From Gaiellales bacterium (lineage in GTDB: Bacteria; Actinomycetota; Thermoleophilia; Gaiellales; F1-60-MAGs149): DNA of 64,000 nucleotides. Each line of letters opens with the position of its first letter. Positions within the stretch are counted from its first letter, which is position 1. Made by a program: the position numbers and the translations under genes. The stretch covers positions 6,013 through 70,012 of the forward strand of contig JBCKBR010000001.1 in the NCBI GenBank assembly GCA_038911065.1, in the 5' to 3' direction. The notes under the pieces are model-generated. The model worked only from the letters and a program-made list of their open reading frames with translations, was not told the DNA's origin and did not search any database. This document shows, one piece after another, positions 1 through 64,000 of this stretch.

Positions 1-873
1 CGTGACCGCGCGCCAGGTGAGCCGAGGTACGTCGCTTTTCTATTTTTGCTACCCGCGCTCGCGTTCTATCTGATCTTCACGATGTTGCCGTTGCTGCACA
101 CCGTGTGGCTATCGTTTTTTGAGTGGGATGGCCTTTCGCCCGGCACGTGGACCGGGCTCGACAATTATCGCGAGATCCTCAACGACGAGGATATTCGCAG
201 TGCATTTGTCCACTCGATCAAGCTGATCCTCTACTACTCGGGCATCGCCGTTGTGGTGGCGTTGCTGTTGATCATGGTTATCCAGCGTGCCAAGGTGCGT
301 GGCCTGACGTTCTTTCGAACGCTGATCTTTCTGCCACAGACGATTGCTGTTGTCGTTGTCGCACAGGCGTTTGTCTGGATTTATGCACCGCAGGGTCCAC
401 TCAATACGTTGCTGGAGCCGTTCGGGCTCAATCGAACCTGGCTGGGTGAGTTCAACACGGCGTTGCCGGCGCTCGGCTTTGTTGGTTCGTGGATGACCTT
501 CGGTCTCGCGTTCGTGCTGTTTCTTGCAGGCATGCAACGCATTCCCCAATCACTCTATGACGCTGCACGCGTCGATGGCGCGACTCTTTGGCAAGAGATG
601 CGCGTCGTCACGATTCCACAGTTACGCAACGAACTCGCGGTCGTGATCACCTTGACGACGATCACGGCGCTCCGTTCGTTCGATCTCATTTACAACACAA
701 CGTCGGGTGGGCCGGGTGGCGAAACGCGCGTGCCAAGCGTGCTGATCGTGCTCAATGCCTTTACCTATGGCAAGGTCGGGATGGCCAGTGCGATTGCCGT
801 CGTGCTGACGATCATCATCTTCGCGGTTGCAATTCTGATTACACGTATCGGTGATCGAAGCGAGCACGCATGA
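1..873 (+). CDS. Carbohydrate ABC transporter permease (MalF/UgpA type), 5' end probably outside the window
   Basis: ORF 46-873 (TTG), but the frame is open back to nt 1 and the upstream residues (RYVAFLFL then LPALAFYLIF) already look like TM1. EAA loop DAARVDGATLWQEMRVVTIPQL; multi-TM profile. Confidence 0.85.
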   Translation, partial: RDRAPGEPRYVAFLFLLPALAFYLIFTMLPLLHTVWLSFFEWDGLSPGTWTGLDNYREILNDEDIRSAFVHSIKLILYYSGIAVVVALLLIMVIQRAKVRGLTFFRTLIFLPQTIAVVVVAQAFVWIYAPQGPLNTLLEPFGLNRTWLGEFNTALPALGFVGSWMTFGLAFVLFLAGMQRIPQSLYDAARVDGATLWQEMRVVTIPQLRNELAVVITLTTITALRSFDLIYNTTSGGPGGETRVPSVLIVLNAFTYGKVGMASAIAVVLTIIIFAVAILITRIGDRSEHA

Positions 874-1694
874 CGACGCGCCGAGACCAGTACACGGCGT
901 ACATCGTGCTTGGCCTCTTTTCCTTTCTTGCCGTCTATCCGGTGATTGGCATCGTGTTGCTCGCCTTCCACGACAAGGGCGACAACGTGACGGGCTTCGC
1001 CTTGCCGACGACATTTTCGTTTGCAACGTTTGAGAAGGCGTGGGTGGGAGGTAATTTTGCGAGCGGTCTGTGGTCTAGTTTTGTCGTTGCAATGAGCGTC
1101 ACAGTCGTCTCCGTGGTCCTCTCGATTGGTACGGGCTACGCCTTCGGCACGATGCGTTTTCCCGGCGCTTCGCTGATCTTCGGTGTGATCCTGCTCGGGC
1201 TGATCTTCCCGTACGAGGCGACTGTGATTCCGCTCTACTACGACTTTCAACGGTTCAATCTGTTGAATACGTATTGGGCGCTGATCCTGCCGCAGATTGG
1301 CCTCTCAATCTCGTTTGGGACGTTCTGGATGCGCGCCTTCTTTCGATCCACGCCGAGGAGCCTGATCGAGGCCGCCCGTGTTGACGGTGCATCCAGTTGG
1401 ACGATTCTGGTGCGTGTCTTGTTGCCACAGGCCAAACCGGCGGTGCTCACGCTGAGTGCCTTGATCTTTATGTATACCTGGAACGAGTTCCTGCTGGCTC
1501 TCGTGATGATCCAAGATCCGTCACTGACGACGGCGCCGCTCGGGCTCAGTTTCTTTGCCACGGCAACGCGCGCTGGCGATCCAACCGCAGTTGCCGCAGC
1601 GGCCGTTATTGTGGCGTTACCCGTGGTGATCGTGTACGTGTTCTTGCAGCGTCACTTCATTCGCGGCGTCACATCTGGCGCAGTAAAGGAGTAG
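870..1694 (+). CDS. Carbohydrate ABC transporter permease (MalG/UgpE type)
   Basis: ATGA overlap with the upstream permease stop. EAA loop EAARVDGASSWTILVRVLLPQ; six hydrophobic segments. Confidence 0.9.
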   Translation: MTTRRDQYTAYIVLGLFSFLAVYPVIGIVLLAFHDKGDNVTGFALPTTFSFATFEKAWVGGNFASGLWSSFVVAMSVTVVSVVLSIGTGYAFGTMRFPGASLIFGVILLGLIFPYEATVIPLYYDFQRFNLLNTYWALILPQIGLSISFGTFWMRAFFRSTPRSLIEAARVDGASSWTILVRVLLPQAKPAVLTLSALIFMYTWNEFLLALVMIQDPSLTTAPLGLSFFATATRAGDPTAVAAAAVIVALPVVIVYVFLQRHFIRGVTSGAVKE

Positions 1695-1697
1695 GTC

Positions 1698-3011
1698 GTG
1701 GCGGCAATTCGGATGGCGTATATCGGGGGCGGATCGACGCGTGCCGTTGGCACAGTCGCCTCGTTTATTCATCAGGGCGACGACTTCGCGGGGTCCGAGA
1801 TCGTACTGATCGACTTGCCAGGCTCGCGCCTCGACCTCGTTAAGTCGCTCGCCGAGAAGATGGCGAAGGCGCGCGGACTCGATATGACGTTCACGACCAC
1901 GACCGATCGTCGCGCAGGTCTGACCGACGTGGACGCCGTCCTCTCGAGCTTCCGTCCAGGGGGTTTCGAGGCACGCGTGCTCGACGAGCGGATTCCGCTC
2001 CGCAACGGTGTGATTGGTCAGGAGACGCAGGGGCCTGGTGGATTCTTTATGTGCTTGCGTTCGGTCAATGTGATGATCGGCGTTGCCGAGGACCTCGCGG
2101 CTGTCGCGCCCCAGGCGAAGGTGTTCAACTACACGAACCCCGTCAATCTGGTGGCGCAGGCGTGGACGACGCATTGCGCCATTCCACTGGTCGCGCTGTG
2201 TGAGGGACCGATTGTGTATCCCCGCGAGTTGATGCGCGATCTCGGCTACATCTACGACGATGTCGACGCCAAGATGGTCGGCCTCAACCATGCCTCGTGG
2301 GCGTTCGAGCAGACGTATCAGGGCGAGGACGCGATGCCGATCCTGCGTCGCGAATGGGAGGCGCGCAAAGACGATCCGAACGAGGACCGCGACCTTCTGC
2401 GTCGGCTGAGGATTGCGACGACGTTCGACGCGATCCCGTCGCACTACTTCCAGTACTACTACTGCGAGGACGAGGTGCTGGCCGAGCTCGAGGCGAAGGG
2501 CACGACGCGTGCCGAGGACATCCTGTCGTGGACGCCAGGCTATTGGGAGCATTACGAGGAGCAGTCGCGGTCCGATGATCCACAACTGGACCCGGCCCGT
2601 TCGCGTGGTGGCATCCACGAGCTCGAGCTCGCGATCGACGTGATGGACGCCGTCTTCAACGATAAGGACGAGATTCATCCCGTCAACGTCCCAAACAAGG
2701 GCGGCATGTTGCCCGGGTTCGCAGAGGACATCGTGGTCGAAATTTACGGGCGCTGCAACAAGGATTGGATCGAACCGTTGCCTGCACCGCCACTGCCACG
2801 CGACGTACGGGGTCTGGTCGAGGCGCTCGCTGAGTATCAGGCCTTGGCGGGCCAGGTCGCCTGGGAGGGCGATTGGAAGGCCGACATTCGCGCCTTGGCG
2901 GCCAACCCGCTGGTGCGCACGATTGACAAGGCCGAAACGATCTACATGGAGCTCGCGGCCGCACATCGGGCGCACTTGCCCGAGCGCCTCGTGCCGCCCA
3001 GTCTGCGATGA
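1698..3011 (+). CDS. Glycoside hydrolase family 4 (NAD/Mn-dependent glycosidase)
   Basis: 437 aa with the N-terminal Rossmann motif IRMAYIGGGSTRAV typical of GH4. AAGGAG lies 6 nt upstream of GTG 1698. The gene sits inside the sugar-uptake operon. Confidence 0.75.
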   Translation: MAAIRMAYIGGGSTRAVGTVASFIHQGDDFAGSEIVLIDLPGSRLDLVKSLAEKMAKARGLDMTFTTTTDRRAGLTDVDAVLSSFRPGGFEARVLDERIPLRNGVIGQETQGPGGFFMCLRSVNVMIGVAEDLAAVAPQAKVFNYTNPVNLVAQAWTTHCAIPLVALCEGPIVYPRELMRDLGYIYDDVDAKMVGLNHASWAFEQTYQGEDAMPILRREWEARKDDPNEDRDLLRRLRIATTFDAIPSHYFQYYYCEDEVLAELEAKGTTRAEDILSWTPGYWEHYEEQSRSDDPQLDPARSRGGIHELELAIDVMDAVFNDKDEIHPVNVPNKGGMLPGFAEDIVVEIYGRCNKDWIEPLPAPPLPRDVRGLVEALAEYQALAGQVAWEGDWKADIRALAANPLVRTIDKAETIYMELAAAHRAHLPERLVPPSLR

Positions 3012-3976
3012 ACGGCGGCGGGTTTGTGCTCGGTGCGGACGGAGGTAACACGAAGACGGTTGTGCTGCTTGCCCGTATGGATGGCGAGATCATCGGTTGG
3101 GGTCGTGCCGGCTCGAGCGACGTGTACGACACGGCGGGCGCCGATGCCGCGATCTGCGCGTTGACGACTGCCGTGCGCGCAGCCTGCGCGATGGCGGGGT
3201 GTCAAGGCAGTCAGGTGGAATCGGCGGTGTTCGGTCTGGCCGGTGCCGACTGGCCGGAAGATTTTGCGTTGCTCGATGCTGCCATGCGCGGTGAACTTGG
3301 AGGCGACGTGACGATTCTCAACGATGCCGTCAACGCAATTCGCTGCGGCACGCCGGATGGTGTCGGCGTCGTCGTGTCGTGTGGCACGGGGGGGACCGCC
3401 GCCGCCGTCGGTCCGAATGGGCAGGTGTATCACCGTGGCTTCTGGCCCGAACCTTCGGGTGCACGCGAGATCGGACGCCTCGGCTTACAGTCGGTCCAGC
3501 GCGCCTGGCTCGGCCTCGAGGGGCCGACGCTGTTGACCGAGTTGGCACTCGCGCGTTATGGCGCGAGCGATCCCGACGATCTGTTGCATCGGCGGACGGC
3601 TCGCGGGCGACCCGACACGACGGATAGTCGCTGGTTTTGTCCTGACGTATTGGATGCTGCCGCGGCAGGAGACGCGACCGCGCGTACGATCGTGCAACGC
3701 GAAGGCAATGTGTTGGGTGGACAGGCGCGGGTCTGTGCGCAGCGCGTCGGCTACGCGGACGCATTTCCACTCGTCTTCGTTGGTGGTGTGTTGAGCCATC
3801 CGAGTCGACTCTTGCGCGAGGTAATCCTCGCCGAGGTGCCGGGTGCGGTGCCGGTCGAACCGCACAGCGAGCCGGCGGTTGCAGCGCTGTTGCGAGCGTT
3901 TGACGCGATTGGGGTCGATGTCGCGAGCCGTGTCGCTGAGACGCTGCCCGCTCGTTCGGTCTTTACAACCGACTAG
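3008..3976 (+). CDS. BadF/BadG/BcrA/BcrD-type ATPase, N-acetylglucosamine-kinase-like sugar kinase
   Basis: ATGA overlap with the GH4 stop. N-terminal phosphate motif [11 protein letters not shown]; 322 aa. Confidence 0.7.
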
Positions 3977-5127
3977 ACGAGCGCGAGGCCCGAGGTCGGG
4001 TCGAACAGGTGGATCCGCTCGGGGTCGACGGCGAGCGACAGAGCCGATCCGACAGCGAGACCGGTGTGCGCGTCAAGGCGCGTGGTAAAGAGGGCACGAT
4101 CATCGTCCACGAGGAGTGCCCCATCGTGCTCACTCTCGGCCTCGGCGGCGGCCAGCACGGCTTCGCTCGAGACCTTCTTGCTGTCTACGGGCATAATCGC
4201 GTGCGCTTCGGCGCCGAGATCCTCGAGGACCGCGATCGTGCCACTCAGCGTCGGGCCAGCATTGGTCGCAGTGGTTACCTCGACGTCGGTTGGGCGAATA
4301 CCGACTACGACGTGCGTGGTGCCGCTAGGAATACGGCCAGCGTGCACGGGAATGCGCATGCCGGCACAGCTCACGTGAGCACCATCCACGGCGCCATCCA
4401 GGAGGTTCATCTGGGGGCTGCCGATAAAGGCCGCTACGAAGAGGTTGGCGGGTGCGCGGTACAGCTCGCTCGGTGGTGCGACCTGCTGGATGACGCCGTC
4501 GCGGAGTACGACGACCTTGTCGCCGAGCGTCATCGCCTCGATCTGGTCGTGCGTCACGTAGACGGTGGTGGTGCGGAGGCGCTCGTGGAGGCGCGCGAGT
4601 TCGGCGCGCATCGAGACGCGTAGCTTGGCGTCGAGGTTCGAGAGCGGCTCGTCCATCAGGTAGACGGCGGGTTCGCGCACCATCGCCCGACCCATCGCGA
4701 CGCGCTGGCGCTGCCCGCCCGAGAGTTGGTTGGGTTTGCGTTCGAGGAGGTCTTCGAGGCCGAGGATTTTGGCGACTTCGGCCACGCGACGCTCGCGCTC
4801 GTCGCGTGGTGTGCGCCGCAACTTGAGGCCGAAGGCGAGATTGTCGCGTACCTTCATCTGGGGGTAGAGAGCGTAGTTCTGGAAGACCATCGCGATATCG
4901 CGGTCACGCGGCGGCGTGTTGGTGACGTCCCGGCCACCGATCTGGACCGAGCCCTCGGTGATGTGCTCGAGTCCGGCGATCATTCGCAGCAGCGTCGACT
5001 TACCGCAACCCGACGGGCCAACCAGTACGACGAATTCGCCATCTTCGACGGTCAGATCGATCCCATCGACCGCACGCACGCCGCCCGGATAGACCTTGGC
5101 AACCTTGTCGAGGACGATCCCGGCCAT
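3973..5127 (-). CDS. Sugar ABC transporter ATP-binding protein (MalK/UgpC/MsiK type)
   Basis: Walker [10 protein letters not shown], signature LSGGQRQR, Walker [12 protein letters not shown]. Start moved to MAGIVLDK (ATG ending at 5127) because the 40 upstream codons of ORF 3973-5247 are Arg/Pro-rich filler. Confidence 0.9.
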
Positions 5128-5148
5128 GAAGGCGGATTGTAGCCGGAT

Positions 5149-5168
5149 ATTTCGTGATGGGGGCGGAC
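5149..5168. repeat. Truncated copy of the ATTTCGTGATGGGG-GGCGGAC clamp/REP junction
   Basis: ATTTCGTGATGGGGGCGGAC matches the left end of the palindromes at 11076 and 49077. No right arm follows. Confidence 0.5.
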
Positions 5169-5239
5169 GACAATTACCACGACAGGTCGAGCAGCCCTGA
5201 CCAGAATTGCCGGGGGTGGGGCGACCCCGAGCGGGGGAG

Positions 5240-5312
5240 TAGCGCATACGGGATTCGAACCCGTGCTACCGCCGTGAGAGGGCGGCGTCCTAGGCCCCTA
5301 GACGAATGCGCC
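5240..5312 (-). tRNA. tRNA-Glu (anticodon CUC)
   Basis: The reverse complement folds as a cloverleaf. Acceptor GGCGCAT/ATGCGCT, D arm GTCTAGGGGCCTAGGAC, anticodon stem CCGCC/GGCGG with loop CTCTCAC, T arm ACGGG-TTCGAAT-CCCGT. No encoded CCA. Confidence 0.85.
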
Positions 5313-5423
5313 GAGGTGCTCCGAAGAGCAGCGGCAGTGTACCGATTGCGGTCGTAGCGGGTGCAGGTCACCCGCTGCTGACCGACATTATTGTTTCGGC
5401 TCAGCGGAGCTTGACGCTGGCAA

Positions 5424-5819
5424 TCAGGGCGCGTGGATCGCCAGGGGTGTCGCTGATGCCATGGCGGAGAAGTCGTTGCCTCGTTGTAGTACAGGGATTC
5501 CGTTGCGGATAGCCACTGCGGCGATGAGGCAGTCGATCAGCTTGCGAACGGTGACGTCTCGTGCGCGGCACACGCGGTAGATGGCCGCCGCCTCCTCATA
5601 GTCAGCTGGAGTTGTCGCCACCGTCTGTGTGCGGGCGAGGAGTCCGCGGAGCTCGCGAAGATGCTGCCCGTCACGTGCTCCGGCGAGCACCTCCATACGG
5701 ATAGGATCGCAGCAGGCGAGGGAGGCGTTTGCCGCCAGGAGTTTTCGGACGCAGACTGCCTCGGGTGAGCCGGTCCCCTGCAGAAACTCAATCCATGCTG
5801 ACGTGTCGATCAGGATCAC
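5424..5819 (-). CDS. vapC: PIN-domain ribonuclease toxin VapC
   Basis: 131 aa with the N-terminus MILIDTSAWIEFL (PIN acidic residue). 4-nt overlap with the upstream antitoxin gene. Confidence 0.85.
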   Translation of the reverse strand: MILIDTSAWIEFLQGTGSPEAVCVRKLLAANASLACCDPIRMEVLAGARDGQHLRELRGLLARTQTVATTPADYEEAAAIYRVCRARDVTVRKLIDCLIAAVAIRNGIPVLQRGNDFSAMASATPLAIHAP

Positions 5820-6019
5820 GGCTGTCGAGTGGCGCGCAGCTGCTCAAGATCGCTTTCCCATCCGGACCCCTCCAGGGACAGCGCCTCCTCAATGCTCAGC
5901 GGCTCGATGGCGCACAGTCGCAGAGCGAGGTTCACGGCATCGCGCTTGGTCTTCACGCCATACCGTTCCATGACTGCGGTGCATGCTTCCTCATCAATAT
6001 CAATATTGGTGCGACTCAT
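5816..6019 (-). CDS. vapB: Type II antitoxin VapB (small DNA-binding antitoxin)
   Basis: MSRTNIDIDEEACTAVMERYGVKTKRDAVNLALRL is a typical VapB N-terminus. Start taken at ATG 6019 (M22 of ORF 5816-6082). TATGGT lies 6 nt upstream of that ATG. Confidence 0.8.
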   Translation of the reverse strand: MSRTNIDIDEEACTAVMERYGVKTKRDAVNLALRLCAIEPLSIEEALSLEGSGWESDLEQLRATRQP

Positions 6020-6109
6020 ACACCTACCATACACCAAATGCTCAGAGCTGCCGTGATCGCGAGCGAGCGAAGGGGCCGGCATCAGGTGGACCCCTTCGTT
6101 CGCGTTAGG

Positions 6110-6141
6110 TATGCGACGTACGTATGCGAATACTTATGCGA
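6110..6141. repeat. Three direct TATGCGA repeats (6110, 6123, 6135)
   Basis: Read directly from the sequence; 12-13 bp phasing. They lie between the tRNA-Gln 3' end and the vapB upstream region. Confidence 0.6.
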
Positions 6142-6151
6142 ACGGTCAAGG

Positions 6152-6222
6152 CTGGGGGACAGGGATTCGAACCCCGATACCTGGGACCAGAACCCAGTGT
6201 CCTGCCGTTAGACGATCCCCCA
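6152..6222 (-). tRNA. tRNA-Gln (anticodon CUG)
   Basis: Reverse complement: acceptor TGGGGGA/TCCCCCA, anticodon stem CTGGG/CCCAG with loop TTCTGGT, T arm CGGGG-TTCGAAT-CCCTG. No encoded CCA. Confidence 0.85.
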
Positions 6223-6283
6223 ACAGCGCGTCGGATCCTATCAACGTCCGCGTGTCGAGCCTGCCACGTCGTACGCTTTGCAG

Positions 6284-7072
6284 ATGCCGTCGCCCCCAGG
6301 AGCATCGTTCGATGTCGGTTCGCTGCAGGTTCAGTACTACGGCGTCTGCGTGCTGTTGGGCTTCTTGCTCTGGGTGTTTGTGACGGCGAGGATGTGGCGT
6401 CGCGGTGGGGGTGACGCGATCGATGCCGCCTGGGCGTGTCTGCTGGCGGCACCCGTCGCGTTCATCGGCGCCCGCCTCTATCACGTGATCACGGACTACG
6501 GCCTCTATAGCGATGACCCCAGCGGCATTTTCGATGTTGCGCAGGGAGGACTGGGGATCTTTGGTGCTATCGCTGGGGGCGTGCTCGCGCTGGTCGTGTA
6601 TGCGAACGCGCGACGCTGGCCGACCGCGACGTTCCTCGACTGTGCGATCGTTGGTGTGCCACTCGCTCAGGCACTCGGACGCGTTGGCAATTACTTTAAC
6701 CAGGAGCTGATTGGCGCTCCCACCAACCTGCCTTGGGGATTGTCGGTAGATCTGCTCTATCGCCCCCTCGGCTATCAGGGCTTTACCACGTTCCATCCAG
6801 CATTTCTCTACGAGGCGATCCTCAATCTCGGCATCTTTGTCGCGCTCGGATTGCTCTGGCGCCCGTTGCATGATCGGTTCCGACCGGGGTGTATGGTCGG
6901 CGCGTATCTGATCCTCTACGGCATCGTGCGGCTGCTGGTTGAGAGCCTACGGATCGAGCCGGCACTCGAGATCGGCCCGTTTCGTCTAAATATGGTGATC
7001 TCGTTCCTCATAATTCTGACGGGTGTTCTGATTCTGATTAGTGCAGATCGCAAACGCCCGGTTCGGACCTGA
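6284..7072 (+). CDS. lgt: Prolipoprotein diacylglyceryl transferase
   Basis: Lgt signature LGRVGNYFNQELIGAPTNLPWG and a multi-TM profile. The ORF track starts at TTG 6278. ATG 6284 is preferred because TACGCT (6272-6277) lies 6 nt upstream of it. Confidence 0.85.
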   Translation: MPSPPGASFDVGSLQVQYYGVCVLLGFLLWVFVTARMWRRGGGDAIDAAWACLLAAPVAFIGARLYHVITDYGLYSDDPSGIFDVAQGGLGIFGAIAGGVLALVVYANARRWPTATFLDCAIVGVPLAQALGRVGNYFNQELIGAPTNLPWGLSVDLLYRPLGYQGFTTFHPAFLYEAILNLGIFVALGLLWRPLHDRFRPGCMVGAYLILYGIVRLLVESLRIEPALEIGPFRLNMVISFLIILTGVLILISADRKRPVRT

Positions 7073-7108
7073 GCCGAGTCGGCGCGAGCGTCACGTACCC
7101 ACCAGAGG

Positions 7109-7128
7109 GGTAGCGTCATCGCGCTACC
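7109..7128. terminator. Hairpin between convergent lgt and the ABC exporter gene
   Basis: GGTAGCG (7109-7115) pairs with CGCTACC (7122-7128) around a 6-nt loop that contains the exporter stop codon. No U tract. Confidence 0.3.
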
Positions 7129-8912
7129 GCTTCCGCCCAATCGCTGTAGAGGCCACGGTAGCGACCATCAGTGGCGAGCAGTTCGTCGTGCGAGCCAGAC
7201 TCGACGACCCGACCATGCTCGAGCACGACGATCAGATCGGCGTTGCGAATCGTCGATAGGCGGTGGGCGACGACGAAGGCGGTGCGGTCGGCCAACAGTC
7301 GCTGGAGGGCTTCTTCGATATGCGCCTCGGTCTGGATGTCGACGCTCGATGTCGCTTCGTCGAGAATCAGCAGCCGCGGGTCGACGAGCAGGGCACGAGC
7401 AAACGCGATCAGCTGGCGCTGCCCGATTGAGAGACGACTACCGCGCTCTTGTACACGCTCGTCGTAGCCGTCGGGTAGCTGCTCAATAAAGCGATCCGCA
7501 CCGACCTCGCGCGCGGCAGCCTCGACCTCGCCGCGCGAGGCGTCGGGGCGGCCGAAGGCGATGTTTTCGTGGATGGTGCCGTTAAAGAGAAAGCCCTCTT
7601 GCGGCACGATCGCGATCTGGTCGCGCAGCGACTCGACGGTGACGGTGCGCAGATCGTGGCCATCAATCAGGATGCGACCGCCCTGCGGGTCGTAAAAGCG
7701 CGCCAACAGTTTGACGATTGTCGATTTCCCGGCTCCCGTATGACCAACGAGAGCAACGGTCTGGCCCGCCAATACGGTCAGGTTGAGGTTGTCGATCACG
7801 GGCCGCTCGGGGTTGTAGCCAAAGCGGACATGATCGAAGTGGACGGCGCCGGCAATCGCAGCGAGCGGCTGCGCATCGGGCGCATCGACGAGCGTCGGGG
7901 CATCGTCCATCACGTCGAAGATCTTGTCGAGCGCCGCGGTACCAGCCAAGAACGTGTTGTAGACCTGGCTCAACTGCTGCACGGGGTCGAAGAACGACGC
8001 GAGATAGCCAATAAACGCCACGAGCACGCCGATCGCAATCACGTTATTCAGATACAAGTAGCCGCCATAGCCAAACACGACGCAGGTCGCTACGGCCGCG
8101 AGAAACTCGACGGATGGGAAGTACCAGCCACTCGACGTGACGGTGGTCTTGTTGGCATCGCGATACGACTGGTTGAGTTCGGCGAGGGCTGCCCGACTGT
8201 GCGCCTCGCGACGGTAGGCCTGGATCACGCGGATACCGTTGAGGTCTTCTTGGAGTGACGCCGTCACGAGCGCGAGCCGCGTGCGCATCAGTCGATAGGC
8301 GCGCGCGGACTGGCCGCGGAAGAAGTACGTCATCACCGCCATAAGCGGAAACACGATTAGGGTTGCGAGGCCGAGACGGAAGTCGAGAAACAGCAGAATC
8401 GTGCCGGCTATGACAAGCGTCAGCACGTTACGCACCGTCGAGGTGATGCCATCCGTGACGAGCTGTTGGAGCGCCTCGACATCATTCGTCAGCCGCGAGA
8501 TCAGGACGCCGGTGCGCTGTCGCTCGAAGTAGCTCATCGAGAGGCTCTGCATGTGCGCGAAGAGGTCGCCGCGCAGGTCGGTCAGGATGCGCTCGCCCAC
8601 CCAGCCCGTCAGATACGTCTCGATCCGCGAGAGCGCAATGCCAAGGATGCCAATCGCGATCACGATCCCAGCGATGATTACCAATAGACGCGTGTCGCCC
8701 GGGATAATCGCCGAGTCGATCGCGGACTTCATCAGCAGGGGCAGGGCGAGCGTGCAGGCGAGCACGCCGAACATTGCGGCAATCGCGCCGAACAGGCGCC
8801 AACGATACGGGCCCGCGTAGGTGCCGAGCCGAGCGAGGCGTTGGAGGCCCTGCTTGCGCACGCCCTTGCCAGAGGCGACAGGACCACCGACGCCGACGGG
8901 GCCACGACTCAC
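7116..8912 (-). CDS. ABC exporter, fused permease/ATPase subunit (canonical Walker B, degenerate signature)
   Basis: Six N-terminal TM segments. Walker A GHTGAGKST, Walker B LLILDEATSSVD, signature LSIGQRQ instead of LSGGQ. Confidence 0.9.
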   Translation of the reverse strand: MSRGPVGVGGPVASGKGVRKQGLQRLARLGTYAGPYRWRLFGAIAAMFGVLACTLALPLLMKSAIDSAIIPGDTRLLVIIAGIVIAIGILGIALSRIETYLTGWVGERILTDLRGDLFAHMQSLSMSYFERQRTGVLISRLTNDVEALQQLVTDGITSTVRNVLTLVIAGTILLFLDFRLGLATLIVFPLMAVMTYFFRGQSARAYRLMRTRLALVTASLQEDLNGIRVIQAYRREAHSRAALAELNQSYRDANKTTVTSSGWYFPSVEFLAAVATCVVFGYGGYLYLNNVIAIGVLVAFIGYLASFFDPVQQLSQVYNTFLAGTAALDKIFDVMDDAPTLVDAPDAQPLAAIAGAVHFDHVRFGYNPERPVIDNLNLTVLAGQTVALVGHTGAGKSTIVKLLARFYDPQGGRILIDGHDLRTVTVESLRDQIAIVPQEGFLFNGTIHENIAFGRPDASRGEVEAAAREVGADRFIEQLPDGYDERVQERGSRLSIGQRQLIAFARALLVDPRLLILDEATSSVDIQTEAHIEEALQRLLADRTAFVVAHRLSTIRNADLIVVLEHGRVVESGSHDELLATDGRYRGLYSDWAEAVAR

Positions 8913-10756
8913 GACGCGTCCTCCGTGTCGGAACCAACGGGGATAATCACATGGTCGCCATCGGCGTCGACGAAACGTCGGTCGACGAGCCCGTGGTCGT
9001 GGATTTCTCGGTACACATCGCTCGTGTGGATCAGCTCGTCGTGCGTGCCGTCAGCCGCAATGCGACCATCATCGTCGAGCACAACAATGCGATCGGCCAG
9101 AGCAATCGTGGATAGTCGATGCGCGATGATCAGCGTCGTGCGTCCCTGCATGACCTCTTCGAGTGCGCGACGAATACGACTCTCGGTCGAGGCGTCGACG
9201 GAGGCGGTGGCATCGTCGAGGATCAGGATGCGCGGATCGAGCAACAGTGCGCGTGCGATGGCGATGCGCTGGCGCTGCCCGCCCGAAAGTGTCAGGCCAC
9301 GCTCGCCAACCAGTGTCTCGTATCCGTCTGGTAGCTCCTCAATAAACGCTGCAGCCTGGGCGCGAGCGGCGGCCTGGCGGACGTCTGCGTCGCTTGCCTC
9401 GGGCCGACCAAAGGCGATATTGGCACGGATCGATGCCGAAAAAAGGTACGTGTCCTCAGCAACCGTGCCAATTGCTCCACGCAACTCGTCGAGCATCAGG
9501 TCCCGCACATCGATGCCTTCGACACGCACCGAGCCAAGCTGCACGTCGTAGAAGCGGGGCACCAACTGCGTCAGCGTCGTCTTGCCCGAACCGGTGCGGC
9601 CGATGATTGCCACCGTCGAGCCGGGCGCGATGTCGAGCGTGATGTCGCGCAGTACTGGGCGTTCCGCGTGATAGCCAAACTGGACGCCTTCGAATTGGAT
9701 CGCGCCGCCACCTTCAGGCAGGTGTTGTGCTTCGGGTCCATCGACAATCTCGGCCTCCGTATCGAGAATCGCGAAGATGCGAATCGCCGAGGCGACGAAT
9801 CGCTGCGCCTCGCCGATCCATGCGCCGAGCATCCGCAGTGGCATCACAATCAACGCGACGAGCAGGCTGTACGTCACGAAATCGCCGAGGCTCATCTGGT
9901 TGTTGATCACCGCGTAGCCGCCGCCGAGGATCAGGAGCGCCAGCGAGATCGTGGGTAGGAAGTCCATGATCGGCACGAACTGCGAGCGCAGTTTCGTTGC
10001 CATCACGTTGAGCGTAAAGACATCGTTGGCACGTGCTCGGAAACGCTCGGCCTCCTTGTCTTCTTGACCAAAGGCCTTGATCACGCGCACACCGACAACG
10101 GATTCTTCGGCCTGCGTCGTGACCTGCGCGAGTGCCTGTTGCGCCTCCGTCACGATCGGCTGGGCGCGGCGCGAATACATCACGGCAAGCACACCGAGCG
10201 GCGGCACGATCACCAGCACCATCAACGCGACCAGCGGATTCATCCACAACAGCACGGCCATCACGGCGACGACCGACACGGTGTGCTGCGTAAAGAAGAG
10301 GATGCCGTAGCCGAGAAATAGGCGCAGGCTCGTCAGGTCGACGGTGGCGCGGCTCATAATCTGGCCCGTCTGATTGCGATCGTAGAACGGGAACGAGAGC
10401 GATAAGAGGTGGTGGTAGACGAGGTTGCGGAGATCCTGCTCGATATCGACAGCCATCGTCCCAGCGATGATGCGACGGAAGTACATCACCACGAAGCGTG
10501 CGACAGCAAGACAGAGAATCAGGATGATCAGGTAGCGCAGCTGCTCCATGTCGCGTGGCTGCATTGCCTCGTCGATGACGCGGCCGGTCGCCCACGGGAT
10601 CGAGATCGTAAAGATCTGGCCGAAAACTGCGAGCACGATCGACGCCCATAGCGCGCGACGATGGTTGCGCGTCAGGCCAACGCCGCGACGCATCGTCGGC
10701 CAGAAGGTCTTGCGCAGCTCGGCGCCGGAGGTGAGTTCGAGAGATTGTTGGTTCAT
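8909..10756 (-). CDS. ABC exporter, fused permease/ATPase subunit (degenerate Walker B, canonical signature)
   Basis: Walker A GRTGSGKTT, signature LSGGQRQR, Walker B ILILDDATASVD (Asp replaces the catalytic Glu). Start moved to MNQQSLEL (ATG ending at 10756). 4-nt overlap with the partner gene. Confidence 0.9.
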   Translation of the reverse strand: MNQQSLELTSGAELRKTFWPTMRRGVGLTRNHRRALWASIVLAVFGQIFTISIPWATGRVIDEAMQPRDMEQLRYLIILILCLAVARFVVMYFRRIIAGTMAVDIEQDLRNLVYHHLLSLSFPFYDRNQTGQIMSRATVDLTSLRLFLGYGILFFTQHTVSVVAVMAVLLWMNPLVALMVLVIVPPLGVLAVMYSRRAQPIVTEAQQALAQVTTQAEESVVGVRVIKAFGQEDKEAERFRARANDVFTLNVMATKLRSQFVPIMDFLPTISLALLILGGGYAVINNQMSLGDFVTYSLLVALIVMPLRMLGAWIGEAQRFVASAIRIFAILDTEAEIVDGPEAQHLPEGGGAIQFEGVQFGYHAERPVLRDITLDIAPGSTVAIIGRTGSGKTTLTQLVPRFYDVQLGSVRVEGIDVRDLMLDELRGAIGTVAEDTYLFSASIRANIAFGRPEASDADVRQAAARAQAAAFIEELPDGYETLVGERGLTLSGGQRQRIAIARALLLDPRILILDDATASVDASTESRIRRALEEVMQGRTTLIIAHRLSTIALADRIVVLDDDGRIAADGTHDELIHTSDVYREIHDHGLVDRRFVDADGDHVIIPVGSDTEDAS

Positions 10757-10820
10757 CGGTTGGCGGCGCGCGCCTACAGAGTGCAACGCCGCACGGGTCG
10801 CGGTGCTTCCCTGATTGCGT

Positions 10821-11030
10821 TTAGCGCAAGCCGAAGTGGGCTTCGACGATCTCCGCAGCAGCATCGTACTGCTCGTCATCGACGAAGAGTTCACGCGGAC
10901 CGCCGCCAAGGAAGTCAGGCACGTCCGAGCCCTTGGGTCGCTTGATCAAGACGCGAATGCCATCCTCGTCGAGTAGGCCAGCGATCATCTCGGCCTCGAA
11001 CAGGCTCGGGGTCCAGGTCAGGCGCCGCAT
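10821..11030 (-). CDS. Small DUF2007-like protein (putative signal-transducing fold)
   Basis: 69 aa. FEAEMIAGLLDEDGIRV ... DDEQYDAAAEIV resembles the DUF2007 pattern from memory. Confidence 0.5.
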   Translation of the reverse strand: MRRLTWTPSLFEAEMIAGLLDEDGIRVLIKRPKGSDVPDFLGGGPRELFVDDEQYDAAAEIVEAHFGLR

Positions 11031-11075
11031 ACGTTCACCGTACCCTGCTTGATCTGAACAATGGGGGTTATGACT

Positions 11076-11170
11076 CGATTTCGTGATGGGGGGGCGGATC
11101 CCACAACCGCGCGGTTGTGGGGTCCGCCCATCCGCGCGGTTGTGGGATCCGCCCCCCCATCACGAAATCG
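11076..11170. repeat. 95-nt palindrome with perfect 39-nt arms that contains REP-like cores
   Basis: 11076-11114 is the exact reverse complement of 11132-11170; the loop is 17 nt. A 36-nt REP-like core lies at 11093-11128. Confidence 0.95.
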
Positions 11171-11191
11171 AACCCGACCCCATTGCCCACA

Positions 11192-12148
11192 TCAACCATC
11201 GTCCCGTCCGCCGTTCTTGATCAGCACAGCGTCGCCACGCTCACGAAACGGCAGTGCGATCAGGTCGAGGTCGCGGGGCACGACGACATTGTCGTGCAAT
11301 GCCTCCGCCTCGGCCTTGACGAGTTTCGGCTGTGAACGCATCGAGAGATGCGTCAACGCGAGCATTCGCACTCGTGCCTCGGCAGCGATTTCGGCGGCCT
11401 CACGCGCCGTCGAATGGTACGTGTCGCGGGCACGATCGATCTCCTCATCGAGGAATGTTGCCTCGTGCACGAGCAGGTCGCAGTCGATTGCACGCGCCAC
11501 AATCGCATCGCATGGGCGCGTGTCACCCGAGCAGACGATCGTGCGCCCAAAGCGTGTCTCGCCGACAAGGCCCTCCGGGGTAATCACGGTGCCATTGTCG
11601 AGCGTAATCGTCTCGCCGCGCTGCAACTCGCCATTGAGGGGACCATCCGGCACGCCTGCAGCCCGCGCCTTATCAACATCGAATCGGCCTGGCCGATCAT
11701 CCTCGACGAGCGCCCAACCGACGCTCGGAATGCGATGACGCGTGCCGATCGCCTCGAGGCGGTAGCCATCACAATTGACCTCCGCGCCCGGCTCGATCTC
11801 GACGATGGCAAACGGGTATGGCAGCTTGCCGAGCAGTGGTGCGAGCGAGTCGAGCACGTTCTTGATGCCCTCGGGTCCATAGAGGGCCAGCGGAGCCGTG
11901 CGCTCGCGCAGCGCGAAGGTGCGCAGCAGGCCCGGTAATCCGAGGATATGGTCGGCATGGCCGTGCGTGATTAGGATCACGTCGATATCCGTCAGGCCCG
12001 CGACACTCTGCATCAGGCGACGCTGCGTGCCTTCACCACAATCGACGAGGATGCGCTCGCCGCCACGACGAATTAGCGTTGCTGCCGTCGAGCGGGTAGC
12101 GGTGGGCACCGAGCCAGCGGTGCCGAGAAAGATGACGTCAAGATCCAC
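11192..12148 (-). CDS. rnz: Ribonuclease Z (tRNA 3' endonuclease)
   Basis: MDLDVIFLGTAGSVPT N-terminus and the metallo-beta-lactamase motif ITHGHADHILG. 318 aa. Confidence 0.9.
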   Translation of the reverse strand: MDLDVIFLGTAGSVPTATRSTAATLIRRGGERILVDCGEGTQRRLMQSVAGLTDIDVILITHGHADHILGLPGLLRTFALRERTAPLALYGPEGIKNVLDSLAPLLGKLPYPFAIVEIEPGAEVNCDGYRLEAIGTRHRIPSVGWALVEDDRPGRFDVDKARAAGVPDGPLNGELQRGETITLDNGTVITPEGLVGETRFGRTIVCSGDTRPCDAIVARAIDCDLLVHEATFLDEEIDRARDTYHSTAREAAEIAAEARVRMLALTHLSMRSQPKLVKAEAEALHDNVVVPRDLDLIALPFRERGDAVLIKNGGRDDG

Positions 12149-12186
12149 GGGGGAGTCGTAGCGTACCCCGAAGCCGCGGTTGTGGG

Positions 12187-13248
12187 CTAGGAGTTCGGTC
12201 GCAATGCTGCATCGATCTGTTTGATCAATGAGGACTCGTCCAGCGTCGGGTCGAAATGCATGCCTTCGGAGTAGAGCTGGAAGGCGCGACGCGCATCGCC
12301 GGTAGCGAGCACGCGTCGAGCAAGCACCATGCGCGATAGTGCTGCTTCGTTGCGAATCTTCGCGAGGCGCTGGGGCGCGTCACTAAAGCCACCGATGGCA
12401 GTCATGCCGTCGATCGCCTCTTGCCAGTTGCCATCCTTGTAGGCGGCTTCGGCTCGGGTGTAGGTCGCCTGTGCTGCGAAGTTGGCGTTGATCGTCGCGT
12501 TCGTGTTGGCGTTGATCTGCGCGACCATCACCTTCTGCGCGGTTGCTTGCGCCTGGCCGAGTTGGGGTGCAGCCTGCAGCGCGCCATCGACCGAGGCGCG
12601 GGCTCCGACGAGGTCGCCGGCTGTCAGTTGCGCTTCGGCCTGCACGCTGAGGGCAATGGCGTTGGCAACGTTGCCGCGGTCACGCATCCACTTGCGGCCC
12701 GGCTGCACGGCGGCGACTACCGAGATCATCAGCAGGATGATCATCAGCAACGCGCCAAGGATGCGACCACGCGGCACGATGCGCGGCACGACGCGGTCGA
12801 GGCGATGCATCTGCGTCCATGTCAGCCAGACACCGACGAGCACGAAGGGAAGGAAGCCCACAAACGCGACCTTGCTGGCGACGCCGCCGGCGAGCAGCGC
12901 GAGGATGCCAATTGCCAGTGCGCCTTGCAGGGCGAAACGATTCGAGGGGCGCAGCGTCGTGACGCCGCTCGGTCCGGCGTCGCCGGGAGTGGGGCGGCAG
13001 CGCACGCCGTGGCGCTTGAGGACGTCCTCGGCGAAATCGAGTGGCTCGCGTTCAGCCTCGGCAATCTCCTCGTCGGTCGCATCGTCGGGAAGCGGCTCGG
13101 GATCGTAGGGCAATGGCAGCGTCTCGAGCATGTCACTGATGCGCATGCTGAGGCCCGCTTCACCAGCCTTGGCGGAGCGTTCGCGCAAGACTTGGGCGCG
13201 CGTCCGCAGCTCGCTCCAGCTGATGCGTTGTTCGGTCGTCGTCGCCAT
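12187..13248 (-). CDS. Hypothetical membrane protein with an acidic N-terminus and a helical-repeat C-terminal domain
   Basis: 353-aa ORF with three hydrophobic segments in the middle and an Ala/Gln-rich helical C-terminus. No recognisable catalytic motif. Confidence 0.5.
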   Translation of the reverse strand: MATTTEQRISWSELRTRAQVLRERSAKAGEAGLSMRISDMLETLPLPYDPEPLPDDATDEEIAEAEREPLDFAEDVLKRHGVRCRPTPGDAGPSGVTTLRPSNRFALQGALAIGILALLAGGVASKVAFVGFLPFVLVGVWLTWTQMHRLDRVVPRIVPRGRILGALLMIILLMISVVAAVQPGRKWMRDRGNVANAIALSVQAEAQLTAGDLVGARASVDGALQAAPQLGQAQATAQKVMVAQINANTNATINANFAAQATYTRAEAAYKDGNWQEAIDGMTAIGGFSDAPQRLAKIRNEAALSRMVLARRVLATGDARRAFQLYSEGMHFDPTLDESSLIKQIDAALRPNS

Positions 13249-13322
13249 TCGGGATGGACTATATCGGACGGGTTGGGCGAGCGAGCGCCTTCGAAGCGGA
13301 AAGCGTGGCTATGCTTGCAGAC

Positions 13323-13754
13323 ATGTCGAAGAAGAAGCAGCGTGATCGCGAAGAGCGGTATCGGCGACATGGCGTGGAGCGTCCGCGTTCGCCGCAGATC
13401 GACGAGAAGGAATCGCGCGACGAGAGCGCGGCGGATTCCAAGGCGAAGGGGTCGAAGGGACGCCGAACGCCCGCGCCACGTCGTGCACGCAAGCCGGTTG
13501 CGTACCCGACGTTGTTCCGTTGTCTGGTGCGCGCGCCGCTGTTTGGGTTGATGTGGTTTGTGATCGCCCGCTTCTTCCTCGGTGAGTCGGGTAATACGGT
13601 CAATGCGGACATCTTGCAGGCTGTGATCTTGTCGGGCGCGATGGTGCCACTCTTGTTTATGGCCGACACGGTCACGTATCGGCTCGCTCGGCGGCGTAAC
13701 CTAGAGGTTGCGGAGCGGCCGGCCGACGGGTGGTTCGGGTTTCCGGGCAGGTAA
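13323..13754 (+). CDS. Hypothetical small membrane protein (basic N-terminus, 2-3 TM segments)
   Basis: ORF 13254-13754. Start uncertain (13254, 13311 or ATG 13323, giving MSKKKQRDRE). Confidence 0.45.
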   Translation: MSKKKQRDREERYRRHGVERPRSPQIDEKESRDESAADSKAKGSKGRRTPAPRRARKPVAYPTLFRCLVRAPLFGLMWFVIARFFLGESGNTVNADILQAVILSGAMVPLLFMADTVTYRLARRRNLEVAERPADGWFGFPGR

Positions 13755-13928
13755 TTTCGTGGTGGGTCGGGTTTCCGGGCAAGCGTTGAGTCGTGGCACG
13801 GTGCGTGCTGCTTCGGTGCGGGTGTGGCACGCGGCGCGGTTAGTGGAGTTGTGATGCGGCGCGTGTCTGCGCGCTGGGTGCTCGTTCTGTTCACGAACGA
13901 CTGATCCGCGAACCCGCATCGTGGCGGC

Positions 13929-14780
13929 ATGCGACGCGCGCAGGCCACGATCGAGTTGTTGGTGTTGTTGGGTGTGGCGGTGGTGTTGATGGGCTTCGTG
14001 ATCGCGGCGACGCGGTCGGATGCCGCTTCGTATACGCGGCGGCTTGTCGAGGCGATTCCGGGGCATCAGCCGGTGCGGCGCGATGATCGGTGGGCGTTAC
14101 GGAGCGATCCTTACGGTCCGTTGTTGCGTCGCTACACGCCGACGCTGGTGTTGGAGCGCGATCGTTATGGCGAGGATGCGGCGATGCCCGTCGATGTGGC
14201 GGTCTGTCGGAAGCCGTGGTGTGCGGCCTTTGGTGTGGGGCGGCCAGCGATCTTCACGCATTTGGTGCGGAAGCCGGGAGTGACGTTTTTGCAGTACTGG
14301 TTTTATTACCCCGATTCGAAGACGACGCATGCGCCGGTGGCGCGGTGGCGCGGGTATCACCGCGACGATTGGGAGGGTCTGATTGTGCGGATTCCCGATG
14401 GAGGGCCGGCGGCTGCTCGTGTGACGGCGCATCTTGGTTTGGTCGGTGCGAGGGCGGGCTGGTTTGGCGATCCGGGTTGGCGGCCGATTGCTGCGCATCC
14501 AGTGGTGTATCGCGCTGCTGGTTCGCATGCGAATGGTTTTGAGCGGCTCGGTATTGATGCGCCGTTGGATGTCTGGAATGGTGATCTCGGCCGCGTCGAC
14601 TCGGCTGCCTTCCAACTGATCGCGGGCGATACGGCGCCGGCCCTGCGCTTTCGCTACGACCCAGCAGCGGTACCACCGTGGCGCAAGGCGCTGTGGTCGA
14701 ATCCTGAGGCGACGAACACGGGTGGCGCGCCCCCAAGCGGACGCGGCTGTCCATGGCGCAATTGTGGAGGGCGGACATGA
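13929..14780 (+). CDS. Hypothetical exported protein with a TadE/prepilin-like N-terminus
   Basis: MRRAQATIELLVLLGVAVVLMGFVIAA is followed by a globular domain with YWFYYPDS ... GYHRDDWEG. The stop codon TGA 14778-14780 lies inside REP copy 1. Confidence 0.5.
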   Translation: MRRAQATIELLVLLGVAVVLMGFVIAATRSDAASYTRRLVEAIPGHQPVRRDDRWALRSDPYGPLLRRYTPTLVLERDRYGEDAAMPVDVAVCRKPWCAAFGVGRPAIFTHLVRKPGVTFLQYWFYYPDSKTTHAPVARWRGYHRDDWEGLIVRIPDGGPAAARVTAHLGLVGARAGWFGDPGWRPIAAHPVVYRAAGSHANGFERLGIDAPLDVWNGDLGRVDSAAFQLIAGDTAPALRFRYDPAAVPPWRKALWSNPEATNTGGAPPSGRGCPWRNCGGRT

Positions 14781-14983
14781 CATCCGCGGGGTTGTGGCGT
14801 CCGCCTGCACGCACCACCAAGGCGGACCTCACATCCGCGGGGTTGTGGCGTCCGCCTGCACGCACCAGTCACCACCGCAGCGTCCACCAGCCCCAAGGCG
14901 GACCTGACATCCGCGGGGTTGTGGCGTCCGCCCTCGCGCAGCGGCAAGGCGGACCTGACATCCGCGGGGTTGTGGCGTCCGCC
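14770..14983 (+). repeat. Array of four 36-nt REP hairpin units
   Basis: GGCGGAC-NNN-ACATCCGCGGGGTTGTGGCGTCCGCC at 14770-14805, 14821-14856, 14897-14932 and 14948-14983. Only positions 8-10 vary (ATG/CTC/CTG). Confidence 0.95.
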
Positions 14984-14994
14984 TTGGGGCAGCT

Positions 14995-15909
14995 GTGACG
15001 ACGCCTCGCCGATTCGATGACGGGCCTGGCGCGATCAATCACGTCATCGCTCAAGGAGTGTTTGGTGACAAGCTCGCGCCGGATGCCTCCTGGGGGACAG
15101 AGCTCTTTGGCACTCTGGTGCGCGAGGCGCACGAGCGTGGTTGGGATATCTGGTCGCTCTGCATTATGGGAACCCACTATCACCTGCTCGTGTCCACGCC
15201 TGATGGGAGCCTTGCTGAGGGGATTCAGCGTGCCCATACCGCACACGCCATTCGTCGCAATCGGCATCATGCGACGCGCCGGGGTGCTGTTTTTGGCAGG
15301 CGTTACGAAGTCTTTCCGATTCGTGACGGCGAGCACCTCAGAAACGCGCTGCGGTACATCCCACGCAACCCTGTCAAGGCTGGCTTGTGTCGCGAACCTG
15401 GTGATTGGCCGTACGGGACGTATCGCGCGATCGCCGGTATCGAACCGTGTGCGAAGTGGATTCCGAAAGCGCGTATCTTCACTGCGTTGGAGGGGGATTT
15501 CAGCGATCCGTACGAGACGTGGTTCGGCGAGCACCACTACCGCCGATTGTGTAGTTCGCTGATCGAGACACCGACGCCGCCACTGCGGCACGACGATTGG
15601 AACCGCTACGACACGGAGTGCTTGCGCGCTGCGGGCAAGTCGACCAAGCAGATCGCAGAGGCCTTGCAGTTGTCGACGCGTCATGTGCGGCGTTTGAGCG
15701 AAGGGCGGACCTCACATCCGCGGGGTTGTGGCGTCCGCCTTCGCACATCACCCACCACCGCATCGTCCACCAGCTCCAGGGCGGACCTGACATCCGCGGG
15801 GTTGTGGCGTCCGCCTTGGGTAGGGCGGACGCCACAACCCCGCGGATGTCAGGTCCGCCCTGGAGAGATGGCTGTCACGTCCGCAAGATCGACTAGAGTC
15901 CTGTCCTGA
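14995..15909 (+). CDS. REP-associated tyrosine transposase (IS200/Y1 HUH superfamily) with a C-terminal HTH
   Basis: HUH motif THYHLLV (codons 60-66), tyrosine motif LRYIPRNPVKAGL (Y121), HTH-like KSTKQIAEALQLSTRHVRRL (about codons 214-234). Codons 237-304 are read from REP DNA. Confidence 0.85.
   Translation: MTTPRRFDDGPGAINHVIAQGVFGDKLAPDASWGTELFGTLVREAHERGWDIWSLCIMGTHYHLLVSTPDGSLAEGIQRAHTAHAIRRNRHHATRRGAVFGRRYEVFPIRDGEHLRNALRYIPRNPVKAGLCREPGDWPYGTYRAIAGIEPCAKWIPKARIFTALEGDFSDPYETWFGEHHYRRLCSSLIETPTPPLRHDDWNRYDTECLRAAGKSTKQIAEALQLSTRHVRRLSEGRTSHPRGCGVRLRTSPTTASSTSSRADLTSAGLWRPPWVGRTPQPRGCQVRPGEMAVTSARSTRVLS
15704..15859. repeat. Three REP units downstream of the RAYT gene (two direct, one inverted)
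   Basis: 15704-15739 (+), 15780-15815 (+), 15824-15859 (inverted). The last two form an inverted doublet with an 8-nt gap. Confidence 0.95.
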
Positions 15910-15928
15910 CCTAGTCCGCCCCTTTAAA

Positions 15929-15953
15929 CCGGTCCTGTGAGGCCGGGAAGGAG
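15929..15953 (+). promoter_or_regulatory. PyrR-binding-loop-like RNA hairpin abutting a Shine-Dalgarno sequence
   Basis: CCGG-UCCUGUGAGG-CCGG (15929-15946). GGUCCUGUGAGGCC resembles the PyrR box ARUCCAGAGAGGYU. AAGGAG lies at 15948-15953. Confidence 0.6.
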
Positions 15954-15966
15954 CTCGTTCAGCACC

Positions 15967-16005
15967 ATGATCGTCTCTTCTCGCAACTGGCGCGTGCGCC
16001 GGTGA
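15967..16005 (+). other. Candidate 12-codon leader ORF ([12 protein letters not shown]) coupled to pyrR
   Basis: ATG 15967 lies 13 nt after AAGGAG. Its TGA (16003-16005) overlaps the pyrR GTG (16002-16004) as GTGA. Confidence 0.35.
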
Positions 16006-16586
16006 GCCCTCTGCAGACGCGCGTATTGCTCGATGCTGATCAGATTGCGCGCACGCTTGCGCGGATTGGATCTGAGATTGTCGAGCGCCACCCCGATCTG
16101 TCGAGCGTGCATCTCGTCGGCATTCGCTCGCGTGGCGTGCCGATCGCGGAGCGCATCCGCGACCGCATCAAGGAGACGACGGGTGTTGAGGTGCCGGTCG
16201 GTGCCGTCGACATCAGCTTCTATCGCGACGATGTCGGCTTGCGTTCCGGTGTAGATGAGCGCCTGGGCGACCATCCGATCGTTGGTGAGACGATCCTCGA
16301 CGGGCCGGTCGAGGGTGCGACGGTGGTGCTCGTTGACGATGTGCTCTACACGGGCCGCACGGTGCGCGCGGCAATCGACGCGATCTTCGATTACGGCCGC
16401 CCGGCGTGTATCGAGCTCGCTGTGCTCGCCGATCGTGGACATCGCGAACTACCGTTCCGAGCGGACTTCGTGGGCAAGAATCTGCCAACGCAGCTTGCGG
16501 AGCATGTGCGGGTGCGACTGGTTGAGACGGATGGGGTCGACGAGGTTGTGCTGATTGGCGGCGGCGGCGAGGGGGAGACAACATGA
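16002..16586 (+). CDS. pyrR: Pyrimidine operon regulator / uracil phosphoribosyltransferase PyrR
   Basis: [14 protein letters not shown] and the PRPP motif [17 protein letters not shown]. 194 aa. Confidence 0.95.
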
Positions 16587-17554
16587 GTAATCACCGCAGG
16601 CATCTGCTCGGCATGCACGATCTCGATAGTGCGGATGTCGAACGTATTTTGGAGACGGCTGCCGGCTTCGAGGATGTTGTCGAGCGCGACGTCAAGAAGG
16701 TGCCGACGCTGCGGGGTCGCACCGTGCTGAATCTCTTCTACGAGTCGTCGACGCGCACGAGTGCGAGTTTCGAGTTGGCGGCGAAGCGTCTCAGTGCTGA
16801 TGTTGTCAGCGTCAAGGCGGCCGGCTCGAGTGTCGACAAGGGCGAGTCGCTCAAGGACACGGTGCGCACGCTCAATGCCTACAAGCCGAACATCATCGTG
16901 ATCCGCCATCCGCATATCGGTGCGGCACAACTGACGGCGCGCTGGTCGGATGCGCATGTTGTCAACGCGGGTGATGGCAAGCATCAGCACCCCACGCAGA
17001 GCCTGCTCGATCTGTACACGATCAAAAAGCGGCTCGGGCGCCTGCAGGATGTCAAGGTTTCGATCGTCGGCGATGTGCTGCATAGTCGCGTTGCGCGCAG
17101 CAACATCGAGGGCTTCCAGATGATGGGTCTCGATGTGACGCTGGTCGGGCCGCCCGCGCTGATTCCGCCGGGGATCGAGGAGGCAACGGGCGTCAAAGTC
17201 TCGGACGATCCGGAGTCGATGAGCGAGGCAGATGTCATCTACGTCTTGCGGATGCAGCACGAGCGCATGGAGGCGGGCCAGAACTATCTGCCGAGTTTGC
17301 GTGAGTACGCGCGCGTCTGGGGTGTCAATGCGCGGCGTGTGCGTCCGGGGCAGGTGGTGATGCATCCGGGGCCGATGAATCGCGGTGTCGAGATCGCGCC
17401 GGATGTCGCCGATTCTGCGGCTTCGCTGGTCGAAAACCAGGTCGAGGCTGGGCTGGTTGTGCGGATGGCGGTGCTCTACGACCTGATGACGCGCCCCTCG
17501 ATGGGCACGGTCATTGATATTCGGGAGCGCACGGGCGAGTGGGGGGCGGCATGA
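16583..17554 (+). CDS. pyrB: Aspartate carbamoyltransferase catalytic subunit
   Basis: [15 protein letters not shown] and [11 protein letters not shown] motifs. ATGA overlap with pyrR. Confidence 0.95.
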
Positions 17555-18888
17555 CGCGTCTCGAGATGCGCAAGGTCGAGCCGGTCAGTCTGTTGATCCG
17601 CGGTGCGCGTCTGCTCGATCCGGTTGAGGGGCTCGATGTGACGGCAGATCTCTTGATTCACGCTGGCAAGATCGCGCAGATCGGTGATCGCTTGGACGCG
17701 CCCGAAGGCACGCGTGTGATCGAGGCGGGGCGTCGTACGGTGCTGCCGGGTCTGGTTGATCCACACGTGCATTTGCGCGTGCCGGGCCAGGAGTACAAGG
17801 AGGATTGTGCGACGGGGTCGGCGGCGGCTGCGGCGGGTGGCTACACAACGATTCTGTCGATGCCGAATACGGATCCGGTGATCGATTCGGGCGCGACGCT
17901 CGAGGCCGCGTTCGAGCGGGCAAGGGAGAACGCGGTGATCCCGGTTGGCTTCTTGGCGGCCGTCACGATTGGTCGGCTTGGCGAGACGCTGACGGAGATG
18001 CGCGATCTTGCTGACCGTGGCGCCGCGGGCTTTACCGATGACGGCTCGCCGATCGAGAGCGCGCGTGTGATGCGCCGTGCCCTGCAGTACCTCAAGCCAT
18101 TGAATCTGCCGATCGCGTTGCACGAGGAAGAGTCGTCGCTGACCCGCGGTGGCCACATGCACGAGGGCGCTGTTTCGGCGCGGCTTGGTCTCGGTGCGTG
18201 GCCGGGTGTGGCAGAGACGCTGATGGTGGCGCGCGACCTTCGCCTGGCCGAATTGGAGGGGGCGAGGATCCACCTGCAGCACCTTTCGATTCGCGGTAGC
18301 GTCGAGGAGGTTGCGCGCGGCCGCGAGCGGGGTGTGCGCGTGTCGAGCGAGGCGAGCCCGCATCACTTGACGCTTTCGGACGAGGCGGTCTATAGCCTCG
18401 ATAGTAACTTCAAGATGAACCCGCCCTTGTCGAGTGAGGATGACCGACAGGCGCTGATTGAAGGCATCCTTAGCGGCGTGATCGATTGCATCGCAACGGA
18501 CCATGCGCCTCACGCGCAGCACGAGAAGGAGGTGCCGTTCGAGGCCGCTGCCTTTGGTGTGACGGGGTTGGAGACGGCGCTGCCGATCTTGTTGGAGGAG
18601 CTCGTCGAGCCGGGGCTGGTGCCGCTCGCAACGATTCTGCGGGCGATGACGGAGGGGCCGTGCAATGCCTTCGACTTGGAGCGTCCGGCATTGCGCGTTG
18701 GCGCGCCGGCGAATCTTGCGATCTGGGATCTCGATGCGCGGTGGACGGTTGGTGAGCGCCCGTTCCATTCGAAGAGCAAGAACTCGTGCTTCCTTGGGAG
18801 GCGCGTGCGCGGCAAGTGCCTCGTCACGATCGCGGCGGGCTCTATCGCGCTCGATGCGATGGAAGACAAGGCGGTCGGTGCCGTATGA
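17551..18888 (+). CDS. pyrC: Dihydroorotase
   Basis: VDPHVHLRVPG and ATDHAPH metal-binding motifs. ATG 17551 is chosen (ATGA overlap with the pyrB stop); the ORF track start is GTG 17539. Confidence 0.9.
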   Translation: MTRLEMRKVEPVSLLIRGARLLDPVEGLDVTADLLIHAGKIAQIGDRLDAPEGTRVIEAGRRTVLPGLVDPHVHLRVPGQEYKEDCATGSAAAAAGGYTTILSMPNTDPVIDSGATLEAAFERARENAVIPVGFLAAVTIGRLGETLTEMRDLADRGAAGFTDDGSPIESARVMRRALQYLKPLNLPIALHEEESSLTRGGHMHEGAVSARLGLGAWPGVAETLMVARDLRLAELEGARIHLQHLSIRGSVEEVARGRERGVRVSSEASPHHLTLSDEAVYSLDSNFKMNPPLSSEDDRQALIEGILSGVIDCIATDHAPHAQHEKEVPFEAAAFGVTGLETALPILLEELVEPGLVPLATILRAMTEGPCNAFDLERPALRVGAPANLAIWDLDARWTVGERPFHSKSKNSCFLGRRVRGKCLVTIAAGSIALDAMEDKAVGAV

Positions 18889-19979
18889 GTGCCGCCTACT
18901 TGCTGCTCGAGGACGGCACGCGGTTTGAGGGTGAGGGGGCGGGTGCGATCACGGTCGCGCTCGGTGAGGCGGTTTTCACGACCGGGATGACGGGGTATCA
19001 GGAGACGCTCACCGACCCGTCGTTTAGCGGCCAGATCATCACCTTCTCGGCACCGATGATCGGCAATTACGGTGTGGAGAGCGATGTCGGCGAGTCGGAC
19101 CGCGTGCAGGCGATTGGGATGGTCTGTCGCGAGGCGCGTAACACGGCGCCGGCGGGTCGCTCGGGGCTGCTCGATTATCTGTCCGACAATGGAGTGCCGG
19201 TGTTATTTGGCATTGATACGCGCGCGTTGGTGCAGCATCTGCGAGACAAGGGTGCGATGCGCGCTGCGCTCGTAACGGACGGCACGTCGATCGAGGATGC
19301 GCAGAGGCTGGTTGCGGCGACGCCAGAGATGAGCGGGCAGGATCTCGCCGCTGGCGTGTCGCGTCCACAACGCGAGCAGGGTCCGACGGGTGGAACAGCA
19401 CGCTGCACCGTTGTCTTGCTCGATTATGGCGCGAAGGATTCGATTGGCAAGCTTGTCGCCGAGGCGGGCGCGCACGTCGTGATCGTGCCGCACGATGCCT
19501 CAGCGGCTGACATCGCTGCCCTCGACCCTGATGGCATTCTGCTGGCGAATGGTCCGGGCGATCCGGGGGCGATGGATGCGCATGTGCAGCGCGTGCGCGA
19601 CATGCTCGAGTTGGATGTACCGCTCTTTGGCATCTGTCTCGGGCATCAGTTGCTCGCGCGAGCGCTCGGCTGCTCCACGTTCAAGCTGCGGTTTGGACAT
19701 CGGGGCGCGAATCACCCGGTGCTCGAGACGGAGACGGGCCGCGTGCTGGTGACGAGCCAGAACCACGGCTTCGCGGTCGAGCCGCCCGCGGCGGGCGGCG
19801 ACGTCGTGGTGACGCATCGGAGCTTGTACGACGAGACGGTTGAGGGTTTGCGACTCGAAGGACGCCCGGTCTGGAGCATGCAGTTTCATCCTGAGGCGTC
19901 GCCCGGGCCGCACGATGCGCGCGATGCGCTGATCAGTTTCGTCGACGAGGCCGCCGCCTATCGCGAGAGCAGGAGTTAG
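18885..19979 (+). CDS. carA: Carbamoyl-phosphate synthase small (glutaminase) subunit
   Basis: GATase motif GICLGHQLLA. Start at MSAAYLLLEDGT (ATGA overlap with the pyrC stop). Confidence 0.95.
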   Translation: MSAAYLLLEDGTRFEGEGAGAITVALGEAVFTTGMTGYQETLTDPSFSGQIITFSAPMIGNYGVESDVGESDRVQAIGMVCREARNTAPAGRSGLLDYLSDNGVPVLFGIDTRALVQHLRDKGAMRAALVTDGTSIEDAQRLVAATPEMSGQDLAAGVSRPQREQGPTGGTARCTVVLLDYGAKDSIGKLVAEAGAHVVIVPHDASAADIAALDPDGILLANGPGDPGAMDAHVQRVRDMLELDVPLFGICLGHQLLARALGCSTFKLRFGHRGANHPVLETETGRVLVTSQNHGFAVEPPAAGGDVVVTHRSLYDETVEGLRLEGRPVWSMQFHPEASPGPHDARDALISFVDEAAAYRESRS

Positions 19980-20017
19980 GGCATGGATTGTGTTGGAACT
20001 ATTGATGAGTGCGCTAG

Positions 20018-20053
20018 GGCGGACCTCACATCCGCGGGGTTGTGGCGTCCGCC
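20018..20053 (+). repeat. Solo REP unit in the carA-carB spacer
   Basis: GGCGGACCTCACATCCGCGGGGTTGTGGCGTCCGCC is identical to copies 2 and 5 of the RAYT-flanking arrays. Confidence 0.95.
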
Positions 20054-20077
20054 CTGCGCCGATCGGAAGGCGAGCTA

Positions 20078-23000
20078 GTGCCACGTCGAGACGACCTTAA
20101 GAAGATCGCCGTGATCGGCTCGGGCCCGATCGTGATCGGCCAGGCCTGCGAGTTCGACTACTCCGGCGTCCAGGCCTTGCGCGTGCTGCGCGAGGAGGGC
20201 TATGAGACGGTGTTGATCAACTCGAATCCGGCGACGATCATGACCGACCCGGGCTGGGCGGACCGCACCTATATCGAGCCGCTCGACCTCGAGGGCATTG
20301 CGGGTGTCTTGCGCACGGAGCGCCCCGACGCGCTCTTGCCAACGCTGGGCGGGCAGACCGCGCTCAACGCCGCACTCGAGCTGCAGGCCGCGGGTATCCT
20401 CGACGAGCTCGGTATCGAGCTGATCGGCGCGTCGATCGAGGCGATTCGCACGGCCGAGGATCGCCAGTTGTTTGCGGAGACGATGGCGCGGGTCGGTTTG
20501 CGGACGGCGCGTGGCGAGACGGTTATGAATGTCGAGGAGGCGGTCGCCCTGGTCGAGCAGGGCACGCTGCGGCTACCGCTGGTGATCCGCCCGGCCTTTA
20601 CGCTCGGTGGTGAGGGTGGCGGCTTCGCCTCGACGATGGACGAGTTGCGCGATCACGTCGGTCGCGGCTGTAGTGCGAGTCCGATTAGTCAAGTCCTTGT
20701 CGAAGAATCCGTCAAGGGGTGGGGCGAGTTCGAGCTCGAGGTGATCCGCGACAAGAATGACAACGTGGTGATCGTCTGCTCGATCGAGAATCTCGATGCG
20801 ATGGGCGTGCACACGGGCGACTCGGTCTGTGTGGCGCCTGCGATGACGCTGAGCGATCGCGAGTTCCAGTCCATGCGCGATGCGGCGGCGACGGTGATTC
20901 GCGCGGTGGGTGTCGAGACGGGCGGCTCGAATGTGCAGTTCGCGCTCAATCGCGAGACGGGCGAGATGATCGTGATTGAGATGAATCCTCGCGTGTCGCG
21001 TTCGAGCGCGCTGGCTTCGAAGGCGACGGGGTACCCGATTGCGAAGGTCGCGACGAAGCTCGCGATTGGCTACACCCTCGACGAGATTCCGAACGATCTG
21101 ACACAGACGACGCCCGCCAGTTTCGAGCCGACGCTTGATTATGTGGTGACGAAGCTGCCGCGTTTCGCGTTCGAGAAGTTCGCGGGTTCGGACGACACGT
21201 TGACGACGCAGATGAAGAGTGTCGGCGAGGCGATGTCGATTGGTCGCACGTTTGCGGAGAGCTTCGGCAAGGGCCTTCGCAGCCGCGAGCTCGATGCGCC
21301 GGCGCGTACCGAGGGGAGCCTCGAGGTTGCGAAGTGGGATCGTTACGACCTGATCTTTAGTCGGCTGCGTAATGGCGAGGATCCGCTGGCGCTCAGCAAG
21401 GAGAGCGAGATCCACCCCTGGTTCCTTGAAGAGTTTGCGCGTATGGTCGCGGCCGAGCAGGTGGTTGCACACGCGGGCTTGGAGGGTCTTGACGCCAGAT
21501 CGATGCGGACGGCGAAGCAGATGGGTCTTGCCGATGCGCAGATCGCGACGCTGACGGGCAGGGAGGAGAAGGTGGTGCGCGATTATCGTCGCGGCCTCGG
21601 TGTCGTGCCGTCGTATAAGAGCGTCGATTCGTGTGCGGCGGAGGTCGTGGCGCGCAGTACGTATCGCTATTCCTGTTACGACGCGCTGGACGAGCCCTTC
21701 ACCGATGATCGGCCGGCTGTTGTGATTCTCGGTTCGGGGCCGAATCGCATCGGGCAGGGACTCGAGTTCGATTATTGCTGCGTGCATGCTGCGATGACGC
21801 TGCGACGGCTTGGCTATGCGGCGGTGATGATCAACTGTAATCCCGAGACCGTCAGCACGGATTACGACACGTCTGATCGACTCTATTTCGAGCCGCTCAC
21901 GATCGAGGATGTGCTCGAGGTAATTGCGCGCGAAAACCCTGTTGGTGTGGTCGTGCAGTTTGGTGGCCAGACACCGCTGCGTCTGGCCGAGCGATTGGTG
22001 CAGGAGGGCGTGCCGATCCTCGGTACCCCGTTCGAGAGTATCGATCTCGCGGAGGATCGCCTGCGCTTTGGCGAATTGCTCGAGCGGATCGGTTTGCGGG
22101 CGCCGGATTGGGCGATTGCGGATGGTATGGAGCAGGCCGTCGAGGCAGCGAATCGCATTGGCTACCCGGTGCTGGTGCGTCCGTCGTACGTGCTTGGCGG
22201 CCGTGCGATGCGGATCTGTTACGACGAGGCGACTTTGCGGGATGGGCATGTCGGCCCCTCGACGCTGGTCGATCGCTTCGTCGAGGACGCGATCGAGATC
22301 GATGTCGATGCCGTCTCTGATGGTCGCGATGTCCTGATTGGCGCCGTTATGCAGCACATCGAGGAGGCTGGTATTCATTCGGGCGATTCGGCGTGTGTCA
22401 TCCCGCCGCTTTCGATTGGCGCGGCGGTCGAGGCCGAGGTGCGGCGCCAGACGGTCGAATTGGCGCGTGCGCTTGGCGTGGTGGGTCTCGTCAATGTGCA
22501 GTATGCGATCCGCGATGGCGAGGTGTTCGTGCTCGAGGCCAATCCGCGTGCGAGCCGCACGGTGCCGTTTGTGGCGAAGGCGACGGGCGTGGCATTGGTC
22601 GATGCTGCGGTGCGTGTCGCGCTCGGCGAGCGCGTGCAGGATTTGGGCATCAGCGAGGAGCGCCCGAGCATGGTTAGTGTCAAAGAGGCTGTGCTGCCGT
22701 TTGCGCGTTTCCCCGGTGCCGATGCGTTGCTTGGTCCGGAGATGCGCGCCACGGGTGAGGTGATGGGCACGGGGCCCGATTTTGCGACGGCGTTTGCGAA
22801 GGCGCAGCGCGCGGCCGGGCAGGCGCTGCCGACGGCGCATCCGGATGGTTCGACGGGTGTTGCGTTGACGGTCAACGATCGCGACAAGCCGGCTGCAGCG
22901 TCGATTGCGCAGCAGCTCGTCAAGGCGGGCTTTACCGTCTATTCGACGGAGGGTACGGCGCGTGCCTTGCGGCAGATGGGTATCGCGGTCGAGCAGGTCG

Positions 23001-23260
23001 CAAAGTTGTCGGAGGTGGGGGACACGATTCCGGATCTGATCCGCGATGGCAAGATCGCGTTGGTCATCAACACGCCGCTGGGGCAGGGTGCGCGTGGCGA
23101 TGGCTACGAGATTCGTCGGGCGGCGGTGCAGTACCGCGTGCCGTGTATTACGACGATGTCGGGTGCGGCAGCGGCGGTGCAGGCGATGGAGCGCGCGTGG
23201 AAGGTCGAGGGCAAGGCGTTGCAGGATCTGCATCGGTCGCTTGGTGGCTCGGCGGCATGA
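20078..23260 (+). CDS. carB: Carbamoyl-phosphate synthase large subunit
   Basis: About 1060 aa with duplicated ATP-grasp halves and a conserved N-terminus [26 protein letters not shown] 20078 is preferred (GAAGG upstream); the codons before it are REP-derived. Confidence 0.95.
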
Positions 23261-23997
23261 GTGTCACGGCCGAGCACGCGACGCGGCTCGGTCCGTTTAG
23301 TGCACGCGTCACGGCGGTCGAACCGCTTGGTGGTCTCGCACTCGTGCGTCTCGATCTTGATCCCCGCACCGCGCTCGGGCAGCCAGGCCAGTTCCATATG
23401 CTGCGTAACGCGTCTGGGCACGATTATTTGGCGCGGCCCATCGGGCTGATCGAGCTCGCGGATGGTGTCGGCTTCGTGGTCGATCCTTCGAGTGCTGCGG
23501 GCGAGTTGGCGGGGCCGATGCTCGAGTTGTTGGGGCCGCTCGGCACGGGCTTCGATCTGTCGTCGGTGCGAGCCGAGTCGACGCTATTGGTGGCGGCCGG
23601 GTTTGGCCTGACGGCGATGCCCGGGGTCGCGCGGCGGTACGACCGTATCCCGCTGATTGCCGGTTTCCGGCAAGCCGATCATGTACCCCTGCTTGGCCTG
23701 TTGGAGGGTGTAACAATTGCCGCGACGATGATCGCGCCCGAGCTCGTCACGACGCCGCTAGAGGTGGCTCTGGCGACGGGACAGTACACCCAGGTGCTGG
23801 CTGCTGGTCCCAGCGGGCTTGGCGTCGCCGTCGCCAAGATCTGCGCAGAACATCAGGTGCAGAGCCAAATTGCGCTCGAGGCGCCGATGGCGTGTGGCTT
23901 CGGCGCGTGCTATGGGTGCGTCGTCGAGATCGACGGCGAGTGGAAACGCTGCTGCATTGAGGGCCCCGTCGTCGATGGCCCGAGGCTCGTCGTATGA
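23257..23997 (+). CDS. pyrK: Dihydroorotate dehydrogenase electron-transfer subunit (class 1B)
   Basis: C-terminal 2Fe-2S cysteine cluster [11 protein letters not shown] ... CC. ATGA overlap with the carB stop. Confidence 0.8.
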
Positions 23998-24845
23998 GCA
24001 TCACTGTCGGCCGTCTGTCGCTCGCGCATCCGCTGCTCAACGCTTCGGGCACGTGGGATGCTCTCGAGGCGCATCGCTTGTTTGGCGAGGCAACGCCCGG
24101 GTTTGCCGCGTTCGTGACGAAGACGGTCACACCAGACCCGCGTCCCGGCAACGTGCCGCCACGGTTGGCGCCGTCCCGACAAGGGCTGCTCAACTCAATT
24201 GGACTGCCCGGTCCGGGGCTTGACGTGTTCGTCGAGACACTGCTGCCGCGGGTTGCGCGACTCTTGGAGAATACGCCAATCATCTGTTCTGTTGGAGGCT
24301 TCTCGGTCGACGATTTCGTGCGTATCGCGACCGTGCTCGATGCGCATAGCGATTGCGATGCGATCGAACTGAACGTCTCGTGTCCGAACGTCGAGTCGGG
24401 CTGCGCCTCGATCGGCGGCGATGCTGGCGAGACGGAGCGTCTGACGCGCGCAGTGCGGGCGGTCACGGCCAAGCCACTGTTTGTCAAGCTGTCGGCGAGT
24501 GTCGTGGATATTGCTGCGATTGCGCGTGCGGCCGAGGCGGGTGGCGCCGACGCGTTGGTCTGCATCAATACGGTCAAGGCGACGGCGATCGATCGACGGA
24601 CCGGCAAGAACTGGTTTGGTGGCGGCGGTGGCGGCCTGTCGGGTGCGGCGATCAAGCCGGTTGCTGTGCATGCGGTGTTGGCGTGCCGCGAGGCGACGGG
24701 GCTCGACATTGTTGGTGTTGGTGGTGTCGAGTCGGCAGACGATGTGCGCGACCTCTTGGCAGCGGGTGCGCAGGCGGTGGCGTTGGGCACGGCGCTGTTT
24801 CGCGATCCATCGTTGGCGCGCAAGATTGCTGCAGCTCTCGCCTAG
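23994..24845 (+). CDS. pyrD: Dihydroorotate dehydrogenase catalytic subunit (class 1B)
   Basis: LNASGT and NVSCPN motifs. ATGA overlap with pyrK. Confidence 0.9.
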   Translation: MSITVGRLSLAHPLLNASGTWDALEAHRLFGEATPGFAAFVTKTVTPDPRPGNVPPRLAPSRQGLLNSIGLPGPGLDVFVETLLPRVARLLENTPIICSVGGFSVDDFVRIATVLDAHSDCDAIELNVSCPNVESGCASIGGDAGETERLTRAVRAVTAKPLFVKLSASVVDIAAIARAAEAGGADALVCINTVKATAIDRRTGKNWFGGGGGGLSGAAIKPVAVHAVLACREATGLDIVGVGGVESADDVRDLLAAGAQAVALGTALFRDPSLARKIAAALA

Positions 24846-24942
24846 GTGCGCAGAGCGGTCACCACCCTACACCTGATTCACGCAAAAAACAACTAATATC
24901 GCACCTTATCCGTTTCCGGCAACACTCAAAAATAGTTGAAGG

Positions 24943-24972
24943 TTGATGTCGGGTCCTCCGACACACTAGGAT
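24943..24972 (+). promoter_or_regulatory. Candidate sigma-A type promoter of mihF (leaderless arrangement)
   Basis: TTGATG (24943-24948), 18-nt spacer, TAGGAT (24967-24972), then 7 nt to GTG 24980. The upstream region is AT-rich. Confidence 0.55.
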
Positions 24973-24979
24973 CTCTCTC

Positions 24980-25348
24980 GTGACGCCGCCCGCCCCACAA
25001 TCGCCGGTCGTGTCGGCATCGCGCGAGGCATTGCTTCGACACGAGACGCCGACTCGTTCGGCGAGCCAGCGCGAGTCGGCGCTTGCGCGCGCCAATGTGA
25101 TCCGTGTCAAGCGGGCGGGCCTCAAGCGCGATCTCAAGTCGGGCGAGCGGTTCGTCTGCGACGTGCTGGAGCGGCCTGCCGAGTGGGTGTTGACGGCGAA
25201 GGTGCACGACTTGTTGGTGTGCACGCCGGGTATTGGTGGTGTCAAGGCCGGCAAGCTGCTGCAGCAGTGCCGTATCTCGGCGTCGAAGACGGTGGGTGGC
25301 TTGTCGGAGCGCCAGCGCACCGAGCTCGTCGTCTTGCTGCGTCGGTAG
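24980..25348 (+). CDS. mihF: Actinobacterial integration host factor mIHF
   Basis: C-terminal LVCTPGIGGVKAGKLLQQCRISASKTVGGLSERQRTELV matches the mIHF pattern. Lies immediately upstream of gmk, as in Actinomycetota. Confidence 0.85.
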   Translation: MTPPAPQSPVVSASREALLRHETPTRSASQRESALARANVIRVKRAGLKRDLKSGERFVCDVLERPAEWVLTAKVHDLLVCTPGIGGVKAGKLLQQCRISASKTVGGLSERQRTELVVLLRR

Positions 25349-25913
25349 GCTCCCGATCGCGCGCCTCTTTGTTATTTCGGGGCCGTCGGGTGCCGGTAAG
25401 GGCACGCTGATCCGCGGCGTCCTCGCGGCTCGGCCCGGTCTTGCCACGGTGGCGACGAGCGCGACGACGCGGCCGATGCGCTCGGGTGAGGCAGAGGGGC
25501 GCGAGTACTTCTTTCTTAGCCTCGAGGAGTTCGATCGTCGGGTCGAGGCAGGCGATTTCGAGGAGCACGTCGAGTTTGCCGGCAATCGCTATGGCACGCT
25601 CAAGAGCGAGGTCGATCACTTGTTGGCGGCGGGCCAGAGCGTCATTCTCGAACTCGAGGTCGATGGTTCTCTACTGATCAAGCAACGTCGTCCCGATGCC
25701 TGCCTGATCTTCATTGATTGCCCACCCGAAGAGCTTCGTCGTCGACTGATCGCGCGCCAAACTGAGCTGGCGGGCGAGATCGAGGATCGGCTCCGCATCG
25801 CAGACCAGCAGTCGCGCGACAAAACTGCCTTCGATCACATCGTCGTCAACGAGGATGTCGATTGCGCTGTGCTGGAGCTCCTCGAGACGATGGAGCGCGA
25901 GCTCGGCGCGTAG
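25296..25913 (+). CDS. gmk: Guanylate kinase (start codon uncertain)
   Basis: P-loop VISGPSGAGKGTL. GTG 25296 is the in-frame canonical start nearest the P-loop; the track ORF begins at ATG 25233. There is no ATG/GTG/TTG between the mihF stop and the P-loop. Confidence 0.85.
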   Translation: MACRSASAPSSSSCCVGRLPIARLFVISGPSGAGKGTLIRGVLAARPGLATVATSATTRPMRSGEAEGREYFFLSLEEFDRRVEAGDFEEHVEFAGNRYGTLKSEVDHLLAAGQSVILELEVDGSLLIKQRRPDACLIFIDCPPEELRRRLIARQTELAGEIEDRLRIADQQSRDKTAFDHIVVNEDVDCAVLELLETMERELGA

Positions 25914-25914
25914 G

Positions 25915-25948
25915 GATTTCGCGATGGGGTCAGGCCTCATCACGAAAT
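25915..25948. terminator. Clamp-only hairpin (GATTTCGCGATGGGG ... CCTCATCACGAAAT) after gmk
   Basis: Imperfect inverted repeat that starts 2 nt after the gmk stop. It has the same arm sequence as the outer arms of the 11076 and 49077 palindromes but no REP core. Confidence 0.45.
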
Positions 25949-26099
25949 GCGAATTCGCTTTGTGACGGCTGATCGCGTGTTCGATCGAAACGTACGCTGG
26001 TGCCGCCGAACGGACTGATCCCGATTCTCAGCGCGACTGCTACCTTGTGGCAGTCGTCGCACGTGGTGTGCGGCACAGCATTGGAGTTCCGACGATTCC

Positions 26100-26342
26100 A
26101 TGATCTATCCGAAGATTGATGACCTCACTGCCGTTATTCCATCGAAGTACGCTTTGGTGCTGGTGGCTAGCCGCCGCGCCCGCGAACTGAATGACTATCA
26201 CCGACAGTTGGGCGAGGGCGATTTCGCTGGCGAGAAGCAATACGCACCGCCAATGGTCGAGTCGCGTTCGAAGAATTATCTGACGATGGCACTCGAGGAG
26301 ATCGCGGCGGACAAGATCGCGTGGGAGACCAGCGAGTCCTAG
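26100..26342 (+). CDS. rpoZ: DNA-directed RNA polymerase subunit omega
   Basis: IDDLTAVIPSKYALVLVASRRARELN; 80 aa. Confidence 0.9.
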   Translation: MIYPKIDDLTAVIPSKYALVLVASRRARELNDYHRQLGEGDFAGEKQYAPPMVESRSKNYLTMALEEIAADKIAWETSES

Positions 26343-27529
26343 TCCCTGAGGACGGGTTCGCGCCTGTCCTGCTTGCGGTCACGGGCGGCATTGCCGCGTA
26401 CCGGGCCTGCGAAGTCGTGCGTGGTCTCGTCAAGGCCGAGATCCCCGTGCAGGTGGCGATGACGCGCGCCGCGCGCCGTTTTGTCGGCGAGACGACGTTC
26501 GCGGGTCTGTCGCGCCGTAGCGTTCTGACCGACGATCCCACGGCGGGTGGCCCGATTTATCCACACCTCGATGCGGCGCGTGCAGCGAAGGTGATGGCGG
26601 TTGTGCCGTGCTCGGCCAATACGCTCGCACGTTTGGCGCACGGCTTGGCAGACGACGTGGTCGCCGAGTCTGCTCTCGCCCTCGTCGGCCAGTTGCTGAT
26701 TGCTCCCGCGATGAACCACCGGATGTGGCTGCATCCGGCGACGCAGCAGAACGTTGCGACGCTGGTCGAACGCGGCGCCGTTGTTGTGGGTCCCGACGAT
26801 GGGCTGCTGGCAGAGGGCGAGGAGGGGCCGGGGCGCTTGGCTCAGCCCGATCGCATCACCCAGGCAATCCGTATGTTGTTGGGGGGTGGCAGCCTCGCGG
26901 GTAAGCGCGTTCTCGTCACAGCGGGCGGTACGCGCGAACCGCTCGATAGTGTCCGGTTTCTCGGCAATCGTTCGAGTGGCAAAATGGGTGTTGCGCTCGC
27001 CGACGAGGCCTTGGCGCGTGGCGCCGAGGTGACGACGATCCTCTCGAACACGCTGGTGCGTCCGCTTGGCGGCACCCAGATCGACGCACCCACCGCCGCA
27101 GACCTCGCAGCAGCCACCACTAAGGCCGCCGCAGACGCTGACATCATCGTGATGGCCGCCGCTGTTTCCGACTTTCGTCCCGCCGAGGTACAGGCGACGA
27201 AGCGCGCGCGCAGCGGTACGTGGGATCTCCGGCTCGAGCCGACCGAGGATGTTCTGGCAGGCATTGCTGCGAAGCGTCAAGACGGGCAGCTGATCATCGG
27301 CTTTGCCGCCGAAGATGGCGAAGACATCGCCCGCGCGCAGCAAAAGCGCGAGCGCAAGGGTGTCGACCTGATTGTCCTCAACGATATCTCCGACCCGGCG
27401 CTGGGCTTCGATAGTGACGACAACGCCGTCGTGCTCATCACCGCCACCGACGAGACGCGCGTCCCTCGCGCCCCGAAGTCGCAGATCGCCGCGGCGATAT
27501 TCGATCGGGTTGAGGCGCTCAGTACGTAG
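26321..27529 (+). CDS. coaBC: Bifunctional phosphopantothenoylcysteine decarboxylase / phosphopantothenate-cysteine ligase
   Basis: N-terminal flavoprotein motif LLAVTGGIAAYRA and the CoaB motif FLGNRSSGKMG. 402 aa. Confidence 0.9.
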   Translation: MGDQRVLVPEDGFAPVLLAVTGGIAAYRACEVVRGLVKAEIPVQVAMTRAARRFVGETTFAGLSRRSVLTDDPTAGGPIYPHLDAARAAKVMAVVPCSANTLARLAHGLADDVVAESALALVGQLLIAPAMNHRMWLHPATQQNVATLVERGAVVVGPDDGLLAEGEEGPGRLAQPDRITQAIRMLLGGGSLAGKRVLVTAGGTREPLDSVRFLGNRSSGKMGVALADEALARGAEVTTILSNTLVRPLGGTQIDAPTAADLAAATTKAAADADIIVMAAAVSDFRPAEVQATKRARSGTWDLRLEPTEDVLAGIAAKRQDGQLIIGFAAEDGEDIARAQQKRERKGVDLIVLNDISDPALGFDSDDNAVVLITATDETRVPRAPKSQIAAAIFDRVEALST

Positions 27530-27547
27530 GCCATTTCGCGGGCGACA

Positions 27548-27573
27548 TTAGGCGACGCGCCTTCGTCGCCTAA
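27548..27573. terminator. 10-bp stem hairpin between convergent coaBC and a methyltransferase-like gene
   Basis: TTAGGCGACG-cgcctt-CGTCGCCTAA. No U tract. Confidence 0.45.
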
Positions 27574-27617
27574 GCGGCTGGACATTCAAGTCCTACGAGC
27601 GCTCGCTGGATAACTCG

Positions 27618-28397
27618 CTATGCGTGCCACAGATCGTTGGGCCCGCGGTAGAGCGCGGCGACAACATTGGCCCATGCCGGACCGTAGGTTTCTTGCGCCG
27701 GGGTCAGTTCCAAGTAGGGAATCTGAATCCAATCATTGCCGCGTGTGCCACGGATCCAGACCATCACGCGTACCCCATTTGCGGCGAGATCAAGTGTTCG
27801 AATGTAACGGTCGAATGCTTGGTGATACCCGGGCGGGTAGGTCACGAGCATCGGACATCCGCTTTCGATCAGCTTATTCACGGCGACTTCAACTTCTTTG
27901 GGGTCTGGATCGAGTCCGTAATCGCCCGATCCAATGTGTTCGAATGTCGAAATGGATAACAGCGTCTCGTCCGTCGGTGTCCAACTCTCCCAGCCAAGCT
28001 GGTGGGTCACAGCGGGGTGATCGTCGGTTGGATCGATGACGGTCGACACGCGCCCAGGCCAGTAGTACGGCGTGACTGCACCAATTTCAACGATTCGCGT
28101 GTCCACCATGCGGGTCAGGAAGATGTCCGCGAGGGCCAACTCGATCGTACGTTCTGTCATGCGGTACGGCGGATACCCCGTGTTCTTCCGATGGATAAAG
28201 TGTTCAATCGCTTGGCCATCGACGGAGAACGTTGGAATCTTCTCGTAGGCCATTGGGAAGTACCGAGCAATACCAGCAATCCCAGTCGAAGCCATACCGA
28301 GGCCCGCATCGATGAGTTTTGGGGAGAGTTTGTTCATATTGCGGGGTGCAGAATTTGTGCTCCGTATCAGGATACTGACGCGACGGGTTCGTGACAC
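27618..28397 (-). CDS. Hypothetical protein, possibly a class I SAM-dependent methyltransferase
   Basis: IVEIGAV (motif I-like) and LLSISTFEHIG (motif resembling STLEHV). Start uncertain: GTG 28397 abuts the upstream stop, or ATG 28337. The region is lower in G+C. Confidence 0.45.
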   Translation of the reverse strand: MSRTRRVSILIRSTNSAPRNMNKLSPKLIDAGLGMASTGIAGIARYFPMAYEKIPTFSVDGQAIEHFIHRKNTGYPPYRMTERTIELALADIFLTRMVDTRIVEIGAVTPYYWPGRVSTVIDPTDDHPAVTHQLGWESWTPTDETLLSISTFEHIGSGDYGLDPDPKEVEVAVNKLIESGCPMLVTYPPGYHQAFDRYIRTLDLAANGVRVMVWIRGTRGNDWIQIPYLELTPAQETYGPAWANVVAALYRGPNDLWHA

Positions 28398-29246
28398 CTA
28401 TGGGCGCGTACACAAGAGGTTGATGTACCCGCGCTGGAGCATCTCGCCGTCGATCGCGCGGATGCGGCATTCGACGTCGTCGATCCATCGCACGGTCAAG
28501 TTGCATTCGGTGAGAGCATCGATCAGGTCCTGCGGTGTATGGCCAGCCCGCCGCAGCATTTCAGGGTTGCATTCAGCGAACACGGTGATATTCGAATCAG
28601 CTTCGAGTAGGAGGCGCCTCATGCCGACGACGGCTGCAACTTCGTTGCCTTCGATGTCGAGTTTGACGACGTCGATGCGAGTGTCGTTCGGGAACCAATC
28701 ATCGGCAGCAATGGTGTTGATTGTGATGCTACGCGTTGCCGTTCCAGGATCGTGGAGGCTGCTCGTTTCGCCGCCGCCACTCAAATAGAACGTCAACGTA
28801 TTGTCTTCGGCAGCGAGTCCGAGCGGTATCACTGTCGCACAATTGGTGTATCCATTCGCGTCGATGTTCTGGTGCAGAATCGGGAGAGTTTCAGGATTCG
28901 GTTCGAACGTGTAGACGCGACCCGTTGGGCCAACTGATCGGGCCGCAAACAGTGTCATCACCCCGAGGTGTGCACCGCCTTCCAATACCGTTCCAGCTTC
29001 GGGGATCGCTTCGCTGAAGAGCTTCCTGAAGTAGCGGTCATGCTCGTCTTCGAGGAGGTCGCGCATGTAATACACATGGCCTATTTGATTGCAGTGAATC
29101 ACGAAGCCTTCGAACTCGATATCCATTGATCCGAGCTGGGTATTCATCCTTCCCGCGGCCTTGTCGATGAGTGGTCCGAGTCCCACTAGGCGCAACGGGC
29201 GTGCGATGCGTTCAGCCAGTCGGATAAGTGTCAGTTTCGAGGGCAT
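28398..29246 (-). CDS. FkbM-family methyltransferase
   Basis: GGAHLGVMTLFAARSVGPTGRVYTFEPNP and VKLDIEGNE motifs. 282 aa. Confidence 0.8.
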   Translation of the reverse strand: MPSKLTLIRLAERIARPLRLVGLGPLIDKAAGRMNTQLGSMDIEFEGFVIHCNQIGHVYYMRDLLEDEHDRYFRKLFSEAIPEAGTVLEGGAHLGVMTLFAARSVGPTGRVYTFEPNPETLPILHQNIDANGYTNCATVIPLGLAAEDNTLTFYLSGGGETSSLHDPGTATRSITINTIAADDWFPNDTRIDVVKLDIEGNEVAAVVGMRRLLLEADSNITVFAECNPEMLRRAGHTPQDLIDALTECNLTVRWIDDVECRIRAIDGEMLQRGYINLLCTRP

Positions 29247-29324
29247 CCGGATCGCAGATTACCGACTTGACTGCGCGGCATCTCCGAGTCGGCTTTGGCT
29301 GCACGGATGATGTCCCTCGCGGGA

Positions 29325-29330
29325 TACAAT
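29325..29330 (+). promoter_or_regulatory. -10 hexamer TACAAT 7 nt upstream of the pheS ATG
   Basis: Read directly from the sequence. No Shine-Dalgarno fits in the 7-nt gap. Confidence 0.45.
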
Positions 29331-29337
29331 CCTGCCT

Positions 29338-30324
29338 ATGGTCGATCCCGACGCAATCTTGGCTGCTGCGCTGCTGCAGATCGATGGTGCGACGGACCTG
29401 GCGACGCTTGAGGATGTGCGGATTGCCACTGTCGGGCGTAGCGCGCCACTGCCGCTCGCATTGCGCGCGGTGGGCGAGTTGCCGCCGGAGCAGCGGGGCG
29501 AGGCCGGTAAGCGCCTCAATCAGGTGCGGCAACAGCTCGAGGCGCGACTGACGGAGCGCCAGTCCGAGTTGGAGCGCCTAGCGCTTGAGGACACACTCGC
29601 GCATGACCGTGTCGATGTCACGCTGCCGGGTCGCGCGATGGCGCATGGTGGTTTGCATGTGTTGACGCAGACGAGGCGCGAGATCGAGCAGATCTTTCTC
29701 GATATGGGCTATGCGATTGCAGAGGGGCCCGAGGTCGAGACGGAGTTCAATAACTTCACGGCGCTCAACATCCCGGACGATCATCCGGCCAAGGCCGACT
29801 CGGACACGCTCTGGGTCTCGGATGGCGTCCTGCTCCGCACGCATACGTCGCCGGTGCAGGTGCGGGTTATGCAATCCCAGCAGCCCCCTGTCGCGGTCAT
29901 CTGCCCGGGGCGCGTCTATCGGCGCGACACGCAGGACGCGACGCATTCGCCGATTTTTCATCAGGTCGAGGGGCTACTGATCGATGAGGGCATTACGCTG
30001 GCAGACCTCAAGGGCACGCTCGACCATGTTACGAAGCGCCTGTTTGGTGCGGATCGTCAGATTCGCTTGCGCTCGGGTTACTTCCCATTCACCGAGCCAA
30101 GTGTCGAACTAGATGTCTCGTGGGGCGATGGTTGGATGGAGATCCTTGGCGCCGGCATGGTCGATCCGAACGTGCTCGAGCAGGTCGGTTACGACTCGAC
30201 GAAGGTGACGGGTTTCGCGTTCGGCATGGGTATCGAGCGGATCGCGATGCTGCGCCACGGCATCCCGGATATTCGGATGCTGTTTGACAATGACGTGCGG
30301 TTCTTGAGCCAGTTCCCGGCCTAA
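29338..30324 (+). CDS. pheS: Phenylalanine-tRNA ligase alpha subunit
   Basis: Class II motifs, including FHQVEGL and GFAFGMGIERIAM. Confidence 0.95.
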   Translation: MVDPDAILAAALLQIDGATDLATLEDVRIATVGRSAPLPLALRAVGELPPEQRGEAGKRLNQVRQQLEARLTERQSELERLALEDTLAHDRVDVTLPGRAMAHGGLHVLTQTRREIEQIFLDMGYAIAEGPEVETEFNNFTALNIPDDHPAKADSDTLWVSDGVLLRTHTSPVQVRVMQSQQPPVAVICPGRVYRRDTQDATHSPIFHQVEGLLIDEGITLADLKGTLDHVTKRLFGADRQIRLRSGYFPFTEPSVELDVSWGDGWMEILGAGMVDPNVLEQVGYDSTKVTGFAFGMGIERIAMLRHGIPDIRMLFDNDVRFLSQFPA

Positions 30325-30350
30325 CGAACGCCGCCCGATAGACTCCTTCT

Positions 30351-32777
30351 GTGCGCCTCCCACTCTCTTGGCTCCGCGACTTTGTCGATATCCGCGTTTC
30401 GCCGGAAGAACTGGCTGACCGTTTGGTGACGTCGGGCTTCGAGATCGAAGGCATTCTGCGATTGGGGGCGCCCGAGGCGGACGACAACCACGCCAATTTT
30501 GTGATTGGTCGTGTTGAACAGTTTGAGAAGCATCCGAATGCGGATCGACTCCGCCTCTGCAAGGTCGATACGGGGGGAGCGGAACTGCGCCAGATTATCT
30601 GTGGCGCATCGAACTTCGCGCTTGGCGACATCGTCGTTGTGGCGACTCCCGGAGCGGTGCTGTCGAGCGCCGATGCGCCGCTGAAGCAGGCGAAGTTGCG
30701 GGGCGAGGTTTCGGACGGGATGATCCTGTCCGAGCGCGAGCTCGGACTCTCGGAGGATCACGACGGCATCATCGTGTTGCCCGCTGATGCGGGGTATGCG
30801 GTTGGCTCGCGGCTCGCCGACCACCTCGAGCTCGACGAGGTCGTCCTCGACGTATCGGTCGAGTCGAATCGTGGTGACTGCCTGAGCGTCTATGGCATGG
30901 CGCGCGAGGTGGCCGTGCTGTTTGGCCTCGACCTGAAGCCGCTGCCCGGCATCGAACCCAAGGCCAGTGGTGGCTCTACGAGTGATCTCGTCACGATTGC
31001 GATCGACGACGCGGCCGGTTGTTCGCGGTTTACGGCCCGTGGTTTTACGGGCGTGACGATCGGCCCGTCGCCTTTTCGCATTCGCCAGCGCTTGGCGGCT
31101 GCCGGCATTCGTCCAGTCTCGAATGTTGTGGACGTCACCAACTATGTGATGCACGAGCTGGGTAACCCGCTGCACGTCTACGACGCCGACTGCATTCCCG
31201 GCAGGACACTGACCGCGCGGCTGGCCAAGACGGGCGAAACGATCCGTACGCTCGACGACAAGGAGCGTTCGCTGACGAGCGACATGCTGGTGATCGCGGA
31301 CGCGGCAGGTCCCAGTGGTATTGCCGGCGTGATGGGTGGCGCTGCGGCGGAGATCACCGATGGCACGACGAACGTGGTGCTCGAGGCGGCGTGCTTTGAC
31401 CGCGGTGGCATCCAGCGCACGTCGAAGGCGCTCGGCCTGCGCACCGATGGCTCGAACCGGTGGGAGAAGGGCGTTAGCCCGGCGCTCGCTCCGATCGCCT
31501 CGATTCGTGCAGCCGAACTACTCGTGGCCTGGTCGGGTGGCCAGATGCTTGCCGACCCGCAAGATGTTGTGGGCGGGCTGCTTGTCGAGCAGGTTGTTCA
31601 TCTGCGCGGCAGCCGAGCGGGGGAGGTCCTTGGGCTCGAGGTGGATGCCACAGAGACCGAGCGCATCCTGGCGGGCCTTGGGTTTGCACCCCAGGCGACG
31701 GACGACGGATGGAATTGCACCGTACCGTTCTGGCGCTGGCTCGATGCGACGCGCGAGATCGACCTCGTCGAAGAGATTGGGCGTGTGCATGGTCTCGACA
31801 AGGTGCCGATCAGTCTGCCGCGGATCGCGCCGGGAAGTGGTGGTCTGACACGCGAGCAACAGATTTGCCGCCGCATCGAAGACCATCTAACGGGCGCCGG
31901 TTTGCGCGAGGTAGTCACCATCAGCCTCGTCGACCCGGAGCTACACAGGGCCTATCGGATGGGCGACCAGCAGCCATTGGCGCTGCGCAACCCGCTTTCG
32001 GCGGATCTCTCCGAACTGCGGCTGTCGCTACTGCCCAGCCTGGTCGAGGTCGTGCGTCGCAATGCTTTGGTGGGCGAGCGCGACATTCAGATCTTCGAGG
32101 TTGGGCGCAGCTATCGGCCCGGCAACGAGGGCGGCTTGGCATTCGAGGATGCACGGCTAGGGATCGCGTTGTCTGGTCGCTTTGGTGGCATCTCGTGGCT
32201 GGGAGAGGGCGTCTTGAGCGACTTCAGCACACTCGTCGGAGTCGTCGATGCGTTGCTGCTGCGATTGGGCATCAGGCACCTGCGCACCAGCCTCGAAGAT
32301 CATGCGTTGCTGCACCCGGGTCGGGCGGCACGCGTCCTCGTTGATGGGCAGGAGATTGGCACGATCGGCGAGCTGCACCCTGGCATCGCCGCCGATCTCG
32401 AACTCGGTGGCGCGATCGCGCTCGGCGAGTTCGACCTCGCGGCAATTACGCGTCTCGTGCCCGAGGCTGCAGCCTTTACGGGGCTCTCGGCGTTTCCGCC
32501 CGTACATCAGGACATCGCCGTCATCGTCGATAGTGCAGTGCAGGCCGCAACATTGGTGGAGACCGCGCGGGCGGCCGGCGGCGACCTGCTGCGGGACGCG
32601 CACGTCTTTGATGTCTTCGAGGATGCGGAGCGGATCGGCGCTGGTCGCGTCTCGATTGCCTTGCGTTTTGCCTTCCAGGCCGACGATCGCACGCTGACCG
32701 AAGAAGAAGCAATAGAAGTTCGCGATCGAGTCATAGCGGCGCTCGCCGCGTCGTGCGGCGCGGAACTGCGCGGGTAG
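30351..32777 (+). CDS. pheT: Phenylalanine-tRNA ligase beta subunit
   Basis: N-terminus MRLPLSWLRDFV. 808 aa; follows pheS. Confidence 0.95.
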   Translation: MRLPLSWLRDFVDIRVSPEELADRLVTSGFEIEGILRLGAPEADDNHANFVIGRVEQFEKHPNADRLRLCKVDTGGAELRQIICGASNFALGDIVVVATPGAVLSSADAPLKQAKLRGEVSDGMILSERELGLSEDHDGIIVLPADAGYAVGSRLADHLELDEVVLDVSVESNRGDCLSVYGMAREVAVLFGLDLKPLPGIEPKASGGSTSDLVTIAIDDAAGCSRFTARGFTGVTIGPSPFRIRQRLAAAGIRPVSNVVDVTNYVMHELGNPLHVYDADCIPGRTLTARLAKTGETIRTLDDKERSLTSDMLVIADAAGPSGIAGVMGGAAAEITDGTTNVVLEAACFDRGGIQRTSKALGLRTDGSNRWEKGVSPALAPIASIRAAELLVAWSGGQMLADPQDVVGGLLVEQVVHLRGSRAGEVLGLEVDATETERILAGLGFAPQATDDGWNCTVPFWRWLDATREIDLVEEIGRVHGLDKVPISLPRIAPGSGGLTREQQICRRIEDHLTGAGLREVVTISLVDPELHRAYRMGDQQPLALRNPLSADLSELRLSLLPSLVEVVRRNALVGERDIQIFEVGRSYRPGNEGGLAFEDARLGIALSGRFGGISWLGEGVLSDFSTLVGVVDALLLRLGIRHLRTSLEDHALLHPGRAARVLVDGQEIGTIGELHPGIAADLELGGAIALGEFDLAAITRLVPEAAAFTGLSAFPPVHQDIAVIVDSAVQAATLVETARAAGGDLLRDAHVFDVFEDAERIGAGRVSIALRFAFQADDRTLTEEEAIEVRDRVIAALAASCGAELRG

Positions 32778-32782
32778 AGTGC

Positions 32783-34087
32783 ATGAGTCGTCAGGGGCGC
32801 ATTGGCGCGGCGCTGGCCGCCTTGCCGGTCGGCACGATCCCGGTCGGGGTCGGCCTGCTCGTGGCGGGGGTCTCGGCCTACGCATTCCAGATCATCGCGT
32901 TCCGCGTGCTTGGCTCGCAGCCGTACGCGGCGCTCAACGGACTATGGGTGACGGCCTTCGTGCTCGCACCGGGCCTGTTTCTTCCGCTTGAACAAGAGGT
33001 GGCGCGTGCGCTCGCTCATCGCAAGGCAATCGGACAGGGTGGTCGACCATTAATCCTGCGTGCGCTCGTGCTCGGACTGGTGCTGATCATCGGTGTAGTG
33101 GTGCTCGTGCTTGTCTTCCGGCAGCCGATCGAGACGCGGCTCCTACGATCGTCCGACGGGCTCTTTCTGGCGCTGATCGTGGTGCTGGTTGGGTTTGCCA
33201 TTGAGTCATTGACGCGCGGCACGCTCAGCGGCAATGGACGCTTTGGGCGCTACGGACTGATCGTCGGTGTCGACGGGTTCGTGCGGCCTGCATTGGCGGG
33301 CCTGATCGTGCTTGTCGGCTACGAGACGCTCGGCTGGTTTGGTGCCATGTTCGCAATCGCTCCCTACCTTGCCAGCATCGCCGGGCTGATCGGCGTCAAA
33401 GGTATTGCTGAGCCCGGGCCGCCCGCACCGATGAGCGAGTTGTCGCGCGCAATCGTATGGCTGCTGGTCGGCTCAACGTTCGCACAGGCGCTCGGTTATT
33501 CCGCCTACATCGGCGCCAGCATCTTGGCAACGCCTGCGCAAGACGCCGAGCTCGGGGCCTTTATCGCGGGGCTCTTCATCGCACGTATTCCACTGCTGTT
33601 GTTCCAAGCCGTGCAGGCCGCTCTGCTGCCGAAGTTGGCGGGTCTGCTCGGTCACGGGCAGTTCGAAGAATTTCGCAAGGGCCTCGTTCGACTCGTTGCT
33701 ATCGTCGCGGGCGCAAGTGTCGTTGGTGTGCTGATCGCCCTCGTCGCCGGCCCATGGCTTGGAGGCCTCTTGTTTGGTGCCAAGTTCACGCTCAGCGGCC
33801 CATCTCTCGCCGCGCTGACAGCCGGTTGTTGCCTGGTGGTGATTGCCCTCACGCTGGCGCAGGCACTGATCGCACTTCGGCGGTATGTCGTGACCGCGTT
33901 CGCGTGGGTTGCCGGCGTCGTGGTCTTCGTCGGCGTAATGTCGCTACTCGAGGGCGATGTCTTTACGCGAGCAGAGATTGCGTTTGTCGTGGGAGGTGTG
34001 GTTGCCGTCGTCTGGATGGCCATCACGGCCTGGTTCGCCGTGGCGAAGGCGCGTGCCGTCGCCACGCCAACGCGCGTCGCTGTCTAA
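32783..34087 (+). CDS. Polytopic membrane protein, MOP/Wzx-like flippase candidate
   Basis: About 12 hydrophobic segments, 434 aa from ATG 32783. The N-terminal pattern AFRVLGSQPYAALNGLW resembles polysaccharide biosynthesis/flippase proteins. Confidence 0.5.
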   Translation: MSRQGRIGAALAALPVGTIPVGVGLLVAGVSAYAFQIIAFRVLGSQPYAALNGLWVTAFVLAPGLFLPLEQEVARALAHRKAIGQGGRPLILRALVLGLVLIIGVVVLVLVFRQPIETRLLRSSDGLFLALIVVLVGFAIESLTRGTLSGNGRFGRYGLIVGVDGFVRPALAGLIVLVGYETLGWFGAMFAIAPYLASIAGLIGVKGIAEPGPPAPMSELSRAIVWLLVGSTFAQALGYSAYIGASILATPAQDAELGAFIAGLFIARIPLLLFQAVQAALLPKLAGLLGHGQFEEFRKGLVRLVAIVAGASVVGVLIALVAGPWLGGLLFGAKFTLSGPSLAALTAGCCLVVIALTLAQALIALRRYVVTAFAWVAGVVVFVGVMSLLEGDVFTRAEIAFVVGGVVAVVWMAITAWFAVAKARAVATPTRVAV

Positions 34088-34314
34088 CGACCTGGGCGCA
34101 GCTTCGCGCGTAGCGCGCGAAATGATTCGGCTGCGCGCCAGGCGCGCGTTGCGAGCACCGACTCCAGATGGGTTCGCAACGAAACGTTTTCAGTTCGCAA
34201 CCAGACGTTTTCTCGCGAAAGGTCGTGGATGCGCTGGTCGCGGTCGATCAGCTGTGTATGGGCATCAGCCAGTTCGCGTTTGAGTCCGTCGCTGGTGGTG
34301 TCAGAGTCGCTCAT
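34084..34314 (-). CDS. Small coiled-coil protein (76 aa)
   Basis: ATGA overlap with the upstream GT2 stop. A heptad-like Leu/Arg pattern ends in ATRAWRAAESFRALR, which resembles coiled-coil tails of glycan-locus enzymes. Confidence 0.5.
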   Translation of the reverse strand: MSDSDTTSDGLKRELADAHTQLIDRDQRIHDLSRENVWLRTENVSLRTHLESVLATRAWRAAESFRALRAKLRPGR

Positions 34315-35270
34315 GGCTCGATCCCGTGGTCTTGGAGACGCGCGGTGAGGTAACCAATTTCTTTTTCGAGGTCGAATACTTGGCGCGACCGAATCGACAA
34401 CAGTCGGGCGAGTTCAACGTCCGATGTCACTTCGGTGCCGATCGCGAGCTCGACGGCGCACGAGATCTGCAACGGATAGACGTCGTCCGAATCCACGCGA
34501 ATTAGACCATCATCGGCGTACACCTGCAATTCGTCACGCACGATCTTGCTGCCCCAACGCGCATCGAACGCGCCGCGATTCGGGTCTGGCTCACCGTCGT
34601 CGGTGCGCCGCGATACCGACTCGAGGTGCACGACAACGGCAGTCCCGCAATAGCGGGTGCGCAAGCCCTGTGCTCGAGCGCGAAGGCAAAAGTCGATGTC
34701 TTCGTGCCCATTCGTAAACGCGGTGTCAAACCCCCCGAGGTTGTCGAAAGCCTCGCGGCGCACAAGGAAGCACGCTCCGGTGACAGCCTGAAAGTCGCGA
34801 TCGCGCAGCACCGCGGGGTGCTCTCCCGGAAAGCCGCGATAGATGTGTCGGGGCTCACCGTCTCGTTGACTAAAGGCGATGCCAGCGTGCTGCACCGTGC
34901 CGTCGCGGTAGAGCAGTCGGGCGCCGACGATCGCGATTGCGGTGTCGCTTTCGGCACAGGCCATCATCGAGTCGAGCCAACCTGCCTGTGGCGTCGTGTC
35001 GTTGTTCAGAAACACCACGAGCGAGGCCTGAGATTGCGCGGCACCAAAGTTGCATGCTCCCGCGAACCCGAGGTTCGTCTCGCTTCGAATCACCGTCACA
35101 CGAGGATCTGCTCCGCTGGGCAGAACGATCGCTTCGGGAGACGCGTCGTCGATCACGATGATCTGCGCATCGGTACCGCGGTCGAGTGTCGAGAGCGTTG
35201 CCGATACACACGACTCCGTCATGCCCGCGTGACCATGGGTTGGAATCACGATAGAAACCGGAAGCGTCAT
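34311..35270 (-). CDS. Glycosyltransferase family 2
   Basis: VSIVIPTHG ... IIVIDDASPE ... NNDT motifs. ATG 35270 is chosen (ATGA overlap with the GT-C stop); the track start is TTG 35285. Confidence 0.85.
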   Translation of the reverse strand: MTLPVSIVIPTHGHAGMTESCVSATLSTLDRGTDAQIIVIDDASPEAIVLPSGADPRVTVIRSETNLGFAGACNFGAAQSQASLVVFLNNDTTPQAGWLDSMMACAESDTAIAIVGARLLYRDGTVQHAGIAFSQRDGEPRHIYRGFPGEHPAVLRDRDFQAVTGACFLVRREAFDNLGGFDTAFTNGHEDIDFCLRARAQGLRTRYCGTAVVVHLESVSRRTDDGEPDPNRGAFDARWGSKIVRDELQVYADDGLIRVDSDDVYPLQISCAVELAIGTEVTSDVELARLLSIRSRQVFDLEKEIGYLTARLQDHGIEP

Positions 35271-37420
35271 CGCGAGAGCACCCAATCACCACTCGCCACC
35301 CTCGCTTGCACGCCAAGTTCTCGGGGGTCACTGATGCCGTACGTCGTGGGAGAAAAAGTCGGGTCGCTGGTGATCACAATGCGGTATGGCGCTGGTGGGG
35401 CTTGCATAGAAAACTCGGTCTTCGCTTGGTTCGCAACAGCATGGGTCGAAGTCGCCGTATCTTTGACGATGCCATAGGTCCCGTCTGGGAGGGCTGCGAT
35501 ACGTCCGATATGCACTGTCACATGGGTCGTAGGAAGCATGAGGCCCCCGATCGGCCGGGTCAGCGAAAAGTCCAGCGTAGAAGCAGGAGATGGGGCGGTG
35601 AAGACGTCGATTGTGGTCGTGCCAGCGGTCCAGCCATCGGCGAACATCCCATGTGTTGCGCGTCGCAGAGCGTAGGGCTTGCTCGGCTCCTGCAAGAGGA
35701 ACGTGCCGTGGTCGGCGATCACACGCCCTTCGAGTTCGAGCGATGACGGAGTTACGACGTAACGCGAGAGCTGCAGGATCGTGCCATCAGGGGTGCCCAG
35801 TCGGCCCGTCGCGGGATCAATCGTGACATCCGTGCCCCAGCGAGCGGTCGTGATGGGGAGTCGATTGAAGAACCCCATCTCCCAATAGACAACACGGTCT
35901 GTATCAGGTCCGAGGCTTGATCCGCTGAGAAATGTAACGTCGCCGCCGCCGGGCAGTGCACGATCTATCCACGCCGCACCATCACCGACCCCAGCGGATG
36001 CTCGGTAGTCACTGGAGCTTTTGCCAATCGTGCGCACTACCGCCGCCTGTGATACAGCGAAATAGCCCACGAGCAATAGCGGGAGCAGCACGACAGCGAG
36101 CCTTGGTCGGACGATGCCAAAGACGAATAGGGCGATGGCCACGCCAGCAGCGATCAGTAATTGCACGTCCCAGCCTTGTTGGGCAAATCGTCGAGTCAGC
36201 ATTTCTGGCAGAACGATGGCCCACGTTTCGGTGCTCGGAGCGAGTTGATAGAGCAGGCCGAAGGGTGTGGCAAGAGTGAGCACACCGGCGATGGCGACGG
36301 CGATGCCGGTGGTTCGCCGAGGACGCGCGAGTCCCCTATCGAGCCAGAGCGCCAACCCGATCAGGATGATTGGGAAGACGGCGAACATATTGCGCTCCGA
36401 GACCCGCTGCGAAAACCATGAGGTAAAGATCGCGACCTGGATGATCACGAGTGGGCTGAGGACAATCGCCGTGCAGAGGAAGGCGCGCTCGGCGGGGCTA
36501 CGTGTGCGATTGAGTAAGCCGAGCCCCACCATCACGAGTAGTGCTGCGACGGGAAAAACGCCGAGTGCGAAGGTGGCCTCGCCGGCGTGCCAGAGCGACC
36601 ATCGCGCGACATTTGGCACCGCGTACTGGCCGGTCGTGACTGCGCCATAGGCCTGCAAGAGCTGGCTGACGTGCCACGACGTCGTTACGGACCTCACGAT
36701 GATCGCGAGCAGTCCGACGGCAGCGACGGCAGCGAGTGGCCAGAAGCGTGCGAGGCGCCGACCGAGTCCACGCAGCGAGAAGGTGGTGCCCGCGCGCTCC
36801 TCTGCGAGAACGGTTAGCACGACGATGATCGGCAGGGCGACAATCAGCACGACTGCCTGTGCGCGCGTGCCTGCGGCGAGCGCGAGCGCAACGAGCACAA
36901 AACCCTGGTTGAGGATCGTGGGTCGTTCGACGGCACGCGCGATCGCGTACGCAGCGAGGGCGAAGAACAAGACGAACGCGTTCTCCGTCATGATCGTGCC
37001 GCTGTACGCCATCGATGGCATCGCGAGCGTGAGGCCCGCTGCGAGCAGCGCATACTTCGGTTGCATCATCCGCTTGGCCCACAGGAAGACAGGCAGGGCG
37101 GTGAGGCTGACGAGCACGGCATTGGTCGTCTGCATGTAGGCAAAGGCCGTCGTGCCGAAGTCGGCGAGTGCCCACGATGGCGCGAGCAGGAGTGGGTAGA
37201 TCACGCCATAACCGGTTGAGAGACTGAAGTTGCCGTTGGCGATATTCTCGGCGAGCTGGGAATACGTTAGCTCGTCCGTCAGGATCGTTGGCGCCTGAAA
37301 CTTCTGGTTTAGCCAGATCCGGATGCCGATCGAGACCACGATCGCGACGCCGAGCAATACCCAGCACACGCCACCCTGCGTGATTCTCTGCGTCGTAGGC
37401 GTTGCAGTGGATGTGGCCAT
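35267..37420 (-). CDS. ArnT/PMT-like GT-C membrane glycosyltransferase with a C-terminal extracytoplasmic domain (paralogue 1)
   Basis: Loop-1 motif TDELTYSQLAENI (compare the ArnT DExRYAE), about 12 TM segments and a ~250-aa soluble C-terminus. Start taken at MATSTATP (ATG ending at 37420). Confidence 0.7.
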   Translation of the reverse strand: MATSTATPTTQRITQGGVCWVLLGVAIVVSIGIRIWLNQKFQAPTILTDELTYSQLAENIANGNFSLSTGYGVIYPLLLAPSWALADFGTTAFAYMQTTNAVLVSLTALPVFLWAKRMMQPKYALLAAGLTLAMPSMAYSGTIMTENAFVLFFALAAYAIARAVERPTILNQGFVLVALALAAGTRAQAVVLIVALPIIVVLTVLAEERAGTTFSLRGLGRRLARFWPLAAVAAVGLLAIIVRSVTTSWHVSQLLQAYGAVTTGQYAVPNVARWSLWHAGEATFALGVFPVAALLVMVGLGLLNRTRSPAERAFLCTAIVLSPLVIIQVAIFTSWFSQRVSERNMFAVFPIILIGLALWLDRGLARPRRTTGIAVAIAGVLTLATPFGLLYQLAPSTETWAIVLPEMLTRRFAQQGWDVQLLIAAGVAIALFVFGIVRPRLAVVLLPLLLVGYFAVSQAAVVRTIGKSSSDYRASAGVGDGAAWIDRALPGGGDVTFLSGSSLGPDTDRVVYWEMGFFNRLPITTARWGTDVTIDPATGRLGTPDGTILQLSRYVVTPSSLELEGRVIADHGTFLLQEPSKPYALRRATHGMFADGWTAGTTTIDVFTAPSPASTLDFSLTRPIGGLMLPTTHVTVHIGRIAALPDGTYGIVKDTATSTHAVANQAKTEFSMQAPPAPYRIVITSDPTFSPTTYGISDPRELGVQARVASGDWVLSR

Positions 37421-37458
37421 AAGCGCGGGGCGCAAAGAACGAAGCGTGTCCGGTGCAG

Positions 37459-37476
37459 GACAATACCGACAATACC
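37459..37476. repeat. Tandem 9-mer GACAATACC x2 in a divergent intergenic region
   Basis: Read directly from the sequence. Confidence 0.7.
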
Positions 37477-37505
37477 GGAAGCGGGTACGCGCTTGAGTGC
37501 CCTCC

Positions 37506-37526
37506 GTACGGGGATAATCCCCGTAC
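37506..37526. promoter_or_regulatory. Perfect 21-nt dyad GTACGGGGAT-A-ATCCCCGTAC (candidate operator)
   Basis: 10-bp perfect arms around one central base. It lies 13 nt upstream of GTG 37540, in the spacer between divergent glycosyltransferase genes. Confidence 0.5.
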
Positions 37527-37539
37527 CATGCGACCCTAG

Positions 37540-38754
37540 GTGGCAATGAAGTATCGACCCAAGATTTTCGCCGTAGCTTCGGCCGTCAGTCTCGACTATC
37601 GCTATGGCTGCACGCCTGCGTGGTGGCAGATCTGGAAGGGCATGTACGAATCTGGGGTGGATGTCATTGTGACGCCCTATCGTGGACCAGCAGTGCAGTC
37701 TCCCTGGTGGCGCTGCGAGCCGAACCCGTGCGAGCGTGAGGGCGAGGCGTTTGCCGCTGCTCGAGGCGTGCTGGCGCGCCTGAAGAGGGACACACACGTG
37801 CGGCGTGTTGAAGACAGCCCCGACGACACAATCGCCGATAAGGCGACGCGCGAGGTAATTTCCCGTTGGATTACGCCGCGCTGGGAGAAGCACATCTCAT
37901 CGATTCTCGAACGCGAGGGCGATGTGGATGCGGTTGTGATCTTTACCGTACCGATGAGCCACTTGCGGGGCATTCCCTCGAAACTCTCGGCAAAGTATGG
38001 CGTACCGTTCGTCTACTACGACGGCGACGTGCCAATGAGTCTGCCGGAGTACGGCGGCATGGACACGGGCTTCAACATCTATCACGGCGCCGACCCAGGT
38101 GAGTACGACCTGATCGTGTCAAACTCTGAGGGGGGCATTCCGCGTCTGCTGGAATTGGGTGCGCGTCGCGCAGAACCGCTCTTCTGGGGCGCCGACCCCG
38201 AGTTCTTCCGCCCGATCGACACGTCGAAGCGGTATGACACGTTCTTTTACGGCTACGGCGACAAGTTTCGTCGAGAGTGGATGCAGTCGATGATCGGCGA
38301 GCCCAGCCGGCGCCTGCCCGATGTCGATTTCGCGATGGGCGGCGGCGACTACAAGGGCGATACGGGCCGTGGGCGCATGGTAGGCGACGTGCCATTCAAC
38401 GTCTTTGCAGAGGCTATCTCGGCGGGACGCATCAACCTCAATATCACGCGCCGGCCACACGCCACCGTGCCGTACTCATCGACCTGTCGCCCATTCGAGT
38501 TGGCCGCCTGTGGTGCTGCCATTGTTTCCAACCCGCACGAGGGCATCGAACGCTGGTTCACGCCCGGGGAGCAGATCATCATCGTCAACGATGCCGACGA
38601 GGCTGTCGCGGCATATCGCGCCCTGCTCGACGATCCCACTCAGGCGCTGGCAATGGGCAAGAGTGCGCGACAGCGGGTGCTCGACGAGCACACGTACGTC
38701 CAGCGGGCGCGCCAATTGCTCGGCTATCTCGGACTCGACAAGGCCACGGTCTAA
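37540..38754 (+). CDS. CgeB-like glycosyltransferase (Glyco_trans_1_2-type C-terminus)
   Basis: The C-terminal RPFELAACGAAIVSNPHEGIERWFTPGEQIIIVND pattern resembles the CgeB/DUF3880 family. The start is GTG 37540 or ATG 37546. Confidence 0.55.
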   Translation: MAMKYRPKIFAVASAVSLDYRYGCTPAWWQIWKGMYESGVDVIVTPYRGPAVQSPWWRCEPNPCEREGEAFAAARGVLARLKRDTHVRRVEDSPDDTIADKATREVISRWITPRWEKHISSILEREGDVDAVVIFTVPMSHLRGIPSKLSAKYGVPFVYYDGDVPMSLPEYGGMDTGFNIYHGADPGEYDLIVSNSEGGIPRLLELGARRAEPLFWGADPEFFRPIDTSKRYDTFFYGYGDKFRREWMQSMIGEPSRRLPDVDFAMGGGDYKGDTGRGRMVGDVPFNVFAEAISAGRINLNITRRPHATVPYSSTCRPFELAACGAAIVSNPHEGIERWFTPGEQIIIVNDADEAVAAYRALLDDPTQALAMGKSARQRVLDEHTYVQRARQLLGYLGLDKATV

Positions 38755-38756
38755 CG

Positions 38757-39479
38757 GTGCGCTGCCTCGCGATTATCCCGGCCTACAACGAAGGCGAATC
38801 GGTCGGCGACGTGATCCACGCGATCCAACGCGAAATGCCGGACTGTTCCATCGTCGTTGTCGACGATGGTTCGCGCGATACGACTGCCGCGGCTGCGCGG
38901 CGTGCGGGGGCAATCGTGCTGCAACTGCCATTCAACTTAGGCATTGGGGGAGCCGTGCAGACGGGCTATCGCTACGCCTGGATCAACGGCTACGACATTG
39001 CGATCCAGGTCGACGCCGATGGTCAGCACCCACCGAGCGAGATGAGCAAAGTCATCCAGCCGATTCTCGACGGCACGGCGGACATGGCGACGGGCACGCG
39101 GTTTCGCGGCGTCGGCGACTTCGAGTCGAGTGCGGGTCGCCGAGTTGGTATCGAGCTGTTTGCTCGCCTCGTTTCGCTGATCATTCGCGAGCGGGTCACC
39201 GACACGACCTCGGGTTTTCGGGCCGTCAATCGCAAAGGCATTGCACTATTTTCGTCCGACTATCCACAGGACTACCCTGAGGTCGAGACAACAGCGCTCG
39301 CGCACCGGCATGGCCTGAGGCTGATCGAAGTGCCCGTCGAGATGCTGCAGCGCCAAGCCGGCGAGTCGTCGATTCGGATGGGCGGTAGCATCTATTACGT
39401 GGTCAAGGTAACCCTCGCACTACTGATCGGACTGTTTCGTGCGCCCGTGCCATTGCCTGACGATGGTGCAGAGAACTGA
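38757..39479 (+). CDS. GT2 polyprenyl-phosphate sugar synthase-like glycosyltransferase (GtrB/ArnC/Ppm type)
   Basis: LAIIPAYNEGESV, VVVDDGSRD and VDADGQH motifs. GTG 38757 lies just after the upstream stop; the 160 upstream codons of ORF 38277-39479 overlap the previous gene. Confidence 0.8.
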   Translation: MRCLAIIPAYNEGESVGDVIHAIQREMPDCSIVVVDDGSRDTTAAAARRAGAIVLQLPFNLGIGGAVQTGYRYAWINGYDIAIQVDADGQHPPSEMSKVIQPILDGTADMATGTRFRGVGDFESSAGRRVGIELFARLVSLIIRERVTDTTSGFRAVNRKGIALFSSDYPQDYPEVETTALAHRHGLRLIEVPVEMLQRQAGESSIRMGGSIYYVVKVTLALLIGLFRAPVPLPDDGAEN

Positions 39480-39853
39480 TGCGCTTTCTCACTAATTTGC
39501 TTGCGGCAATCCCCGCGCTGGTGCTTCTGGTTGCCGTGCTCGAGCTCGTGCGGCGACGACGTCTGCGTGAGAAATACGCACTACTGTGGATCTTGACGGC
39601 CGTCGTGCTATTAGTCCTCTCGCTCTGGCGTGGCATCGCCGACTCTATCGCCCTCGCCCTTGGTATCGCCTACGGGCCCGCAGTGATCTTTGCGATCGCA
39701 GGCTTCTTCTTCATCGTCGTCCTACTGCACTACTCGACCGTGATCTCGGCGTTGACTGATCGGACGGCTGTGCTTGCGCAGCAGCTAGCTCTCGTCGAGC
39801 AGCGACTGCGCAAGCTGGAGCAGGAACGCCAGTCCGACGATAGCCGAGGCTAG
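39479..39853 (+). CDS. DUF2304-like small membrane protein
   Basis: TGATG overlap with the GT2 gene. Three TM segments followed by an amphipathic helix (LAQQLALVEQRLRKLEQ). The GT2-DUF2304 pairing is recalled from actinobacterial genomes. Confidence 0.55.
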   Translation: MRFLTNLLAAIPALVLLVAVLELVRRRRLREKYALLWILTAVVLLVLSLWRGIADSIALALGIAYGPAVIFAIAGFFFIVVLLHYSTVISALTDRTAVLAQQLALVEQRLRKLEQERQSDDSRG

Positions 39854-39874
39854 CCAACCCGTCTGTCTCGCGCG

Positions 39875-40807
39875 CTAAGGAACGATCGTCAGCAGCCCAG
39901 TCATGTCGTAGTCCGGGTAGAGGGGGTTCGATGGCTGGTCAAAATCCGTCCGCAGCGATACGGCTGGCGTGTAGTCCACGATCCCCGCCTTGCGGACAAA
40001 CGAGACTTCGATCACATCGGGAAACCAATACCTGTCGAATCGACTGAAGGGACTCTCGTTGTTGCCGTGGACGTGGACGGGTGCGTGGGTCTTGGCGAGG
40101 CTACGGACAGTCTTCAGGACAGCGACGGATGCCTCGGCGTCGCGGAGTCGGGAGAGGTCGTGCATTTCGATTAGTACCTGTTGGAACTGTGCGAAATCGA
40201 CATCGTGTAAGGCATCCCATTCGGCGCCCTCAACGTCGATCTTGAGAATCAGCTCATTCGACGTGGCCTTGCCCGTCAGTTGCAGGATGTCGCCCAAACT
40301 GCGGAGATCCATGCCAGCCATGTCAGTACCAGCGACGCGTGTACGATCGCCGAGGCCGATCTTGTAGAACTGTCCACCGGGAACCTCGCTTGGCAGGCCT
40401 GCCACCGTTGGATCAAACAGGTAGACAGGAATGCCGTGGCGGGCGAGTTCTTGGTCCCACGATACGTCGTGACCCACACCAATCGATATTGCCGCATCGA
40501 CGCCAGCAAACGCCTGCATAACATAGGCCCCATCGGTCGCAGCGCCAACTCGAAGCAGCGCGAGTGATGGGCTGGTGACGGGGCGGATCAGGCGAGCAAA
40601 TTCGTAGAGCCGCTCCTCAGCTGGTGTCGCGGGAGTGCGCGAAAAATCGAGCAACGCACTGCCCATTTCAGCGACGGTAGAGCGCAGGTTTCGATACACC
40701 GAGGACGTGTCTAGGATGCGGTTGCTGAGATCGCCGTAGGATCGACGCAGGCCGAGTGGTAGACGGTTGGTGACGGCTGCGACTGCGGGGAGAACCTTCG
40801 AGATCAC
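39875..40807 (-). CDS. FkbM-like methyltransferase-fold protein (paralogue A)
   Basis: ISIGVGHDVSWD ... VYLFDPT and [10 protein letters not shown] motifs. 310 aa. Confidence 0.55.
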   Translation of the reverse strand: MISKVLPAVAAVTNRLPLGLRRSYGDLSNRILDTSSVYRNLRSTVAEMGSALLDFSRTPATPAEERLYEFARLIRPVTSPSLALLRVGAATDGAYVMQAFAGVDAAISIGVGHDVSWDQELARHGIPVYLFDPTVAGLPSEVPGGQFYKIGLGDRTRVAGTDMAGMDLRSLGDILQLTGKATSNELILKIDVEGAEWDALHDVDFAQFQQVLIEMHDLSRLRDAEASVAVLKTVRSLAKTHAPVHVHGNNESPFSRFDRYWFPDVIEVSFVRKAGIVDYTPAVSLRTDFDQPSNPLYPDYDMTGLLTIVP

Positions 40808-40816
40808 TGCGCCAAC

Positions 40817-41737
40817 CTAGCTCGCCGGATTCGCCCGATACCACGCGACCGTCTGCTGCAAACCATCAGCAAACGTGGTCTCGGCGGTAAAACCAAAACG
40901 TTCTTGTGCGCGCGTGACATCGAGTTGTCGCCGCGGCTGCCCGTTGGGCTTGGTGGCGTCCCAAATAATCTCGCCGGCGAAGCCCGTGGCTTCGGCGATC
41001 AGTTCTGCGAGTGCCTTGATCGAGATCTCCGTACCCGTGCCGAGGTTGACGGGGTCCGGGTCGTTGTAATCGCGTCCGGCGAGGTAGAGCCCGCGGGCGG
41101 CATCTTCGACGTAGAGAAACTCACGCGTTGGGGTGCCGTCGCCCCACAGTGTCACCGACGTCTCGCCACGCTCCTGCGACTCGATCATCTTGCGGATCAA
41201 GGCGGGGATCACGTGCGACGACTGTAGGTCGAAGTTGTCGCGGGGTCCGTAGAGGTTGACGGGCAGCAGCGTCACGGCGTTCAGCCCGTACTGCGCGCGA
41301 TAGGCTTGGCTGCCGACGAGTAGCGCCTTCTTGGCAACGCCGTACGGCGCGTTGGTCTCTTCGGGGTAGCCGTTCCAGAGGTCGTCTTCCCGGAAGGGAA
41401 TCGGCGCAAATTTTGGGTACGAACAGATCGTGCCGACCATGATGACCTTGTCGGTGCCATGAATGCGGGCCTGCTCGAGCACGTTGACGCCCATCATCAG
41501 GTTCGCGTACCAGTAGCGGCCAGGATTGTCGCGGTTCGCGCCAATGCCACCGACCTCGGCTGCAAGGTGGAACACGCGCGTCGGCTTATGCTCGGCAAAC
41601 AACTGCGCAACGGCAGTTGTGTCCGTCAGATCCGTGTCGGCACTGCGCACCACGAACGGGTCGTCGCCGTCGGCCCGCAGCAGGTCGACAAGATGCGAGC
41701 CGAGAAAGCCGGCCCCTCCGGTGATCAACGTGGTCAT
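40817..41737 (-). CDS. fcl: GDP-L-fucose synthase (GDP-4-keto-6-deoxymannose 3,5-epimerase/4-reductase)
   Basis: [28 protein letters not shown] and [10 protein letters not shown] motifs. Confidence 0.8.
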
Positions 41738-41783
41738 CGGTCGAATCGTAGCCCGCCGATCGCGGGAGCCTCGTCGATCGAGA

Positions 41784-42671
41784 TTAGGGAAGTGGTTCGA
41801 CCGTCAGTAGGCCCGCGAGCGAGAGATCGGCAAAACGGGCATTGCTCGGCGAATCAAGGTGCGTCGCGATGCGGGTGGCGGGTGTCTGATCCGACACCAA
41901 ATCGCGGCGTAGGTAGGTGACTTCGATCACGGTGGGGAACCAGAAAGTCCCAAACGGCACGACGGGCGCTTCGTTGTTGGCGTGCACATGCAGTGGCAGG
42001 TGCGTGGCGTGCAGCGCCTGGAGCACCGCGAGCACATTTTTGCTGGGCTCGGCGTCGCCGAGACGATCGAGATCGTGCATTTCGATTATCACTTGCGTGT
42101 AGCGGCTGTAGTCAGAGACCGTGGCCAGGGCATCCCACTCAGCGCCCTCCACATCGATCTTGAGGATCACGTCACTGGTGGTGTCGAAGTGGCCGAGCGC
42201 GAGGAGCGCATCGAGCGAGTCGACAGCAAAGCCCAGCGTAGAGGCCTGCTCCTTCGTACCGAGGCCGATGCGATGGAACGTGGCTCCGGGCACCGCAGCG
42301 GGAGGTGCAGCGATCGTGGGGTCGAATTGTGCGATGGGGATACCACGTTCGGCGATTGCCAAGTCCCAAGAAACATTGCCGCCGATGCCGATCGATAGTG
42401 CGGCTGTTGCGGCGAACGAGTCGGCCATCACGTACCCACCATCGCCCGCATCGCCGACGCGGATTAGGGGTGTGCTGGTGGCGTAGGGGCGTAGCAATCG
42501 TGCGGCCGCCAGGCAGCGCTCGTCGCCGAGGGTAGACGGTGGGCGCGTAAAATCGATCAGCGCACCTTCCATCCGCGTGACACGCGAGCGTAGATCGGTG
42601 TAGAGGCGGGAGGAATAGACGAGGTGGTCGCCGAGTGCGGCGAACGGGCCTTGGAGAAACGAGGGCAGCAT
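41784..42671 (-). CDS. FkbM-like methyltransferase-fold protein (paralogue B)
   Basis: Collinear with paralogue A ([13 protein letters not shown] ... IIEMHDL ... HVHANNE). Start moved to MLPSFLQ (ATG ending at 42671) to remove a 190-nt overlap with the upstream GT4. Confidence 0.55.
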
Positions 42672-42708
42672 CAGGGCAGGATCGTAGCCCGAGTGCTCAG
42701 CTGTGCGC

Positions 42709-43785
42709 TCACTGGGCAAGGACGCTGCGATAGGCAGCGATTGTGTCGGCTGCGGTGCGCTCCCACGTGAAGCCGCTCGCTTGTGTGATGCCCGCCGCGC
42801 GCGCAGCATCCGCTGCAGGCTCGGATTGCAGCAGTTCGAGCACCGCCTCGGCGAGACCAGCGTGGTCGTCTGGTGCTCGTGTGGTTGCAGCTTCGCCAAC
42901 TACCTCGGGCAGGCTGGGACGATCGGAGCAGACCACGGGGAGCCCGCTCGCCATCGCCTCGAGTGGGGGAAAGCCAAACCCCTCGAGCAGTGATGGGAAG
43001 AGAAAGCAGTCGGCCGACGCATAGATGCGCGTCAGGTCTTCAAATGCGACGCGTCCAACTTTGATCACGCGGCCACGCGTCTTGGCAATGCGTGCATCGA
43101 GGTCGGCGGATCGCCATCCCGCCCCGCCAACGAGGAGCAGTGTCGCCTCGGGCACGGTCTGGGCGACAATGTCGAAGGTGGCAAGCGTGCCGGCGAGATT
43201 CTTGCGTGGCTCGGGCGTACCGACCGAAAGAACAGTTGGGCCCGTGATGCCAAAGCGCTGCCCCAGCCAGTCGGTATCGCGCAGACGCGGCGAGAACGCT
43301 GGTGCTATGCCGAGGTGGATCACCTTGACGCGCGCAGCGTCGACGCGGAGCAGCTCGACGATGTCGCGCTTGGAGGCGTGCGAGTCGGTCAGGACAAGGT
43401 CGGCGTGGCGTGCGGCACGCCCGACAAGTAGGCGCTGCTGCAGGGCGTTGGCACGCGTAAACCATTCGGGGTGGCGCCACGGGATCGCATCGTGGATTGT
43501 CAGGATCAGCGGCAGTGTTCGCGAGTGCGCAGGCATTGCCGCGGGCACGTGGATCAGGTCGGCGCCGACAGCGGAGGCGGCTCGCTCGAGGCCGCGCGGG
43601 TAGTACCAGGCTTCGCGTCGGACGCCCGCAGCAATGCGATGCAGCCCGGTGGATGTCGGTGGGTGATCGAGCTCTACGACCTCAAGTGCAGCAGTCTCGT
43701 GGAGGGCGGCCAGAAGCTCTCGCGTGTACGTTGCCACGCCACCACCCCCGAGCTGTGCTGGCGTCGTGTCGATGGCGATCCGCAT
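42709..43785 (-). CDS. Glycosyltransferase family 4 (GT-B)
   Basis: EGFGFPPLEAMASGLPVV (E-x7-E region). 358 aa. Confidence 0.85.
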   Translation of the reverse strand: MRIAIDTTPAQLGGGGVATYTRELLAALHETAALEVVELDHPPTSTGLHRIAAGVRREAWYYPRGLERAASAVGADLIHVPAAMPAHSRTLPLILTIHDAIPWRHPEWFTRANALQQRLLVGRAARHADLVLTDSHASKRDIVELLRVDAARVKVIHLGIAPAFSPRLRDTDWLGQRFGITGPTVLSVGTPEPRKNLAGTLATFDIVAQTVPEATLLLVGGAGWRSADLDARIAKTRGRVIKVGRVAFEDLTRIYASADCFLFPSLLEGFGFPPLEAMASGLPVVCSDRPSLPEVVGEAATTRAPDDHAGLAEAVLELLQSEPAADAARAAGITQASGFTWERTAADTIAAYRSVLAQ

Positions 43786-43794
43786 CGTCGTACC

Positions 43795-44943
43795 CTACGT
43801 CGAGGTATTGAGGACCTTCGCGTAGGCGTCGCGCAGGCGCCCGGCGTAGGCCTCGATGGAGTAGACGTCCGCGAAGTGCGGATCGATCGTGGGGACCACT
43901 GGCGGGTCGTTGAGTGGGCCCTCTGCGAGCGTGCGCGCCAGTCCGACCCAATCGCCGGGGTCGATCAGCATGGCGGAATCGCCAACGACCTCGGGTATCA
44001 CGCCCGAGCGCGTGGTAATCACGGGTGTACCACTGACGAGTGCCTCGGCGAGCACCATGCCGAACTGCTCCTCCCAATGCCAGACCGGCAGGCTCGCCAA
44101 CACGACACAGGCGGCGCTGGCAAAGACGGTGCCCATCTGGTCGTTGGGCACGTGGCGACGGAACTCGACGAAGGAACCGATACCGAGCTCGTCAGCGTGC
44201 ATGCGGAGCTTTGCTTCGTCGGGTCCAGAGCTGATGATCAGCAGGCGCGGCTTGACGACGGATCCATCGGGACGGGTTTGCAGGCCGCGGTGCAGTAGGG
44301 CAACTGCGCGGAGTACATCTTGGTGGCCCTTTTCCCAGACGAGGCGTGCGGGCGAGACGATCAGCGGCGAAGCGGGGTCGATCGGTTGTCGAACAGCAGC
44401 TGAGAACGCCTGTGTATCGACCTGTGGCAGGCACACCTGGATGCGGTCTTCGTCGACACCTTCGAGCAGCAGCGCCAGCCTCGAACGCTCGCTGGTCGGT
44501 AGAAACAGGTCGGTGGCGGCGATCGTGGCATCGCGGTAGGGGCGTGCACGCTTGCGGCGATACGCGTTGAGGAGTGGGATCGTTTCCCAGATCGTGACGA
44601 CGAGTTTAAAGGCATCAGTCTGTTGCCGCAATTGTGCGGCTTGTCCGCTGTACCAGGGGCCAATCTCAACGGTGTGGACGATATCGGCGCCCTCGACGAT
44701 TGGCTCGAGGTCGCGATATTCGTCGCCCGGTAGCAGCGTCGCCATGTCGAACAGGCGTCCCTTGGGGAGCAGCCCGCGTCGCGACTTGACGGTGACATGC
44801 GGTTGCGTCGACGGGCTCGTCTCGGCGCCACGGTGATCGGTGATGGCGAACGTGAAGTCGAAGTCATCGCGCAGGTAGTCCCATACCTTCCAACCATTGT
44901 CGGTCAGGTGGTGTCCGTGGAGTACGACGATGCGCGGCTTCAT
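43795..44943 (-). CDS. Glycosyltransferase family 4 (GT-B)
   Basis: EEQFGMVLAEALVSGTPVI. 382 aa. Confidence 0.8.
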   Translation of the reverse strand: MKPRIVVLHGHHLTDNGWKVWDYLRDDFDFTFAITDHRGAETSPSTQPHVTVKSRRGLLPKGRLFDMATLLPGDEYRDLEPIVEGADIVHTVEIGPWYSGQAAQLRQQTDAFKLVVTIWETIPLLNAYRRKRARPYRDATIAATDLFLPTSERSRLALLLEGVDEDRIQVCLPQVDTQAFSAAVRQPIDPASPLIVSPARLVWEKGHQDVLRAVALLHRGLQTRPDGSVVKPRLLIISSGPDEAKLRMHADELGIGSFVEFRRHVPNDQMGTVFASAACVVLASLPVWHWEEQFGMVLAEALVSGTPVITTRSGVIPEVVGDSAMLIDPGDWVGLARTLAEGPLNDPPVVPTIDPHFADVYSIEAYAGRLRDAYAKVLNTST

Positions 44944-46469
44944 GCTGCTCCGTAGTATCGCCGCAGAAACGCGCGCAGGCGATCCTCACCATAGATTGGT
45001 GCGCCAAGCGCAACGACGAGTTCGGCCGGGACGGCTCGCAGGGCGATCGCGATCAGCGAGAACACGATGCCGCCGCCGAGTGCCGCGAGCCATCCGGAGG
45101 GCAGCGGTACGAACGCTATCGAGGCGGCCGCCGCCATGCAGATTGCGATCTTCCACGAGAAGCGCATCGACGGCAAGACGGCTGGCGCATTGCGATGGAG
45201 CGTGATCGCGAGCATCAGTACCAGTAGTGCCTCGGCTGCCACTATGGCGATCGCCCCGCCGATGGCGTCATAGCGCTCGACCAGTACGACACCAAAGACG
45301 ATTACGGCCGCGAGTGCAATCGCATTGGCGAATATGAGTGATTGCTGTCGACGTAGAGAGATCAGCGCGTTCTGCAGGGTCTGCGATAGGAATACGCCAA
45401 CGATTGCAAAGGCCTGCACTTGGAGGATCGGACTGGCCTCGGCGAATGCTGCGCCACCGATCAGCTGGATCAGGGAACTGGCAGAGAGTGCAAGCGTGAC
45501 AGCGATCAGTGTTGAGACGATCAACCCGAGCTCGGTCATCAACTGGATCGCGTCGCGCAGGCGATTATGGTTCGTGGCGCTCGCCACCGACAGGATCGGG
45601 AGCGCGAGCGCGATCATCAGTCCCGGTAGACCAACGACTACCTCCATGATGCGCGATGACGTCACGAACAGGCCCGTTTCGTAGGCGCTTGCGAGCAGCG
45701 AGACGATAATCACCATCGCGCCGCCATAGAGGACGATCGTCGTTGATGCGATGGCGAGTGGGAGCGTCTCGCGGGCGAGGTGTACGACATCTCCACGGTT
45801 CGCACGAATGCCAATCTTGATCGTGCGGCGCACATAGAGGAGCGTGAGGACCAGCAGCAGTGCGGCGATGGGGATCTGCAACACGAAGAACCACGTCAGG
45901 CCCGCCTCGGCCAGAACGAGCACGAGGACGCCGACGAATGTCAGTGCATGGCGGAGAATCTCAAAGCCGGTCAAGGGCGCAATCCGAAGGGTCACGAGTA
46001 GTGGCACCGTTGCCATGGCCTGCATGCTGATCAGCACCACCGAGAAGCCGACGAGTGCCGCGCCGAGCGTGAGTTCGGAGGAATAGGCAATCGCGGCGAA
46101 CGCAATGGCGATCAAGACTCCACCGGTCGTTGTCACGAGCCGTAGTGCCATCAGCGTCGAGGCTGTGCGTGTGCGAGCTTCGCCGTCACGCGCCACAGAC
46201 AATTCGCGCGCACCAATCGTCGTTAGTCCGCCGTCAGATAGCGCCAGCACAAGCCCGAGTAGCGCAGCCACGACACCGTATTTGCCGTAGTCGACGACTC
46301 CGAGATAACGGAGCAGCAGTGCCGACGTGCCGAGTCCGAAGAGGATGCCGACCCCGAAGCCGGCTGCGCGGATTACGCCGCCGCGAATCACGCGGCCACC
46401 GGCCGCGCCCGTGTGCAGTACATCGTTGTGTGTCTGCGGAGTGGAGTCGGTGTCGTCAGTGTCGTTCAT
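44940..46469 (-). CDS. Wzx-type oligosaccharide flippase (MOP superfamily)
   Basis: 509 aa with about 14 TM segments. LLRYLGVVDYGKYGVVAALLG is typical of polysaccharide biosynthesis/flippase proteins. ATGA overlap with the downstream GT4. Confidence 0.7.
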   Translation of the reverse strand: MNDTDDTDSTPQTHNDVLHTGAAGGRVIRGGVIRAAGFGVGILFGLGTSALLLRYLGVVDYGKYGVVAALLGLVLALSDGGLTTIGARELSVARDGEARTRTASTLMALRLVTTTGGVLIAIAFAAIAYSSELTLGAALVGFSVVLISMQAMATVPLLVTLRIAPLTGFEILRHALTFVGVLVLVLAEAGLTWFFVLQIPIAALLLVLTLLYVRRTIKIGIRANRGDVVHLARETLPLAIASTTIVLYGGAMVIIVSLLASAYETGLFVTSSRIMEVVVGLPGLMIALALPILSVASATNHNRLRDAIQLMTELGLIVSTLIAVTLALSASSLIQLIGGAAFAEASPILQVQAFAIVGVFLSQTLQNALISLRRQQSLIFANAIALAAVIVFGVVLVERYDAIGGAIAIVAAEALLVLMLAITLHRNAPAVLPSMRFSWKIAICMAAAASIAFVPLPSGWLAALGGGIVFSLIAIALRAVPAELVVALGAPIYGEDRLRAFLRRYYGAA

Positions 46470-46518
46470 GGTCTTCTGTTGGACACGTCATGCGAGTCCT
46501 GCTGGGTACTATGGCGGG

Positions 46519-47484
46519 GTGACGCGCAGGAAAGCTCTCATCACCGGCATTGGCGGCCAAGACGGCTCGTACCTTGCGGAGTATCTCATTGGTCGCGGCG
46601 TGGACGTGCTTGGGGTTGAACGGCCGGGTGGGGTGGCAGATTATCCGAACCTAGCAGCCGTCGCCGACAAGGTATCGATGGTGTCGGTCGATCTCTGTGA
46701 TGCCGCCTCGGTGATTGCGGCGGTGGATGAGTATCGCCCGGACTGGATCTTCCATCTTGCAGGCATCACATTCGTACCGACGTCGTGGCAGCACCCGACA
46801 CCAACGGTCGAGATGGCCGCCACGTCGACGTCGGCGTTTCTCGATGCGATTGTCAATGTCGATCGCTCGATTCGCTTCTTTCAGGCCGCCTCGGCCGAGG
46901 TCTTTGGTCGTCCGACCGAGTCGCCACAGAACGAGCAGACGCCGATTGCGCCGATCACGCCGTATGGCGCAGGCAAGGCGCTGAGCCTGTTCTTGACGCG
47001 CATGTATCGCGAGCGCTTCGACCTGCACGCGTCGTGCGGCATTCTCTTCAACCACGAGTCGCCACGTCGTCCGACCGATTTTGTGACACGCAAGGTCACG
47101 CGCGCGGCCGTCGAGATCAGCCTCGGTCTCGAGAGCGAGCTGCGGCTCGGCAACCTCGATGCTGCACGTGATTGGACGTTCGCGGGAGATACCGTGCGGG
47201 GTATTGCGTTGATGGTCGAGGGCGACAAGCCGGGCGAGTATGTGCTCGCCAGTGGTACGACGCACTCGATCCGCGAGTTGCTCGACATCGCCTTCGGGCG
47301 CGTTGGTCTCGACTGGTCCAAGCACGTCGTCGTCGACGAGCAATTCAATCGTCCGAACGAGGCGACTACGATCTGTGGCGATCCGTCGCTGGCAGAGCGC
47401 GAGCTCGGCTGGCATCGCGACATGTCGTTTCAGCAGCTGATCGAGCTGATGGTTGATGCCGATCTCGCCGCGCTCCAGCCATAG
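46519..47484 (+). CDS. gmd: GDP-mannose 4,6-dehydratase, divergent paralogue
   Basis: [25 protein letters not shown] and [10 protein letters not shown] motifs. GTG 46519 is chosen; TACTAT lies 6 nt upstream. Confidence 0.75.
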   Translation: MTRRKALITGIGGQDGSYLAEYLIGRGVDVLGVERPGGVADYPNLAAVADKVSMVSVDLCDAASVIAAVDEYRPDWIFHLAGITFVPTSWQHPTPTVEMAATSTSAFLDAIVNVDRSIRFFQAASAEVFGRPTESPQNEQTPIAPITPYGAGKALSLFLTRMYRERFDLHASCGILFNHESPRRPTDFVTRKVTRAAVEISLGLESELRLGNLDAARDWTFAGDTVRGIALMVEGDKPGEYVLASGTTHSIRELLDIAFGRVGLDWSKHVVVDEQFNRPNEATTICGDPSLAERELGWHRDMSFQQLIELMVDADLAALQP

Positions 47485-47603
47485 TGATCACCCCATCTTG
47501 ACGCGTTCGGCGGGGACTGTTTTCCGCGCAGAGTCCCACCTATGATGCAATAGGAGGGAATCCCGACAACTCGGTCGTCGCGGTGTCGGGATGCGGTACT
47601 CGT

Positions 47604-49076
47604 ATGCACAAGCATTTACGCATCATTTGTTGTGTGCTTATTGGCGCGCTTGCAGTATCTAGTGCGCCGTCGACGTATGCTCGTGCGCACCCCACGAAAC
47701 CCACGCGTTCGTCAGACGCAAAGCCCCAGCGTCCCGCCAAGCCAGCACCACCGCTCGCTCCTGTGCAAGTGCCAGCACTGACAGGATCGTGGTGGCAGGT
47801 GCCGCCGGCGAATGGGGCCATCGAGGGTTATGCCGATAAGGTCAGCGCTTTGCCGGGCGAGAGCGTGTCGCTGCGCATTAGCTCGACGGGCGGCGCCAGC
47901 TATCTCGTACGCGTGCTGCGCTTGGATGCCTCGGCAAACGACGCGAGCGGGGTTAGTTCGAGTCAGCCGCACGCAGGCATACAACAGCCTGGAGCCACGG
48001 TCGATGCTGTCACCGGCGAAATCCGAGCACCGTGGTCGGTCACCGACACCATCGCGATCGGTCGCAATTGGCCGAGTGGGTACTACGTCGTGCAGTTTGT
48101 CCTGACATCGGGCCCGATGGCGGGTACGGCGTCGTGGACGCCGCTGATCGTGCGGCGCTCGCCGAACAAGCCGCCCGCCCGCGTGCTTGTCGAGATTCCC
48201 ATCTCGACCTGGCAGGCGTACAACACCTGGGGCGGCATGAGCGCCTATAGCGGCGGCCCGTGGAGCGATGTTGTCTCCTTCGACCGGCCGTATGTGGGTG
48301 GTCTGATCGGCTGGGAGTATCCACTTGTCCGATACCTCGCCCGCACGGGCCTGGATGTTGAGTATCAGACCGACCTCGACACCAACAACCATCCGGCGTC
48401 GCTCAGGCGCCACCGGCTGGTGATTGTCAACGGCCACGACGAGTACTGGACACCCAGAACGAGCCGTGCGTTCTACGAGGCCAAACGTGCAGGTGTCAAC
48501 CTCGCCTTCTTCGGTGCAAACATCGGCTACTGGCGTACCCGCCTGCAAGACAACGGGCGCGCACTGGCGATCTACAAGCATGGTGGGGACCCCGTGACGG
48601 ATCCTAGGACGACGACACGCTACTTTCGTGACACGGAGCCCGAGTGCACGCTGCTCGGCGTCCAACACCAAGGCGGGCTTGTCAATTGGCCGGATGGGAG
48701 TTACACCGTGGATGCCAAAGGTCTTGGTAACGCCTGGTTTCGGCGGACGGGGTTTGTAGTTGGCGACCAACTCGCGGGGCTTGTCAGTACCGAAGCCGAT
48801 ACCTTCCCGAATTCGTTCGCATCAGTTGGCAAGACCTGTCCTGGACGACCCATCACGACGCTGTTTCGACGCGACCTAGGGGGCGATACCCTCGGCGACG
48901 CGCGTGCCGTCACCTGGACGTCACACAGTGGTGGCCGCATCTTTGCGGCGGGCTCGCTCAACTTATCGTGGGGGCTCGACGACATTTGGCAGCGCTGGAT
49001 GGGGCAGCCATCGCTGGTCGATGCGCGCCTGCAGCGGTTCGTCCGCAACATGCTTCACGACCTCGCTGGGTCGTAG
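47604..49076 (+). CDS. Secreted protein with an N,N-dimethylformamidase-beta-like (DUF-type) domain
   Basis: Signal peptide MHKHLRIICCVLIGALAVSSAPSTYA. The motif STWQAYNTWGGMSAY is recalled from this family. The track start is GTG 47583. Confidence 0.45.
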   Translation: MHKHLRIICCVLIGALAVSSAPSTYARAHPTKPTRSSDAKPQRPAKPAPPLAPVQVPALTGSWWQVPPANGAIEGYADKVSALPGESVSLRISSTGGASYLVRVLRLDASANDASGVSSSQPHAGIQQPGATVDAVTGEIRAPWSVTDTIAIGRNWPSGYYVVQFVLTSGPMAGTASWTPLIVRRSPNKPPARVLVEIPISTWQAYNTWGGMSAYSGGPWSDVVSFDRPYVGGLIGWEYPLVRYLARTGLDVEYQTDLDTNNHPASLRRHRLVIVNGHDEYWTPRTSRAFYEAKRAGVNLAFFGANIGYWRTRLQDNGRALAIYKHGGDPVTDPRTTTRYFRDTEPECTLLGVQHQGGLVNWPDGSYTVDAKGLGNAWFRRTGFVVGDQLAGLVSTEADTFPNSFASVGKTCPGRPITTLFRRDLGGDTLGDARAVTWTSHSGGRIFAAGSLNLSWGLDDIWQRWMGQPSLVDARLQRFVRNMLHDLAGS

Positions 49077-49162
49077 GTCAGGCTCGGTTTCGTGATGGGG
49101 GGCGGATGCCACATCCGCGCGGTTGTGGCATCCGCCCCCCCCATCACGAAACCGAGCCTGAC
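49077..49162. repeat. 86-nt palindrome: REP-like core (49101-49136) inside a TTTCGTGATGGGG clamp and longer arms
   Basis: GTCAGGCTCGGTTTCGTGAT (49077-49096) is the exact reverse complement of 49143-49162. The core is 31/36 identical to the RAYT-flanking REP. G4 versus C6 run asymmetry. Confidence 0.95.
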
Positions 49163-50226
49163 GCGAGTTCGTGGTACACCGCGACGTGGGCTTTTGCGCA
49201 GCGCCTCCACGTAAACTGTGGTGCGCGTTCGAGCCCGCGGGCAACGTACGGCGCGGGGTCGCGCAGCAGCGTCGTGACGGCGTCGACCATGGCATCAACG
49301 GAGGTCGGGTCGAACAATACGGCTGCATCGCCACAGACCTCGGGAAGCGAGCTGGCGTTCGAGGAGGCAACGGGGCAGCCTGTGCCCATCGCCTCGATCA
49401 CGGGCATACCGAAGCCCTCGTAGAGGCTGGGGTAGACCAGTGCTGCTGCGGTGCGATAGAGCCGTACGAGTTCAGTCGTGCTGACACGCCCGCGCGCCTC
49501 TACGCCCGCAGGAAGCACCTGTCCGTAATGCTTCGAACCCGTCAAGACCAGGCGCAGCGATGGGTTGTCGCGGCGCAACAAGGCGAATGCTTCGAAGAGT
49601 CGCTGATGGTTCTTGTGGGGCCAGTTGTTGGCCGGATACAACAGAAACGACTCTCGTTCCAGGTTGCCCGGCGAAAAGATCGCGGGGTCTGCCCCGAGGT
49701 AGATCACGCGAATGCGTTCGCGTGGTACATGGAGCCGCTCGTGGATCGTCTCGGCTGCGTGTTGCGAGATCGCAATCACGAGTGTGCTCTTGCGAGCCGT
49801 CCGACCATAGATTAGTCGTCGATAGGCGATCTCGGGCTTCGAGAAAAACTGCGGAATAAACTCGTGCTGCACGTCCAGAATCGTCGAGACCGTCGGGACC
49901 GATTCGACCGTGGGGATCATCGTACTGAACGGAAAGTGCAGTACGTCGATTGTGTCGAGCTGCATCTCGCGGCGGATTGGGCCTCCGGCAAAGGTGGCCT
50001 CTGTCATGCCCAGCAGGCGTCCCTTGTTCGACCGGTTTGCACGGTACTTCGTAATCACGCTGTGCGGAAGATCCTCGTGGGCGTCTGCGCTGATCGTCGA
50101 GAGGTAGATGCGTGGCTCGATCTCGGGATAGTGCGGCAGCTCTCGCAGCAACGCGCGAAAGGCGACCTCGGAGCCACCGACGACGCCGGGAATCAGCGTA
50201 AGCGCAGAAAGACCGACACGAATCAT
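49144..50226 (-). CDS. Glycosyltransferase family 4 (GT-B)
   Basis: EGFGMPVIEAMGTGCPVA. The last 6 codons and the stop lie in the palindrome arm. Confidence 0.85.
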   Translation of the reverse strand: MIRVGLSALTLIPGVVGGSEVAFRALLRELPHYPEIEPRIYLSTISADAHEDLPHSVITKYRANRSNKGRLLGMTEATFAGGPIRREMQLDTIDVLHFPFSTMIPTVESVPTVSTILDVQHEFIPQFFSKPEIAYRRLIYGRTARKSTLVIAISQHAAETIHERLHVPRERIRVIYLGADPAIFSPGNLERESFLLYPANNWPHKNHQRLFEAFALLRRDNPSLRLVLTGSKHYGQVLPAGVEARGRVSTTELVRLYRTAAALVYPSLYEGFGMPVIEAMGTGCPVASSNASSLPEVCGDAAVLFDPTSVDAMVDAVTTLLRDPAPYVARGLERAPQFTWRRCAKAHVAVYHELASGSVS

Positions 50227-50307
50227 GGAGAAAGGCTAGCGGGCGTCGACCGCGAAACCAGCAGACGACGGTGTAGCGGCTGTGGTCGCTAGTATCGTAC
50301 GTGTTGT

Positions 50308-50643
50308 ATGGATGCTGTCGACCCCAATGATTCCCGCTCGATCCAAGACGCACTTGAGCGTGAGCTCGGACTGCGCGGTGGCCTGACAGGCGAGTCCACT
50401 ACCAATCTCTTTGATCTTGAACGGACAGCCTTTGTCTGTGCTGGTTCGCCGGGTGTCGGTGGCAGAAATAACGGAGTTGTCGCGCGCACCATGCGCAAGG
50501 TGATGTTCAAACTGACGCGCTGGTATGTCGAGCCGTTTGTGCTGCAGCAGCGGGCATTCAATCTCACAGCGGTGCGGTATATCGCTGGACTTGAGCGGCG
50601 GGTCGCCGAGCTAGAACGGGACTCCCCGGTGGACGACGCGTGA
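50308..50643 (+). CDS. Small hypothetical protein with a C-terminal coiled-coil-like helix (111 aa)
   Basis: MFKLTRWYVEPFVLQQRAFNLTAVRYIAGLERRVAELER. GTGA overlap with the downstream GT4. Confidence 0.45.
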   Translation: MDAVDPNDSRSIQDALERELGLRGGLTGESTTNLFDLERTAFVCAGSPGVGGRNNGVVARTMRKVMFKLTRWYVEPFVLQQRAFNLTAVRYIAGLERRVAELERDSPVDDA

Positions 50644-51671
50644 GGATCGCAGTCTGCCTGCCGCAGGTGCCATTCGAGCACGGTGGGGCAGAGTTGTTTG
50701 CCGAGACGCTGGTGCGCGAGCTGCAGCAGCGCGACCACGAGGCCACGCTCGTAACGGTGCCGTTTAAGTGGTACCCCGGCACCCGCGTATTGACCCAGGC
50801 TTTTACTTGGCGCCTGCTCGACCTGGAAGAGTCGAATGGTCGCCCGATCGATTTGGTGGTGGGGACGAAGTTTCCCTCGTACTGCATTCGTCATCCAAAC
50901 AAAGTGATCTGGCTCGTGCACCAGTTTCGTCAGGCCTACGATTTTGATCGCACCGAGCTGGGCCAGTTCTCCGAGTCACCCGAAGATCGCGCCACGATTG
51001 AGGCGATCCGACGTATGGACGAGGTTGCTTTCGGCGAGGCGAAGGCCGTCTTTGCTACATCGCAGAATGTGGCCGGGCGCCTGCTCGAGTCGACGGGGGT
51101 GGTGGCCGAGGTGATGCCCCACCCGGCGCAGACGCTCGACTATCGCTTCGACCAGATCGGCGATTTCGCGCTTTCGGTCGGGCGTCTCGACCGTGCCAAA
51201 CGCGTCGGTCTCTTGCTGGAGGCCGCGAAACTGGGGGGCTTCAAGGTTGTGATCGCGGGCGATGGCCCCGAGCGAGTTGCGTTGGAAACGCAGGTGCAAC
51301 AACTGGCGATCGCCGACCGCGTGCAGTTCGCGGGTCGTGTCGACGATGCCACGCTCGCCGATCTCTATGCCACCTGCGGGTGCGTGTTTTACGCGCCAAT
51401 CGACGAAGACTTCGGGATGGTCCCGTACGAGGCGTTCTTGTCGGGCAAGCCGGTGGTCACGACACGCGATGCAGGCGGGCCGCTCGAGGTCGTCACGGAC
51501 GGCGTTACGGGTATCGTCGCAACCCCCGCTGCTGCGCCGATTGCCGATGCGGTGGCGCGTCTGCTCAACAGCTCCGACCGCGCGCAGGCTATGGGCGAGG
51601 CGGGGCGCAAGATCGCCGAGACTGTCACATGGGATTCCACGATCGAGCGGCTACTCGCCGCTGCGAGGTAG
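50640..51671 (+). CDS. Glycosyltransferase family 4 (GT-B)
   Basis: DEDFGMVPYEAFLSGKPVV. 343 aa. Confidence 0.8.
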   Translation: MRIAVCLPQVPFEHGGAELFAETLVRELQQRDHEATLVTVPFKWYPGTRVLTQAFTWRLLDLEESNGRPIDLVVGTKFPSYCIRHPNKVIWLVHQFRQAYDFDRTELGQFSESPEDRATIEAIRRMDEVAFGEAKAVFATSQNVAGRLLESTGVVAEVMPHPAQTLDYRFDQIGDFALSVGRLDRAKRVGLLLEAAKLGGFKVVIAGDGPERVALETQVQQLAIADRVQFAGRVDDATLADLYATCGCVFYAPIDEDFGMVPYEAFLSGKPVVTTRDAGGPLEVVTDGVTGIVATPAAAPIADAVARLLNSSDRAQAMGEAGRKIAETVTWDSTIERLLAAAR

Positions 51672-51673
51672 GC

Positions 51674-52918
51674 ATGCGCGTCGCGTACTTCTCACCGATG
51701 CCGCCGAATTCGAGTGGCATTGCCGACTACAGCGCACTCTTGGTGCCCGAGCTCGGCAGACTCGTCGAGCTCGAGGTCATCAGCGAGCCAAAGCGGCGCA
51801 TGGGGAAGGGTTGCGATCTCGCGCTCTATCACGTGGGCAACAACCCCGAGGTGCATGGCTGGATCGTCGAGGCACTGCGCTCTCGCCCAGGTCTGGTCGT
51901 GCTGCACGAGCACGTGCTGCATCACCTGATCGCTGGCATGACGATCGCGGTCGGCGACCAAGATGGTTACCTCCGCGCGATGCAGCGCGACGCCGGTGTG
52001 GTCGGGCGCTTGCTCGCACACGGCATCATCGATGGTGTGGTGCCACCCGTCTGGGAATCACGCCCAATGGACTTTCCATTGTGTGGCGAGATCCTCGATT
52101 TGGCCACGGGGTTGATCGTGCACTCGCAGACCGTAGAAGACGCTGCGCGGAGCCGTGGTTACGCCGGGCCGATCTATCGGATCCCACACCCCGCCTGGCC
52201 GAAGCCTGCCATCGCCACCGACGCTGCTTTGAGTGGTGTGAGTGGGCCGATCTTCGGCGCATTTGGACACCTCAATACTGCGAAGCGTGTCCCGCAACTC
52301 GTCGAGGCATTCGCGCGCGTCGTCGAGCAGCAGCCCGACGCCAAGTTGTTGCTTGTCGGTACGGCCTCGGAGGAGATCCATATCGACGGCAGGCTGGCCG
52401 AGATTGAGCGGACACACCCAGGCGCAGTGATTCGGCTGCCGTATGTTGATGAGGCTCGGCTCTGGAATCTCCTCGCCGCCTGCGACGTCTGTGTCTGTCT
52501 GCGCTATCCGACGATGGGGGAGACCTCGGGCATCGCGATTCGCGCGCTGGTCTGCGGGCGGCCACTGATCGTCAGCGATGTTGGCTGGTTCTCCGAGTTG
52601 TCCGACGACCTTGCCGTCCGTGTTGGCGTAGGCGATAGCGAGGTCGTGGCACTCTCTGAGGCAATGATCAGTCTTGCAACCGACCACGATCGGCGCCAGC
52701 GAATGAGCGCTGCAGCCACGGCGTATGCTGCCGACGAGTTGGCCGTTGAGCACGTGGCCGAGTTGTATCGGCGTGCGATCATCGACACTGCTGGTGGCGG
52801 CCTTGTGCGCGAGGCCGTCTTGTCGGACGTCGCGCGTGCCGCTGCGAGCGTCGGTCTCGGCCGTGACAGTCCGGGGCTTGCCGAGATCGTCGGTCGCTTA
52901 CGCGAGGTGCGCACCTGA
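51674..52918 (+). CDS. Glycosyltransferase family 4 (GT-B)
   Basis: MRVAYFSPMPPNSSGIADYS N-terminus and GETSGIAIRALVCGRPLI. ATG 51674 lies 2 nt after the upstream stop. Confidence 0.75.
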   Translation: MRVAYFSPMPPNSSGIADYSALLVPELGRLVELEVISEPKRRMGKGCDLALYHVGNNPEVHGWIVEALRSRPGLVVLHEHVLHHLIAGMTIAVGDQDGYLRAMQRDAGVVGRLLAHGIIDGVVPPVWESRPMDFPLCGEILDLATGLIVHSQTVEDAARSRGYAGPIYRIPHPAWPKPAIATDAALSGVSGPIFGAFGHLNTAKRVPQLVEAFARVVEQQPDAKLLLVGTASEEIHIDGRLAEIERTHPGAVIRLPYVDEARLWNLLAACDVCVCLRYPTMGETSGIAIRALVCGRPLIVSDVGWFSELSDDLAVRVGVGDSEVVALSEAMISLATDHDRRQRMSAAATAYAADELAVEHVAELYRRAIIDTAGGGLVREAVLSDVARAAASVGLGRDSPGLAEIVGRLREVRT

Positions 52919-52998
52919 GCACCATCGGCACGCACGAGATCGTTGCACGTGCGCGGAGGCGCCCCTCGCTCGCCGCCGCCCTAGTACTTACTGCGATC

Positions 52999-55053
52999 GT
53001 GGTCGTCTCAGCGACTGTCCGCATCATCCTCAACCGGAATGCGCCGGGACCATGGATATTCGTTGACGAGATGATCTACTCGGAATTGGCGCGCTCCGCG
53101 TTTGGGGGCACGAGTATTCGCGGATTACCCGTTTCGGGTTACGGGTCGGTCTACCCGGTTCTGATCGCGCCGTCATACGCGCTGTTTCAGAACCTGCTCG
53201 ATGCCTATGCGGCGGTCAAGGCAACGAATGCGCTTGTCATGTCGTTGACAGCGGTACCGGTGTATTTCATCGCGCGCACGCTGATGTCTAGGCCATGGGC
53301 GCTCACCGCCGCTGCTCTGGCGATACTCGTACCGGCCATGGCATACACCGGCGTGGTGATGACAGAGAGTGCGTTCTATCCTGCGTTTGCGCTGGCGATG
53401 CTGATGGTGGTACTCGCACTCACCAAACCGACGGTCCTACGCCAACTAGCGGTTATCGCTGCGGCCGCTTTGTGTTTTGAAATCCGCCCGCAAGGCGTCG
53501 TCGTCATCCCGGCGTTCGTTGTCTCCGCTTTGTTACTCATCCTGCTCGACAGTCAGGCAGCAGATTCGGGCAGCCGGGCACGCGAGCTCGGCCGCGGACT
53601 GCTTCGCTTCCTGCCGGCTTGGTTGCTAGTTGTGGGTGGGTCGATCGCCCTTATTGCCATTCAGACGTCGCGTGGGCAATCGCTTGGGAGCCTGCTCGGC
53701 GCATACAGCACCACGACGGAAATGCAGGATCGGTATCAGATTCGGCCCATCATCACCTGGTTCGTGCTCCACATTGCGGAACTCGACCTCTGGCTCGGGA
53801 TCCTGCCCGTGCTGGCTCTGCTTGTCCTGATTGGGCGGGCGCTATGCCGTACGGATGAACGTCCACTGCGCGTCTTCGTTGCTGCTGCGGTTCCTGTCAT
53901 GCTCCTGATGACATTGCTTGTATCCGCATTCGTGGTGTTTGCCAATGTCGGCCGCATTGAGGAACGCAACCTTTTCTACGTCGGCTTGTTCGCTTTGATC
54001 GCACTCTGTTGGTGGGCCTCGGTAGGTCTGGAGCGTCAACCTAGGTGGTTCAGCATCGCGCTTGTTGGCGTCTGCATGGCACCGGTAGCACTTCCCTATA
54101 TCGCGCTGATCAATGCGACAGTGGTGTCGGATACTTTTGGCCTGTACCTTCCTTGGGCGATCCAGAATCGTCTCCAAGAAGGCATGTTGACGTCATTCGC
54201 TGTCATCGTGGGCGGCCTCGCAATGGCAACGGTTGCGGTGTTGGTCCGGCCTCGTTTTGCCGTCGTGCCGGTAATCGCAGTCGTTGCATTCTTCCTTGTG
54301 TCAAGCGCGGCTGTGGACTTGCGCACCGACAAGGCCTCTGCGGGAGCGCTGGCGCAGGGGATCTCGGGGAGTCGCGACTGGATTGACGTCGCCGTGGGCT
54401 CGCATGCCGAAGTGGCGGTGCTCTATCCGGGAATGCTGGAGCCACTTCGGGTATGGCAGAACGAGTTCTTCAACCGCTCCGTCGGGCCGGTATACGCGAT
54501 TGGCGTGCCTCTGCCGGGCGGACTTCCGGAAACGGTTGTGAACGTGGCGGCAGATGGCAGTGTTCTCAACCGGCCTGGCTTCCAGATTAAGGCCGACTTC
54601 GTGCTTGTCGACTCTTCAACGAAAGTGGTTGGCCAGACTGTTGCAGCGGATACGGGTGCGGGTATGAGCGTGGTGCGTGTGGCCAAGCCGCTGCGGTTGC
54701 TGGAGGTCACGACGGGGATCTACTCCGACGGCTGGACTGGATCGGATGTCATTTACACGCGTTACGGGTGCGTGGGGGGGACCGTCTCCGTGGGGGTACG
54801 TCTCGATGCATACCTCCACTCGGGACCCGTGACGGTCACGCCATCGGTCGCAGACACTCCGGAAGCAGCGGTTGTCGTGACTCCCGATGGAAAGGCAGCG
54901 ACGATCACTTCGATTCTCATTCCGGAACAAGGCGTGTGTCAGGTGCACTATGTGGTGTCGCCGACGGCCGTACCGGCTGAGGTTTTGGGTAACACAGACC
55001 CACGGGCGCTCGGTGTACTCATGGGCGAGTTCTCCTACACCCCGCCCACGTAG
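52999..55053 (+). CDS. ArnT/PMT-like GT-C membrane glycosyltransferase with a C-terminal extracytoplasmic domain (paralogue 2); true start probably upstream
   Basis: Loop-1 motif VDEMIYSELARSA, many TM segments, and C-terminal motifs shared with paralogue 1 (W..EFFNR, DGWT, DPR.LGV). GTG 52999 would cut TM1 in half. Confidence 0.7.
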   Translation: MVVSATVRIILNRNAPGPWIFVDEMIYSELARSAFGGTSIRGLPVSGYGSVYPVLIAPSYALFQNLLDAYAAVKATNALVMSLTAVPVYFIARTLMSRPWALTAAALAILVPAMAYTGVVMTESAFYPAFALAMLMVVLALTKPTVLRQLAVIAAAALCFEIRPQGVVVIPAFVVSALLLILLDSQAADSGSRARELGRGLLRFLPAWLLVVGGSIALIAIQTSRGQSLGSLLGAYSTTTEMQDRYQIRPIITWFVLHIAELDLWLGILPVLALLVLIGRALCRTDERPLRVFVAAAVPVMLLMTLLVSAFVVFANVGRIEERNLFYVGLFALIALCWWASVGLERQPRWFSIALVGVCMAPVALPYIALINATVVSDTFGLYLPWAIQNRLQEGMLTSFAVIVGGLAMATVAVLVRPRFAVVPVIAVVAFFLVSSAAVDLRTDKASAGALAQGISGSRDWIDVAVGSHAEVAVLYPGMLEPLRVWQNEFFNRSVGPVYAIGVPLPGGLPETVVNVAADGSVLNRPGFQIKADFVLVDSSTKVVGQTVAADTGAGMSVVRVAKPLRLLEVTTGIYSDGWTGSDVIYTRYGCVGGTVSVGVRLDAYLHSGPVTVTPSVADTPEAAVVVTPDGKAATITSILIPEQGVCQVHYVVSPTAVPAEVLGNTDPRALGVLMGEFSYTPPT

Positions 55054-55058
55054 GGTAA

Positions 55059-56027
55059 CTACTGCGCCTTCGAGATTGCCTCGAGATCAGAATCAACCAT
55101 CATCTCGACGAGGCCGCGAAAATCAACGCTGGGCTCCCAACCGAGTTGTGCCTTGGCCTTGGACGGGTCGCCGATCAGGAGGTCGACTTCGGCGGGGCGG
55201 ATAAATTTCGGGTCGAGTTTGACGTGCTCTTCCCAATTCAGCCCAGCATGCCCGAAGGCGATCTCGACGAATTCTTGGACGGAGTGAGTCTCGCCCGTGG
55301 CGATCACGTAATCGTCGGGCTCGTCCTGTTGGAGCATCATCCACATGGCCTGTACGTAGTCGCCGGCGAAGCCCCAGTCACGCTGCGCATCGCGGTTGCC
55401 GAGGTGTAGTTCGGTGTCGAGGCCGAGTTTGATGCGCGCCACGCCATTCGAGATCTTGCGGGTCACGAACTCGAGGCCGCGGCGCGGTGACTCGTGGTTG
55501 AAGAGGATGCCCGACACCGCGAACATGTCGTAACTCTCGCGGTAGTTGACGGTGATGTAGTGCCCGTAGACCTTTGCGACGCCGTAGGGCGAGCGAGGGT
55601 AGAACGGTGTCACCTCGCTTTGGGGCACCTCAAGGACGCGGCCGTACATCTCGCTCGAAGACGCCTGATAGATCCGGGCATCCGATTTGACTGAGCGCAT
55701 CGCTTCGAGCAGGCGCGTCACTGCGATGCCGGTAAATTCGGCCGTCAGCACTGGCTGCTTCCAGGAGGTCGGTACAAACGATTGGGCGGCGAGGTTATAG
55801 ATCTCCGTCGGCTCGCTCTCCGAGATCGCGGACGCCAGCGACGACTGGTCGAGTAGATCGGCTTGGTGCAGGTGCAGGCGATCAACGATGTGGCTGATAC
55901 GTTCGCCACCTTCGGTCGACGAGCGGCGAACGACGCCATGAACCTCGTAGCCCTGCGCGAGCAGAAACTCGGCGAGGTAGGAGCCGTCTTGACCGGTGAT
56001 GCCGGTGATGAGTGCGCGCTTTGCCAC
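55059..56027 (-). CDS. gmd: GDP-mannose 4,6-dehydratase (canonical-looking paralogue)
   Basis: [37 protein letters not shown] and [11 protein letters not shown] motifs. Confidence 0.9.
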
Positions 56028-56196
56028 GATGACGAGACCCTCGCTTTCGCGGGTGGAGTGCAGCGAGGCTAGCGAATCGGGCTACGGGTCCGACGCACAA
56101 AGAGCTTGTGCCCGCACCTCCATTTGCTGCGGTCTCGCACCAACCCGCGCTACCCTACACCTCGGGACCAGCCCTTCCGGCTGGTGGGTGATCGTG

Positions 56197-57270
56197 ATGG
56201 CGAAGGTGCAAAAAGCGGAGGGCGCGCGCACGCTAGAGCCTGCGCATGCGCTGGCTTGCCTCGACAAGATGCTGCTGATTCGTCGTTTTGAGGAGCGCGC
56301 GGAGGAGCAGTACACGCGTGCCCGGATTGGCGGCTACTGCCATCTTTCGATTGGTGAGGAGGCGTCGAATGTTGGTGCGATCGATCCGCTCGGCGACAAC
56401 GATTACGTCTTTACGTCGTATCGCGACCATGGCACGGCATTGGCGGTCGGCTCGGATCCTGCGGCGGTGATGGCCGAGTTGTTTGGTCGCTCGACGGGGG
56501 TGTCGGGTGGGTATGGCGGGTCGATGCACCTGATGGATGTGGAGCGACGCTTCTTGGGTGGTTGGGGCATTGTGGGTGGCCATTTGCCGATTGCGATTGG
56601 GGCGGCGCTGGCGCTCGATTATCGCGATGAGGCGGGGGCGGTGCTCTGTCAACTTGGTGATGGTGCGACGAACACGGGCGCGTTTCATGAGGCGTTGAAT
56701 CTCGCCGTGGTCTGGAACTTGCCGATTGTCTTCCAGGTCATCAACAACCAGTACGGGATGGGCACGAGTGTCGAGCAGGCTTCGGCGGAGCCCGAGATCT
56801 ATAAGCGGGCTGCGGCGTATCGCATGCATGGCGAGCGCGTCGATGGCAATCATCTCGAGGAGGTCTGGTTTGCGGCCGATCGTCTGTTGCGGATCGCGCG
56901 CGACGAGCGCAAGCCGGCGCTGCTCGAGACGGTCACGTATCGTCATCGCGGCCATTCGGTCGCCGATGCGGGCAAGGTCTATCGCACGCCCGGGGAGATC
57001 GAGGCCTGGAAGCACCGCGATCCGATTGCCTATTACGCCGCCATCTTGATGGATCGGGGTGTGCTCGATGAGGCCGTCTTTGAGACGATGCGTAAGGCCG
57101 TTTCGCAGCGCGTGTCGGAGGCGATTTCTGAGGCTGCGAGTGCGCCGATTCCCGACGCGGATGGCCTCTATACGCATGTGTATGCGCCGGGTTGGGAAGA
57201 CCAGTTCGCGTCGATGTATGCCGCTGGCCCGTATGGCGAGCGAGAGGGGACGCGACAATGGCGGAAATGA
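56197..57270 (+). CDS. pdhA: 2-oxoacid (pyruvate-type) dehydrogenase E1 alpha subunit
   Basis: TPP motif GDGATNTGAFHEALNLAVVWNLPIVFQVINN. Start at MAKVQKAE (ATG 56197). Substrate specificity is not resolvable by eye. Confidence 0.8.
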   Translation: MAKVQKAEGARTLEPAHALACLDKMLLIRRFEERAEEQYTRARIGGYCHLSIGEEASNVGAIDPLGDNDYVFTSYRDHGTALAVGSDPAAVMAELFGRSTGVSGGYGGSMHLMDVERRFLGGWGIVGGHLPIAIGAALALDYRDEAGAVLCQLGDGATNTGAFHEALNLAVVWNLPIVFQVINNQYGMGTSVEQASAEPEIYKRAAAYRMHGERVDGNHLEEVWFAADRLLRIARDERKPALLETVTYRHRGHSVADAGKVYRTPGEIEAWKHRDPIAYYAAILMDRGVLDEAVFETMRKAVSQRVSEAISEAASAPIPDADGLYTHVYAPGWEDQFASMYAAGPYGEREGTRQWRK

Positions 57271-58259
57271 CCTATCGCGAGGCGCTGCGTCGCGCCCTCG
57301 ACGAAGAATTGGCGCGCGATCCGGACGTCTTCTTGATGGGCGAAGAGATCGGTCGTTTTGAGGGCTCGTACAAGGTCACGGCGGGTCTCTGGGCCAAGTA
57401 CGGCGGTAAGCGCGTGCGCGAGACACCGATCTCGGAAGAGGGCTTCGTCGGTGCGGGCATTGGCGCGGCGATGCTGGGCTTGCGTCCCGTTGTCGAGATC
57501 ATGACGATCAACTTCATCTTGCCGGCGATGGACATGGTTGTTAATCACGCCGCCAAGGTGCGCTCAATGTTTGGGGGCAAGGTCGGTGTACCGATGGTGA
57601 TCCGTGCGCCGGGTGGTGCGGGTTCGCAATTGACGGCGCAGCACTCGCAGAGTCTCGAGGTCTGGTTCGCGCACGTGCCGGGGTTGAAGGTCGTGGCGCC
57701 ATCGAACCCGTGGGACGCCTACGGCATGCTCAAGACGGCGATTCGCGACGACGATCCGGTGCTGTTTATTGAGAATCTCGTGCTCTATAACCTGACCGGC
57801 GAGGTGCCGGATGAGGGCACGGATGTGACGGTGCCGTTTGGTGTGGCGGCTGTGGCGCGTGAGGGCACGGACCTGACGATCATCGCGCACTCGTACACCG
57901 TGCGTCGTGCGCTGAATGTCGCCGATCGTTTGGCCCAGGAGGGCATCTCGGTCGAGGTGATCGATCTGCGCTCGTTGCGTCCGCTCGATATCGATACCTG
58001 TATTGCGAGTGTCAAGAAGACGACGCGGGCGATGGTTGCCGAGGAGGGTTGGGCGACGTATGGCATCGGTGCGGAGATCGCGGCGCGCCTGCATCGCGCC
58101 TGCTTCGACGAGCTCGACGCGCCCGTCGAACGCGTTGGTGGCGCCGAGGCGCCGATGCCCTACGCCAAGAACCTCGAGCTGGCGGCCTTGGCGCAAGAAG
58201 ACAAGATTGCGGCGGCAGCCCGCCGGCTATTGGCCGACTGCGGATTGTTGGAAGGGTAG
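57258..58259 (+). CDS. pdhB: 2-oxoacid dehydrogenase E1 beta subunit
   Basis: MAEMTYREALRRALDEEL N-terminus and a transketolase-like fold pattern. 13-nt overlap with E1 alpha. Confidence 0.85.
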   Translation: MAEMTYREALRRALDEELARDPDVFLMGEEIGRFEGSYKVTAGLWAKYGGKRVRETPISEEGFVGAGIGAAMLGLRPVVEIMTINFILPAMDMVVNHAAKVRSMFGGKVGVPMVIRAPGGAGSQLTAQHSQSLEVWFAHVPGLKVVAPSNPWDAYGMLKTAIRDDDPVLFIENLVLYNLTGEVPDEGTDVTVPFGVAAVAREGTDLTIIAHSYTVRRALNVADRLAQEGISVEVIDLRSLRPLDIDTCIASVKKTTRAMVAEEGWATYGIGAEIAARLHRACFDELDAPVERVGGAEAPMPYAKNLELAALAQEDKIAAAARRLLADCGLLEG

Positions 58260-58268
58260 GCTAGAGCG

Positions 58269-59525
58269 ATGGCCGACGAGCTCGTAATGCCCCGTTTGAG
58301 CGACACCATGGAGCGTGGCACGATCGCGCGCTGGATCAAGCAGGAGGGCGACGCCTTCACAAATGGCGATGTGCTCGCCGAGATCGAGACCGACAAGGCG
58401 CTGATGGAGTTGAGCGCCTACGACGATGGCGTGATCCTCAAGATTCTGGTGCCCGATGGTGGCGAAGCCGAGTTGGGTGCGCCGATTGCGATCACGGGCG
58501 CGGCGGGAGAGACCGTGCCGGCTGAGATGCTGCAGGCTGCGTCCGTGCCTGTCGTTGCGGCGCCCGAGGCGACGAGCGAGCAGCCCGCGGCTGCACCCGA
58601 CACAGCACCCGTTGCTGCCACGACTGAGGTACGCGCGAGCCCGATTGCCCGCAAGTTGGCGAGCGAGAACGGTATCGACTTGCGCGTTTTGGCGGGCAAG
58701 GGATCGGGGCCCGATGGACGCATCGTCAAGGTCGATGTCGAGCGGCTGCTTGGCAAGTTGGCGCCCGACGGCACGGCCGCACCCGTGGCAGCGTCAGCTG
58801 GTCCGACGGTGGCGGCGCCGAAGCACGTACCGTCCGCGATGGCGGGCGAGGTCCGCATCGAGCAGCCCTCGGCGATGCTCAAGGCGATCGCCCAGCGGAT
58901 GGGCGAGTCGAACGGGCCGGTCCCGCATTTTTATGTCGAGTCGCAGATCGATATGGAGAAGGCGCTGCAGTTGCGCAAAGATCTCAACGATGCCCTCGAG
59001 GTGAAGGTTTCTGTCACTGACATGATCCTGCGCGCCTCAGCACTCGCGCTACTCGACCATCCCGAGGTGCACCGCTCGTGGGTTGCCGAGGGCCTCGCCT
59101 ATCACGCGCACGCCAACATCGGCATCGCCGTCGCGCTCGACGAGGGCCTGATCGTGCCCGTTATCCGCCATGCAGACCAGAAGACCCTGGTCGAAATCGC
59201 GACCGAGAGCCAAGACCTCGCAACTCGCGCTCGTGCTGGGCGCCTCTTGCAGGCCGAGATCGAGGGCGGCACCTTCACCGTCTCGAACCTCGGCATGATG
59301 GGCGTCACGCGCTTTATGGCGATTATCAACCCGCCCGAACCAGCAATCCTCGCCGTCGGCGCCACCGTCGAGACGCCGGTCGTGCGCGACGGGGCGGTTG
59401 TGGTGCGGCCGATCATGATCGTGACGCTGTCCTGCGACCATCGTGCGACGAGTGGTGCGGGTGGCGCAGCATGGTTGCAGTCGTTCAAGCGCCGGCTCGA
59501 GCAGCCCGTGTTGTTGCTCGCCTGA
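58269..59525 (+). CDS. pdhC: Dihydrolipoamide acyltransferase E2
   Basis: Lipoyl-lysine motif EIETDKALMEL, a subunit-binding domain (ASPIARKLA) and the catalytic motif DHRATSGA. Confidence 0.85.
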   Translation: MADELVMPRLSDTMERGTIARWIKQEGDAFTNGDVLAEIETDKALMELSAYDDGVILKILVPDGGEAELGAPIAITGAAGETVPAEMLQAASVPVVAAPEATSEQPAAAPDTAPVAATTEVRASPIARKLASENGIDLRVLAGKGSGPDGRIVKVDVERLLGKLAPDGTAAPVAASAGPTVAAPKHVPSAMAGEVRIEQPSAMLKAIAQRMGESNGPVPHFYVESQIDMEKALQLRKDLNDALEVKVSVTDMILRASALALLDHPEVHRSWVAEGLAYHAHANIGIAVALDEGLIVPVIRHADQKTLVEIATESQDLATRARAGRLLQAEIEGGTFTVSNLGMMGVTRFMAIINPPEPAILAVGATVETPVVRDGAVVVRPIMIVTLSCDHRATSGAGGAAWLQSFKRRLEQPVLLLA

Positions 59526-59552
59526 GCCGACGCGTACCGCATCATGTGAGGG

Positions 59553-60692
59553 ATGCGCCTTGCCTGGGATGTCACACCACTGAGCGTGCCCGCGACGGGC
59601 ATTGGTCGGTATCTGATCGGCACGATTGATGCCACGGCGCGGGCTCGACCCGCGTGGGATGTGCAGGCGATCGCTGTTGCCGAGGCGGCGGGTGTCGTCG
59701 AGGTGCGTCGCCAGCTCGACGCCGCACCAAAAAACGTGGCGATCAACCCGACAGTGCGCAACCCGGCCTGGCTGACGCGCCGCCTAGCAGCCTCGGCTGG
59801 GATTCCGAAACTCGAGTCGTTTGTGGGTGGCCCAGTCGACGCCTTTATCGACTCGGAATGGTTTCGACCACGGCAGCGGGGCGGAGTACGGCTCGCAATT
59901 GTGTACGACCTCATTCCGTTGCTCTATCCCGAGTGGGTCTCATCGCGCACACGCAAGGCGCACTTGCGGGCGCTCAACGAGGTCAAGCACCGTGCCGACG
60001 ACATCATCGCGATCTCCGAGGCGACCAAGCGCGACCTTGTTGAGCAGCTTGGTGTTGCGCCGGGTCGCGTGTCGGTGGCGATGCCGGGCGTGGGGGCGGA
60101 GTACATCAATGCCACACCAAAGGCGCCTGCGATTGTGGCTGGTCGCCCGTACATCGTGGTGGTCGGCACGACGAATGCCCGCAAGAATCTCGTACGCATG
60201 CTCGAGGCATTCGCGTTGGTGGCGCGCGATCGCCGAGAGATCGACCTCGTCGTCGTTGGTGCGCCCGCTGCGGATGAGGCGGCGATTGCGGCCGAAGTTG
60301 CACGCCACGGCATCATTGATCGCGTGCACCGCTTGGGCTATGTCTCCGACACTGAGTTGGCTGGCATAGTGGCGGCCGCCGAATTGTTGGTGTTTCCGAG
60401 CCTGTACGAGGGTTTTGGAATGCCGGTAGTCGAGGCCATGGCTGCGGGCGTGCCGGTCGCAGCGAGCGCGCACAGCTCGCTCGACGAGGCCTGTGGCGAG
60501 GCTGCGGTGCGTTTCGACCCACTTGACCCACGGGCGATGGCGGTGGCGATCCAGAGTGTTCTTCGGCAGTCGCCGGAAGGACAGGTCGAGCGCGGGCGTG
60601 CGCACGCGGCGCGCTTCACGTGGGCTGCCGCTGGCGAGGCGATTGCCACAACGATCGAGGCAACGGTTGCCGGGCATGGTGGGCGGCCGTAG
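59553..60692 (+). CDS. Glycosyltransferase family 4 (tandem paralogue 1)
   Basis: MRLAWDVTPLSVPATGIGRY and EGFGMPVVEAMAAGVPV. Confidence 0.85.
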   Translation: MRLAWDVTPLSVPATGIGRYLIGTIDATARARPAWDVQAIAVAEAAGVVEVRRQLDAAPKNVAINPTVRNPAWLTRRLAASAGIPKLESFVGGPVDAFIDSEWFRPRQRGGVRLAIVYDLIPLLYPEWVSSRTRKAHLRALNEVKHRADDIIAISEATKRDLVEQLGVAPGRVSVAMPGVGAEYINATPKAPAIVAGRPYIVVVGTTNARKNLVRMLEAFALVARDRREIDLVVVGAPAADEAAIAAEVARHGIIDRVHRLGYVSDTELAGIVAAAELLVFPSLYEGFGMPVVEAMAAGVPVAASAHSSLDEACGEAAVRFDPLDPRAMAVAIQSVLRQSPEGQVERGRAHAARFTWAAAGEAIATTIEATVAGHGGRP

Positions 60693-61834
60693 TGCGGGTC
60701 GCCTGGGACCTCACGACGCTCTGCATGCCGGCGACAGGCATCGGGCGCTACACGCGCGAGACGCTGTACGCGACTGCGCGGGCCCGATCCGATTGGGAGT
60801 TTGTGGCCACCTCATTCGCGGGCGGCGAGGGCACGGCGCGACTCGAGGCCGCGCTTGGCGCGCTGCCGCCGAACGTCGATCATCGCCACATCAAGCTGCC
60901 GGGCGCGCGGTTTGTGCGGCGCGGACTTTCGGCATCGCCCGTGCCGATGCTCGAGCGCGTGACGGGCCCGGTTGACGCGTTTGTGGATTCCGAGTGGTGG
61001 CATCCCAAGCAGCGTCATGGCGTGCGCCTGTCGATCGTCTTCGACCTCATCCCCTTGTTGCATCCCGAGTGGGTCGACGAGCAGACGCGGCGCTTTCACC
61101 TGCGCACACTCACGAACCTGAAGCAGCGGGCAGATCGCGTGGTCTGCATCTCTGAGGCAACGGCGAACGACGTGGTCCGTGAAGTCGGTATCGAGCGCGA
61201 GCGGATCTCGATCGTCTATCCCGGTGTGGACGAGGCATTCTTCGACGCAAAGCCCGCGCCGCCGGCGATCCTCGGCGGTGCGCCGTACGTGCTCGCCGTG
61301 GGCACGCTCAACGAACGCAAGAACCTTGGCGTGCTGATTGATGCCTTCGCCGAGATCGCAGCCCAGCACCCCACACTGCACCTCGTGCTGGCGGGTGCGC
61401 CCGACCGCGACACGGATCGCATCCGGCAGCGTCTGCGCGAGCAAGGCGTGGAGCAACGCACGCTCCTACTCGGCTTCGTCCCCGACGAGCAACTGCCGGG
61501 CATTGTTGCGGCGGCCACGCTGTTCGTGTTTCCGAGCCTGTTTGAGGGGTACGGCATGCCCATCGTCGAGGCGATGGCTGTGGGAGTGCCCGTGATTGCC
61601 AGTAGCGACCCGTCGATCGATGAGGCGACGGGCGGGGTGGCGGTGCGTTTCGACCCGCGCGACAGCAGTGCACTCGCCGCCGCGATGCGGGGCGTGCTTG
61701 GGGCAGAGTCCGCGTGTGCGACCCTCATCACAGCCGGGCGCGCGTTTGCGCAGACGCGAAAGTGGCAGGCCGCGGGCACAGCGTTTGCGGGAGCAATCGA
61801 AGACACCATCGCCACGCGTCCGCGTTCCCTCTAG
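60692..61834 (+). CDS. Glycosyltransferase family 4 (tandem paralogue 2)
   Basis: VRVAWDLTTLCMPATGIGRY and EGYGMPIVEAMAVGVPV. GTG 60692 overlaps the upstream TAG by 1 nt. Confidence 0.85.
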   Translation: MRVAWDLTTLCMPATGIGRYTRETLYATARARSDWEFVATSFAGGEGTARLEAALGALPPNVDHRHIKLPGARFVRRGLSASPVPMLERVTGPVDAFVDSEWWHPKQRHGVRLSIVFDLIPLLHPEWVDEQTRRFHLRTLTNLKQRADRVVCISEATANDVVREVGIERERISIVYPGVDEAFFDAKPAPPAILGGAPYVLAVGTLNERKNLGVLIDAFAEIAAQHPTLHLVLAGAPDRDTDRIRQRLREQGVEQRTLLLGFVPDEQLPGIVAAATLFVFPSLFEGYGMPIVEAMAVGVPVIASSDPSIDEATGGVAVRFDPRDSSALAAAMRGVLGAESACATLITAGRAFAQTRKWQAAGTAFAGAIEDTIATRPRSL

Positions 61835-61843
61835 AGTTCCCCC

Positions 61844-62299
61844 ATGGACCTCGCCGAGATTATGGCTACGACGTTCGCGATCGTCTCGCCGAAGGCGACG
61901 CTTGCCGACGCGTCGCGTCGCATGATCGACGTCGACACGGGCGCCGCAGTCGTCATCGAAAACGATGCACTGGTTGGCATGGTGTCCGAGCGCGACCTGC
62001 TTCGCGTCTTTCGCGACGGCGGCTCTCCTGATCAGCTCGTCGAAGACCGCATGACACGCGACGTGTTGTCTGCCTCACCATCTACGGCAGTGCCCGAGGC
62101 GATGGCGATCATGGTTGACGGCAAGTTTCGACACCTGCCCGTCGTCAAGGATGGCCGTGTCGTCGGCATGATCTCGATGCGCGATCTAATGGCCTGGGCA
62201 TCGCTGACGATCCGCTCGGGCGGCCACGACGAGCTCGACGAGATTGATACCGCCGAACTACTCGCGACGATCAATCGGATGCGGACCGGGGCGGCGTAG
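61844..62299 (+). CDS. CBS-domain pair protein
   Basis: 151 aa with two CBS-like repeats (LVGMVSERDLLR, VVGMISMRDLM). Confidence 0.75.
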   Translation: MDLAEIMATTFAIVSPKATLADASRRMIDVDTGAAVVIENDALVGMVSERDLLRVFRDGGSPDQLVEDRMTRDVLSASPSTAVPEAMAIMVDGKFRHLPVVKDGRVVGMISMRDLMAWASLTIRSGGHDELDEIDTAELLATINRMRTGAA

Positions 62300-62360
62300 T
62301 TCGGCCCCGTTGCAGAAGGTGAACCTCACACCGTTTGTGGATGCCTCGCACGTGACGGTT

Positions 62361-63311
62361 CTACGTTGAGTCCTTCATGAGGTGCGTGATGCGCGCCGGT
62401 TGCGCGGCGAACATGTCACTTCCGATCTCCATGGTGCTGGATTCTAGATAGCCGGTAGTCCCGACGGGCCTGAATGTCTCGTAGCCATAGTCATTCAGGA
62501 ATGAGCCAATCTCCGTCCTCGGGGTGCCATATCGATTCTGGCTTTGTTCGTTCCACTCCAGTTGGATCAATTCAATTTGGCCCGATGCGAGAAGTGCGGC
62601 TGCTCCCTGGAGAACCATCAGTTCGGCTCCCTCAACATCAACCTTGAGTCCCTGGATCTTGCTCGTGACGACGTCATCAAGCACGACGGCTTCGACTAGA
62701 GAGTGCCCAGACTGCTCGTCCAAAGCAGCCTCCCCGACCAAATGATTCATTGAGTCAAATGCGTTTGTGAAGAACACCTGCTCGCGCTTATCGCTGAGAA
62801 CATTCTTCCTAACGGTCACTTGTGATTCGTAGCGGTTGATCCGCACGTTCGCGCGTAGTTCTTCGCTGGCAGCTTCGTTTGGTTCAAACGCGATCACTCG
62901 CGCACCAAGCTCGGCCGCAAGAATGCTGTACGCACCGACATTCGCGCCTGCATCGACGAACAACGAATCCTTCGTTAGGTGTCTGCGCCAGACCATCCAC
63001 TCCGACATATCCGGAGGGTTGGCATAGAGGCACATCATCGCACTCGTGTGGCGATAATTGGCACGGATGCGCGATTTTTGCCCAAGAGGTACGATGGTCG
63101 GCGATCCACCAAAACGCTGTCGAACGTGAGACAGCATCGCTGTGGAAAAGATCTTGGCGTGCGAAACATCTGCGTTTGCAGGGTGCTTTCGGATGTACGT
63201 GAGTACATCAAGGGCGTCGCGAAAACTGGAATGTCGAGGAAGAGACATACTGGTGCCAACGGTAGCGGCGTGGGCGGCGCTATACAGGCCAGACGAGCGA
63301 CCCGGTATCAT
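62361..63311 (-). CDS. FkbM-family methyltransferase
   Basis: FVDAGANVGAYSILAAELGARVIAFEPN and LKVDVEGAE motifs. Start at 63311 or ATG 63248. The region is low in G+C. Confidence 0.8.
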   Translation of the reverse strand: MIPGRSSGLYSAAHAATVGTSMSLPRHSSFRDALDVLTYIRKHPANADVSHAKIFSTAMLSHVRQRFGGSPTIVPLGQKSRIRANYRHTSAMMCLYANPPDMSEWMVWRRHLTKDSLFVDAGANVGAYSILAAELGARVIAFEPNEAASEELRANVRINRYESQVTVRKNVLSDKREQVFFTNAFDSMNHLVGEAALDEQSGHSLVEAVVLDDVVTSKIQGLKVDVEGAELMVLQGAAALLASGQIELIQLEWNEQSQNRYGTPRTEIGSFLNDYGYETFRPVGTTGYLESSTMEIGSDMFAAQPARITHLMKDST

Positions 63312-63434
63312 TCTCGTACTTGGTGAACAGAGTGGTTGAACGTGGGAAGTAGGGTGGCGGGCACATGCGAGGCACGGAGTTTAGATCGGGTACGGCTTGC
63401 TTTGAGAAACGTGTCATGACTGCGGCCTGAGTGA

Positions 63435-64000
63435 ATGAAACTCCTTTCCTTCTCTCCCTTCAATAACGTCTGGGTCCATGCTTTCCCTCAGGCACTGCTC
63501 GCCGAAAGCGCTCAACGTAGCGGCTTTGACGTGGACTTCGTGACGTGCGGGGGGCTTCTTCGCGACCACTGTGTGGCGATGGACGAAGCCAACATCGCCG
63601 TCGATGCAGACGACGCGACTCGTGGTCGCGTGTGCGCGACCTGCACGGCAAGAGGAGCGACGCTTACGACTGCTCTTGGCCTACGACAGCGAACACTCAG
63701 CGAGTTCTTCTCCGCCACCGATGAGGATTGGGTTGTCGAGCAGGTCGCGCGTGTTCGGTCGGACACGTGGCAGGATTTCGAGGTCGATGGCATCCAGGTT
63801 GGACGGTATGCCTCGTACGAGTTTTTGCTCAAGTACAAGATCAACCAGTTGATAATTCCCAACGAGTTGTTCTCGGTCTATCAAGGCCAGCTAGCCAACG
63901 CACTACGAACGCTCGTTGTAACTCCGCGACTGCTCACCGAGTTACAGCCCGATCGGGCGATCGCCTACAACACGCTGTACTCGCCCAATCGCGTGTTTAT
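63435..64000 (+). CDS. Hypothetical protein, 3' end outside the window (not in the supplied ORF track)
   Basis: ATG 63435 opens a frame with no stop to nt 64000 (188 codons: MKLLSFSPFNNVWVHAFPQALL ... AIAYNTLYSPNRVF). The composition looks coding and non-repetitive. Function unknown. Confidence 0.6.
   Translation, partial: MKLLSFSPFNNVWVHAFPQALLAESAQRSGFDVDFVTCGGLLRDHCVAMDEANIAVDADDATRGRVCATCTARGATLTTALGLRQRTLSEFFSATDEDWVVEQVARVRSDTWQDFEVDGIQVGRYASYEFLLKYKINQLIIPNELFSVYQGQLANALRTLVVTPRLLTELQPDRAIAYNTLYSPNRVF

Follow-up and report, generated by a model that had tools for sequence, protein, structure and literature searches.

The Y1 gene and the REP arrays around it

The window analysed here is the whole stretch of 64,000 nucleotides, in which a gene for a Y1 HUH enzyme is surrounded by copies of a 36-nt palindromic repeat (REP). 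The pattern of this repeat is GGCGGAC-NNN-ACATCCGCGGGGTTGTGGCGTCCGCC, for which dinucleotide-preserving shuffles give 0.00 matches. The features of this region are, in order of position:

14770..14805, + strand: REP1 (loop ATG); the TGA at 14778-14780 serves as stop codon for a 283-aa gene lying upstream (13929-14780)
14821..14856, + strand: REP2 (loop CTC), having the same sequence as the dispersed master copy
14897..14932, + strand: REP3 (loop CTG), with which the second of the 127-nt tandem units in the upstream array begins
14948..14983, + strand: REP4 (loop CTG), with 11 nt from its end to the GTG start codon; a Shine-Dalgarno-like GGGG abuts its 3' arm
14995..15711, + strand: native-length RAYT-like coding sequence of 239 codons, with the Y1 HUH core (H61, H63, Y121, N125) and a C-terminal three-helix HTH (approximately residues 199-236)
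15704..15739, + strand: REP5 (loop CTC), covering the end of the native coding sequence; relatives have CTG-A or GTG-A here, giving an in-frame TGA
15712..15909, + strand: read-through extension of 65 codons plus stop, made up of REPs and spacers in place of native coding sequence
15780..15815, + strand: REP6 (loop CTG)
15824..15859, - strand: REP7, forming with REP6 a 42-nt perfect inverted pair (15774-15815 and 15824-15865)

The initial annotation of this DNA had described seven REPs, and these are found exactly where it had placed them, starting at 14770, 14821, 14897, 14948, 15704 and 15780 on the + strand and at 15824 on the - strand. The remeasured spacings between the starts upstream of the gene (51, 76 and 51 nt) and the 8-nt gap of the inverted pair at 15780/15824 are also as described, and the seven copies vary at positions 8-10 alone (ATG, CTC, CTG, CTG, CTC, CTG and CTG in the 5' to 3' order). 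The proposed REP-spacer-REP unit is present on both sides of the gene (14821-14932 and 15704-15815, 92% identity), the two 40-nt spacers being identical at 31 of 40 positions when counted by hand, position by position. The upstream array is in addition a tandem duplication, as seen when comparing 14770-14875 with 14897-15002 (85%). In close relatives, the counterpart of REP7 is in the direct orientation.

Folding of each REP together with its flanks gives the hairpin that had been predicted (-14.4 kcal/mol, z = -4.1), in which the outer stem reaches 11 bp, an internal loop comes next and the inner stem contains a T.T mismatch. The REPs close to the gene have the 4-nt flanks CCAA, CCAG, GGAG and GAAG. 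The promoter and terminator scan of 14400-16200 gave nothing informative and no T-tract terminator signature, and the Rfam scan at gathering thresholds detected tRNAs alone. When E-value thresholds were used, miRNA-precursor models of Rfam gave sub-threshold matches to the inverted doublet, which were rejected as generic long-hairpin matches.

A stop codon within a REP

The open reading frame at 14995-15909, with a GTG start and 304 aa, is present as described in the initial annotation, and the motifs listed there, the HUH motif THYHLLV and the tyrosine motif LRYIPRNPVKAGL, are also found. The REPs said to be downstream of it (REP5-REP7), however, are located within the frame as called. The frame runs on through these three REPs, adding 65 aa, because the stop codon within the first of them is lost through the loop variant CTC, being TGA in the relatives and TCA in the window. 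This native stop codon is found within the first downstream REP in the related loci L001, L062, L111, L112 and L115, and a REP-embedded stop codon is kept down to approximately 60% identity among the relatives. Since the stop codon is normally inside this REP, turnover of the REP alters the length of the C-terminus of the protein, as in the window, and it is possible that REP turnover and enzyme length may be coupled in this way. The 65-aa tail of the window allele counts against the explanation favored below. The in-REP stop codon with its read-through, the C-terminal HTH and the inverted doublet with extra arms as the main dispersed form are observations beyond those of the initial annotation.

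Family and fold of the encoded enzyme

The family placement is based on HMM scores, motifs and fold comparison. The Pfam Y1_Tnp profile, against which the initial annotation had proposed to compare the frame, matches the window protein with 24.3 bits, barely over the cut-off of 23. The sole family match is to the NCBIfam model REP_Tyr_transpos (NF047646, E = 7e-17), at 61.7-62.3 bits, which is under the equivalog cut-off of 80 bits, and the IS200 model gives no match to the window protein. REP_Tyr_transpos is matched by every one of the 45 homologues, five of which, distant ones, also match the IS200 model. H61-Y-H63, Y121, N125 and P126 are invariant in the 45 homologues, and the tyrosine motif YIPRNP is the class-2 form Y-x-x-x-N-P. 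The AF2 model of the protein (pLDDT 92.8) has as its top PDB fold match the E. coli TnpA-REP structure (PDB entry: 4ER8; E = 3.8e-7, TM 0.73, 156 columns), the matches to IS200-family TnpAs being weaker (approximately 2e-4 over approximately 105 columns). The 4ER8 entry is also the best match in a profile search of PDB sequences, over the YIxxNPVK...DWPF region. The product of the gene is thus a Y1 HUH enzyme that is closest, by sequence and by fold, to the E. coli TnpA-REP, over the IS200/IS605 transposases.

The C-terminal HTH is visible as three helices at residues 199-236 of the AF2 model, and HTH_23 scores 18-19 bits against the window protein, which is under the Pfam cut-off. Among the 45 homologues, HTH matches are to HTH_23 (15), HTH_28 (5) and Bac_DnaA_C (4).

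Copy number, orthologues and selection

One copy of the Y1 gene is present in the 64-kb window, and three copies are found in approximately 1 Mb of REP-bearing loci. The orthologues, having 47-98% identity, occur at the same site upstream of pyrR, and those of 47-92% identity lie between a hypothetical gene of approximately 287 aa on the upstream side and pyrR-pyrB-pyrC-carA on the downstream side. Every orthologue has a diverged palindrome of its own at its flanks, in arrays of at least four copies of a lineage-specific sequence, and a 37%-identical relative in a different context also has its own REP array. A Pfam-annotated transposase-like neighbor beside the gene is absent from the gene calls of the orthologous loci. 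The dN/dS ratio of the Y1 gene is 0.11-0.21; as judged from these sequence comparisons, the gene is under purifying selection and vertically inherited. The related MAGs belong to Gaiellales / Thermoleophilia, which is in line with the description of the genome as Actinomycetota-like.

Dispersed REPs and REPIN-like doublets

The motif is also present away from the locus, as the initial annotation had anticipated, at 20018 in the window and at approximately 99 distinct sites, told apart by their flanking sequence, in related contigs. Together with two diverged sites (49101 and 11093/11118), the exact copy at 20018 makes up the dispersed REP sites of the window. These sites, and two further sites with terminal-arm motifs, are:

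20018..20053, + strand: eighth exact REP (CTC), in the carA-carB intergenic region; single in the window, whereas the related loci L109 and L075 have it as a direct doublet with a 63-nt unit
49077..49160, no strand: near-perfect palindrome of approximately 84 nt, between convergent genes, in which the terminal arms GTTTCGTGATGGGG / CCCCATCACGAAAC enclose a single symmetric REP (49101-49136)
11078..11168, no strand: ATTTCGTGATGGGG arms enclosing 1.5 REPs (11093-11153), and a GTCCGCC stub at the place that is occupied in L062 by a nested REP doublet in full; in L001, the site has one REP
25916..25948, no strand: "empty" short palindrome of two terminal-arm motifs alone, ATTTCGCGATGGGG tcagg CCTCATCACGAAAT, straight after a stop codon
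5149..5168, + strand: truncated remnant, with the terminal-arm motif, GGCGGAC and then unrelated sequence, approximately 70 nt from tRNA-Glu

The REPIN forms of the window are confined to the gene-adjacent pair with the 8-nt gap and to collapsed forms, and we read the palindrome at 49077..49160 as a putative collapsed REPIN.

In the related Gaiellales-type contigs, 268 REP matches are found, mostly without any Y1 gene nearby, and the master REP (loop CTC) accounts for 73 copies. The extragenic bias and the fixed-spacing inverted doublets that had been proposed as checks are both observed: 235 of the 268 REPs lie outside gene calls, which are crude, GC3-based and cover 60% of the DNA, such that the bias is robust in its direction and not in its exact numbers, and 54 inverted doublets have a start-to-start distance of 70-77 nt. 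The 38 non-redundant inverted doublets share one common architecture. This main dispersed form, of approximately 139 nt, consists of ATTTCGTGRTGGGG, a REP, a spacer of approximately 37 nt, an inverted REP and CCCCAYCACGAAAT, and it folds as one long hairpin (-83 kcal/mol); singlets and direct arrays also occur. The spacer has either orientation in the dispersed doublets (18:15). In the dispersed copies, CGTG(A/G)T is located ahead of the extended GGGG/CCCC stem, being like the GT[AG]G tag and not identical to it. Compensatory changes keep the palindromy at the pairs 3-34, 7-30, 8-29, 9-28 and 15-22, and the T.T mismatch 14-23 is kept in 47 of 84 REP sequence types. The dispersed copies are mostly from metagenome contigs, whose assignment to the same lineage relies on REP identity and sample co-occurrence only. 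A search of one genome per GTDB species gave no match to the exact REP pattern and 10 loci for a degenerate pattern. The dispersed inverted doublets are a REPIN-like population with a master sequence.

REP turnover between close strains

The initial annotation had described the system as recently active, and array and copy-number differences are indeed observed between strains that are 95-98% identical. Five differences in REP state distinguish the window from such relatives. They include indels of whole units (of 63 nt at carA-carB, of 76 nt beside the gene), the inversion of one REP and the collapse of doublets to symmetric singlets, and a segment of approximately 220 nt at 13766, bounded by an imperfect direct repeat of approximately 35 nt, is present or absent between strains. 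Several of these differences, such as the gain or loss of direct-repeat units and the palindrome collapse, could be generated by replication slippage or recombination without the enzyme.

Comparison with known systems

The E. coli TnpA-REP (the RAYT YafM; PDB entry: 4ER8; PMC3333891, PMC3479197) shares with the window enzyme the Y1 HUH core, the Y-x-x-x-N-P motif and the NPVK.G...DWP region, and the E. coli REPtron likewise has a single-copy gene between its own hairpin repeats, with the repeat also dispersed extragenically (REP/BIME). In contrast to the E. coli protein, the window enzyme has approximately 75 additional C-terminal residues, with the HTH, and its "W" motif is Y-E/D. The REPs here are 36-44 nt long and lack the GT[AG]G or CGTC foot read by E. 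coli-type enzymes, six of the seven flanking REPs are direct and not inverted, the host is an actinobacterium and the score is under the equivalog cut-off. The REPIN-RAYT systems of the P. fluorescens SBW25 type (PMC3116915, PMC3337134, PMC5581495) are similar in having an inverted REP pair with a short spacer, a long hairpin and a master sequence, and a single-copy, vertically inherited gene under purifying selection. They differ in that the doublets here have extra 14-nt terminal inverted arms, which also occur alone at 25916-25948, and in that the enzyme here is probably not of the group 2/3 type.

The TnpA-Y1 subclass 2.1 (Bertels group 1) probably matches the TIRYT/TIRtron systems (PMC6006769, PMC3733652). 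The native length of 239 aa is very close to the median of 238 of this subclass, and the C-terminal HTH_23 / HTH_28 / Bac_DnaA_C kind of domain is found in the homologue set. Flanking repeats that overlap the 3' end of the gene have been described for subclass 2.1 / TIRYT-like genes (figure legends of PMC3733652), and the distant homologue P0031, having a DnaA_C domain, has classic 34-nt TIRs containing GGGGTCAA. The subclass has been reported to have long TIRs, often with GGGGWSAS, and no REPs nearby (PMC6006769, PMC3733652), whereas true multi-copy REP hairpins are found here. GGGGWSAS is missing from the REP arrays on both sides of the gene, and the window as a whole shows no enrichment of it (11 matches vs approximately 36 in shuffles). 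The motifs of the subclass, NHVH/NH[YF]H, W[EQ]/FQ and YIELNP/Y[IV]HLNP (PMC6006769), also differ from those of the window enzyme, which are THYH, Y-E (Y-D in relatives) and YIPRNP. In its length and domain content, the enzyme is similar to subclass 2.1 (TIRYT-like), whose members have an HTH. With the IS200/IS605 elements (IS608 and ISDra2 TnpA), it has in common the HUH/Y1 fold, hairpin-bearing DNA partners and a presumed single-strand chemistry; the match is weaker, the catalytic motifs are different and the gene here is not multi-copy and is without IS ends.

Proposed mechanism

The chemistry of IS608 TnpA has been used as a model for the catalytic steps. These steps have been deduced from the published TnpA-REP work (PMC3333891, PMC3479197, PMC8266576) and, by analogy, from IS608 and ISDra2 TnpA. 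In this scheme, the enzyme would bind the REP hairpin in single-stranded DNA, the strand identity of the hairpin being set, as we propose, by two features, its conserved T.T mismatch and the asymmetry of its internal loop. A metal ion would then be held by H61, H63 and N125, and Tyr121 would cut beside the hairpin via a 5'-phosphotyrosine link. Finally, the enzyme would rejoin the DNA, such that REP units would be moved in trans. The Y1 gene itself stays in place. One possible role of the C-terminal HTH is recognition of the 14-nt ATTTCGTGRTGGGG arms, which cap the dispersed doublets.

Weighing of the explanations

The locus is likely a REPtron, in which a vertically inherited gene, present once, encodes a RAYT-like Y1 HUH enzyme with a C-terminal HTH upstream of the pyrR operon, within cognate REP arrays, and in which the REP has spread through a freshwater Gaiellales-type lineage. 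The score under the equivalog cut-off, the narrow margin of the Y1_Tnp match and the missing GT[AG]G or CGTC foot weigh against this reading, as do the strain differences that slippage or recombination could generate and the origin of most dispersed copies from metagenome contigs. It is rather unlikely that the enzyme is instead a relic, or has another host function, and that the REP arrays and doublets have been made and remodeled by host processes (slippage in replication, collapse of palindromes and recombination) and not by RAYT catalysis. What differs between close strains (whole-unit indels, one inversion, doublet collapse and the segment of approximately 220 nt with its direct repeat of approximately 35 nt) is of the kind expected from such processes, and the stop codon is lost in the window. 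Slippage is however unable to put the same element of approximately 139 nt, in either orientation, at approximately 99 intergenic sites that are unrelated to each other, purifying selection acts on the gene, whose catalytic residues are intact, and the REP sequence diverges in step with the flanked gene across the orthologues. We regard it as very unlikely that the palindromes are in the first place hairpins for regulation or termination in the pyr operon or neighboring genes, or sites of a dimeric dsDNA binder, with the adjacent gene being unrelated. They are located at the ends of genes, between convergent genes and a short way ahead of pyrR, which agrees with the former proposal, and perfect palindromy would also fit the latter. 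A T-tract terminator signature is nevertheless absent, the conserved asymmetric T.T mismatch is needless in a symmetric site, and arrays of at least four copies, with lineage-specific sequences, flank exactly the Y1 gene in every orthologue. REPs may have a secondary role in RNA stability or termination.

The initial annotation had named an ordinary multi-copy IS200/IS605 TnpA as the contrary outcome, and an insertion sequence of this family, with subterminal hairpins repeated by chance, is highly improbable. The Y1 HUH fold is shared, there are weak structural matches to IS608, ISDra2 and IS200 TnpA, and the five distant homologues touch the IS200 model. The window protein itself, however, is without a match to this model, the motifs are YIPRNP and not Y---Q, and THYH and not DH[VI]H (Table 1 of PMC6006769), and the gene occurs once in the window, at a syntenic site that is fixed across 47-98% identity, with the repeats being mostly without the gene. 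The probability that the locus is a degenerate CRISPR array is close to negligible, although a 36-nt, partly palindromic repeat in short arrays is reminiscent of one, as the spacers (8, 15 and 40 nt, in contrast to the regular, unique CRISPR spacers of approximately 26-72 nt) are themselves repeated (31/40; 112-nt unit with 92% identity), the arrays straddle a gene, the repeat is also dispersed as singlets and inverted doublets, and no cas genes are found in the gene calls around the orthologous loci.

Biological implications

REP/RAYT is a textbook example of how a domesticated transposase can sustain mini-elements as a population within one lineage. To our knowledge, nearly all that is known of it comes from Proteobacteria. 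The initial annotation had called such systems poorly documented in genomes of this kind, in agreement with the main texts of three surveys (PMC3733652, PMC6006769, PMC5581495), which do not mention Actinobacteria; a literature search combining REPIN or RAYT with actinobacterial terms returned no relevant paper. With some doubt, we propose that this could be the first REP/REPIN-RAYT system to be characterised in Actinomycetota, driven by an enzyme that carries an HTH and is of the subclass 2.1 / TIRYT type, for which TIRs, or no repeats whatsoever, have been reported. It would thus be a bridge between TIRtrons and REPtrons.

The REPtron reading extends the range of REP/RAYT systems to an uncultured freshwater actinobacterial lineage. 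A practical consequence of stop-overlapping REPs is that ORF lengths vary (from 239 to 304 aa) and that contigs of MAGs break at such sites. Strains that are 95-98% identical and, at defined sites, vary in how many REPs they have and in how these are oriented and nested provide material for the study of REP dynamics, and the orthologues, having REP sequences that have co-diverged with the enzyme, would aid the mapping of recognition determinants. The system would also tie true REP hairpins to the HTH-bearing Y1 branch, which has been scored as REP-free in the published surveys.

REP arrays at the RAYT-like gene

The RAYT-like gene of the window, which codes for a Y1 HUH enzyme, is accompanied by 36-nt palindromic repeats (REPs), and three further sites carry exact or diverged copies:

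14770, 14821, 14897, 14948 (+): REP1-REP4, upstream array
14995-15909 (+): RAYT-like ORF
15704, 15780 (+): REP5 and REP6
15824 (-): REP7
20018: eighth exact REP, between carA and carB
49101: diverged REP, between convergent genes
11093/11118: diverged REP copies

The pattern proposed by the initial annotation for the seven REPs at the gene is matched exactly at each of them, and has no matches in shuffled sequence. The claimed start spacings (51/76/51 nt) and the 8 nt between the inverted copies are also present, the 112-nt higher-order unit is 92% identical between its two copies (14821-14932 and 15704-15815), and recounting by hand again gives 31/40 identical positions for the two 40-nt spacers. 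The upstream array is also tandem-duplicated, with a unit of 127 nt. Each REP, taken as single-stranded DNA together with its immediate flanks, forms a hairpin (-14.4 kcal/mol, z = -4.1) in which a 3x3 internal loop separates the outer stem of 11 bp from the inner stem of 6 bp; the inner stem has a T.T mismatch. An Rfam E-value scan of the REP6/REP7 pair (15774-15865) returns many sub-threshold eukaryotic miRNA-precursor models, which are dismissed as generic hairpin artefacts.

Properties of the encoded protein

The ORF (GTG start, 304 aa) indeed contains the THYHLLV and LRYIPRNPVKAGL motifs. The suggested Pfam comparison with Y1_Tnp gives 24.3 bits, barely over the cut-off of 23, and HTH_23 is weakly matched at residues 210-234. 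The sole NCBIfam match is REP_Tyr_transpos (E = 7e-17; 62 bits, under the equivalog cut-off of 80); this model is matched by all 45 collected homologues and the IS200 model is touched by only five. His61, His63, Tyr121, Asn125 and Pro126 are invariant in this set. When compared with the PDB, the family profile finds E. coli TnpA-REP (4ER8) with E = 1.5e-5, across the YIxxNPVK...DWPF region, and ISDra2 TnpA with E = 0.36. The AlphaFold model calculated from the 45-sequence alignment (pLDDT 92.8, pTM 0.89) also has 4ER8 as its top PDB match (E = 3.8e-7, TM 0.73, 156 columns), followed by the IS200, IS608 and ISDra2 transposases (about 2e-4, about 105 columns). In this model, residues 199-236 form the three helices of a typical HTH; the C-terminal HTH is of the HTH_23 type in 15 of the 45 homologues, HTH_28 in five and Bac_DnaA_C in four.

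Stop codons provided by REPs

The homologues are usually 239-250 aa long. In the 92%-identical orthologue, the coding sequence ends with GAA GGG CGG ACG TGA, its stop codon being supplied by the first downstream REP (loop positions 9-11). The same REP-embedded stop is seen in 98%-identical relatives (CTG-A) and at about 60% identity (GGG AGG ACA TGA; AAG GGG ACA TGA), and the 52% orthologue has a TAG within a different REP. In the window, the REP5 loop is CTC, giving TCA in place of the stop, so the frame stays open through REP5, a spacer, REP6 and REP7 and closes only at 15909, which lengthens the native protein by 65 aa. The 90%-identity protein cluster has members of 239, 253, 264, 290 and 304 aa, and we suspect that other strains have lost this stop in the same way, producing the longer ones. 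The upstream 283-aa gene (13929-14780), for which no Pfam match is found, likewise ends with GGG CGG ACA TGA, the TGA (14778-14780) being supplied by REP1, as is also the case in two relatives (loci L001 and L111).

Copy number, synteny and co-divergence

No second copy of the RAYT-like gene is found within the 64-kb window, and about 1 Mb of REP-bearing loci contains only three. The orthologues of 92, 61, 60, 52 and 47% identity have the same neighbours, a gene for a hypothetical protein of ~287 aa and pyrR-pyrB-pyrC-carA, and dN/dS is 0.11-0.21, indicating purifying selection. A library of 1.8 billion proteins has five matching clusters at E <= 1e-30, 2,091 at 1e-10 and 12,597 at 1e-3; judged by these matches, the RAYT-like clade is a small one within a very large superfamily. 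A sub-threshold Rfam match to the PyrR binding site (15917-15982; 31.2 bits, the gathering score being 54; E = 0.068) lies just upstream of pyrR (16002-16586), which is followed by pyrB, pyrC, carA and carB, placing the REP block directly before a probable pyr attenuator.

Every orthologue is flanked by palindromes of its own type, being GGAGGACATCACATCCGCGCGGTTGTCATGTCCTCC at locus L112, GAGGACATGACAAACCCCGGTTTGTCATGTCCTC at L111, GGCGGGCGTCAGAAGTGCGCACTTGGCGCGTACGCC at L115 and a fourth type at L113. The REP sequence co-diverges with the gene that it flanks. Arrays of ACGTTTTTGGACCCGGGTCCAAAAACGT accompany a 37%-identical relative that lies in a different genomic context. In place of such arrays, a distant DnaA_C-bearing homologue has 34-nt terminal inverted repeats of the classic kind, which contain GGGGTCAA and overlap its own 3' end; its locus (L118), on a 1.18-Mb contig from an unrelated organism, has two Y1_Tnp genes 1.3 kb apart (715-1683 and 3001-3981), adjoining a giant RHS/YD-repeat gene.

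Dispersal of the REP

A degenerate REP pattern is found at 10 loci of species-representative genomes and in 99 stretches of metagenome contigs, which together with the window hold 268 REPs. The MAGs with the 10 loci are titled Gaiellales (class Thermoleophilia, phylum Actinomycetota), Thermoleophilia or Actinomycetota, apart from three contigs of a MAG titled Bifidobacterium breve. These contigs (CAMAWJ01) bear Gaiellales-type doublets, one of which equals a doublet of an Actinomycetota MAG in both REP sequences and in its 77-nt spacing; probably, the record was mislabelled or the contigs were wrongly binned. Clustering of the flanks gives about 99 distinct sites, confirming dispersal beyond the locus, and the expected extragenic bias is seen with a crude gene caller that covers 60% of the DNA: 235 REPs are outside called genes, 16 overlap one in part and 17 are within one, for the most part where an ORF call extends too far. 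Contigs often end in or beside REP arrays, for example in the last 67 nt of JBCJUE010000002.1 (L001) and at several further loci; REPs break short-read assemblies, so MAG-based counts are underestimates.

The loop-CTC REP (identical to 14821, 15704 and 20018 of the window) occurs 73 times. The commonest arrangement is the inverted doublet, 40 being spaced 70-76 nt start-to-start and 14, of the other topology, 73-77 nt. A set of 38 non-redundant doublets has one architecture, GATTTCGTG(A/G)TGGGG - REP - 35-39-nt spacer - inverted REP - CCCCAYCACGAAATC, with the spacer in both orientations (18:15), and the whole capped doublet can fold back on itself as a single long hairpin (-83 kcal/mol, z = -17). 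Among the 84 REP sequence types, compensatory changes maintain the palindrome, and pair 14-23 keeps its T.T mismatch, an asymmetry that argues for one-strand recognition as a hairpin. At 25916-25948, directly after a stop codon, both 14-nt arm motifs (ATTTCGCGATGGGG / CCTCATCACGAAAT) form a short palindrome with no REP between them; it may have been left by an excision, be a small repeat in its own right, or mark a preferred target. At 5149-5168, a truncated element consists of an arm motif and the initial 7 nt of the REP, after which the sequence is unrelated; the tRNA-Glu gene (5239-5312) lies about 70 nt away, and tRNA-Gln (6150-6222) is also nearby.

Differences between strains and possible mechanism

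The loci of five close relatives (L001, L062, L075, L095 and L109) are 95-97% identical to the window in DNA, and yet their REPs differ. Downstream of the gene, the window has REP(CTC)-40 nt-REP(CTG)-ttgggtag-REP(inverted), as against REP(CTG, with stop)-ttgggtag-REP-40 nt-REP-16 nt-REP, all direct, in L062 and L095. The upstream loops vary, with three copies in L001 and four in the window, and the single REP between carA and carB in the window corresponds to a direct doublet in relatives. At 11093, 1.5 REPs and a GTCCGCC stub stand in the window where L062 has a full doublet nested in another REP. L062 also has a segment of ~220 nt, including a capped inverted doublet, that is missing at window position 13766. 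This intergenic spot is hypervariable (window 13700-13840, L062 9170-9530, L001 8660-8900): the L062 block has an imperfect direct repeat of ~35 nt at its ends, L001 holds only arm-motif repeats, and the window has neither. Overall, the REP state differs at 13 of 30 multi-contig sites, contig ends accounting for some.

Beside these observations of anatomy, fold, conserved catalytic residues, co-divergence and polymorphism stands a proposed mechanism, in which the enzyme would recognise the REP hairpin in single-stranded DNA, and HUH/Tyr121 cleavage followed by rejoining would move REP units in trans. Hairpin recognition, cleavage and rejoining are established for E. coli TnpA-REP (PMC3333891, PMC3479197, PMC8266576). 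Slippage or recombination could equally be the source of some of the changes, such as unit indels and palindrome collapse, but cannot generate about 99 unrelated REP sites in both orientations.

Comparison with known systems

A published REP survey covers eight phyla and does not mention Actinobacteria (PMC3733652), and there is no mention of them in the main texts of two papers on RAYT classification (PMC6006769, PMC5581495). The RAYT-like clade is similar to TnpA-Y1 subclass 2.1 (Bertels group 1, probably equivalent to the TIRYTs) in length (239 aa vs a median of 238) and in C-terminal HTH type. However, subclass 2.1 is described as having no REPs nearby and terminal inverted repeats with GGGGWSAS (PMC6006769, PMC3733652), whereas the window gene has true REP arrays at its flanks; GGGGWSAS is not found in these arrays and is not enriched in the window. 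None of the tabulated subclass consensus motifs is an exact match to THYH, Y-E/D and YIPRNP. The REP lacks the canonical GT[AG]G foot, and a CGTG(A/G)T just beyond an extended GGGG/CCCC stem, seen in dispersed copies, might be a putative stand-in for it. Flanking repeats that overlap the 3' end of such genes have already been described (PMC3733652).

The REP/RAYT module is a real observation and its interpretation is supported; the ORF end needs correcting, as the REP-embedded stop has been lost. Additions to the initial annotation are the HTH domain and, for the dispersed element, its form as a capped inverted doublet. The kind of system is already known, and the window locus differs from it as a variant.
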